Part shown: positions 1 to 64,000 of the stretch, piece after piece
Numbering within the stretch: position 1 is the stretch's first letter
Layout of the letters: every line of letters starts with the position of its first letter
Assembly (NCBI GenBank): GCA_021613535.1
Contig: CP075492.1
Span: 6,510,001-6,574,000 of the forward strand
Direction of reading: 5' to 3'
DNA: 64,000 nt
Origin: Adineta vaga
Taxonomy: Eukaryota > Animalia > Rotifera
Made by a program: the position numbers and the translations under genes
The notes under the pieces: generated by a model
Seen by the model: the letters and a program-made list of their open reading frames with translations, nothing else
Databases searched by the model: none
What the model was told of the DNA's origin: nothing

Positions 1-2371
1 AACAACAGTATCAAGATCTCCAATAGCTCGATTTAATGTTTCAATTGTTCTTGAAAAATAAAACGAATGATAGAAAGAATAGAAGAAGAAAAAAAAAGAA
101 TAGAAATTCTTACATTTGTCGGCCACGTTTAATATTTTCTTGTGCGGATAAATACATCTGAATCGATTTAGCAATTGATGTATGAAAACCAAAATTCATA
201 CAATCAATTAAATCGGGTACATCATCAGAACAATATTTTTGTAAGGCAGCATTGACTGATTCAACAGTCATTAAGTAATCATTACGAGCTTTGAATGCTT
301 TCACTTTTGTTTCAGTATATTTCATTTGTCGCTAAATGAATAGAAACAAAACAGATGTTTTTCATACGACTATTCATCAAGAAATGATTGTTTTGAGATG
401 ATTTACCTTTTCAACTCGTTTACTCATTGCTTTTTGTTTTTTTACATTTTTTATTTTTGCCATTTGTTGTTGAATAGTTCGTAATTTTTGTTCAGCTTGT
501 TTACTTTCACTTTGATATTGATGATAAGTTGTCATTGTCTAAATAAAACAACATTTCCTTAATTGGGATAATCAAAAAAACATTACTTACACTCTTTAAT
601 TCATTTAGAACCTTATAAATATCTTCATGACTAGCTAGAGCAACAGATTTACACTAGAAATAAAGGTTATCATATCATCAATTCTTGTTATTCATTCGTT
701 TAGTTTACCTTCATCAACATTCGTCGTGTATCTTCGACAATTTCATTGAATTTATCAAACATATATTTACCACACACATCCGACATAATCGTATGATATT
801 TGATATGTGTTCGAGTATCTTGAACAATCGTATCCCATAGTTTTGTAATCGATAGAAAAGTCCAAGTTTCTCGCCTATGAAGAAAGAAAATTGATTAAAA
901 TTAAAAAAAAGTGTCTTTTGTTTTTCGTTTCTTAAGAAACAAACCTGGCTTTTTGTGCACGATGCCTTTGACCAATTTGTTTATGTAAATTGTCAAGATT
1001 TTTAGCATAATCAAGTTCGACATCCGCTCGTCGACGGAAATATTCCTGAATTTCTGCTAGAACTGCTAATTGTGTTTCAATCCGTTGTTCCAAATATTTC
1101 AATTGTTCATTCAATTGTAAACGAATTTCTAAAACAGGAAAGAAAGAAGAAATTTGAATTGAATTGAAATTTCATCCTACGAATTCGAAATCGTTCATAT
1201 TTTAAATTCATCGAAGAATGAGAACTAGATGCTATTCCACAAGTGTAATTAAACATATTTTGGTGAGAAAAAAAACGTAATCGACTGTTTTAACAAGTAA
1301 GTCTATGTCTGATGAGAACAATGTATTGTAACAATGTATTGTAACACGTTCGACAGTATATTGAATGGTAAACGCCCTTTATTCATTTTTCTTTTCTCTC
1401 GTGATGGGCGGGATAGATTTTTTCTTATGAGGATTATTCTTTAATTTTGTTTTATAATAGAAATGAAAGTATTAATTATACTTCTTCAAATTATAGTTCA
1501 AGTAAAAGAAACAAGAAGAAGAAGAAGAAGAAGTGATGAGACTTTTTCTTATCATATCAGGACAAAAAATTTCTTACTGATAAGATCCGTTCCGGTATTA
1601 ATGCGTGATTAGATAATGTTCTAATCGAATCTTTCAATAATGGCTCCAGGCTTGTCATGTTATTGACTTCTTTCAATAATAATCTTTAGCGTTTATTTTT
1701 CTCTTTTGTCATTTTCTCGACATAAATCAATCTCATATTTCTGTTTTTTAATCTTGACTTGTTGACTTCAATTCATCATCATCATCAGCAGCAGCAACAA
1801 CAGCAACAACGTCTACTCATGTCAATAAACGACAAGAGTAGAGCATTACATCTCACGTACGCTTGTTGATATATAATCTTCTTGACGAACGTAGATATTT
1901 GATGAAAGACGGGAAAAGATGTGCGTGCGCATGTATGTATATCTATTGATGTTTTGCCGGTTTTTCGAACTTGATATCTTTCCTCCTACATATTTGCATT
2001 CTTAGTACTACTGATATGTCAAAGAAAAAGGACAAATTTTTTCTAATATATTCGATAATCAGAATATGCGATGATAGAAGTATTAAAAAAGTCATCTGTA
2101 ATCTATTTGTTTCTTTACCTTTAACAGTTTGATCGAATTCGAAGAGAATTTGTTTTTCTTTTTTGTAACATTTTTCAATTGGTTTATCATCATAAAATGG
2201 TGATGGAGTTGATGGTGATGAAGTTGTTGGTGTTAATGATGTTGGTGTTAATGATGTTGCATTTGCTGATGGTAGTAATAATGGTGGTGGTGGAGTTGTA
2301 GGTAGAGGAGATGATGGAGTCGATGATGATGTTATTGGTTGAGTTTTAAAATTTATTTCACTAGTCGCCAT
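1..2371 (-). CDS. SRGAP: SLIT-ROBO Rho GAP (srGAP)-like protein, N-terminal F-BAR region; gene continues past the left edge
   Basis: Exon 2371-2119 spliced to the exon starting at 1128 reads KKEKQILFEFDQTVK-EIRLQLNEQLKYLEQRIETQLAVLAEIQEYFRRRADVELDYAKNL, which matches the srGAP F-BAR start. Further short exons give KARNDYLMTVESVNAALQKY...DLIDCMNFGFH. There is a Pro/Ser/Thr-rich N-terminal extension. Confidence 0.9.
1317..1346. repeat. 13-bp tandem duplication (aacaatgtattgt x2.3) in srGAP intron 1
   Basis: Directly visible: aacaatgtattgt aacaatgtattgt aaca. Confidence 0.85.
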
Positions 2372-4507
2372 TACACATCTATAGAGAGAAAAAGAAATCT
2401 AGTAATGATAGTTTTTTATGTCGCTCAATCTTGTCTCTCTTTGCTTGAATGTCGTTTGATTATCAAGGCAAAGAAAATAGACATGATGGTACTGTCAGAT
2501 AAACAAGAAACAGAGAAGAATAGAAGATGACACCCTACAGAGATCGACATAGAGCGTACGAAAGAGAAGCAAATAGAGAGAAAGAGAGAAAACGAAGAAA
2601 GGTGGTAATGACTTCTTCTCTTTTCTTGTTTTCTGAATCGACTGCTAAATAGTGACGACAAATAAGCAAAAAAAATCTCGATACAAGAGAACAAGAAAAG
2701 AAATTTGCTCTGATATCTTCATTATGTAAAGTATTACTTCGACGACATTTCTGATAAGCAGCCGATGGGAATCGAATAAACAACAACAAATAACTTAGTC
2801 GAAACAACAGCATCAATAATAGCATACACATCTTTCTTCTCTTCTATTTTTTTTGTGCCCATGTCGTTGTTACCATCTTTAGTACAATTGGAATATACGT
2901 CAATCGACCGTACTATATCTCTCTGCACCTACGTATATGCCAATGACATAGACTACCATCAAGGACAAACAGTTGTCACAAAGATGTCAATAACTCACAT
3001 ACATCGGAAGCATTTTTTTTCCTTAACTGACATTTGAAAATTTCGAAATAATGATGATGATAATAGAGATATTAGAAATGATTACATACAAATGTTTTAT
3101 TTGATGAACAATCGGAAGTACGTCAATAAAGAATCAATTAACAAAGAAAGAAAAAAAAAGTGTCGATGACGATGAGATGTTTGTATTCATTCATTCTCTC
3201 GTTTTGAACGAACGGACAATGATTTCATATTGATTCGTCAAAAAAATAGCCACATCATTATTCCATAAAATTTTCCTTTCTCTTACTGACATCTATTGAG
3301 ATTAGCAGAACACATTAGATCAATGTGTTTTAGCTAAAGACAATAATTGAATTAGAGAATAATTTTATTAAGAAGCAATATGCTGTTTACATTGACATTC
3401 TCAGTGAAGAGGAAAATCTTTCTACGAACTTCTTTTTTCCTTTGGTGTTCTTTTCTCTTCTTCTTTTGAAGAAAAACAGATTCTAGTCATCAGACTGATT
3501 TGTTTCTGCTCGATTACATAAATTAATGCACATTGATAGAAAAATGATTTGTTTAAAAGAAATCTGATAATTGGAAACTATCAATTTGAATTCAGACAAT
3601 CTCATGAGATTTGTTGTTTGCTTCCCGAATGAAGTACGATATCCATCAATATATAGTAATTCGATCCAAGATGGACTTTTGCACATATATGATAACATAT
3701 TGATTGATTCTTCGCTAGAGTTTCTCTTTCAATCATAAAACTTATTTACTTGATTATTTCATCATATACTTGTGAATAAAACGAGCAGAATTTTTTATTG
3801 ATAAAGACTATTTTCGTTTAGTTTATTGGTATTTCATTTATATGATCACGTAAATATCTTTTCTTAGAATCTATAAGCAGCTTAAGTAGATTCGAAAGAA
3901 AAATAGAACTAATGAATGAGATGTTCATGTTCAAAGAAATTGATTCCATATATCTGTTGTCAACGATAAAAACTGAAGAAAGAAAAAATATTGCTTCGTG
4001 TCAGTCATTTCAATAAATGTTATTTGAGACTCATCTTGACAAGTCGGATATTGTGTTTTCTCATATTTGTTGTCTTTTCCTTGTCTATAGTTTCATTTCC
4101 TCAAAATTCATCGAAGAAAAAAGAGATTAGAAAGAGTATCAATGACTTAAAACGGAAATCTAATATAATAATAACAACAACAACAAGTGGATAAATTCAA
4201 TCGATTAATACTTCAGATGAAATTGAGAGAAAATAACATGATGATCAAAAGAAAGAATCATGCTTCTTCTTCAATGAATTCTCAGATCATTTCTTATCAA
4301 ATAGCAAATTTTTATGTTGCGTTTTTCTTTTTAGTTAACAGAATGACAAGTTACAGTGCCTAAAGTCTTTCAGATTTAATAATGAATTCATATATCCTGC
4401 CTTTTCTTCTTCTATCTTCCTCTTTTAGTAATGACTTATCCTTTTTTTTTCTTTTCTTTCATTCCATATATAGATCGACAAAACAAAACTAACTTTTTTT
4501 GTTCAAA

Positions 4508-6799
4508 ATGAATCGAGAAAAACCTGAAAAATCTTCGATGACAACTGTAAATATTCTTGGTCGTCTTCGAATAACGAAAGAACAAGTTCAACAAGTAAAA
4601 TTAAGTTTAACAAAAAATGGTATGTTAGAACATGTAGACATCTTGGATAGTGTTAGTAAAGAACTTGATGGTAAATTTAAAAAGATAATTTTCTCAAATC
4701 TGTATTTGACTATTTCAAGGAATTTTTTATAATCTCGTGGATATACTTTCTGATGATACACGTCAAAGTGAAATAAATATAACATCAAATGATGATGGAG
4801 AAATTAGTAAATGGTTAGAACAAACATTTTCATCCAAACAACAACGTACAGTAACGGCGACCGGTAGATTTGAATCGATTAAAGCAATTATACAAGCATC
4901 GTCATTTGTTAATGCTTTACAAAGACAATTACGACAACATACAAAAGAACGTTTAGATATTATGCTTGATTTACCTGTTGATATTGATAAATTAAATCTC
5001 TGGTCATTCAATATTCTAGAACATCCCGAACCGATTTCATATACGATCTTATTAATCTTTCATGCACATGATATTATCTCACGATATCGAATTGATATTG
5101 AAATTTTGAAAAATTTTGCTCGTGCACTAACAGAAGGCTATACAAGTATGAGAAAAATAAACTAATGAGATCATTGATTTGCTATGTAATTTAGAATTTC
5201 GTCCACCTTATCATAATGATTATCATGGAGCTGATGTACTTCAAACGGTACATTGTTTATTGATCAAAAGTAGTTTATTACATGTATTTGCACAAATAGA
5301 AATAGTTGCATTAGTAAGACAAATATAACGATTTGATTAGAAATGTTTCGTTTCGTTTTCTTTTCTTGTCTGATTAGTTATTTGCTGCTGCTATTCATGA
5401 TTATGAGCATCCCGGTTTAAATAATAATTATCTAATTAGAACACGAAGTGATCTAGCTTTGATTTATAATGATTCCAGTGTGTTAGGTAGGAATTGAAAT
5501 GACATTCGAATTTTGAAGATGTTGTCTAGTTATTTTTCATAATCAAGTACGTTCTTCTTAGAATAAAAGCGATTATAGATGGATTATGAGAGGATTATTT
5601 GAGAGCAATGAAACAATATACTAATCACGTACGTAATTGGATTGACTACAAGAGAATGATACTGAATAAAATGATGTAGATAGAATCTGAATAATCATCA
5701 GTCTTGCTCTTTATTATATATAGACGTTGGATATATCTGAGGATTTCTTCAAAGATCTATTCATTTATGAAATATTAGGAGATGATTTGATGTTGAAGCA
5801 ATTTACTTCCGTACTATTTAATTACATCCCTATGGCTTATAGAATATTGTTATAGCTTCACAGATTTGTTAATTTTAATTTTTTCCGAAGTACATTAATA
5901 GACTATATGATTTATAATCAAATTGTTTTTCCTCTAGAAAACCACCATTCCAGTTCGGTATTTAAACTTTTACGTGATAAACGTTTCAATATCTGGTCAA
6001 ATATGAATGTAGATGAATATCGAACATTTCGTTCACTTGTCATATCGCTTGTACTCTCGACTGATATGGCAAATCATGCATCACTTGTTGAACGTATGGC
6101 AACATATTTCTATTTTAAAGAAACAAATGCTACAACAACAGCGACAGATTCGAAAACTCTACTGCAAACATTATTGCATGCTGCTGATATATCAAATTCT
6201 GCCAAACCATGGCCTATTTATATTCAATCAGCAGAGAAAATCATGGAGGAATTTTTCATGCAAGGTGATCTGGAAAAAGTACATTGTGATGATAATAAAT
6301 CAACATTTGATAGAGAATCCACCGATATTGCACAATTACAAATTGGTTTTATTTCACATATTGTCTATCCAACTGTACGTATCGAATGATTTTTGTATGC
6401 TAAATATAATTTATTGTTGAACTAAGAAAGAACATGTTCATCAAGGGGATTTATTTGAGTACCTTTTATTTGACCTGTCATTTCTGAATATCATTATTTT
6501 TGTTTCATTTGTAGTTTGATGTTCTGTCAAAAGTACTTCAACTGGATTCCCTGGATAATAATTCTAAATTGACACCAACAAAAACATCACATACATTACC
6601 ATGGCAATATGATTTACAATTAAATCTAGAAACTTGGCGACAAGTTATTAAAGAGGGAGATCTTCAACAGGCTGTTTTAAAAAGAAAACCATTAAAACTT
6701 AATTTTGAATATTTAGAAATATATGTTGAGAAGGCAAGAAATTATTTGAAAAAACGTTCACAACAAGATATTTTACTTAATCGAACATCTACCTCATAA
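4508..6799 (+). CDS. PDE1: Class I cyclic nucleotide phosphodiesterase, PDE1-like (6 exons)
   Basis: Spliced product has [66 protein letters not shown] and QIGFI. The upstream [11 protein letters not shown]...[15 protein letters not shown] resembles the PDE1 calmodulin-binding region. Confidence 0.88.
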
Positions 6800-8194
6800 T
6801 TCAGTTGGAAGTACCCTTTTTTTTCTAATCTTAGTTTAAATAAAAAATCAAAGAGGGTGTGGATATGGATGCACATGTCATATTTATTCCCACATCCTCA
6901 TCCATTATTAGAATCTATTTTCCATAAAAACAAAAACTTTCTTTCAAGCATTTAAGAATCCAGATCGCTCTATAATTACGCATTATTCTCACGAATCGAC
7001 AGAATCATGTACTAAAATGTGCGATGTCATGATTTCGAAAATTATATTTGTATACTTGTCTTCGTCAACAATCGCTTTTACCAATAACGAATACCGCACA
7101 TTTCATATGTAAAATCATGCAGTGCATACAATCCTCGCTTACTAACTCCTAAAGTTTGTAGAGAAAATCATAGTCGAATTTAACCACTTTGAATTATGTA
7201 TTTTCTTTATATTAGCATAGTAAACATAAGCAATTGAAAATTTGTGTTTCCAGCAGTACTGCCTCACAATTTAATGTATGAATAGTATTTCACCACAACA
7301 TATTTTTCAAAGAAACAAATACTAATACGATGACTAAGACAGTGTTGCATTTAAAATAACAAGGTCAAAATGACGAAAGAAAAAAAATTGTATGCACATT
7401 TTTTTTTCTCCGTATTGATTGAATATAACGCCAAAGATCACTCGTAATTGTTTGTGTCGTGACATTTCTATCGTATATAGAAGATTTGTTCAATTATATA
7501 AGTTTAGCTACACAGGCTGTTAATTATTCTTATGATGATAACAATGATTAAACAATGGTGTTCAAACATACTTGTATACATAATGAATTGATGTTGTGTG
7601 TTTACCATAATTAAGAATACGAGAAGTAAGATTTTATCAACTTGCTACGTAAAATCAGGAATGATGCTGAGGATCCTTTGATCCTTTTTTCGAACGCATT
7701 TATGCATGGCGCGTCCATCAAAGAACATAAAAGCATAGTCAAACGTTATCGGTATGAATACTAAACCGGATTCTCGTACTGCAATTGCATAACTCCTCAG
7801 CAAATATGTGTGGTGACTACTACTGTTTTAAATCAAACACCATATTTCTATATTGTAACTATGTTTTGAAACGAAAACCTATCTGTTGTTAGTATGGACA
7901 TCAATAGATCTCTTTTAAATTGATCAGAATTATATATTTCTTCAACCGACAGTTGATTAATAATCTACAATACTCATAAAGAAAGATATTGATATATCGA
8001 ACTTGTATTCAGGACAATTGTGTTTGTGTTTCATTGTATGATTTAAAATGTTCTAGATTTGAATGTGTTATTTTAATACTATGATGCTTTGTTTTCTTTA
8101 TTATAAAGATGGAACACTTGTATGTGAACCAGGACTGTCATTTGTACCCCATTTGGATTATTTTTCTTTGCACAAAATTGAAATCATCTCTGAT

Positions 8195-8499
8195 TAGCCG
8201 TGTAAAAAAAGTTGAAAGAAAAATCAACTGAGAAATGATTATTACGACGAATCGTGATTATAATTGGTAAATAGTGTGCGAAAAAAATTCGATTATAATT
8301 TCTTTTTGTGCGTGATAAACTAAAAGCTATAATCTAGGTTTCACCGATTATAATTAAGATTCGTCGTAATAATCAGAAAAAGTTGATTTTTTTCGATTAC
8401 ATCCGATTAAAATCGGATAAAAACGTCAAAAATCGATTAAAGATGTATGGTTTTAATCGATTTTATTCTGATTTGTCCCCTCACTTTTGTACATGAGTA
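8195..8499. mobile_element. Putative MITE / foldback non-autonomous DNA element, ~300 bp
   Basis: Degenerate terminal inverted repeats (TA-gccgtgtaaaaaaagt ... acttttgtacatgag-TA). Internal ~55-bp inverted arms contain a perfect 18-bp match (tgattattacgacgaatc/gattcgtcgtaataatca), and there are two more perfect hairpins. Confidence 0.6.
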
Positions 8500-9567
8500 A
8501 AATCAATAAATTTATTGGCTGTAGTCGACATATTCATTTGAATAGATATACGAAGAGTCACTTGCAGTTATATGAACCAAGCATGGAAACTGAGTAGAAA
8601 CTCAATGTTAACTAAAGCAGTTGCTATAGAATTAAGAAACGATTAAATAACAACAGGAAATGTAAAGATTTTTATTCCTTTTGACAATCTCAACCAAAAC
8701 TGATCCAATCGACTGAAAACAAGCAGAAATAGAGTCATAGAAAAACAAATTGTATTGGTTGATGCAAACAGAGAATATCTACTTAAAGTGAATATTTTTT
8801 ATTTTTTTGAACAGATATATGTCGAAAGATAAGATGTATTTGTGAACCACATGTTTCACAAGAAAAACTAGGATTTGAATACTATTCTCAAAACAGAAAA
8901 AGGTCGGAAATAATCTTTTGACGTTAAAAATACTTTTAAACAGATTTCTCATTGGAAGGGATTGTTACTCAGGAAAAAATTATACACTCCATCAGCGCAC
9001 CCACATTTGGAACAGCATTATATCTCACATGTACTCCATTTGAGAGTTATCGTACTCCATTTTTAAGCCTGAACAGATGGCAGTATCCTGATGTGAATCG
9101 ATCGGTGAAGCGCTTCATTTCTGATCAAATGAGCGAATAGATATATGATCGATCTCGGTGTAGTCATGGAGAGTCTGAAAGCGTGTAAAGATATGTTTAG
9201 CATCGCTGGTGCGATCACAACTCTTCAACGACTTCAAACAGTCCTATGTGAAAATTTTCATTGGATTAAATGTCATACAAACTTCACATATTTCTTTTTA
9301 ATAAACAATGACTCATCTAATGCAAAAAAAAACTCTTATAGACTATGGTCTATCCCCGTTCTTCAGTTTGTATTTACTCCATCATCTTAGGAACATATTT
9401 TATTATTCATTTTTCAAAATCACAAAAGAAATCGTATAAAAGAAAAACACAGAAATATAAATAGGCATGCATGATTTTAACATAAAATAATAAACGAACG
9501 CAAAAGAATTCGACTATAAAATTGTAGTTGTTTTGCATTCGGATGCTATTTTTTGTTACTTTCACTA

Positions 9568-12500
9568 ATGACTCGAATACGAATAATTATTCAATTGTTA
9601 TTGTCAATTATCATCCAATCAAGTGGTACGTATTTGTTTTCAGTATAAACTATCCTTAACTCAATGTAGTCAATATCGTTTCCAATCAATCATGTCCATA
9701 TATAGGGATATCTTCTAATTTAATAATGTTTTACAATATTTTCAATACTAAAATAAGTTTTTTTTGTGTTATTATATTTTTCAGTTTTAAGTACTACAAT
9801 ACATTATGTGACTACTTCAAAGAATGGTGAACGTGGTAAAAATCAAGGAAGTATTGAAGGAGGCACTCTTATATGGATTCGAGGCGAAGGTTTTTTGCAA
9901 GATGCTTTCGATACTACGCCAACGACAGATACACTAAACAAAGTTCAATTAGTCAGAGACTATTTGGTGTACGACTGTAATGTTTATGTGGCAGAAATGA
10001 CTGATACACGATTGCCGTGTTATACAGTTGCAATGCCTCCAGGAGATTATATTGTTCGAGTTTATGTCAAAGGCAATTTAATTCCAATCAAAGATTACAC
10101 AGCTTTATATGATGCAAAGTTCTACATTTCACAAACTATACACCGATTATTGCTAATATATTACCAACTGCAGGACCACCACAGAGATTAGTATCATTAT
10201 TAGGAGATTTTAAAACAAAATGTTATTCACGTGATATGAACGAATGTTCTTTAAGCGATATTTCCGTCATATCTCGGTAATAATTTACAATTTTCTCTAT
10301 AAAAATATTGATATACATCTCTGCATAGCATATACATTGGTGATCAATCGTGTAATTTAATCGATCCTACGTCTGGTCTTCCGTAAGATTGCTTTCTATT
10401 CGAAATATGAAATTCTAATATAGTCTATATAAAAATAGTTATGCAAATGTAACAACAACATCTCTTCAATGCCGATATGAAAGCAATTCTGTTGGTAAAT
10501 AAACAGAATTTTGATCTCTACTCTATTTCTTCTGTTAATGAAACAATCAATCATTTTTTGTAGGAATATTTAATGTTACTGTGCATGTAACAAATGAATA
10601 TGGGAGATCGACAACTTCTACAAATCTATATCGATTATCGGCGACTGGTCAAACGTATACTTTTCAAACATATGCTAGTAAGTTTTCTTTATTGTTATCA
10701 TTGAATCGATCATTCATTGTTATTAGGTATTTCAAATATATCACCAAGCAGTGGTAGTATTCAAGGAGGTACAATGTTAACTATCAGTGGACAATACTTC
10801 AGTAATAGTAGTCAATATCCATTGGTTGTCAATGTTGGTAATGAACCATGTACTATTCTTAATGTAAATTCAACTACAATTCAATGTCAAACATCACCCG
10901 TATCGAACAATAATCGAACACATTACCATGGTAAATTCGTTTTCAAATAAGCGATTTGATTAGATTTTGACTTTTTTTTTCTCTAGGTGGTCGTGGTTTA
11001 CATTTATTTTCCGAGAACGTCTTCACGAATTTCGTATGTTACTAAAATCCTTGTGTATGTTTTTAATTCTTTCCTTATAAATCTTTCAGAGTAATTCACA
11101 AAATTCTACTCATCGAATGCCCAATAATAACGCTAATAAGACCTGGATATCAGAAGCTTCATTTATTTCGAATAATGTTGCAAGTACTACTATATGGCTA
11201 ATTGGATATCTTCGACCACCCAAAACGGCTACATTTACATTTCTCTTGGATACAAATGTAAATAGTGTTTTATATTTAAGTACTGATGATAAACCTGAGA
11301 ATAGAATTCTCATTGCAAATAATAATTCTCCTCGATCAAAAGAAATTCTTTTACAAAATAATACAAAGTAAACAGAAAATAGAAAATGTCATTCGATCAC
11401 ACATTTATACTTGTTTCCATATAGTTATTATCTATTTTGTATGGGCTCAACTCAACGTGGTTCCTTTCGTTTAACGATTAAAGTCAAAATGCACGATGGA
11501 AAAACAGTTGTTGGTAATAGTAATAATTTGGGTACAGCTGAAATTCAACGAATAAATGTTGGCTCTGGTTCTGTTCAAGAACGTCAGGTAAATTATTTTC
11601 GCCTAAAATTGAGAAGTTATCGAAACTTTGTTTACTTGATTTTATAGCGAATCACCTATTCGGATGCATATGTCGATGAAGTCGCTGAAACTCAAGATAT
11701 AGTGGCACTCTCTGTACCATTTCAAATCGGTTTTCGAGGAGCTTATACCGGTAAGTTTTCTTAATATTATCTATTCTTATTTGATGTTTTTTTCCTTTAT
11801 AGTTCTTCTAGTTGATCCCGAATTACTTGATGTTGAAATGGCTCTGAATGATTTACCGACAATCTATCCTTTAAAAGTTACAGTTGCACTTGCTCTTGCA
11901 TCATTTCGAATTACTTTTCCTACAGATATGGGAGATGTACCATTACTTACAATCATATCATCAGCCTATAATATTCCACAGAATGCAACAGAAATTATCC
12001 AAGGTGTTGCATCTGGTTCAAAACTGGCTTTTCAATTAGAAGATCAAACAACACAATATCTTGATTTGTCAGCTGATTTTCTCACGAACGCTATTCTCGA
12101 AGATCAATTTGAAGAATTATTCAATATTCAATGCCCACCATCTCTTTATACACCAGACGCTGATTCATCAATCGTACATGTCGAAGAATTTGAAACATTA
12201 ACAACATCAAATGGAGTATCACCAATGACAAATACAGTATTCTGCGGTCGAAAAGCAGCACTTGTGAACAATTATCAGAATTTAATCACAGATAATAGTG
12301 AACTTGCTGATTATATGTGTTTTGCTTATAAACTTCCAAATGGAATCGAAAGTCTTCGTTTGTATATGCGAGTTGAAAGTGATAAAAATTTTGATATGTA
12401 TACTAGTGACAATATAGTTACATCTATATCATTAATATCAGATACATACTGGCATTATACTTGTCTTGATTTACGTGAAATACTTGAAGCATATTCTCTC

Positions 12501-15500
12501 GAATACTTTGCTGCTAGTGTATTTGTGATTAAGAACGTATATCTTGGATCGGAATCCAATGGTGTTTTGATTGATACAGTAACTTTACGAACATCAAAAC
12601 CATTTAAATATGAAAATGAATATTTACTTGATATGTATGATCAATCTTCATCATGTACATTTCCATTTTATTATAATGGTCGAAATCATACTCGATGTAT
12701 ACTCAACGATGAAGGTTTACCTATATGTCGTTCATCGACGAATGCAATACATTATTGCCAACGTTCATCAGTGGAAGGTATTCGACGTCTTTATCCAAAA
12801 TATCAATTATTAGATAACTCTATCAGTATAAATCATCTGCCACAAAATCGTACTATTGATATTTCATTTCGATATACTGAATGTAATTCTCCATCATTGA
12901 TCAAAGCATTTCCTGCTTCTGTAAGTTATTGATATAATCATTTTCATTGCATTATTTTTATTCGTATATCTAGCATGTCAATGTAACTTCTATTACAACA
13001 GCTTCGAAACCTTTGTATGGTACTTATGATATCGAATTTAATGGACAAACATATACGTCAATTCCAGCAGTAATAGATCGAACAGATATGTCGAATCTTC
13101 TTCAATTCTATGCAAATACTGGTTATAATCTCGTTAGTCGTATTGGTGATTGTGGAAGTTATTCATATACGGTCACATGGTTATCAAAAGGAAAACAGCC
13201 ACTTATAAAAATTGTTAATACAAATGATGTAAGACCAATAGGTATATCAATCAATGTTTCATCAATTCAATTCGGTGCTGATGGTGATGTATTTTATAAT
13301 CTTCCAAATGATATAACACGAACATATCATAATGGAACACAGGTGAATACTTTTTTTCTTCCCACGTATCTTCAATTATTAATTTGACATATTCGTATAT
13401 TTAGGTCGAAGTTATTATTGGTGATCAATCATCTTATTGTTCAACTGTAAATAATAATTGTCAATTTCAGTATTCTATTCAACAAACACCAACGATTGTA
13501 TCTATTGTACAGAATGGAATAATTTTAAGAATTAATGGTGATGGTTTTAGACCATCTACTGAATTGAACATAGTTGTAATCGGTGAACAAGGTTTATGTA
13601 CTGTAACCGTTGCTAATACAACATTTCTTCTATGTACAATTGCAAATGCACCATCTGGTCAACAGATTGTACGTGTTAATATTGCTGATAAAGGTTTTGC
13701 ATTGAGCAATGGAAATCTTCTTGTTAACGTACCTTTATCGATTGCATCATTCAATCCAAATGAAGGAGGTGTTGGTGGAGGGTATGCATTAACTATTTAT
13801 GGTAATGGATTTTCTTCAAATTCCATCGTTACTATTGATGGAAATCTATGTAGTAATTCACGAGTAATCAATTTCTCATCAATTATATGTATTGTACCAT
13901 CATCAAAACGGATTAGTGCTAGCCAGGTTATTGTTTCTGTCATAGATAATGAAAATTCAGTTAATGCAGCTTCATTATTTACTTACAATGCAACTGATAC
14001 GCCGATTATCTCATCAATAGTACCAACTTTTACTACAATGATTAGTGAATTATTGAATATAACTGGTACTGGATTTGGGAATAGTATTGATTCCGTATTT
14101 GTTGGTACTAAAAGTGCAAAGATTTTATCATCGTCGAATACTAATATTCAAATCAGATTACCTGAATTACCACCTGGACTATATCCAATCAGTATGAATA
14201 CATCAAAAGGTCCTGCTCGTTCGATCAACCCTATTGAATATCGATTCTATATTGAAAAAATCTTTCCACAAATTGGTTCATTATATGGCGGTAATGATGT
14301 TTATATTTATGGTAATGGTTTTAATAATTCGACAAATATTCAATTTCGCACTGAAAATAATCGTCTATCGCCATGCAATATTATATCTATTCTGTCAAAT
14401 AAAATTCATTGTCAAACGACATCCTTCGCTCAACAAATAACAATCACAGCAGATGGAGTTCATCCGTTGTATGGATCTAATTTTTCGTGGTCATCTCCTC
14501 ATCAAGTAGTACAATTAGGTACTATTGTTACTTGGATATGGAATTCATCAGCAATATTTCTACCACGTCGATATAAAATTCAACAAGTTATGAACGCGTA
14601 TAGTACACAACCGAGTGTCAATGGTTTTGACTCTGGTATAGCAACAACTTCTGGTAAGTAGTATGCAATAAAGATAATATCGATAGCTAGATTTCTTCTA
14701 GGTTCGTATTTTTATCAATTTAATTCATTGGGTACATTTTATTATTGGTCACCAATGGTTGATGATGCTGAAGTTATTTCGCTTCGTGGCACGATTATTG
14801 TTGTACCATCAGAATCAGAAATATGGCATGTTGAAGCAATATCAGGACAATTTACTGGTAAATTTCATTGATATTTCTCATATTCTCTAATATACATAAG
14901 TCATTTTCTAGCACAAACATGTGTCTTTCCATTTACTTTCAATTCTGTCAATTATACTCAATGTACTTCAGTCAATGATACCCAATTATGGTGTTCTCCA
15001 ACATCCGTTTATACAGGTCAACGCCTGTATTGTGCATCGACAAGTATGTTAGATACAACTTTCAAATCTCAGATATAATTTCTCCCAAGAAAAAGAATCT
15101 TATAACATCGAATTATTTTTCTGAGGAAAAAAAATCGTTCCATTTAGATTCATCAACTAATTCAACATGTCCTTCGAATGTTTTTAATGGAAGTTTATGC
15201 AATGAAACAGTATCACAACCCATACAATTTCGTTCCACTCTTTGTACAGTGGGTTCAGTTAGTTCTATCACACCAACGGAAGGTATCATCGGAACATTAG
15301 TGACAATTACAGGTATACATTCTTTTTGTTTAGTTTCATCATATATTTTGAATATTCTATTGTATAGGAACGGGTTTTGATGGAGATTTATGTGAATATG
15401 ATATTCAATTTGGTGCATCTCATCATTGTCCACTGATAAATAAAACATCGAATCAAATGACATGTCAAATAACATCGAACTCAATGCTCGATGGTTCAAC

Positions 15501-18500
15501 GAGTTATGCCGTTCGTGTTCTTCGTTATCGTCAAGGTTATTTGAGAGATGAAATGTCAATACGATTTAATTTTCTTGCCTCAATCTCAAATATTACTCCA
15601 ATGAAAGGTACAAAATGTTTTTTTTCTCAATCGAAAAAGCGCATTAATTTATTTTCTAAATTATTTATAGGTTCAATCTATGGTGGAACTCAAGTAACTA
15701 TTGATGGTGTTGGTTTTATTCCAGGTAGCACACGTGTATTTCTAGCCGAGATCGATTATACGCATTTGGCAACAATCACATATTCTCAAATTATATTAAC
15801 GACTCCATCACAAACATATGATCTCGATAGAAATATCAATATTTATGTTGGCACGAATCAAGTTAAATGTTTGATACCATCTTGTTCATTTCAATGGACA
15901 CAACGTTTAACACCATATCTTGATTCGGTGACACCAGAATCGATTCATGGTCCAACTAACTTGACAATTCTTGGTCGAAATTTACTTGCTGGTAATATCA
16001 GTTATACAGATGTACAATTAAGTATCGCCGGTAGTTCTTGTACTGTCACTGGAATGACAAATGATTCGTTGAATTGTTCAATAACTGGTATCGAAGCCGG
16101 TACTCATCAAATTCTGGGATCAATTAATGGTCTGTTATTTAAATTAAAACCGAATATATATATGTTTTTTTCTAATCTTTAATTTAGGTATTGGAAACAT
16201 CAATTCTTCGGCTAATGTTACATCAGAAGCTATTTTAATTAGTTCATCGCCAAGTTCAAGTAGTATTTATGGCAATGCTACACTGCGTATCATTGGTAAT
16301 GGATTTTCGACTAATATCAACAATATCAAAGTAATGGTCGGTTTCAATCCATGTAACGTCGTTCGAGCAACGGGTGGTGAAATTCAATGTACTATTCCGG
16401 CACACAATGGTAGTTCTAATCTAGTTGCTATTACCGTGACATCGAATGGAAATCAGTTTTCATCTTCACTTTCTCTACAATATGATACATCAATAACACC
16501 TAATATTATTTTATTAACAGCAAATACAAACAGCGTTTCAACTGTACTATCGATTAGTGGAAGCAATTTTGTAACTGGATACACAAATGTACACGTTGGA
16601 AATTATTTGTGTGCTATAGCTCAGGTAACCTCTGTATCTATCACATGTACACTTAGTTCTCAGCAATCAGCTGGAAATCATTCCGTTATTGTATATGTGG
16701 ATAACATTGGTAATTCTAATTCAGATATTGTCTATACTTATCCACTTGTCTTAACTAATGTATCATCAACGAAAGGAAGTTATGGTGGTGGTCTTCCTGT
16801 AACAATCGTTGGTAATGGATTCAATGGAAATGATATATCTGTCAATGTATGCAATCAACCATGTTCATCAGTAACAGTTCTATCAAATACTCGATTGATC
16901 TGTGTCACACCTAGAATACTGATGAATTCAGTGAATCATTTATGTAATTTAACAGTAACAGTTAATGGTATTAGCGAAAATGCATTGTTCACTTATACAG
17001 CAAATCTGACTTCGACAATAACATCAATTAGTCCCGTTCAAGGTGGAACAGGTGGTGGAACAATTGTTACTATCACTGGAACTGGCTTTCCGTAAGTTAT
17101 TTATCAGAGATTTGTATTTGTAAGCATTACTACAACTACTTTATGTCTAGAAATTCTATTCAAATAGTGTCAGTATACATCGATGATGTCATTTGTTCGA
17201 TATTAACAATAAATTCAACGGCTATCCGATGTGAGACAGGTTCGCATTATCAAACAAACTTGAAAGCTGCTGTTCGTGTATATATAAATGACAATGGTTA
17301 TGCCATTGGTGATGTATTTTTTGGATATGTGGATCGTTGGTCAAGTCGTTGGACATGGGGTGGTGATCAACCACCTGAAGCTTGTTCAGTAGTATCGATA
17401 GAAAAAGGTGCAACAGTCTATTTGGATCAATCAACACCTATTCTAGAATCACTCATTATTGATAATGCGACATTAATCTTTGAAGATTCAAAAGATATTG
17501 AATTACGTGTCAAATATATTATCATTGTTAATGGTGGTTCACTACAAATTGGTACTGAATCGAATCCATTTCAACATCGAGCTATTATCACAATGTATGG
17601 ACATGTACGATCTAGAGAATTGCCTATTTGTAAGTGAAAATTTTCGATCAATACTTGGTTTTTTTAATATTATTTCTATTACAGTTGGTGCTAAAGTCTT
17701 AGCTGTACATAATGGTACACTTGATATGCATGGAAAATCTACAGTTCGAACATGGACACAATTAGGAGCGACAGCAATAAATGGTTCATCAACAATTACT
17801 CTCAAACAAGCTGTAGATTGGTCTATTGGCAATCAAATTGTTATAGCTACAACGGGTGATCGTTTAAGCCAAATAGAGAGTGAAGTTCGTCGTATTACAA
17901 ATATATCATCTGATAATCGTACATTAACACTTGATCAACCCTTGCAATACACACATTTAGGCATCATACATCAATTGAATACAACAACAATCGAAGTTCG
18001 GGGTGAAGTTGGACTTCTCTCACATAATATAATCTTTCGAGGTATTGTATTAAAAAATAAAACTTCATCTTCGCATAACAAGTTTCCTGTTCAGGTATGC
18101 CGACTGATACAACAACTGGTACAATAATCGAAAATCTTGTTGAATCGAATTCTGGTAAGAATATAGTATTTCTTTGAAAAAGTCATATATACATAAAAGA
18201 ACGAATGGTGAATCTTTTTTCAGACGATCTTTCTGGGCAAACATGTTGGAGAATTGAAGCTGGTCAAGAATTTAATTCCGATCAATTCGGTGCGATCATA
18301 ACAGCTAGTCAAGAAACAAGTATTTTTGGCCAGACACAATTAGCTGTGATACGTATTTCTAATGTTGAAGTATATTCTTCACGTTATAGTCGTTCAAGAT
18401 CTAAATTCTATTTATTTTTCAGCTTTACAATGTTGGACAAGGATTTCGTGTCGGTCGTTATCCCATATATTTTCGTCAGAACGGAAATATGAGTGAATCT

Positions 18501-21500
18501 TATGTTAAATCATCTTCTATTCATTTATCATACAATCGTGCGATTAATATTCAAGCTAGTAATTATATCACGCTTGAAAATAATGTTATCTATGATATCT
18601 TGTAAGTTAATATTGAAGACGTATGATATTTCTATGTTGAGAATATTTTCATAGGGGCAATGGTATTGTTCTTAATGATGGTATTGAAATTGGAAATGTA
18701 TTTCGAAATAATTTGGTTGTTTTTGTTCGATCAAGTTCAACTCTATTCAATGAAGATTTTGCACCAGCGGCCTTCTGGGTAAGTCAATTATTTGATATAG
18801 ATTTATTGATAATTTTTATTGATAGTTATCCAATCCAAATAATACACTTGGGCAGAACGCTGTAGCTGGTTGCAGTCATTATGGTTATTGGTATCGATTA
18901 CTTGAACAAACCGATGAACTACCCTTGATCCACAAAAGGTTTTTTATCCATATAAACAACCATTTGGTCGTTTTGATGGTAATAGTGTACATAGTACAAG
19001 TCTTATTGGTGTTTGGATTTATCCTTTATACCAACCGACCATTTCTGGTCTTCGAGATGACCGTACACTATCAATAGCTGTGTTTCAAGGATTAATATCT
19101 TGGAAAAACGCAAAAGGAATAGAATATATTTCATCAAAAATGATACAGATTAAGAATGCACTTATTTTCGATAATACAGATACTGGTATTGCTTGTAGTA
19201 CGGCTGTTAGATACGATGAAATTGATGTTAATGGATTACGTTCAACATTTTTCAATGCTGAAAATGGTTCAGGTATTATTGATAGTATAATAATTGGCGA
19301 TGCAAATATATCTAGTGAAGTAATTGTACCATCAACAGCTGGATTAATTGGTAAGAACTAGAGAGATATTTTTTTCTAAAATCTAATAAAATATTGATTA
19401 TAATTGAATTTACAGTCATATGGGGTCGTGGTTTTCTTGTTCAAAATGTCACTTTTATGAATTTCCTCACTAATCAAACCCCTGCTATTATTGGACCCAC
19501 ACTAAACGATCGATGTATAGATCATTGTGGAGGTATATATTATTAAAGATACTTCTTTTGTCTATTACAATGTGACCATTTAGGTTGGACGATAAAATTT
19601 TATAAAATGTCCTTTATAAATGTTGTAAATCGTGCCAGACTTCGATGGCAATACGATGCTTTGTTTGAAAATTCAGATCGAACATTAACAGATCAAAATG
19701 ATTCCGTCATAGTGATGGCACGTGATGGTTTAGCTAATACCTTGCCTTCATGCACACCAGTTTCTGATTTTGAAAATGCTGTTCAATGTTCACTGTCCGA
19801 AGGGCCATGGATTCGATTGGCACTCACTGAAAACTTGAATTATCGGTCAAGTATTAATAGTGGACCATTAACAATTACTGATGAGAATAATACCACGGTA
19901 AATGTATCATGGTATTATGAGGGACTTACATATGCCCAAGGATATACAATGTTACTGAAAGTAAATAAAACATATCAATTTAGTTATTCTAATACACTAG
20001 TAAGTGAAATTTTATGTCTTGATTGAACTTTTTTCGTTACTTTCTTTTTTAAATTCGAAATAGAATTGGGATAACATTAAATATCTAATTGCTCTTTATG
20101 ATCTGGCTCCAGGTGATTATTTCATTATTCAACATCGAATGGCATTTAAACCAAATATAGCGCTGATCAACGAATCACTAACGCCACTTTCTGGTATGAA
20201 TAGTACTCATGGTCAATGGTTTTATGATAACAACACGTATATCTTCTCTTACATTAGTATGTAAATTAAGCTTTTGATATTCATATTTATATATCACCAT
20301 ATACATATAGTAAAAAGTTCACCAATAGCCAGTATAGCCGCGGATATTAGCCTAACTTTCACAACATGTCGATGTACATGTCCTAACTGTCGCTGTAATA
20401 ACTACGTATGTCCTGCGTGTGCATGCCCAACAAGCCCACCTGGGTCTACCCAGTCAACTACAGAAGCGCCACGTTCCACAGTAATCAATAGGTCTGGCAT
20501 TTCATTTTTTTAATCTGATTATTTTCTAGTGTGTACGACGAGAAATAAGATATTGGTCAAATGATTCTCATTGGACAGAACCTCAAGAGTATCAAAATTG
20601 GAGTAAGACTACCTATTGTTCATCTAAATTCCTTCTTATTCTCTTCATATATCGTAGATCGTACTAAGCCAACTAATTATCAAAATATATGGGTTCCTTG
20701 GTGTTATCATCTTATCATTGATTGTCCTTTACCCACCATTCGATCATTGAGGATTGATGGCATCGTTGAATTTCAACAGGTTCTTTGTTACCATTTCAAT
20801 TTCTATCTAAACTAAAGAACTTTCTCTTAGGGAAGAAATCATACCATGTACATCGATAGTATTATTATCAGTGAAGGAGGTGCCTTAATTGCTGGTAAAT
20901 ATAAAAGATATATCAATAACTTCATCATTTCGGTTTGTGTTCTTTCAGGTTCTCAAAACAATCCATTTAATGGAAATATTGATATAATTCTTACAAATAA
21001 TAATTCCATTAATGCTTATCTACCATTTACTTTACCATCCCTTCAGTCGAGACAGATTGCTGTTAAGGGACTTCTTGAGTTGCATGGTTTAGCACGTAAT
21101 ATCGTATGGACACGTCTTGCTACAACTGTAACATCAGGTAGTAATTTGTTCGTACTCAGTGAATCAATTGATTGGTCTGTCGGTGATGAAATTATCATCA
21201 CAACTACTGATACAGATATCTCACATACAGAAAGACATCGAATAGCTAGTATTATCAATGGTACAACTATTCAGACAGTAAATTCACTTGCCTATACTCA
21301 TCGTGTCATTCGACAGATATTTCCCAATGGACAATCAATTAACATCGCAGCTGCAGTAGGTTTATTGACGCGCACTATACGTATAAAAAGTAATAATGGA
21401 CGAACTGATCCATTAGGAGCAAGAATTTATATTGCACCGAATACATTGTATAACGGTGATAATAAGGGCTATGCACATTTGTCTCATATACAATTTATTA

Positions 21501-24500
21501 ACTTTGGACAGTTCGATGGTACAACAAGTAGTGATTATAAAAAATCCGGTATATATATGCAGAATTCAAATACATATAATCAAAATCGACTTACTAATAT
21601 TTATGGATGCTCATTCGATGGTGGATTCGATGCTGCGTAAGAAATTCAATCGTCTAAGGATTTCATTTTTCAATATTTTTCTCCATAATAGAATTACTAT
21701 GCGGAATACGCATAGCATCACAATTGAAAATAATATTATCTACAATACATATCGATCTGGCATTTTTGTCACTGGAAGAAATAATGTTATTCGAAAAAAT
21801 CTTCTTACAACTATTTATTGGACAGGTACTCAAAATCCATCGACTGCATCAATTGATACAAATTATGATGCAGCAATTATGTCTGATAATTCTGTTAGTG
21901 TCATAATGCAAGTATGAGATATATTGAATAGAAGTCTTGTTTTACTAGTGAAAAAATGATATCATTCTATGAATAGAATAATCTTGTCGCTGGTGTTGAA
22001 CGTTTGGCTTATCGTGTTCAAGGTGATACTTGTTCTGTAGGAAACATTCCTCAGGATACAATTAATGATTTTTCAAATAATGAAGCACATTCAACTATGG
22101 CTGGTGTTAATATTTGGCCGTCAGATAGAGGATTGGTTTTCGATCGACGTAAGTCTATGAAATTGATTGAAATATTTCTATATTAACATCTCTGTATCTT
22201 TTTAAGAATGTGTTCTGATCAAAAAATTCATGTAAGTAGATAATAACAGAACCATTAATTGAATATTTCTTTAAAACTTAATTAGAGTTTACAAAGCATG
22301 GTATTATGGCTTCTATATCAATACATATCGAAATATTACTATTGATTCATGTGCATCTATTGATAATCATGTTGGTATATTTACATTCATTGTCGGACCA
22401 GCAGGTTAGAAATCATATATGTTTGTTTTATGTTCATAGCAAACATTTTCTTTTTCTTTCTATATAATAGCTGAAACACATGTAACTGTTCATAGTCGTG
22501 TTAATATTCAAAATTCGATTGTAACTGGTTCTATTACTCCAAATGATTGTGATGATAAAATCAACTTCAATTCAGAAAATATTCAAGCATCACGTATCGC
22601 ATTACCTATTGTAGCACCAGATTCCAAAAATGGTCGATATGGTAGTCGCTCGGGCATTGTTTTCCCCATGGTTTCTAAAAACAATAAGATGCCTGCTGCT
22701 CCTTGGACAGGAACTATTCACTATCCATCTCGTAAGTTGATTTTGTATAATAAATTTGATTGATATTAGTGTGTATCGGTTTGAAATGATTTTAGTCGAT
22801 GGTTCTATGTTAATTGCAAATGTTACTTTGGCTTTCTTCAATAATACATGCGGCAGACATGATATAGCTATTCAAGCATCTCAAAGTAATGATGATATAC
22901 AATTTCCAATTACAACAAAATCCATATTTAAATATAATCTATCGGAATCAAATTTGATTTTTAATGGCGAACCAAACAGCGAACAAATTAGAGCACAGGA
23001 TTGTGGCGGTAAGTTGTTTTGTAGGAGAAAAGAAATCCATTGATCGTTGTTGTAATAGATATGGATTGTGATGGTCTGAAAAAGATTTTAATTGTTGATA
23101 CTGATGGAACATGCTTAAATACACCAGGATCTACCTTTTCAATATCTGAACGATATTGGGGTATGTTATTGTTTGCATTGATTCACTATTGTAATGACAT
23201 TCATATTTAGGGAATGCACAACGTGGAACAGGTTACTTTCAAATTCCAGCTGAGGCATATACAACTCCATCTGGTATTCGATTCGATATTAGTTCAGTTT
23301 ATCCATATACTGGTATTATTCGCAGTTCTTCATGTAGCTTACAAGATTCTTGGCAAATGTATCGATGTGATAACACTCCAGATTATCGGATGTTAGTTAT
23401 TGAGAATATGGATAGGAGAAATGAATTGGGTCAATTCTCACCTATAACAATCATATCCGATAATGGTTATATTGATTTAATTAATGGACCTCAAGATTAT
23501 GGTGAATGTAAGTCTGAATTATGTCGAAGACGTTTATCAACATTTATGGCTATAGTTCAATCCGGAAGAACATATCAAATTTATTTTAAACGTTATCCAA
23601 TACCACTACATTTACGTTTTCGTTTAATCAATGCTGATGAATCAATTAAATGTATTTTAGCGATTTATTACAATTCAATGGAACATCTTGATGTTTATAC
23701 AAATGGTATATACACAGCACCAACCAATCGTGATACATCAACAAGTTATCTCTTATTACTCGATCAACCGAACAGAGTTAATTTAACATCACAAGCTGGA
23801 GCAAATTATCAGGACAGGTTCGAACTTAGATTTTTCTTTTCAATCTGAAAATTCCGATAATTACTGAATTTTATATCTGTTTAATTTCTTTTTAAATAGA
23901 ACATATCAATTGGCTTATTTTCTAATCAACGGTGATACAACGATTGATATTAAAAAAGCATCGTATTTTATACTCAATTTTGGTTTACCACCTGTCAATG
24001 AATCCACATTTTTTCTTAATGATGTTGCTCGAAACTTCGCTGCCTTTTTTAATATTGATCCTGTTAAAATTCGTCGTGTTAAAATTGTCAGAGAAACAGG
24101 ATCTAAGTAAAAACATATCTTCTATTCTTTGACTTAAGCATATCTTTGTTTTCTTTTCTAATTTCATCAGTCGTAGCCGTTCTGATCAAGTATCTCAAAC
24201 ATTGGTCATGGAATTGCGTAATGAACCTACATTGAGTTCAGCATCATCACGAGATGTTAATGTTGAAATCATGTCGAATATTGTTTCAACTATGATGAAC
24301 AGTTATCAATCAGGTGAATTGAATATTGCTTGGAAAAATCGAGATTTTACTGGTGGTGTTGTTCCGTTATATTTAACTGTACAAGAACCATTTAATGTTT
24401 CAAACGTTAGTCTAAGTATTATTAATCGAACTGAACTACGAATAGCACCAGATGATTGTCGTGAACAAAGTCCATGTGCAATTCAGCCTGTTCTTGTTGC

Positions 24501-25854
24501 GTACGATGCTGAAGGAAATATCATTGAAAAACTAGGTTCTATTGAACGACCTTGGCAAGTCAAAGCTTCTATAGTTAATCGACCAAATTTAGTATTGATG
24601 GGCAATGTAGCTAATTATTCAGATGGACAAACTCAATTTCGTTTCTTAGGATTACCGAGTATGGGCTCATTCGAAATCTTATTCACCTTCGTTCGACCAG
24701 ATGGAGTTACTAGGTATTAAATTTATCTTTTGTTTTTGCTTATTTATAATTTTTCTTTTATTGATTAGTTCATTTTTTCAAAAAACAAATTTGACTGCTC
24801 GAAGTGATGCGATCACAGTCAGTGATGCTATTCTAGCCGGTCAACAAGTCAATAGTATTTATGTTGTTAATGTTAATGAGACATTTAGTATTTCTGTAAC
24901 ACCAGTCGATAGTATTACTCGTAGTCAATTAGGTAAAATTCAATGGGGTAATTGGACTTGGATAGCTGATGCTAAACTTTATACTTTACCAAAATATCAG
25001 CATCATGGAGTGTTAATCAAACATAACTTTTCAACAACGGTTGTCAGTGTATCAGCAAGTACGGTTACACTTAGTGGTTTGGTAATCGACACTCCCGCTA
25101 TGTATATATTAAATATCCAATTAGTATCAACGAATAATCAACATAGTTTTACATTAGCATCCAATGGTATTCTTGTAAAAGATAACGAAAGTGGTATGGA
25201 ATTCAAATCGCATTCATCATAATATATGTATATGTTTTCTTTTGTAGATTCGTTTGTCTATGAAGTTGATGAATTACTTTGTAATATAGTATTCAAGGGT
25301 GATTATAATGCACTGAGTAGTTCGAATCAACTCGAAATAAAACGAGCAATGATCTATAATTATTTAAGAAGTATCAATATGCCAATGATTAGTGATATTG
25401 TTTTTGTAGAAGGTTTGTACTGTATTATTGAATTGATCGTGATTAATAAAAATAGTTTGTTCTAGGAGATTTAATTGCAAAATTTCAAGTTGATGCATAT
25501 CCAACGAATATTTCTCAAGCAGTATCATCGATATTATCAAATCCAAATGCTATACCTGATCTAAGTATATCTTCTGTGAATATAAATGGTCGAACGTTTT
25601 CAATTTTATCTAATGAAAATACGTCAACGAGTGATGGAAATAAAACTGGTCTAATCATTGGTATTGTAATTGGTTTATTAGCTGGTACATTACTAACAAT
25701 AGGTGGTATTTGGCTCTATCGAAAGAAATCTCGAAAGAATGATCAGCTTTCAAGCTCTGAGTTTCTGGATATTGATGACGATGAAGCTGCGTGGAGACGC
25801 AAAATGAAGATAGTCTTACCTGAACTGGAAACAAAAATTGAACAAAATGATTGA
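9568..25854 (+). CDS. PKHD1L1: Fibrocystin-L (PKHD1L1)-like giant type I membrane protein: signal peptide, many IPT/TIG repeats, PA14, two G8 plus beta-helix modules, TM; ~40 exons; two apparent frameshifts (~10130, ~18930)
   Basis: Signal peptide MTRIRIIIQLLLSIIIQ. TIG motifs (GSIEGGTLIWIRGEGF, SPVQGGTGGGTIVTITGTGF). G8 motif DRWSSRWTWGGDQPP...GGSLQIGTESNPF, plus EVRGEVGLLSHNI, PAAFWLSNPNN and DMDCDGLKK. TM GLIIGIVIGLLAGTLLTIGGIWLY followed by RKKSRK. The exons checked splice in frame except at the two sites noted. Confidence 0.92.
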
Positions 25855-26131
25855 TTTTGAATATTTTTAGTCATAAAATAAATTCCGAATAAAAGTTTAA
25901 TTTTATATCTTAGAACAGAACATTTCATTGAAATAGAAAAGTTATATATTATTGACTAATTAATTTCTCTCACGAACATTCATTTGAAATCTAAATTTCA
26001 TATTTACATGAACATCTTTATAGTAATTATTGTTAAATATCTCTACTTATTTTCTTTCATTATCAACACGCATCAGTCCTGTCTTCTTTTCCTTCGAAAG
26101 ATGTGATCATTTAGAAAAGATAACATTAAAA

Positions 26132-26780
26132 ATGAACATGAAATCTTCTTTACTCTTCTTATTATTTATTCTTTTTTCGAACAATTCTATCGTAAATATT
26201 ACAAGATATTCTGGAAGTTCTTTTTCTGATGAAACTTTCGTTTTCCTAGGGAAATGTAAATGCTTGCACACAATTTAATATCGATGGCTTACATTGGTCG
26301 GACTTGAATCTGTTAGATTGATTATCTTAATATTAACTTAACTTCATTCGAACTTCCTTTTCTAGGTGTAATTCAACTGATTCCTATACAATTTCTGCTA
26401 CAACAATCCTAGCTATGTTCCAATATCATTGGTTGTCAATGTAATTAGTAAAGTCTTTCTAACGAGATATGCATCCTTTGTTTTATTTCTTTTAACTTCA
26501 GTTTTCTTTGTACAATGTGTCTTTTTCTTGCATCGGGTATTTCACTTTATTTTTACAATCGTCATAAATATGCACCTTCATCCAAAGTGACACGTAAGTT
26601 TCATCATATTCATATTATCCAAAGTCATACCTTTTCCTTTTCTATCAAGCGGTTAATGTTATAACGATTTCTCGACTATCACAAAGTGAAAACTTCAATG
26701 AACCAGTTAGTTTTATTCAATTATCAGCTCCATCACAACCGCCAGCTTATACAAGTGTATTCACAAATATTTCCAATTAA
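26132..26780 (+). CDS. Small secreted-pathway single-pass membrane protein with cytoplasmic PPxY motif (139 aa, 5 exons)
   Basis: Exons 26132-26191, 26250-26311, 26366-26440, 26502-26593 and 26650-26780, separated by GT-AG introns of 54-61 nt, join to 420 nt in frame. Product: signal peptide, short ectodomain with 2 Cys, TM (HWLSIFLCTMCLFLASGISLYFY), tail ending QPPAYTSVFTNISN. Confidence 0.8.
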
Positions 26781-27260
26781 TTCTTTATAAACATAATCTT
26801 TCTTTTTTTAATTTCATCAAGTTTCAAGATAAGAATCAATTGATTGTCTTAAAGAACATTTTTATTTTAAAATTAATAGTCAAAAAATGTATTCCACATA
26901 TTTGAAAAGGATTCATCGAATTTATCTTCCGAATTCTTTTACAAATGTAGCCGTAATTATATTCATGTTTTAAGAACAACAGTAACACACGCATATGACA
27001 AATGATAAGAACAAAAAAGAAAAGTAAAGAAAAGAGAAAAGAAATGTCAATATGTGCGACACAAATGAAATATTGGAATACGAATTTTATTGTCCTGTAC
27101 ACCAGCGATCAACTTATCAGACTAACACACACACACACACACATAGACAGCGGCAGGCGAAAAGGTATCACCGAAAGAAAAGAAAAAGAGAGAAACCGGC
27201 AGCATAAAAAGAAAAAAAAAGAAGGTTAGTCGATATCTATTTTTATTTTAATGTTTTTCA

Positions 27261-29751
27261 TCATTTTGATGATAAACCTTTAGCACATAAATCTTCATGA
27301 GCAACAGCTTCTCGCATTTGTAATGCTTTGTTACGTAATTCAGTTAAATGCTGTTGTTGAGTATCAATTAAATGAATTAATTGTTTAGCATATTCATCTC
27401 GATCATAATTCATATTCGTTGATAAATCAAGTAAACTTTGATGATTTGCAACAATTTGTGGTAAATCATCGATTAATTCATTATGAGATTCTAATGTTAA
27501 ATCTTCGATTTCTTGTGAACGTGCAAAAGCTTCTTCAAATTTACGTGTTGCTTCTGATTTTTTATTATGTCCAACAGGTCGTTTATTATTGATTGGTTGC
27601 GCTTGTTGTGCTTGAGCTTTCGGAATATTTGATTGTTGTCCACCATAACGTGCTGTTGGTATAACTTGATTTTGATTATTATTATTATTATTGTTCATTC
27701 CAACTAAATCATCGTCATCATCATCATCCATATCATCGTCTTCATCTAAAACTTGACCTAATCCCATATCATCATGTCCACCACCTCCTTGTCCTGGATG
27801 ATTTCCTCCACCACGTTGTTTGATTTCCTCAACATTTAATTCTTTAACACGATCAGCATAACGTAATGTATTTAATGTATGTTCAGCATCACTATTTCCC
27901 GGTGAAACCATTGCTATCATACAAACTTTCGATCGTTCACCAATAAATGAATCACGTAAAACTTTCGTTAATGTTGAACCACGAAATGGTATATGTTCAG
28001 CATTACGTCCCAATGAACGAATACATTCTTTCAATGTTAATAATGATTTATTGATTTGTGCACCTTCCATCAATGTTGTTTTATCACTTGTTTGAGTATC
28101 ACGTCCACGTTCACTACCAGCTAAATCAATTAAAGAGATTTTACCATATTCTTTTGTTATATTCTTCTTCTTTAATGTTATTTGAAAAACGGCATGAGAC
28201 CGTGAAGAATTTTCATTTGCCGATGTTGTACCTGATGTTCGTACACTCATACCACGACGAATTAATGCCATAACATCTTCAACTGTTTCCACTTGTTCTT
28301 CTTTTTTCCCGACAACTTGAACTAAATTTTTATGATCTTCTAACACACGTAAACGCTTCTTTTCATTGAATAAATCAAAGACTTTGGTACAATAGATTTC
28401 AAAAAATGTACAATAAACATCAAATTGACCTTTATTTTGAGATTTATTTAAATGACGAAATATATCATTAGCTGTTAATGCATAGATGCCTTTGGAAAAA
28501 TCCACATCACGTTGACTTAAATCACCACCCATAGTATAGGTTTTACCTAAATGAATAGTTTTACAAATGAAGAAAGGTTAATTAATCATAAGGAAACATT
28601 CATTTCCGGTTCATTTTTTGATATGCAGAAAAGACATTTCCTCATACGAAGGTTATGAATTCAATATTGACAAAAGGCAAGTCGATCGTCTCACCCCTCC
28701 CTCCCCCCTCTCCTCCTCTCTTCCTTTCATTTCTATCAGATGATTTCCTTTTTAAACATTCTTTTCACTTACCAGAACCAGTTTGTCCATAAGCAAATAC
28801 CATTGGATTATTTCCTTGAAACAATGATTGTACTAATGGTCGAGCAGTAAAATGATAAACTAATTCATTATTACATGATTCATGAAAACCATAATCGAAA
28901 CGAAATTTTTGATTATCAATATATTTCGTTAGATCAACTTTAACTTTTGGTAAATGAACAATAACAACTTCCCTATTTGGAATTGTTAATACATCAATAT
29001 CTTTTTTACTTAATTCTTTCTTGGTTATCGGTCGTTTACGTACACAAACACAGATTTTTAAATCTTTTTGTGGTTCATTCATTGTTAATACGCTAACATC
29101 TAATTGCTGTCGATATTCACTGACCATTGCTTGAAATTCCCAGGCAGGTATTGATTGATCAACTTCCGATAATTTCTGTCGACGTTCATCTTGTCTAGCA
29201 CGTCGTTGTTCACGATTTGCAGCTATACGTTCAATTTCTTTAACAACTTTTGATTTATTTGCATCTGTCGTAGGGATTGGTTGTTGTACAGATGCAATCT
29301 GTTGTTTTTGAGGAGATACTTCATTATTAACTTGTGCATTTGATATCGATACAGCAGCTGGTCGAGCAACAACAGGTACTTGAGATGGTTTACGTCCTGT
29401 TTCTAAATCTGAACCTTGTTGTTTTGTACGACGATTTGGCTGTGATACAGTACCACCATTAGTATAATGATCACCATTATTATTATTATTATTATTTGCA
29501 TCATGATCAGTAGCACCATTTGACGAATTTGTTACGGATGTAAAAAGATTTGGATTAAGTTGGAAGATTGCATCTAAATCTACTTCTTTGCCTTTGCCTT
29601 CATTTTTCTCTTGCCATTCAACCGTAACACTTTTTGACTCTTGATTAATTTGAGTTATAACGGCTTGATGTATTCGACCATTTGATCGTTGAATATCAAC
29701 CGTTTGACCTGTATGTAGACAAGCAAGTAATTGTTGTTGCTGGGAACTCAT
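27261..29751 (-). CDS. KIF2A: Kinesin-13 family microtubule depolymerase (KIF2A/MCAK-like), 2 coding exons
   Basis: N-terminal IQRSNGRIH...VTVEW..KGKEVDL domain, neck KSKVVKEIERI, KICVCVRKRP, the kinesin-13 KVD (PKVKVDLTKY) and KEC (LKECIR) motifs, P-loop GQTGSGKT across the intron, NSSRSH and DLAGSE. Confidence 0.95.
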
Positions 29752-31105
29752 CAGATGAATCTCTTAACACATCAAATGTTTGTCTTAGAATCAGATCTAA
29801 AAGAATTAATCAATAAAGAAAAACGAGAGAATACAAGTTTCAAGATAAAAAAAAATATGTCGCACATTATTGATGTTTTTCTTCATCATCATCGAGTGTT
29901 ATATTTTTTTTGTTTCTCCACCATTTCTTCGGTCGTTACTTCATATTCAATGCCAATGAGAGAACACGAGTATCCATTCCTATCGACGAACGATTCGTTC
30001 AGATATCTTCGTAGAGGAGGCGTTGCTAAGCAATCAAGTAGACCGTCAAACACAAGGTGATGAGAGAGAGTGAGAGCAGAAAAAGAAAAAAACTATCGAC
30101 ACATTGATGATGGTTAGAGGGATGACAAAGAATGATAAATAATGATTGTCGCTTGTTCTTTACATATATTGTGATTTCAAATGTCAACAATGTTTTATTT
30201 GTTTATTAATATATATTAAATTCTTCAATTAACTTTCAAGTTGTAAATAATAAGATTCTTCAAATGCGAACAAATGATTGTAAAAATTTTTATACATGAA
30301 GAAAAAATGTCATTCTTTCGATGACAAATGTGATTATTTATTGGAAATTAAGGGTTGAATCAATATAGTTCTAATATTCTGAGTTACAACTTTTGCAATT
30401 AGATGTAATATAAATTCAACAAATTAGAAAGAAAAAACAAGTTGAATAATTCTATGGTTTATTAAACTTCCATCAATTAGATCATTTAGACTTGGCGAGA
30501 GAAGAATAAACATTTTGTTTCTCTTACCTAGATGTCCTAATTTTCAGGGTAAGAAAAATCTCCATTTATATGAGATATAACTAAGCATTTGCCTCTCTTT
30601 CGTACGATGTCGCTAGTAGTAACACGTGTAGAAAAAATAAATAAATAACAAAATAAGAATCCATATTATTTTCCTAGAAAAAAAAAATTCTCAATCATTA
30701 TTTTCTTGTTTTAGTTATCTGAAAAATAAAAAAATATTTATTGATCGTACTATTTGTAAGTTCTTCATCCATAAATAATGTCTAGAAGAAAAAAAAGAAA
30801 TAAATCTATCTCGTTGATGAATAAAAGAAAACAGAACGAATTTTTCTTGAAATAATCATCTTTTTCATTCGTTTTTTTTCGTAGATGACTCATTCAGAAT
30901 GCTTTTGATATATTCTTAAATTAATTTTTCACAAAAAAAAACAACAATTACACGAAATTTCTTGAAAAAACAAAGATCTTCTCAATGAACTATTTAATTT
31001 ACGCATTAACTGGTATCTGACCAGAACAGGTATTATTCAAGATTTAAAATTGAAGAAAATTTGTATCAATTCACCTTTAGTAAGAACTGTTTTCGCCGCG
31101 ATGTG

Positions 31106-32967
31106 ATGGCTAAAAGTGGCTTTATGCCAGCATGGATGAAAATTCAAAGTTCAGATGTAGGAATATTTTCGTTTAATCAAGTAAATATGCATATTCTTTT
31201 GGTTATTTTCAATAGAAAACAAATGGTAATCCTAAATTAATTTTTGATCGATCAAGTAGCAATAATCGTCAATCACAAACATCAAATCGAAGTGAAACAA
31301 GTTCAACATCATCATCCCCACCTACAAGCACAGGTCGGCAAAGGCATCATTCATCGGATGTATTCGATCAGACGACAACTCGACAATCGTCATTTTATTA
31401 TCCTAAAATAATCGGTAACATTGTCGTTGTTGTCGTCATCTGATAAATATATCTGTTCATATTTTTTTTCTGTCTATTTATTTCAATTAAATGAGAATTT
31501 GTCTTATTTAGGACAACATCGAAATGGTTCCGATGGATATTCAGAGAATTTCTTTACATTCTCTTCATCACAAACACAATCAAGAAGATCATACAGTCGA
31601 GAACGTGCACTAAATTCATTTGCAAAAGTAATTTCTTTCTATGAATTCTTTAATACGATCTGTTTTTATAATAGCATACAGAATCGAATGGACATGATAG
31701 TTACAATGGATATCGTTCAATAAATACTTCTCAACGTCGTTTACATTCCGTTTCATCTTATAATAACGATCATCCATTGTCCAACACTCGACATAATTCA
31801 ACAAATGGTAATATTTCAGATCGATTATCCAATGATGAACGTGAAAAATTCATTGAAACTAATGAAAAAACTCTGGATATGATCATTAAAACAAATGACA
31901 ATGAACAAACAACAGATTCATCAGGTTTTGATCGTCTCGAACAAGATTTCGTAAGTATTTTTGATTCTCTTTGTTTTATAATTATTTCAAAATTATTTTT
32001 CTAGCCTTCTCTAAATGGTCGTGAAAAATTGAATTCATCATCCAATAACCGTTCTTCATCTGTATGGAATAATGCCGCTTCAAAATTTCGTACATCTTAC
32101 AATGAACCATTTAAATTATTTGATCGTTCACTATCAAATAATTCTCGTACCTATAGTTCAAATCGTCTTTCAACACGTAAAGATCGTTTATTAAGTACAC
32201 CAAATGGTTTAAATGGTAGCTCATCATCGTCAACAGGAGGAACGCCAACAACTCGTTCGATTACATTAGATTTACAAACAAATTGTATAACACAAACAAA
32301 AAATTTAGATAAACGTAGTGACTTTTTTAATTCATTAAAAAATGATTCAACAAGTGAAGAAAATAAAAATGGACTTAAACGTCAATATAATCAATCAATA
32401 AAATCAGCAACAGTAACAAATTCAGATAGAAAATTTAAAACATCCAAAGCAACTTTACTTCTTTTATCTGTACCAGAAACATCAGAAGAAAAAGAGTTCA
32501 GTGAATTTTGAAGAAAAAAAACGAATTATTTTTTATCTACGTTTCTCTTTAGATTATTAATACGTATGGGTTGGAAAGAATATGATGAAATCAATTATGA
32601 AATTACAGATAAGGACAAAGAAGAATATGAAAAACAGATGAAACTTTTACGCAAAGTAAGTCTTTAATACGAAAAGATGAATTAAATCTGATAACAATCA
32701 AAATACTTTTTTTCCCCTCTAATATTAATCATTCATTTTCATGGTTGAATTCTCATCAAAAGAACAAAAGCTCATATTTATTTTTAACTTACACGCTTTC
32801 GATACACATGAGTGATTATTTCATTTGTCTTCTAGACGAACAATTCATCCGCAGCATTAATGTCAGCATTATATCGTCGTACCTTACCTTGTATCGATAT
32901 ACGAGATCTTCTTCGATTTGAAATGATTGATGCACATTCAGATTCAGATGATGATGATGATGTTTAA
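31106..32967 (+). CDS. GPBP1: Vasculin / GC-rich promoter binding protein 1-like (multi-exon)
   Basis: N-terminus MAKSGFMPAWMK resembles vasculin MAQHDFAPAWL. C-terminal SEEKEFRLLIRMGWKEYDE...ITDKDKEEY resembles the vasculin domain. Acidic end SDSDDDDDV*. Confidence 0.75.
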
Positions 32968-35900
32968 AGAATATCTCTTCTTTCAATTTTTTCGTTTTTT
33001 TTATTTATATTCAAAAATTAAGACCGGTTTATTTTCTTCTCCTACGCCTTGATGATTAATCAAGAATTTTGTTGTGTCCTGTTTTTCTTCTTATTTGCCA
33101 TAGTGAGACAATTGGCATGAATACGTAATATACATTTCTTTCTTTTTCTTGCATTTTGTGTTCTTATTTTTTGCAATTGATCTCTGTTCTCAAACAACAT
33201 AGACTAATTGTTTTTTTTCCTTGTTATATATACACATGTGTGATGTTTATCTACTTTCTCGTTTTCTCAACAACAAAAAAAAACGTTCCGTACGACGTGT
33301 ATTGTCACATATGAAAAACAAAACATCAAACATTTATTTTGTAATTGTTGCTCTCTCTCTCCTCTCTCTCTCTCGTTGCTTCTCCTGCTTTTCTTCTCTG
33401 TCTTCCTTTGTGACTACAATTATTATTGTTGATGATACTTCTCCTTCGGTTTCTTTCTTGATGTTGTCGCATGTTAATGCATCGCTTTTGGTTACTTCTT
33501 GTATCGTGTATCTATTTTTTTCTTTCGCTCTCGTTCCTCTCTTGAACATATTGAAATTACAAAAGGAAAAAAACAAACATACTTGACAAGCACGAAAAAA
33601 AGAAAACATGTCTTTTTATAACTCACTTCAGATTGCTCAAGATGCTAAAAAAGATGTAGTTTATTTTATGTTTATAAATCAATCGATTGATATCGTCATG
33701 GTAAATGAGTGTCACGTGTCATTCATTGTTCTTTTGATTGACAGTCGAAAGATTCTAAATTGTCATATTGAAAGGTATCTGTAATTGTTGTCTATACTAT
33801 GAAGAAGAATATATCAAACAAGTAGCTATATTATTGATCTGATAGTGAAGATTTCATTTTATTTGAGCAGAAAATTAAACAAAAGTAATCGATTATATTG
33901 CTACTTGATACGATTCCAAAATTGGTTTATATCAATATGTTCAACATGATATATAACACTTCTAATAATATCGATATAGGGTTTCTGTTTGTTTATTTAT
34001 CTTACATCTTACAACAGATTTGAAGCCTGAGGTTGTATTATCCTTGAAAAAACATGATATATATATATATTCAATTTGATTTCTTTCTCGCTCGCAACTC
34101 ATTCACACGTGTCTAACAAACGATACATTCAAATAGAAGATATTTTCCGCATGAAAAAAATCCATGAATGAGATAAAATAAAGTAATATATGTATACAAA
34201 CATGTTAATGTCAGTAATAACCTTGGAAAATAAGTAGATTCTGCGTACATTATGATCTTTACTTGCTAAAAAATTTCAACTTACACTACTGATCTGATCA
34301 TTATTTAATAATCTCACTCATATTGCATACCGGATGTTCTATTATCCTAATAAAATGTATGAAACGTTTTGACCATCGGCAATATGATATTTACAATACC
34401 AAATATTTTAGAAATAATATTGAAGAATTTCCGTTCATTGTTTATTTTCTCTTTACATTTCTATTTTATACAACACACGAGATAATGAATTCCATTATCT
34501 TTTCTAACTATGACTTAATAACAACGAAAAAAAAAGAAAGGAAGAAAGCTAATTTACACATTATTATTTAATTCACAGATGATCTTCATCGGACTGATAA
34601 AATGGCAGCAAACTTTTTAGTTAGATTATCGAATTTCATTTGTGAACATTTGAATACATTTCTCTCGATAATATGAGTTGTCGTATACATCACCATAGTC
34701 GATCTATTCCATTTAATGTCCGAAATCTAATTACGGAAAGTAATGTGAATCGACGACATCGTTGTTAGCAGTATATCAGAAGTATTTCTTTCTTTCTTTC
34801 TTTCAAACAATTCAACAATATGTTAATGGGAAAAGAGAGAGAGAGAGAGAGGGAAAGAGAAGGAAAACCCTGAAGGCTTGTCGACCGATATTTTAAGCCT
34901 ATAACTTAAGCTCAACGAACTAATCGAAATGAATACAATTTATTTACCGATTAATTTATAATTTCAAGGTCAGTGATCGAAAGAAGAAAATGCACTGTAT
35001 ATCATTCATTAATAATAATAACGTCGACAAATGTCATTGTAAATGACTTATCATTACACATACTGATTAATATTGTATAACATCTTATCCGTTCAAAAGA
35101 CATGAATGCCTCGATAGTCGAACACAATGTAAGAAATCATTCGAAGTTAATCAACATCAAATGCATATATGAATAATTAACATTAAGGAATTTCTTCTTG
35201 TCATCATGATCATTGAATTTTCATGCTAAATACTTATTTACATTGTTTGCTTTTTTTTATTGATTAGCTTAGCGAAAAATTGAGTCTGATCAAAACTATA
35301 GTTGGATATATAATATTACCATATTAGTTATTAAAATGTCAAAATCTCTGTGGAATACTTGACTAATGAGTGAGTAAATATAAGTTCAAAGATGTGTTTG
35401 ATCGAATCAATTTCTAATCGAAAAAAGAGCAAATGAAACAGTCGTTCTTGTAGTAAATTGAATTTCTAACGTCTCTCAATTATTCTGTATCCAAAATGTC
35501 ATTTATTCCAAGTTAATTTCTTTTCATTCTCCTTTGCCTGTTTGTATTGATTATGAAAATTTATTTAGACATTATTGCATGGAAATTATTTGCACGCAAT
35601 TCCTGTTAGGAAAGAATTTTATAGAAATTTATTTTCTTTTGTTTTTCTTTTTCTTCCGTTAGAATTCCTTGAAATAGATTTGAACTGAAGTGTAGCATCA
35701 AATTGACTTCCTAGTTTAGATGGATGCTATTAGTTCGAAAAACAATGCTCGAACTCAACGGATTACCATTGTTGATGACTTGTGTATATAAATACGTAAA
35801 TCATTGTCATCTATTTTCCTTTTTTGTACGGTTTTTTTTACCAGTTTTGTATGCTTACACATCGACAGTAATGGATGGGAAGGAAGGAAAGAACATTGAA

Positions 35901-36472
35901 GGTCTACTGGAATTCATCATTAAATATATCGTATGCAAACCATGCTGTTGAAGAAGGCGTAACATTGAATCGAAGAAACAGAAAGAGTACAATAACAACA
36001 TAGAATAACAACTACAGTGAAAGGAAAAAAGAAGAAGACGAAGAGAGAATGAATAGTATATGCACGTTTATATCGTTCTTCCCAGTATACTTGTTCAACG
36101 ACTCGTCTTCTATCATGTGCTGAGCAGAAGAAGAAAAAAAACCGAGAAAGAGAACAGTACTACTGAATCTTCATTTCTCTCTTTTCTTTTTCTTGCTAAA
36201 TAATTGAACGTATATACATGCACGACTCCCGGACGGCGTTAATAGTAGTACTGTGATGTATAGAAGTAAAATAGGAACAGGAAAAGGGAGAGAGAGAGAG
36301 AGCAAGCGAGCGAGGCGCAGCAAAAAAAAGAAGCATTCTTTTTTCTTCTTCTTCTTCTCTTTTTCTATATGTAGACCTAAATAGACACAGAAGCCAAGAA
36401 GGAAGAGGAAAAGAGAAAAAAAAGAAGCTAAAAATGATGAGTAATTATTATTGATCGTTTGTCGATACGAAG

Positions 36473-38402
36473 ATGGGTTGTACGAGTTCGAAAGAAAATA
36501 CAAATCCGTCGCCTCCAACAACAACAATATCGGATAATAGTCAGCAATTGATTAATGATCAGTTTCGTAAATGGCTAAAATCTAATCGACCAAAAGCTGA
36601 TGAATATGTTCTTAATGATATTATTTCTCCCACACAATCAAACAATGAAATCGATGATTATCGTCCAATAGTTCGTAAAGCACTTGATCTACTTACTGAT
36701 CGTCATGATATAAAAACAACAAATAAATTAACAAAACTTCTACACAAAGAAGTACCATCGGCATCTTCAAAAAAAATTGAACGTACAATAGATGTCTTAA
36801 AACAAACAGCAGACAAATTACGTCATGGACAAATATTACTTGACGGTGATCATCAACAAACGACGACAACCACCAATGGAGAAGTATAACATCAATAAAA
36901 ATAGGAAATAGTTTTCTATCGAAAATATATCATCTTTTTCAGATAATTGATAGTACAAAAACATCCAATAACAAAGGAGCATCAGGCGAACCCGGTTTTG
37001 TCTTGAAAGAAGCATTAGAAAAAGCACGTATATCATTTTATAAGGTAATAAAAACGATGAATATCTTTTAACGAAGAAGAAACAATACTTTCTTTGTCTG
37101 CGCTTTTTCAAGGGTAAGCAAGCCGCTATATTTGCTAATCCAAATGGTGGCTATGACGTACGCATAATTGATGAAAATGATGACACTTTGAATCAAGATG
37201 GAAATCTTCTTCGATCAATTATTGTTACTGAAGTAAAAATGCGTCCGAAATCAACTATCGGAACAACAACAACACAAAAACCACAATTCACTTCAGCACC
37301 ACCACCTCCGCCACCACCACGGGCGCCAAAAATTCTTGATGAACATGAAATTGGTGATGATTTTCGTCGTTCAATTGATGCTGCTCTTAAAGGACTTGAA
37401 GCTATTTATCAGCCCGCATCATCTGAACATACTCAAGAGAATCGTCTTGATAAAAGAACACCATCGAATGTAACAAAATCAATAACAGAAGATCATACAG
37501 CTAATTTAGCTGAAATTATTCATCAAGGAAAAGCAATTACAAATATTAATGAGGAAAAAGAACGAGCGATTAGTCGAACTGACATTCAACCAAAACTAGT
37601 TGGTGCTGTGGATAATATGAATGAAATTATGATTACTACAATTGAATCAACGAGTGAAAGTCGAATTGGTGAACCCATCCCACCATTATCTACTGATACA
37701 GTGGAGAAATTAGTTCTGAAGATGCCAAATGAAGAACAGCATGAACAAAGTCTTCCGACACAAACAATCTCATCTCATTCTGGTGATTTTTCATCACCTT
37801 TACACAATGAAAAATCAACATCACCATTATCGTCTTCTACACAAAAGCCCGATTTGAATCAAACACATCCTCAATCGAATAATACAACTAAAGAAAATCA
37901 ACATAATTTCAATAAACAAATATCGACCGATAAATCTGACAGAGAAACAATCATAAATCAAAATTTCACGTCGATTAATCAAACAACTGAAGAACATAAT
38001 AAAACTCTTTTAGATTCGTCATTACCACCTGTTGTCGCTTCTATTGATACAAATACAACAGTTAGATCACCCAGTCACAATGTTACTTATACAGAAATCA
38101 TTCATTCGGAATCGCAAGATGGTGAACAATCACGTCGTATTATTACCGAATCTTACGATGAAAAACCTTCAGAACTGAACGATGATGAAACAACATCACG
38201 GAAAATCATAACGAAATCAGAATTTTCTAATCATCCATCTTTAGGTGAAAAAACCATGGAACAAAGTGTTCAAGTCATAACTGTTAAAGTACGAAATGAA
38301 ACAATAACAACGACAAATCAATCTCCGACATCAGACAAAAATCTCACATTTGAACAATCTTCTCTTCCCAATGAGATCAATTCTATAAACACAACGCTTT
38401 GA
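36473..38402 (+). CDS. Uncharacterised ~600-aa protein with an N-terminal MGCxxS myristoylation/palmitoylation motif and a long S/T/N/Q-rich disordered tail (3 exons)
   Basis: Starts MGCTSSK. Exons ~36473-36883, ~36943-37044 and ~37113-38402 splice in frame. Contains the poly-Pro stretch APPPPPPPR. Confidence 0.8.
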
Positions 38403-38767
38403 ATCATTTTTTGCTTTATTTGTTTGTGTGCGTGTATGTATTTCCCTTTCTATCTCGCTCTCGATAAGAATTATCTTGGTCTACCACTTACTGTGCAATT
38501 CTTACTATTTTTTACTATTGTCTGTGAGTGTACGGAGTTGAAGAGAATGTCTCAAGACAAAAACTTATATATATACATATATGTGTTTCATTGTGAATTG
38601 ATTTCAGTTATTTAGTTTCTTTTTTCGAAATAAAAATCAGAAAGAGAAGAAAATCTCATTTGAGATTATTCAAAGTTTCCTGTTCTGACAAAAAAGAAAC
38701 AAAGTCATTAGTTGGAATGATAAGATGATTTTTATTAGAAAAAGAGAAAAAGAAAAGAACTAATGAT

Positions 38768-39789
38768 TTATGCTAGACTTGTATCTGGTATAGATTGAAA
38801 GAAACATGCTGTACGAAATAATGTCGTATTTTCATCTCGTTTGGAATTTAAAGAATGATCGACAGCTGTCGCAGGAATAGTAATTGATAAAGATGCATCA
38901 TCAGTGTAACTATCCATTGATGATGAATTTCCACATTGACTAGTTCTCCGCATACTTGCATAAAATTTTCGTGCTACTTCTGACGTATGCTCGTTAACAA
39001 TTGCCGGTGATACCGAACCTAAAGTTGTCTTCTATATAAATAGAAAATTCATCGAAAAAATTGATCAAGAAAAAGATTGATCATTACCTGCATTTGTTTC
39101 ATTTCTGTAGTTGTCTGTTGATCATTTTCTTGTTTGATAGGTGCTTGTTTTTCGCCACTAATTGTTCGAAGATTTTTAACTAACGTATATAATTTTGGTG
39201 ATTGATGTTTCGTTGAACCATATATAGATGGCCAATTATAAGAATAATACGTTGCTGAGTATTTTTCAACGGTTGACTGACGCGCTAAAATAGATCAGAT
39301 GAAATTCTTTCCGATTTATGCAGTTTTGATTTTTGATTAACTGCGAGATTTTTAATAATGAAATAGTTAATCAAGTGTAAATATCATGTAATTGGAAAAG
39401 AAAGGTTTCAGTAGTTTTAAAATCTTCTATATAGAAAAGAAACTATTCATAAAAAAGAAAATGACCTCTTAGTTGAAGAAGATATTCAAGTATATTTCAG
39501 CAAACTATTTTAATTAAGAAACAAAAAACTCTTTTTTTATCTTCTTCTTCTTCTTCTTCTTCTCCTTTTATAATGGATTATAAGATAAACAACTTATTTT
39601 ACCATTTTTCTTCGCAGTATTTCGACGAAATAAACGATCGCGCAGAATTCGCAATTGAGAATGACATTTGATTCGTATACAACAAAATAAACCAATGATA
39701 ATAATTATACTAAGTAATAATAATATTCCAATCCATAATGGATGCATAAATTCATCTTCTTGATTATAAAATCTGTCGATTGCACGCAT
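38768..39789 (-). CDS. Uncharacterised single-pass membrane protein (~215 aa, 3 coding exons)
   Basis: MRAIDRFYNQEDEFMHP-LWIGILLLLSIIIIIGLF-CCIRIK gives a TM plus juxtamembrane CC. Exons 39789-~39603, ~39285-39089 and ~39031-38768 splice in frame. The 5' end is uncertain. Confidence 0.7.
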
Positions 39790-40564
39790 GGGTTTTCTTT
39801 TCTTCGTTATAAACACATCGAAACGAGAGGGAGACAAATGAAAATGATCAGTGAAAATAGTTTGTTTCTTTTCTTCTTAATTATCCATTTATCGATTGGT
39901 ACTAACATTTGTCAAAACATAATGTGAAAATAATCTTTCCAACGGAAACTAACTTTGCATAAGTAACACGAGTGCCAAAGATACCGAGAATAAAGACAGA
40001 ATCTTCCGTTTTTTTCTTTCCTTTCAAGTTCTTGATCTATTTACGCTAGATTGAATACTAGAAAACCGAAAGAAAAATAGCATTGTTCTTACCGTAATAG
40101 AATTAGAAACAACCATGTATATGATTATTTATTTTGGAACTACTCATTAAGACTAGGAATTATCTATCTAATAGAGCATGAACCGTCTTATAAGACATTG
40201 ACTTGTGATTATTTTTTTTGTAATTATAGTTCAATGTGTCGTGAGCGGCGACATATATCTATTTCTAGATTGAAATCGATTTCGTTCAATATGAAGAGAG
40301 AATTTTTTTTATCTCGAAGACTATACAATCTCGACATAGTTATTTGTTTTCATTACATATTTTGAAATAAATGACAATATACTCAAAAAGAAAGAGAGAG
40401 AAAAGAAAAACGTTGCCATTGCAAGACAATGTCAGAGATAAGAAAAAGAAATGCTTATGAGAGAAAGAAGAAACGAGATGAATAAAAACAGTAGAACACT
40501 AACTTCAAACATTTGAGACAACAACCACCATAAGTAAACGAATACAAACACAGAAAGAAAGCGA

Positions 40565-40589
40565 AAGAGAGAGAGAGAGAGAGAGAGAG
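40565..40589. repeat. (GA)n microsatellite downstream of the Khc stop codon
   Basis: Visible (ga)n run. Similar short microsatellites lie at ~1514-1532 (gaa), ~27126-27142 (ac), ~34834-34851 (ga) and ~39541-39562 (ctt). Confidence 0.85.
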
Positions 40590-40989
40590 ATTGAACAAAG
40601 AAAAACAAAAAATATCTTCCAATCCCAAATAGATTGATGCTGCTGGACAAAGGTTAGATAGAGAGGCACACAAGAAAGGGACTGTTCAAAAAAAGAAGAA
40701 AAAGAAAACGAATATCATTCACATCATCGCTAAGCGATATATGAATATCAAAGAAATAAAATGGTTCTTATTATACGAGTTATTAGAAGTAAAAGTATGT
40801 ATGCGATTAAATTCTCATAATAAATAAAATATTCGCGCCTGTTTGTCAGTCAAAGAAGAAGAAGAAGAGAAAATGTATGTACGAGCACAAACAACAACAT
40901 TGTTCAAAGCACACGCACATCGAACAAATATGATAAATAGAAGTAGAAAGAGAAAAAATGCATTGAAAAATGTCTATGTTTATATCCTA

Positions 40990-45498
<4,509 letters not shown>

Positions 45499-46246
45499 TG
45501 AACCTATTGAAACGAAATCGAATATCTACGAGAGACAGAAGAAGAAATAAAGAAAAGAAAAAAAGAAGAAGAAGAATCAATACAACAGCTGGCGACTCAA
45601 AATGTAATCGAACAATCAACAGCAACAGTAACAGCCGTTTATACTATTGAATATTTTTTTCTTCAATAAAACATATACATGATTCATCTTATCGGCCATT
45701 ACTTAGGTATATTAGGTTTTCTTTGGAGTGGTTAATATGTGAGTGCCAACTAACACTCACGCCCTCTATTGATCGATGCGATATATAAGTGTTACTTTTA
45801 TTGTTTTGTTCAAAGGTACAAACGGAAATGCTATTCTATCTTTGCCTTTTCTCTAATCAAACATTTCCGTCGAATTACAATGAAAAGATCTGAGATTGAA
45901 TTGAATCGACAACGTTTTCAGTACATTGATCCCTTCTCTTCGACGATAGTATGTTATAACGTAACCTATCAAATCTATATTAACTGTTAATCGCTATTAA
46001 GATCAAAAGAAATCATTTAATAATATATACAATTCATTCAATTCGTTTTCTTTTCTCTAGATGTTCTTGTAAGCAATATCATCGAATAATCTACACTCTT
46101 CTGATATTACTCATTTTTAATTTCTCTTTCGATGTCATGCTCGAAGCGTCAAATAGGTAAAGTACATAAATATCATTATCGTCAACATGCTTTATGTTAT
46201 TTGTACGAAACCCTTATAGTTATTTTTTTGTTGCTAATTGTTCCTC

Positions 46247-46941
46247 ATGTAAGTCTACTAATTTAATTCAAGGTCAATTTTTTTACGATTTTTCTTATAT
46301 TTAGGGAAAAACTATTAGGAAAATTACTCAATCGAGTATTACCTCAGGATCATAATCATGAAAGAAAAATTGTTCGAAAAGCTCGACATCGATATGAACG
46401 TCCATCTGTACTTCAGAATAGTATTAATTTAAAACCACATAGACATCAAATCGATTCACCACGAGCGATGTATACAAAAGTTCTTAATGATTTATTACAA
46501 ACACATAATTATTATCGTGCACTTCATACCGCTCCACCATTGGTCGTTAGTCAACGATTAAATCTGATCGCACAAAAATATGCTGAACATCTCGCTGCAA
46601 CATTAAAATTTGAACATAGTGGAAATAAACTTGGTGATGAATCAATAGGAGAAAATCTTTTTATGCAATGGATATCTGAAGGTAAAGTTCCTGTTAGTGG
46701 ACGAGAAGCAGCAAAAAATTGGTATAATGAAATTCAATTATATAATTTTAAATATCCGAAATATTCGGAAGCTACGGGACATTTTACCCAAATGGTCTGG
46801 CAATCAACGCAGAAGATGGGTGTTGGAGTCGCTTTATCAAATGATGGACGAGAAGTTTATATTGTAACGAATTATTATCCACCAGGGAATATTATTAATC
46901 AAGGATATTTTGAAAGAAACGTTCTACCAATAAAATATTGA
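46247..46941 (+). CDS. CAP/SCP superfamily protein, GAPR-1 (GLIPR2)-like
   Basis: HNYYRALH..PL, AQKYAEHLA, FEHS, GENL, WYNEIQLYNF, GHFTQMVW and NYYPPGN. No signal peptide or Cys-rich tail. The frame is open from the acceptor at 46304; the start is either a split AT|G (46247-48 + 46305) or the ATG at 46468. Confidence 0.9.
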
Positions 46942-47411
46942 TAAGCAACAAAAAAATCATTTTAATGTCAACACGTATGCAATTGTTCTATCATCGGTTA
47001 AACTCGTAATACACAATAAAGAGACTTTAAAATTGTATTCAATCGATGATTAGATATGTATGTACGTAGTAAACTATGTATGCTAGAAACGTTTTTTTTC
47101 TACTCTAGCAAAAAAAATGGATAGATCGAAGTGATGATACGGACGTAAATATTATTACGTACTATTTCTTTCTACGACATAGATACTAAACTGTAAATAA
47201 ATGAATGAAAAGCGTATTCATACCGTCGAACATACATACACATAAAAATTACATAGATATTTTTGACTGATAATAAATTGACAGAAATATTTCTGTAATT
47301 TGTATAATTACATAAAGAGTCATTAAAAAAAAGGTGTAATCGATAAATTATGTCAGAGTCATGACTATTTCCTTTTTACTTCTTCGTAGTTTACTAAAAT
47401 ATATCTCAAGG

Positions 47412-48461
47412 CTATTCACGGTCACTTTGTATAATTCTATTACAATATTTTTCTGTGAATAATTGTGGAATGTATTTTGTTAAGAAGTAATGATCATCAT
47501 ACAGCGAAATATTGGAATGAAGACTTGTTGCCAGTGTCAAAGGTATACTCTTTTTACCGATAAATCTTTGTCTTTGTTTTGACTTTCGATGATGTTGTTT
47601 TATTGAAGAACGAGAATTATCAGTCAAAACTGGTCGATTAGCACTATTTGCTGTAGATAAGGATGGTTTCGGTAGCGTTGAGTTTGTATCGAGTTTAATT
47701 TGATTATCTGAAATATCTGTGTGAAGAGGAGTTGATATAAATGTTTGTCTGGAATATTGAAATTCAGTTGGCAACAATAATGTTTGATTTTCTCGATTCA
47801 TAAATATCAATGGTTCATTCAAACGACGATGTAATGTATCATTGATTTCTGATTGTTTGAAATCAATATTGATCGTCTGTATGTCAATCTCTGTTTGACA
47901 ATAAGTTGAATGAACAGGTATTAACACAATCTGCTTATCAATCGTTAAATTATTATTCTCTTGTGATACAGTAGAATTGGACATCGATCGATTATACGCA
48001 TCTAGTGATGACAAATACCGTTCGATTAACCCATGATATGTTCGTTTTCTATGACTCAATGGATGATTATTACTTATAGATTTGTTGAAAGATCGCATCT
48101 TTTGACAATTTGCATTTCTTCTTCTATCTTGTAATTCTTGTTTGACATAGATTAAAATTTGCCAAAATGATTTGAAGAACAATTCATAAATCATTTGTAT
48201 ACACCATGAAGAACTTTCATAAATAATAATCAAAGCATAGATTAAACAATCATCATCATAGTTTAAACTATAGATTCAAAAAACTCGTCGTATTATTTCT
48301 AATCAAAATCGATGAAAGATAGAAACATACGAATGGGATTTAATTCCATTTTGATAAAGAAATGAATCATATGAACAAGTACATGTTGAGCAGGAACATG
48401 TTTGTTTGATACTCATTTGTGATATGGCAAGATTGGATACATCAGTTAATGATGCTGACAT
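47412..48461 (-). CDS. Uncharacterised protein (~325 aa, 2 exons)
   Basis: ATG at 48461 (MSASLTDVSNLAISQMSIKQTCSCSTCTCSY). A short GT-AG intron joins it in frame to the 273-aa ORF. No family recognised. Confidence 0.65.
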
Positions 48462-48962
48462 TAAAACAAATTGTTTTCTTGTATTCGCGCTTAAATCAAA
48501 TTAGAAATCATGAAACAACAGTTCTTTTTCGAAATGAATATTTGTTTTTTATATTATATGATTAATATATGTATGGTTTTGAAAATAATCGACAGATGAC
48601 ACTTGCATCGTATCAGTCTTGAGGATACGAGTTTTGTGTATGAAATCCATTAGATATCATTTCGAACACATTTAGCAATCATAATTAACATAAATAATCT
48701 TTTACGTTACCTGAATACTACTAGTTAAAACCAATTTGCATTCAATTTTTATCTGACTTATCAAGTGCTGAAACAGTCGTATAGTTAGTTCTTGACAAGC
48801 TATATACCAATCAGGATAAGTGCATAATAATTCAACATTATTTTTACATAAGTTAAAGTTCTTGTATACTTCGAGTATTATATAGCACCGAAACTCTTTT
48901 GCATACTATGAAGTAAGAACGAGATAAACATATTTAGAAGTTAATAATTGAAATTGTTACTA

Positions 48963-51900
48963 TTATTTCTTCGAATAAATCCATTTGACATAGGACAATT
49001 TCTGAAAAGCTTGTTTATAAATAGTTGATGAATAAATAAAGAATGGGAAAAAGGTCACTTGAGGAATATATGAAAACAAATAACTTGCTATAATTATATG
49101 TCGAAGCCAGATTTGATTCCATTGATCACAAGTAACTACGAAACCAATAATAAGATGTGGTAATGATGAAAAAATCATTAAAAAATGAACAAGTACATTG
49201 TTGATGAAATTTTTTCATTTGTTTAGAAATTGAAATGAATATATTTTCTTTTTGAACAGTTGATTTACTTTTTGATCCTAGATAAATAAGTTTAACAATT
49301 GAATACGTATTCAAACAGAATGGACTAATATGATGAATAAAATCAAATATCGTATCAATTTGACTCCATGAACTAAATGATTCACTAATACATTGAAATG
49401 ATTTCATTTCAAGAGTTAATAATCGATGAACGAATATTTCTGTTATTGTACTGATTGATACGATGATCATACATATGATATACATTAATATCTAGGAAAA
49501 ATATCACAATTCTTACGAATGACAAGGAAATACTCAATACCTTTCGTTTAGTTTGAAGATGTTGATTTGTTTTTGTTGCAAATCGAGTTATTTGTTCATA
49601 ACGGCTAATATTAATCAATGCAGTTGACCATTTACTAATAAATGTAAATGTTTTCATTGTATAAGGAATAGATTTGCATAAAATGTAATTAAATAAAATC
49701 TTTTGTATTTGATTTGAATCATTCAAACGTATATATATGATTTGTACAAGTAGACTAAGCAACGTCATTTGATTCCAAAAACATGTTAATATGAGAAACC
49801 AAACAATGAATGTACGAGTTATTGTTGAATGTAAAAGAGTTAATATTGAACAAACATTACTTAATAAACCAATAATAAACATGAGAATCGACATAATAAG
49901 ATAAATTATTTTCGATATATCAGAAATATTTTCTATCATTGAAGGAAACAGAGAAAGAAATATAGTTAAATATCAAACGATTTAGAAAAATTACCGAGAT
50001 TATTTCCTTCATTCATTCGATCATCAGAAATTACTAATGTTTCAAGTGTATAACCAAATTGTGCTGTTCGATGTTGACATAACGATCCATAATAACATGA
50101 ACGACATTGACATAAATAATCATAACGATTTTCATATCGATTACCATACAGACATAGTCCATCATTCAAACCTAAAACGAAAGAATTTCATTTGAAAATG
50201 AAAATATCTTTAAAGTGAATTATTATTAACAAAATTGACATTGATCATATTGAAAATCATATTTTTAACATGATGCAAATCGTTGTTTTGTATTACAAAT
50301 ACATATATATGTTTGTTCATCATAAAAACATGAAACATTCGTATTTCGACATGCTTGATGATATCGTTTCAGAATTTGTACGAGAAATATTTCTGAATGA
50401 TAATCATCCTTATTTAATAAAACTAAATGATCAAATTCACGAGCATGTTGATATCTTTCGAATGTTTGCCATATTTGTCGTATGAGATAAATAGATGAAT
50501 TTCTATGTGTACAATATATTTTTAAGAAGACTAAAGTATTTGCATTCGGATGAGAATAAAAATACATCGAACTAGTTGTTGCATTTAACGTCATAACAAT
50601 ATATTGATGTAGAATAGTTAATTTATTTGAATCACTACGTTGTTGAATTATTTGTAGAATCATTGCTCTTGGATGAAGTAATGAAGTAGGTAATGTAATT
50701 TGTATTGATGAAGTTTTCTCAGTACATCTGTTATAAATAGAAAATAGAAAAGATTTATTCTTCGGTTTTCTTTAGTGATTATATTCACAGTACCGTTTAC
50801 CAGAAAAATACATTGAACACCAACAAAATATCTCGTCATATTCATTTCCATAACTATACACTAAAATCGAACATTTAGTTCCATTATTTTTACAATCATT
50901 CGTGCCTAAATCTTGTATCCATGAAAGATGACAAGTACGACCAAATTGATTACTAGGACAAATACATGGAAAATCGTCATATCGATCAATTCCATTGTAA
51001 AATATCGGTAGAAACAAACTATTTTCAGCACAAGTTATATTAGGAAAATATTCGCTACATTGTAATCCATACCAACCGACTTGACATTCACAATAAAACC
51101 TTGTTTTATTAATTAAATGACAATTTCGATTATGATATCCACAAAATTGTATCATGTTCATTGTACATGTCAATGAACGTTTCGGATAAATGATAATTGC
51201 CAGACGATAAATTGGTAAATATGGATATTTTATTGGATATTCATGCACACTGAATAGTTCAACTGTATTTCTAGCTAGTATAGATTTGAAACATAATTGT
51301 ATAATCATTTGCTGATGCTTGATGAATTATTTGAAGTAATGGCCATGGGTAATTAAGATAAAATCGTTGTTTTCTTTTCAATGGTAATTGTGTAAAATTA
51401 AATGCTAATATCATATGATCAATTGTTTTATGTTGATATTGAAGAAGGGTTAATACTCGAATATGACTGAAATTAGTTTTGGATGGATCAAGAGTCATTT
51501 CAAGTGTATAAATAACCGTTATACGGTGAGATTGATATTGACATCGATCACCATATAAACTCGGTGGACATAAGCAAATAATTTGTGCATTTGCATTTCG
51601 AATGGATCGTTCAATTGCTATTCCACGATCACACCACCATACATATTCTGGATGATCAGGAATTTCATACACATCGTTAGTTGGTTCCTTATCAAAGTTT
51701 TTTATGCTTTTTTTATATCTCAAATATTTATAACGATTTGTCGTTGACGAATGACATGATTGCTCATCAGAACCGTACCTAAGACATTCCTTTCGATTAT
51801 CACATCGATTTTCACCTCCTAAACATTGTCGATTTTGAAATGATCTATTCAATTTTTGATATAATCCACAATCAAACGTTCCTGTTTTACAAGAACGTTT

Positions 51901-54366
51901 CGTAAATGGGTTTTCTGGATGAAAACAATATGCACCAACTTCATCTTCACCATCTAAACAATGTTGAATACCATCACCTATCGAAATGAGACGAGCAAAA
52001 GAAAAAGAAGAGTTTTACACTATTTTTCAAAGCAAAACTTACAAGTCAATTGCTGTTCAATACAAGTACCATTTCGGCAACGAAATCGATCCCTAATTTG
52101 AAACCCATCATCACAGGTTAAAGTATTTCGCTCATCTTGTCCGCCTAAACAATCCATTTTTCCATCTTCAATTAAATTTGTTCTGAGACTAAGATCAATT
52201 AATTTCCATGTTGTGACATTTTGACATGGCCATCGAAATACTTTGTTATCGCGACAAAATATTTCATCACGTCCATCGGGATAATGCCATTCACCATCAC
52301 ATTGACTACTTGGTGGCACACAATTACCTTTCCATAACGATGTATCTGACCCATTATATTGCGACCATTCTGATGCTATCCATTCTGATAAAGAGCAATT
52401 CATTTCATCAATACCATAGGACATATCCCAAAATGAATTACATATATCTTCAAATTGTATTCCAGTTTCTTTTTGAATTAGATCAATATCATTTCCTTGT
52501 TTCAATAATTGACAACCAACATCATTTGCTTGTTGACATCGAATGGATTTTCAATCGATTCGTTGATAATATTCATCTGAACCATCGGAACATTCAGCTT
52601 GTCCATTACCTAAAATATTACGACTATTATTTAATCTTAAGAAAACAAACTTCTATTTACCTAGATGAGAAAACATGACTTGTTCTGTAACGGTTTGACA
52701 TCGATATCGATCTTGTAAAAACATTTTATCAATAGATTTCACATCATTTTTTAGATTTTCATCCGATCCATCGAAACAATCTGAATATCCATCTAATAGT
52801 CGATATTTGGAAATACATTCCAAAGACTTCGAACATTGATACAAATATTGAGGATATTTATGACATCGATCTTGTTTTAATTTAATATGAAATAAACTAT
52901 CGAAAGGCATTGTTCTATATTGAAAAATATGATCCGATGTTAAACATTGATGCGTATGATTTTCCATACAAAATAAATCGAAAGATAATGAATTGAAAGT
53001 TCTTTTTGATTGAAGAAATTCATCAATTTGTTTACGAGTTATGTATGCATTTATGAAAGGAGAAAAGAAAGATGAATGTGAATAGAAAGGTAAAGATTGA
53101 TTCGTGTTTTTACATTCAACTGATACATCAGATTTCATAGTAGATAGTGTATAATAACCATGATCCTCAATTGCAATATATTGACGAATTAAATCAGCAC
53201 ATGGTAGATGATCTTCCGATGTCATGAATGCTTGACAAGATCCATCAATTATTGAAGTTTTCTTGCTGACTTTTTTTTCACACATATAAAATGCATCATT
53301 CCAATTCGTACATTTATACAGTGATTGAAAACGATCGATCCATTCTATGCATTGACCATCACCACATGAGAATGTTCCTGGTGTACATATATGTTCTTCA
53401 CAATCAATGACTGGAAATCGATAACAAATTTGTTCATTTAATTTCGATTGTTCATCGCTACCATCCAAACAATCAAATTGACCATCAAGAAAATATTCTC
53501 GTGGAATACATAAACCGTTTCGACAACGAAATTCCATTTGATCATTACATTGATTCATTTCAATACTTAAACATTGATTTTCATCATCACCATTGACGCA
53601 ATCGATTTTACCATCACAAATATCACGCCAATCAAGACATCTCTTTCGATTGAGATGATCACGACATGAAGACAAAAGATTATAACATGATATCGGACGA
53701 TTTTCCGGTAATATCCGTTTACGTGCTTCCATATTTTGACGAATTAAATCATCTAAATACATCTCACGATCTAAATCATCATATGGCAGCTTATATTCAC
53801 AGAATTGTCCAAAACGTTTATAGTCATCGTCACAAATACATATAAACATTTGATGATTATATGTGAATAATTTTGTTCGATTTTTTCGATACGCAATATA
53901 TTGATAATATGCATCTATTAAATCATATGGAATATGAAAATCAATTAACCATATTAGATCGCGACCTATGAAATATAAACAAAGATAATAAATGAACATT
54001 AAATACTGATATACTAATTCTTTCTAACATAGATAAATCAAAATAAGATAATGTCTTTGTATACCTGCTTCATACAATGCTTCGAATGTGATCTTTTTTG
54101 TACTAAATCGGGAACAATCTTTTCGCTTTTCAATTATTTGTTGATCATTAGGCATTCTAACACAAAGACGTAAATAATCATCAGTGTCATGTGCCATATA
54201 CTTGTGATATTTGATCGACCTTGTTGGTATGAAGAAACAATCACGATAGATTGCATTCGATCCACGATCAAGTAGAAACTCGATGTGTTCCGGTGTTATT
54301 GAATTTTCTTGTTGTAACAATTGTACTTATATTAAAACATAGAAAACAATAAATTAATATATTCAT
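48963..54366 (-). pseudogene. Large LDL-receptor class A/EGF ectodomain plus class A 7TM receptor; disrupted
   Basis: LDLa repeats (CLDWRDICDGKIDCVNGDDE, FRCRNGLCIPREYFLDGQFDCLDGSDE), EGF repeats (CLCPPSLYGDRCQ, CQCRSCYYGSLCQ) and a 7TM region. In-frame stops at 52551-53 (TGA) and 50265-67 (TAA); frameshifts near 54325, 51280 and 49180. Confidence 0.82.
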
Positions 54367-56098
54367 TATTACATTGTACAAAACGAAAAACAAATCTAAT
54401 AGTGTGATTATGATCATCACTACATAGTTCGATAATCTATGCTAATTTACCTAGTAAATTGTTGTTTGTGATGATACTAATGATTAAAATCTTGAAATAA
54501 TTCATTAGGAATATCGATTTGAATACTTATTTAATAAACACATTGGATATAATCCTAATTTTGATTCGAAGAAGAATCTGTCATTTCATATGAATAGATA
54601 AAGTATAAATGTGATAAAAATGTATCTTTATATTGCAATATGTCATAAATGATATATAAAATATTTGACTTGTTCACAGAGAATCCTGTTTGGATTAATG
54701 TTCATATTTGAATAATCTCATTTGTCAATTTTTATTTTAATCAAGATAGCATAGGGATATTTTTAAGCACAGAAATGAAGGTTCAAATTTACACCAATCA
54801 ATCATTATCAAAATTTTGTAGATATATTTGCTGTTGAGATTATTTATCGTTTCAACAATGTATATAAGATATGAAAATTAAGAAAGTATAATCGCCAGTA
54901 GTTATACGAAGGTTTCTATTTCAATTAAACTAGTGTTCATTTTGTTGAAATGGGGTTTCAATGGTACTTCCCTTCATGACATATAGCGTCACTACATTGT
55001 TTATAGATTTCTCAAAGATTTCATTATGCTTTTTATACTATGTATTACACGTGCAATAAGAAGGATCTTAGTAACTGACTCACCGTTTCAAAATTATCCG
55101 ATAAATGAAAATCGAGCTTGAAACTTCAATATTGTGATATCATTTGATGTCGATGTATCTGGTGAAGATAAACATCAAACATTGGATTTTATGCGTACAT
55201 GAAATCGTATAATCTAACGGCATCGTGTTTGTATGTTAATCATTACATGAAAAGGTTAAGAATGATTTCAAAGGTGATCTGAAAAGAATAATTGATGATT
55301 GGAGATGATTTCCTTCTTTCAAATTTATTATTCATTGAATTTAATGAATAAATTCTTAATCATATTCTTTTCGATACCTATAAGAAATATGAACTTTGAA
55401 ACCGAATTTGACGTATTAATCATAAAAGCATATTTACCGAAGGAATGATCCGACATCATTCTCTTCGTTATTCATCGAAAATTATTTATTCAAAAGCACA
55501 TATGTGTATATTTTCCTTCTTCTATTGTCCGTAAAAGGCATATAATCCAACTGAATAATGACAGAGACTAATGCAAATCTGTTGTTGTTGTTGTTGTTGG
55601 TTTCTGATAAATCAAACAGGACAGAAAAAGAAGACAGCAGATTTTTCTCTCCAGATAACAACAATTATTTCTTTCTTTTTCATTTCAATGTCATATATAG
55701 GAATATTAGTATACCCTACGTAATTGCTATCGATGATATTTAAATCAGTAGAAACAGAAAGGTCGATCTTGTACTCAATTGTTTATCGTAAAGTAAGCAG
55801 TTCAATATGTATGATAATGTTACCAACTGTTCAGTATTAATCTAAAGTGATTGTATTGTCTTGATTTTCGTATAACAAATAAATAAGAATCAATTTCATA
55901 TGTAGAATATTAAGTAAAGAAAAAGAAAATCAAATACAAACAGGTTTAAAAATGAAAGCATAGTTGATCTGGCTAAAATGGTGTTCTTATTTGAAAACGA
56001 GTGAATAAAATAATAACAGAAAAAAATGATTGGTTTTTCTTGTTTATACATGAGAAATAATGGACAAACTGATCATTAAATCTTGATTGAATTTACAT

Positions 56099-56628
56099 TT
56101 ATTCATCATGACGATTTGCACCTGGTGGTGGAGCATAATTTGGTTTATTTGTCATTTCTGAACCACTTTTGTTTCCTAAATGTTCACCAGTATCCATACC
56201 TAATGTACCAGCACCTTGACCGAAACCATAACCTTTTGGTCTAGAGAAAACAAAACGAACATTATTCATTTCAGTCGAAAAGTAACCTTATAAATACAAA
56301 CCCAAATTTACGTCCGTAACATTGTTTACAATAAACATTGCCTTCATGTTCAGTCATTGTCATAGCTTCTAACATTTTCTTGCAAAGACCTATTTTTGAG
56401 ATTGAATAAAAACGTTTTAGAAAGAAGAAGAAAAAATCATGAAATTTTTATTTTCATACCACATTTAAAACACATTTTATGCCATTTTTTACCGGCAGCT
56501 GGAACTTCTTCGGCAGCATAGACATTTTGATTGCATTTTGGACCTGAGAAAATTTGAAGCGATAAGAAAGATCTTCTGAAAATTCTTTTCAACTTACATT
56601 TGACTACTTCAGGTGGTTTGAATGGCAT
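56099..56628 (-). CDS. Single-LIM cysteine-rich protein (CRP/muscle LIM protein-like), copy 1; 4 exons
   Basis: [81 protein letters not shown]: a LIM domain plus the CRP glycine-rich repeat. Confidence 0.93.
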
Positions 56629-56836
56629 GATAAAGAGAATAAATTAGGAATAGAAAGAAACAAATCTGATCTAAAATTAAACTAAACTCTATACAATAAA
56701 TGATTAGAATCTTCATCACACTCATCTTGAATAATAATATTTAAAAAACAAAATGTTTCTTTTTCTTCCATTTTAAAATAAAAATTAAAAAAAAAAGTTG
56801 AATAAAATAAAACGAAAAGTAAAATATAGATATAAT

Positions 56837-57597
56837 TTATTCATTGTGGCCAGCACCCGGAGGTGGAGCATAGTTTGGTTTATTTCTAATATTAAAATAA
56901 TTATAGATATCAAAAGATATTCGAACAAAATTAAACTTACGTCATTTCAGAACCAGATTTATTACCAAGATGTTCACCGGTATCCATACCAAGAGTACCA
57001 GCTCCGCCACCGAAACCGACACCTTTAGGACCCTGAACAAAATCAAATCGTTTATTTAGCAAGAAATGAATTACTCTCCATCATTATACTTACAAATTTA
57101 CGAGCATAACATTGTTTGCAGAATAAATTGCCGTCATGTTCAGCAAGTGTTGTTGATTCGAGCATTTTTTTACAAAGACCTAGAATGAGATCAAAGACGT
57201 GAAGTGATAATCATCTATTAACAAGAAATTAGCAGAGAGTGAGGAAGGAAAAGATAGTGCAAACAAATAACACCTTACCACATTTGAAGCATGTTTTATG
57301 CCATTTTTTACCTGCCGCTGGCACTTCTTCGGCAGCATAAACAGGCTGATTACATTTTGGACACCGTACAATTTGAATAGAAAATGGCATCTGAAAAAGC
57401 ATAACATAAGCAGGTACATGCGAACAATCAGTGAAGATGATTTATATGAGATGATAAGCTCGATGCGTTTGTGATTATCTACCGCATTTAAAACACATTT
57501 TGTGAAATTTCTTTCCAGCTGCTGGAACTTCTTCAGCAGCATAAACATTCTGATTGCATTTTGGACATTTAGCTGCTTCAGGTGGTTTGAATGGCAT
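56837..57597 (-). CDS. Single-LIM cysteine-rich protein (CRP/MLP-like), copy 2, with two alternative first coding exons (57597-57483 and 57390-57279)
   Basis: Exon [39 protein letters not shown] or exon [38 protein letters not shown], followed by shared [43 protein letters not shown]...[15 protein letters not shown]. Confidence 0.92.
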
Positions 57598-58089
57598 TTT
57601 TTTCTGTCAATGTGAAATCAACAAATAAACTCATTATCATTTCATTCTCACTTTCGATGTACTTACATAATAAAAAGATGAAAACTCTTCTGCTGATTGA
57701 TAAAAACTTTTCTTTGCTCTAAAAAGGATGATTAAGAGATAACATAATTATTCTCCTTGGGTTTTCTCTTTCTATTGCGTATTTACTAAAGAAAAATAAA
57801 AAGTCTAGTCAATACTATACACAACATTTCTGAGTAAGAAATGATTGTTTCCAGCATTAGCAGACTGACGTCAAAATGCAAGATATTGTAGACAGAATCC
57901 TGAGAAGTAAATATATGTATGAAAGAAATAGAAGGAAAAAGGGGAATGGAATAGAGCAAATGATATCATCACTACTAATATACAGTTTTCTCCACAGGAG
58001 GAAAAGAGGAAGAGAGCAAAAGAGAAATAACATACAAGGGGAGGGAGGAAGAGAGAGAGCGAACATTTGAGACGGATTGGTATTTATGT

Positions 58090-58176
58090 GTATATATACA
58101 GAGTAATATCAACAGAAGGAAGGAATAATGCGTTGGCGAGATGAAACCCTAACCCAAATGTTCCTCCCAAATTTGG
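58090..58176 (-). promoter_or_regulatory. Putative promoter of the MLP locus: TATA-like element (58090-58099) and perfect CArG box CCAAATTTGG (58167-58176)
   Basis: CC(A/T)6GG consensus match ~70 bp upstream of GTATATATAC, upstream of a muscle-type LIM gene. Confidence 0.5.
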
Positions 58177-58912
58177 TATCCTAACCTGATCCCACGACAG
58201 ATATAACTCTCTCTCTCTTTCTCTTTCTGTTCTTTTCAAGTTATCAACTAGACGTGCTTCTTAATATTGCATACTTCTCCTTCCTGATTTATTCCTTCTT
58301 TTCCCTTCTCGTCTATTCATTTCTTACCAATGACATTGCAGTTATCAATCACGTCTCACAATAGAATGGAACTATATACATCAAACATTACTTATAATAT
58401 CAATTCTTTTCTTCGACCAATGTATTTAAGAATGATTTTTTCTCATCAGCTGATCTGTAATATCTTTCTGATTATTCAAAATCATGTTTGAGTGAAAGAA
58501 CAAACTTCTTGATAAATATCTAAGCAAAAGTTGTTGAATATCATCAACCGTCTGTTGACAAAGATAGACAGATATTAGATTATTTTCTGTTCTAATCAAT
58601 CATAGAAATCATTTACAGTTCTTTTTTTTCTCCTTGGTACAATAACATTTCCATTAGCAATCATCAAAGACAAAAGTATGAAATTCAATAGAAATATTTC
58701 ATCAATCGTAGGAAGTTTGATTAGAGTATGAAAATATTTACATTGTACATTCTTTTGATTAAAATAAATATATAATCAGAAAATGTTCAAATTCTATCAT
58801 ATAATCTTTAGAAGTTTATTTACATCAATATGACCTATTTGATTCAAATGAGAATGAAAAGAAAAACATGAAACAAGATGTTTCTATTCTTCTTTATATT
58901 AATTCAATACAA

Positions 58913-59560
58913 TTAACAACAATTCAATGCTTCTCCAAATGATTTGATCTTCATGCGTACATTATCAACTGATCTCAAATATATGAATCGAAAAAATACA
59001 AGAAATAGACTTCGTATTCGATAATAGCAAATGTTTTTGATATCAAATCTCTTATTGCTGAAATGAAGAATGGTGGTGCATTGAAAATAATATATAAACA
59101 AGCAATAGAAAGTAACTGTACGACCATTCGATGTTGTCTTCTCCAAGAGAATAATAAACCTTGAATACATCGTTTATGTCGAATAACTTGAATTAATAAT
59201 CCTAAACTGGATAGAACAATAACTACCCATGGTATTAAACTGTTCATGACATGATCAAAACCATTAAGTAAAAATGAAGATTGTTTAAAACATGGCGAAC
59301 CAGAAACTAACCGTTGATAATTGAAAAGTTGTTTACAAGAATATGCCGTTCAATGAATCCCTATGTCATAAGAAGCATTCTATCTGCGTATAGAATATAT
59401 AATTAATATATATCCAAAAATAACAAAAGATTGCTGTTTGAGGATTTACAGTTCCTTGATATAGAAACTTCAAAGCAATTGAAAGATCGATTGTAACAAT
59501 GACTAAACAATCGATGGAATTTGACAAAATAATAGAATGCAAAACTTAATTGTATGTGTT
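58913..59560 (-). pseudogene. Decayed class A (rhodopsin-like) GPCR
   Basis: Fragments: TIDLSIALKFLYQGTVNPQTAIFCYFWIYINY (TM2-TM3), LLMT*GFIERHIL (TM3 end with a stop), then CKQLFNYQRLVSGSPCF...IPWVVIVLSSLGLLIQVI...WRRQHRMVVQLLSIACLYIIFNAP (TM5-TM6). TM4 is missing, and stops and frameshifts are present. Confidence 0.7.
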
Positions 59561-60019
59561 ATTGATGTTTCGTACACTATTGTCGAAGAGTTATTGAACA
59601 TAGACATATGTCTTGTTTTACTTAATGTTTTTGACAGAATTTTCTAGTGAGACAAAGCTTATAACATTACATTTTAATTACAAAATATGCATGAATAAGT
59701 AGATAGATTCATTTTCCAAGGAGTTCTTTCACAAATCAAGTAGCACTTTTAAACAAAATAAGTAATTCTTATATATATTTTATAGTTGAATGCTATAATA
59801 ATTACAGCCATTTATCAATTAGATGATTATCAATTGCTACGTTACATTTGAACTAACTTCATACAAACAACACACGACATCTTTATGATGCATTTCTTAT
59901 TCCTCATCAGTCTAGTGTCTAACCTGTAGAGATGTCACTTTCCATTGCATCGCAATGGCGATGGTGAAAGAGTAATTTCATTCTTTCATATCATTCATTT
60001 GTACATTTAACGAAAAACG

Positions 60020-62651
60020 ATGTTTTCCACTAAAAAAGATTTCGCTCTCATAGCTCAAAATATCTCTCTCACTTCTCAAGAGATCAATAATGAAAATTCT
60101 GAACCATTTCTTGTCAATGTTTATCAAGTACGATTATGGAAGTTAATTCATTCACCAGAAAAAGCTGATCTCGATGATCTTGCACAAGAATTTCAAGTTT
60201 GTATTACATAAATAATCATTTTTGTTTTCAAGATAATTATGTATTTTTATAGTGTAATTCACAAGAATTATTACATACTATTGTTGCCTTGTATGATAAA
60301 TCTTTACCAGAAATTGGTGGGTAAGTTCGTCTTCTCTTCTTTCTCTAAAATTGTTTTGAATTGATAACATTTATTTTAACTAGTGAAATAATTTATAATA
60401 CTATATGCGCAAGAAAAGTTGTTACAATTCTTGTTATACACGGTAGGCAAGCTTTTGTTGATATAACAGCTATAGAATCATTTCATTCTTGTTTTTTGTA
60501 GATGATCCGAAAGTAACATTAAAATCTGGAACAGTTGGAGCTCTGGTTACAGATGAAGAAGATTGTTTGGATACATTATTAGAAAATGTTGAAGAACCTG
60601 ATAGTGTTTTCCATGATGTTTTTTCTGATCGATCATCGAGTGAAAGTTCTGAAGAGTTAGTAGTTAATTATATCAAATATGTATTTTGTTTTGATTGTGA
60701 TATTACAGAGATGAAGAAGAATCTGATAGTAATGATGATGGTAATGATGAACGTGATTATTCAATTGGTATTGGAACATATTTAAAAAAAGTTAAAGCAG
60801 GAAAAGTTAATCTACACAAACGTTTGATTAGTTGTCTTAGTTTTGAGAAAATCACCATGTTTGCATCTCAGTAGGTGGAAAAAAGTTCATTTTTCCATTT
60901 CAATTAATTTCCTATTCATAGATTTCAAGAAGAACATGTCTTAGATCTTCTATTATTAGCCTGCCGAAAAAAATTTCGTGGTCGAGGTATTGGTCGACAT
61001 TTGATGAAAGTAAGACAAAAAATGAAAGAAAATATTTCCATATGAGATCACTTTTTTTCTCTAGTTATTAATGAATCGAGATTATATTGGAGATTTTGAT
61101 GCAATAATAACTGCATCAGATCAAAGTGCAATTGATTTCTATCGAAAATTTGGTTTTACGGAAGATGCGATTTTATTAAGTAAATATAAGTAAGAAGAAT
61201 TTACAGTTTAGAATTGTTTATAACTCGAAGTTGTTCACAGAACTATTGGTGATTGTTGGACAAATACAACGAAAATGTGTTATCTACCGCCTTATAATAG
61301 TAAAAAGATTAGTGTGATCTTAAAAATAGCAATGACATTATTTCTTAATTTGTTTAGTTATTAATGAAGATCCTGTTCGATGTTTAACGATGATGGATGA
61401 TCAATTTCAAAAATGGTATTTTCTTTGAATTTCAATAGTTTTCTTACTATTTATGTCAATTTTAGGCAAAGAGGAATGTTTAATAGTTATCAAAATCAAG
61501 CAGCTTTATTCAATCGATTGAAAAATGAAATGATTGGCTTATATGCGAAAGTAATTTACCGAATTTCGAGATTATTTTTCTTTTCATATCGATAGTTTTT
61601 CTAATCAAGATCAATGCTCAAGAACAAACAATTGTTTCACTGAATCGAGAACGATTTCTATTGGCGAAAGAGAATGCTTCTTTGAGTAATTTAAAACGAA
61701 AAGATTCATTTTGTTTTCTTTTATCAAGATTCTTTAGAGAAAAGATTATCTCAATCCGCACTATCTGAAAATGATAATAATGAAGGTAAATAAGAAAGTT
61801 AATTTTAAAGATAATCCAAATCTTTCGTTTCTATATTCAGAATGTGAACAACTTGATACATTACAAATGATTCAAGAAATGAAACGAATGTCGATAATCA
61901 ACGAAAAATTATTAGTTGCTCAAATGTCTCTCTTAATGGATAATAATTGTGATACACAAATAGCTGTTGAATACTGTCGAAATAAACTCAAAGATGGAAA
62001 GAAGTATCAGATCAAAGCAGAAAAGGTTTTTTTTTATAAACTGATATTTATTTTTGATTTTCACGTTGAATAAGACAATGATTATAGGTTACTCTTGAAT
62101 CGGCAACAAAGGCGCTATATCAAGCTTCTCTTCCATTACTTCACAATGGTAATCAGAAAAATGAAACATTACTTTTCTATTCTGGTCATCATGAACATCT
62201 TGATATAATAGCTAATGCTGGTTTTACTAATGAAGGTAAATCATTCCTTATAAATCGATTTTAGTTTTCTTCATTCGTTGGTTTAGATTTTCTCTATGGT
62301 TCATTTGGTAAAGGTCTTTACTTTCATACAAATATAACCAATCTATCAAAAGAAGTTAGTTTAATTATATTATTAATCATTTGTTTTATTCTTCTTTTAG
62401 AAATATCTTCTATGTAAAGTAGCATTAGGTCGAATTGAACTTATATCGAAACCAAAAACAAAATCTACCATCACATTAAAACGAAATAGTGATTATGATT
62501 CTGTTAAAGTGAGTTAAATATTTCTTTTCAATTGTAATTCATATTCATTTCTATCTAGATTCTCGAGATGGATATGAATGAAGATGATGATGAAATAGTT
62601 ACATTTGATGCTCATCTTGCTTTACCACTATTTATTATAACATTTGAATGA
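60020..62651 (+). CDS. GCN5-like GNAT acetyltransferase with acidic insert, coiled coil and PARP/ART-like C-terminal domain (~18 short exons; 5' end unresolved)
   Basis: Spliced: LYDKSLPEIGGEIIYNTI...VLDLLLLACRKKFRGRGIGRHLM...IITASDQSAIDFYRKFGFTED (GNAT motifs A and B). C-terminal: ETLLFYSG...IIANAGF...GSFGKGLYF...LLCKVALG...YDSV...DEIVTFDAHLALPLFIITFE*. Confidence 0.8.
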
Positions 62652-62713
62652 GAATAAATGATAAAGATAAAAAGAAACAAAATCTTGTATTGATCTTTTT
62701 TTAGTGCAATAAA

Positions 62714-63610
62714 TTAATTCATTTGACTTTTTCTCATTAAATAAAGTCGAATTGGACTTGATACAGTCATTTTAATTGAATTCATATCAAAATTTTCATC
62801 ATTTGTTCGTCGATCCGATGTTTTTATATAACAAACAGCTAATTTATTACGTAATCTTTCTAAAAGATCATGGAGAGCTTGTTCACCTTCTTCTTTTCGG
62901 TATGTTTGTAATCCCGACAATGTTTGAATAAAACCAAGAAATTGTCCGATTGTTGTTTCAATGCGTTTTTCAATTGTATATTCAACAAGTGTCGATTTAT
63001 AAGGCAATAATGGTAATAATGATTGATAATAATCATCCGCTAACCATCGTTTACTATTCCAATATGGAAATAATGTTACTTGATTAAATTCATGATAAAC
63101 AGCATCAGCAGTTGGATTGTCTAATGTTCCTAAAGCGTATGTCCATACAGCAAGAACGCCTGTATTTGGTTTTAATACACGTTGAACTTGTTCGACAAAT
63201 GATTCAATATCAAGCCAATGTAAAGTTGTTGCAATAGTTATCAAATCAACAGAATCGGATTGAAGAAATGTCAGATCTTCAGCTTTTTGACAACGATATT
63301 CAATATTATCTTTCGATATTGCATGCGCAATTTGATTAGCACTGACATCAATACCAATAACTCGATCACAAAATCTTCGAATGAAAAATAAGAAACTTGA
63401 AAAGAAGTAAAAGAATATTTACGTGCTCAATTCAATTGTTGCTTGTCCATTTCCACAACCGACATCAAGTGCTAATGGAATTTGTTCATTGATTTGTTTT
63501 CCATGAAAATAATAGTTAATAATATATTCGAATAATTGTCTCGGATATCCAGGTCGATGTAGACGATATTTACTTGTATGATCTTGTTCTTCAAATAATT
63601 GATGGCTCAT
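62714..63610 (-). CDS. Class I SAM-dependent methyltransferase (Methyltransf_11, Tmt1/Crg1-like); 2 exons
   Basis: YRLHRPGYP, motif I LDVGCGNGQ, VIGIDVSANQI, SVDLITIATTLHW and RVLKP. One short intron at ~63375-63422. Confidence 0.9.
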
Positions 63611-64000
63611 TGTATTCGTCGTTTGATTTGTAAAACAAAAAAAACTAAAATAAAGCACTATTCGCTTTCACCTCTCGACTTGGAGATTTGTTAGGTTATT
63701 TTTTCTTTTCTTTATTCATTCGTTTTTTCTTCTTCTCTGTCTCTCCATTTCTATCTATATACTCTTATCAGTTGTCAGACAAAATTTGTCGATTAAATCC
63801 TTTTGCTTTCTCTCTAACCAGGCACGAATAAATATATCACATGTGTTTTTATGCTGAATGTCTGTCACGTTGAGATTGTTGATGATAATCTCAAGAGATT
63901 TTAAGGACAAACATCATCAACAGATTGCAATAGTATTGTCAAGAAAATGAATTACTTATTTATTTATTTATTTTTAAATATTTAATTGTATTTGACAATT

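Follow-up and report, generated by a model that had tools for sequence, protein, structure and literature searches.

A single expressed gene of the bdelloid rotifer Adineta vaga encoding a GNAT acetyltransferase domain and a divergent PARP-like domain

In PARP-family proteins the catalytic domain occurs together with a wide range of reader and effector domains, and the pseudo-PARP PARP13/ZAP carries the triad Y-Y-V. A GNAT acetyltransferase goes unmentioned as a partner domain in the papers on PARP-family domain architecture that we consulted. The best solved relative of the acetyltransferase half of the protein described here is NAA50, the catalytic subunit of NatE (PDB 3TFY), which is a 169-residue single-domain enzyme; the GNAT fold is also common to GCN5/PCAF (KAT2). 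For the soluble lamin-associated protein SLAP (FAM169A/SLAP75), a GNAT domain has been reported within the N-terminal half (PMC10958201).

Within a window of 64,000 nucleotides of the Adineta vaga genome (assembly GCA_021613535.1, contig CP075492.1, positions 6,510,001 to 6,574,000) we analysed a gene whose product consists, from the N to the C terminus, of a conserved N-terminal region, a GNAT domain with an acidic insert, a helical or coiled-coil stretch, a second helical segment and a PARP-family domain. The original prediction had read this stretch as a GNAT domain followed by a coiled coil and an atypical PARP-type domain, and Pfam, the orthologs and profile matches bear this arrangement out. 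The protein differs from NAA50, which has no acidic insert, coiled coil or PARP-like domain, and from SLAP, which by the description in PMC10958201, our only basis for this comparison, has no PARP-like domain. It also differs from the PARP family in having neither a helical regulatory domain nor WGR, macro or WWE domains.

GenBank and UniProt already list the sequence itself, as that of an uncharacterised protein, so that what is of value here is the functional hypothesis. The spliced product matches residue for residue UJR08506.1, "hypothetical protein I4U23_012772 [Adineta vaga]" (hereafter P0020), and the GenBank and UniProt labels are hypothetical or "N-acetyltransferase domain-containing protein". 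Automatic Pfam labels for GNAT and PARP are also attached to an ESM Atlas cluster of 60 proteins, mostly from rotifers; in this cluster of 583-aa proteins GNAT labels reach 72% and PARP labels (PF00644) 48%. Our literature search found the GNAT-PARP architecture in no paper, including a PARG/PARP survey and a bdelloid repair-gene paper, neither of which mentions it, and found the locus tag I4U23_012772 in none. The claimed novelty of the combination thus holds for the literature searched but not for the databases. One paper that seemed to combine GNAT with a PARP catalytic domain and a fusion was set aside, because its term is Gnathostomata and not GNAT.

Gene structure, transcripts and conservation

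The stretch is one expressed protein-coding gene of a bdelloid rotifer. The spliced model has 17 exons on the + strand, with an ATG at 60020 and a stop ending at 62651, which are exactly the limits originally predicted; the split structure proposed at that time, with about 18 exons, is correct. All 16 introns, of 46-63 nt each, are GT-AG. The coding sequence of 1761 nt (586 codons) keeps a continuous frame in which the sole stop is the terminal one, and a further in-frame stop lies shortly 5' of the ATG (Table 1). Every motif quoted in the original prediction is present in the spliced product.

The confirmation of the spliced transcript from RNA that had been called for is provided by Logan contigs from four runs in four studies, which reproduce the model junctions and in which 15 of the 16 introns are visible as GT..AG joints at the model coordinates. 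The remaining intron (61189>61241) can be deduced from lengths, positions 609-932 of record 1 of study X1 amounting to 324 nt, which equals exons 8-12. This record (1712 nt) spans 60073 to ~62655 with all exons included, and both X1 and X11 contain a single spliced contig that joins all 17 exons, in agreement with the claim of one gene with one transcript. An in-frame alternative acceptor for exon 12 at 61729 was rejected because it is absent from the contigs, which use the acceptor given in Table 1. No second copy (paralog or ohnolog) was found in the same genome, where searches with the DNA, with exons 7 and 14 and with the whole protein matched the gene itself only.

Table 1. Features of the gene in window coordinates
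Feature	Position	Strand	Basis
5' UTR, minimum extent	59964..60019	+	X12 record 4 begins at 59964; in-frame stop 60008-60010
Exon 1, aa 1-59: conserved N-terminal region, orthologs open MF(S/L/A)(T/S)KKDF	60020..60196	+	model, contigs, orthologs
Exon 2, aa 60-82: LYDKSLPEI, probably GNAT alpha1-alpha2	60253..60320	+	model, contigs, orthologs; fold assignment inferred
Exon 3, aa 82-101	60384..60442	+	model, contigs, orthologs
Exon 4, aa 102-153: acidic Ser-rich insert begins	60502..60655	+	model, contigs, composition
Exon 5, aa 153-207: acidic insert ends, strands preceding motif A; Pfam Acetyltransf_1 from aa 192	60709..60870	+	model, contigs, Pfam
Exon 6, aa 207-236: GNAT beta4 with D215, acetyl-CoA loop R226-G-R-G-I-G231 (motif A)	60922..61009	+	Pfam, PDB
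Exon 7, aa 237-278: GNAT motif B, SAIDFYRKFGF as in NAA50	61065..61189	+	Pfam, PDB
Exon 8, aa 278-298: final GNAT strands, IGDCWTNTTKMCYLPPYN	61241..61299	+	orthologs; tGCN5 alignment to aa 296
Exon 9, aa 298-317: highly conserved helical region begins	61358..61415	+	contigs, orthologs, dN/dS
Exon 10, aa 317-345: conserved helix	61466..61550	+	contigs, orthologs, dN/dS
Exon 11, aa 346-371: coiled-coil-like helix	61610..61685	+	contigs, orthologs
Exon 12, aa 371-387: variable linker, acceptor 61738	61738..61785	+	model, contigs
Exon 13, aa 387-448: helical, precedes PARP-like domain, conserved QMSLLMDDDC	61841..62025	+	contigs, orthologs
Exon 14, aa 449-498: PARP-like domain begins; in QKNETLLFYSGHH Y479 at PARP catalytic His position	62088..62235	+	PARP alignments
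Exon 15, aa 498-520: FGKGLYF with Y509, second triad residue	62287..62354	+	PARP alignments
Exon 16, aa 521-556: LLCKVALG, YDSV strands of ART fold	62401..62508	+	PARP alignments
Exon 17, aa 557-586 and TGA stop: DDDEIVTF, E568 aligned with PARP4 catalytic Glu	62559..62651	+	PARP alignments
Transcribed stretch 3' of stop codon	62652..62899	+	X11 record 3 unspliced to 62899; contigs cannot mark true mRNA 3' end

Hexamers resembling poly(A) signals lie at 62653, 62708 and 62736. The transcribed stretch downstream of the stop codon overlaps the 3' end of a convergent gene on the minus strand.

Both halves of the protein are collinear in Adineta, Rotaria and Didymodactylos and are under purifying selection. 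Full-length orthologs occur in A. steineri and A. ricciae, models of 583-587 aa are present in three Adineta species, and in one ortholog (P0015) a single ORF runs from the GNAT domain into the PARP-like part. The gene has collinear counterparts in four other rotifer loci, which is more than chance would give: L007 and L010 match every exon, L006 exons 6-17 and L004 exons 13-17; the segment IGDCWTNTTKMCYLPPYN is identical in L007 and L010 and has V for I as its first residue in L006. The dN/dS ratio is lowest in the GNAT core (0.07-0.09), against 0.15-0.27 in the PARP-like part. A divergent relative (P0022, locus L011) has the N-terminal region, the GNAT domain and the coil and then a stop; it has no PARP match, and a kinase ORF lies ~380 nt downstream of that stop. 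This distribution suggests that an older protein, made of GNAT domain and coiled coil, gained the PARP-like module within the bdelloid lineage, as it appears from the sequences compared.

The GNAT half and the helical middle

We searched the databases with the product exon by exon and then with the identical database protein P0020. The Pfam matches place the protein in the GNAT acetyltransferase superfamily: residues 192-270 of P0020 score above the cutoffs for Acetyltransf_7 (PF13508, 36.4 bits vs 27), Acetyltransf_1 (PF00583, 30.6 bits vs 20.7) and Acetyltransf_10 (PF13673, 27.4 bits vs 23.6), the orthologs likewise pass the GNAT thresholds, and the exon-wise GNAT matches are collinear. Motif A fits the acetyl-CoA pyrophosphate loop Q/R-x-x-G-x-G/A, and this pattern is kept in every bdelloid sequence compared (RGRGLG, RGQGIG, RGKGIG, RNNGIG).

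Among PDB entries NAA50 ranks best for the GNAT half (E 4e-5, aa 208-279), followed by a bacterial GNAT (9e-4) and Tetrahymena GCN5 (tGCN5, 1.2e-3), with PCAF at 0.047 and yeast GCN5 at 0.049; with the full-length ortholog profile (A2) GCN5 is ninth (E 4.4e-3). Motif B is identical between NAA50 and the rotifer protein and motif A is similar (R-x-G-I-G), whereas the invariant Asp215 aligns on beta4 with Tyr73 of NAA50 and the stretch with His112 of NAA50 falls in an alignment gap; the similarity does not imply orthology. The GNAT fold is shared with GCN5/PCAF, tGCN5 giving the longest alignment (aa 206-296, including the last strands), but the similarity is weaker than to NAA50. Neither PCAF_N nor a bromodomain was found in the Pfam scan of P0020 at E <= 1, the lack of a bromodomain being as first predicted, and PCAF_N (PF06466) is found at a separate locus on another chromosome (G000:C4:7109638-7110665). 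The description of the protein as GCN5-like is therefore adequate at the level of the GNAT superfamily but not for KAT2, since NAA50 ranks better and the PCAF_N gene lies elsewhere. The motif pairings with GCN5/PCAF on which that description was built are plausible, with Asp215 at the position assigned to the catalytic Glu, although NAA50 is nearer by sequence.

An insert of 50 residues that is acidic and rich in Ser (aa 117-166, 44% D/E and 18% S) interrupts the GNAT domain. The domain is followed by a helical or coiled-coil stretch (aa 298-386) under strong conservation, in which exons 9-11 have a dN/dS of ~0.07-0.10, and by a second helical segment (aa 387-448). The equivalent of exons 10-11 in the divergent relative P0022 weakly matches a solved coiled coil.

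The PARP-like half

We assign the C-terminal 138 residues to the PARP (diphtheria-toxin-like ADP-ribosyltransferase) family, as a divergent member, from matches of orthologs and of a profile and from a predicted model made by a third party. The protein of the window, P0020, has no Pfam PARP match of its own at E <= 1, and its four PARP-like exons searched separately gave no Pfam match, because single-exon pieces are too short; exon 14 alone gave only chance matches in the PDB. The Didymodactylos ortholog P0007 just passes the PF00644 cutoff (26.8 bits vs 26.7, E 4.5e-6) and matches PARP4 in the PDB at E 3e-4, and the ortholog P0012 reaches 24.2 bits against the same cutoff of 26.7. With a profile of the C-terminal domain (A3), all 33 PDB matches at E <= 1 are PARP catalytic domains, those of PARP4 (the best, 2.5e-5), tankyrase-1 (0.009), tankyrase-2, PARP1 or PARP15; the full-length profile A2 listed no PARP at E <= 1, whereas the domain-only profile did retrieve them. 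The ESM Atlas model of P0007 (pTM 0.76) has a TM score of 0.80 to a tankyrase cluster and of 0.74-0.84 to PARP clusters. Our AlphaFold2 predictions of the full-length protein (13 sequences, mean pLDDT 37.5) and of the C-terminal domain (14 rows, mean pLDDT 37.1) are too low in confidence for use.

The elements GxGxYF, LxCxVxLG and (D/E)E-x-V-x-(Y/F) of PARP4 and tankyrase-1/2 are kept in the rotifer domain, whereas the loop from GLYF to LLCKVALG is much longer in tankyrase and PARP4. As defined by HMMER alignments, the triad is Y479-Y509-E568 as compared to H-Y-E in PARPs: the NAD+-binding His is replaced by Tyr in every ortholog, while Tyr509 and Glu568 are invariant in all of them. The first triad position is thus Tyr as in PARP13/ZAP, but the rotifer triad keeps the Glu. 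The position aligned with the invariant Gly of PARPs is S480 here and S/Y/V/F/N/L/A among orthologs, and the loop after GLYF, which in PARPs holds the nicotinamide-binding Ser/Tyr, is short, variable and not conserved. The lost His and the unconserved Gly position argue against a canonical NAD+ enzyme. Two to three residues past Tyr479 there is a conserved G481-H482, which might supply a histidine in three dimensions.

Possible functions of the joined domains

The reading that we consider the most likely, and hold with somewhat more confidence than doubt, is that of an acetyltransferase that is active and bears a pseudo-PARP module for binding or regulation. The GNAT half would be a working acetyl-CoA-dependent acetyltransferase, because its RGRGIG loop is intact, its dN/dS is ~0.07 and Asp215 is invariant on beta4, the strand on which catalytic residues of NAA50 and GCN5 lie. 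The PARP-like half is predicted to keep the fold, the stacking Tyr509 and Glu568, with Tyr479 in place of the NAD+-binding His; given this replacement, the variable Gly position and the short Ser/Tyr loop, it more probably serves in binding or regulation, without catalysis, than as a canonical NAD+ transferase. The invariance of Glu568 is unexpected for a dead enzyme and counts against a pseudo-PARP. Through its coiled coil the protein probably oligomerises, and histones or other basic substrates could be bound by the acidic insert.

The same invariance of Glu568, and of Tyr509, in all orthologs would be expected if the protein were instead a bifunctional writer that uses acetyl-CoA for acetylation and NAD+ for (mono-)ADP-ribosylation, perhaps of one and the same chromatin substrate. 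The purifying selection on the PARP-like half points in this direction too, the neighbouring G481-H482 could replace the missing His, and certain PARPs whose triads depart from the canonical one have proved active under particular circumstances. We nevertheless regard a bifunctional writer as unlikely, in view of the Tyr for His in all orthologs, the varying Gly-aligned residue, the short and variable nicotinamide-binding loop and a Pfam PARP score that is marginal or absent. It is also rather improbable that both halves are non-catalytic, the protein being a scaffold or adaptor that uses its GNAT-like and PARP-like folds for binding only. The acidic insert within the GNAT domain is consistent with such a role, and so is motif A of P0022, which reads RGFSLG, so that the wider family includes a member without Gly at the fourth position; the nearest neighbours in feature space are uncharacterised chordate GNAT-domain proteins. 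A binding-only GNAT fold fits poorly with a canonical motif A pattern in every bdelloid sequence compared, a motif B identical to that of an active enzyme and the lowest dN/dS of the protein.

That the two halves are separate genes, or that their join is an artefact of annotation or assembly, is hardly credible. Split or partial ortholog models do exist, for example a 190-aa "PARP" of A. steineri (P0013), a 382-aa GNAT model (P0029) and partial models in D. carnosus, but these sit on short contigs, and the spliced contigs of X1 and X11, the continuous frame, the full-length models of three Adineta species and the single ORF of P0015 all join the two parts.

The preferred reading, an acetyltransferase with a pseudo-PARP module, would add another example of a dead ART fold that has been put to use for binding. 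Should NAD+ or ADP-ribose still be bound by the PARP-like domain, acetyl-CoA- and NAD+-dependent signalling would be physically linked in one polypeptide. A bolder idea, which we consider unlikely, is that the protein couples the two main protein modifications driven by metabolites. In the first version a single chain would acetylate and ADP-ribosylate chromatin or repair proteins, and in another the binding of NAD+, ADP-ribose or poly(ADP-ribose) at the Y-Y-E domain would switch the acetyltransferase activity; in either case the coupling would have evolved in bdelloids as one element of the expanded response, based on PARPs, to damage by desiccation and radiation. The PARP repertoire of bdelloid rotifers is expanded and stress-induced (PMC10809525), which makes the gene a reasonable candidate for a role in bdelloid chromatin or damage biology.

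For residues 1-372, the nearest neighbours in feature space are chordate clusters of ~554 and ~300 residues with weak GNAT matches (scores 0.95 and 0.92). These sizes recall FAM169A and FAM169B, which we regard as a lead only.

One gene and one spliced transcript

Positions 59400-63200, read in six frames, yielded a gene model of 17 exons separated by 16 introns of 46-63 nt, each bounded by GT and AG and with an acceptor rich in pyrimidines. The coding sequence is 1761 nt, or 586 codons. The original prediction had placed a multi-exon split gene at exactly these limits (see table), and all of the motifs that it quoted are found in the model, although its count of about 18 exons is too high by one.

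We compared 3401 letters (59600-63000) with contigs from four sequencing runs belonging to four studies; such RNA-derived contigs inform on splice joints and not on expression level, strand or transcript ends. GT..AG joints at the model coordinates were present for 15 of the 16 introns, and the remaining intron (61189>61241) is supported because the 324 nt between positions 609 and 932 of record 1 of run X1 correspond to exons 8-12. This record (1712 nt) and record 3 of run X11 (1956 nt) pass through every exon from 60073 on, so that in each of two studies a single spliced contig derived from RNA joins the GNAT and PARP-like parts. Record 4 of run X12 starts at 59964. An in-frame alternative acceptor at 61729 was ruled out, since the contigs use 61738. 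Sampled 31-letter words of the region occur in same-organism runs at a fraction of about 0.42, close to the exon-only expectation (about 0.48 by our own count of words wholly within exons). The locus is one gene with one spliced mRNA, encoding one chain of 586 residues.

RNA-derived contigs run from exon 17 into the convergent neighbour gene with no splice joint between them (X11 to 62899, X5 past 63000), and the 3' ends of the two genes therefore probably overlap. Within the coding sequence the assembly and the run contigs differ at five single letters (60057 A>G, 60545 G>T, 60743 A>G, 62192 T>C and 62201 T>C), which are probably strain or allele differences.

By direct comparison the gene model is identical to the database protein P0020, the query of our subsequent protein-level searches. 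A search of 1.84 billion representatives with just exon 14 matched rotifer fragments, among them P0007 of Didymodactylos carnosus, a spliced C-terminal piece of 148 residues; full-length natural proteins were reached stepwise via the orthologs P0012 (251 aa) and P0015 (338 aa).

Table. Coordinates and records of the gene, its relatives and related loci
Feature	Location or record	Detail
In-frame stop	60008-60010	closes the frame directly upstream of the ATG
Coding sequence	60020-62651	plus strand, ATG at 60020
Terminal TGA	62649-62651	sole stop
Neighbour gene	62714-63244 and beyond	minus strand, convergent; end 62 nt from the stop codon
P0020	UJR08506.1, 20.35-Mb record	586 aa, "hypothetical protein I4U23_012772 [Adineta vaga]"
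P0019		583 aa, A. steineri
P0021		587 aa, A. ricciae
Ortholog locus	L007:9681-10306	introns 9, 10 and 13 absent
Ortholog locus	L006:833-1159	intron 13 absent
Ortholog locus	L010:4088-4641	introns 13 and 15 absent
PCAF_N match, A. vaga genome	G000:C4:7109638-7110665	72.8 and 36.3 bits
Locus of P0022 type	L011:2586-4871	Logan contig, GC 42%

A GNAT domain and a PARP-family domain in one chain

Exons 6 and 7 match positions 32-51 and 67-84 of Acetyltransf_7, in collinear order, and residues 192-270 of P0020 score above the curated cutoffs of three Pfam GNAT models. No bromodomain (as had been predicted), PCAF_N or other domain was found in P0020 with Pfam at E<=1. Among solved structures the best match is NAA50 (E 4e-5, residues 208-279), whose motif B, SAIDFYRKFGF, has the same letters in the rotifer protein; Tetrahymena GCN5 is weaker (1.2e-3, over the longer stretch 206-296), PCAF and yeast GCN5 reach about 0.05, and GCN5 is ninth in rank (4.4e-3) when the ortholog profile serves as query. 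A PCAF_N domain lies at a different locus, presumably the genuine GCN5/PCAF of the A. vaga genome, so that the fusion gene does not represent GCN5/PCAF in this rotifer. The description "GCN5-like" thus holds for the GCN5-related N-acetyltransferase superfamily but not for GCN5/PCAF itself, given the closer NAA50. Motif A reads R226-G-R-G-I-G231, and Asp215 on strand beta4, aligned with Tyr73 of NAA50, is invariant, the distant relative P0022 included. An insert at residues 117-166 is 44% Asp/Glu and 18% Ser. In feature space this half lies nearest to two chordate clusters of uncharacterised GNAT-domain proteins, about 554 and 300 residues long, which may be FAM169A/B (SLAP75). A GNAT domain has been reported in SLAP75 (FAM169A; PMC10958201).

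The PARP-like exons taken singly gave no Pfam match, nor did Adineta proteins match Pfam PARP at E<=1. P0007 scores 26.8 bits against Pfam PARP (cutoff 26.7, E 4.5e-6) and 3e-4 against solved PARP4, and P0012 scores 24.2 bits. A profile of the C-terminal domains of seven species or copies retrieved 33 PDB sequences at E<=1, every one a PARP catalytic domain (PARP4 at 2.5e-5, tankyrase-1 at about 0.009, then tankyrase-2, PARP1 and PARP15). The predicted ESM Atlas model of P0007 (pTM 0.76) has PARP clusters as structural neighbours (TM 0.74-0.84): at the top a cluster of 583 residues and 60 members, mostly rotifer, labelled GNAT (72%) and PARP (48%), and next a tankyrase cluster (TM 0.80).

The profile consensus NETLLFYSGHS, with H483 in the window, aligns with tankyrase NERMLFHG--S, and Tyr479 therefore stands in place of the triad His. 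The residue aligned with the invariant PARP Gly is Ser480 in the window; orthologs have Y, V, F, N, L or A there. Tyr509 is kept in G-K-G-L-Y-F, aligned with G-x-G-I-Y-F of PARPs, and Glu568 lies in DDEIVTF (consensus DDEIVIF; DDEFVVY in PARP4). The chain holds a GNAT domain and a PARP-family domain with Y-Y-E. In PARPs the loop after this Tyr motif holds the nicotinamide-binding Ser and Tyr (Ser904/Tyr907 of PARP1); here the loop after GLYF is short and unconserved among orthologs.

Conservation and origin of the fusion

Loci of other rotifers in metagenome and Logan assemblies contain the whole gene (L007, L010), exons 6-17 (L006) or exons 13-17 (L004), and P0015 joins the GNAT and the PARP-like part in one ORF. 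Several introns are present in some species and absent from others, and those of D. carnosus (L004) are much longer (some 460 nt separate exons 15 and 16, for example), while the coding sequence is collinear throughout. Both halves are under purifying selection, with Nei-Gojobori dN/dS of 0.07-0.09 in the GNAT core, 0.07-0.10 in exons 9-11, about 0.2 in exon 13 and 0.15-0.27 in the PARP-like part, values that are rough because dS is near 1 or saturated. The convergent methyltransferase-type neighbour also lies beside the gene in other rotifer loci: its last exon, which alone gave no Pfam match, is 50-66% identical to ORFs with Methyltransf_11 or Methyltransf_25 in L006-L010, and the gene pair is therefore syntenic across bdelloids. 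No second copy was found in the A. vaga assembly (100.8 Mb, 6 contigs); D. carnosus has two, 80% identical.

P0022 (37% identity; loci L011-L013) shares the N-terminal region, the acidic insert, the GNAT domain and the coiled coil, and then ends at a stop; a kinase ORF lies some 380 nt further downstream, and the 4.4 kb past the stop gave no PARP match. Because it has this layout without PARP, we read the PARP-like module as probably appended in the bdelloid lineage; loss of the module in the P0022 lineage is possible. The L011 locus is compact, with long, closely spaced same-strand ORFs: Glyco_transf_22, a P0022-type GNAT protein split into two pieces with about 600 nt between them, and a protein kinase.

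Proposed function

The GNAT half would work as an acetyltransferase, because its cofactor loop is intact, its strand beta4 bears an acidic residue, and constraint on the protein is strongest here. For the PARP-like part, a pseudo-enzyme that serves binding or regulation is a likelier reading than an NAD+ transferase, given the loss of the His, the variation at the Gly-aligned position and the unconserved pocket loop, even if Glu568, which is invariant, and the conserved pair G481-H482 count against this. A true dual writer, both acetylating and ADP-ribosylating, seems unlikely to us, and we favour, as reasonably probable, an active GNAT enzyme joined in one chain to a PARP-like pseudo-enzyme with a binding or regulatory role. 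In such a protein the helical middle probably oligomerises; a solved coiled coil is weakly matched by the part of P0022 that corresponds to exons 10-11. Basic substrates may be bound by the acidic insert.

Public databases already contain the sequence, with domain labels assigned automatically, and each of the two domains is of a known family. The PARP-family surveys and rotifer repair-gene literature that we searched make no mention of a GNAT partner of PARP. In A. vaga 17 PARP genes are reported to be over-expressed after radiation (PMC10809525).
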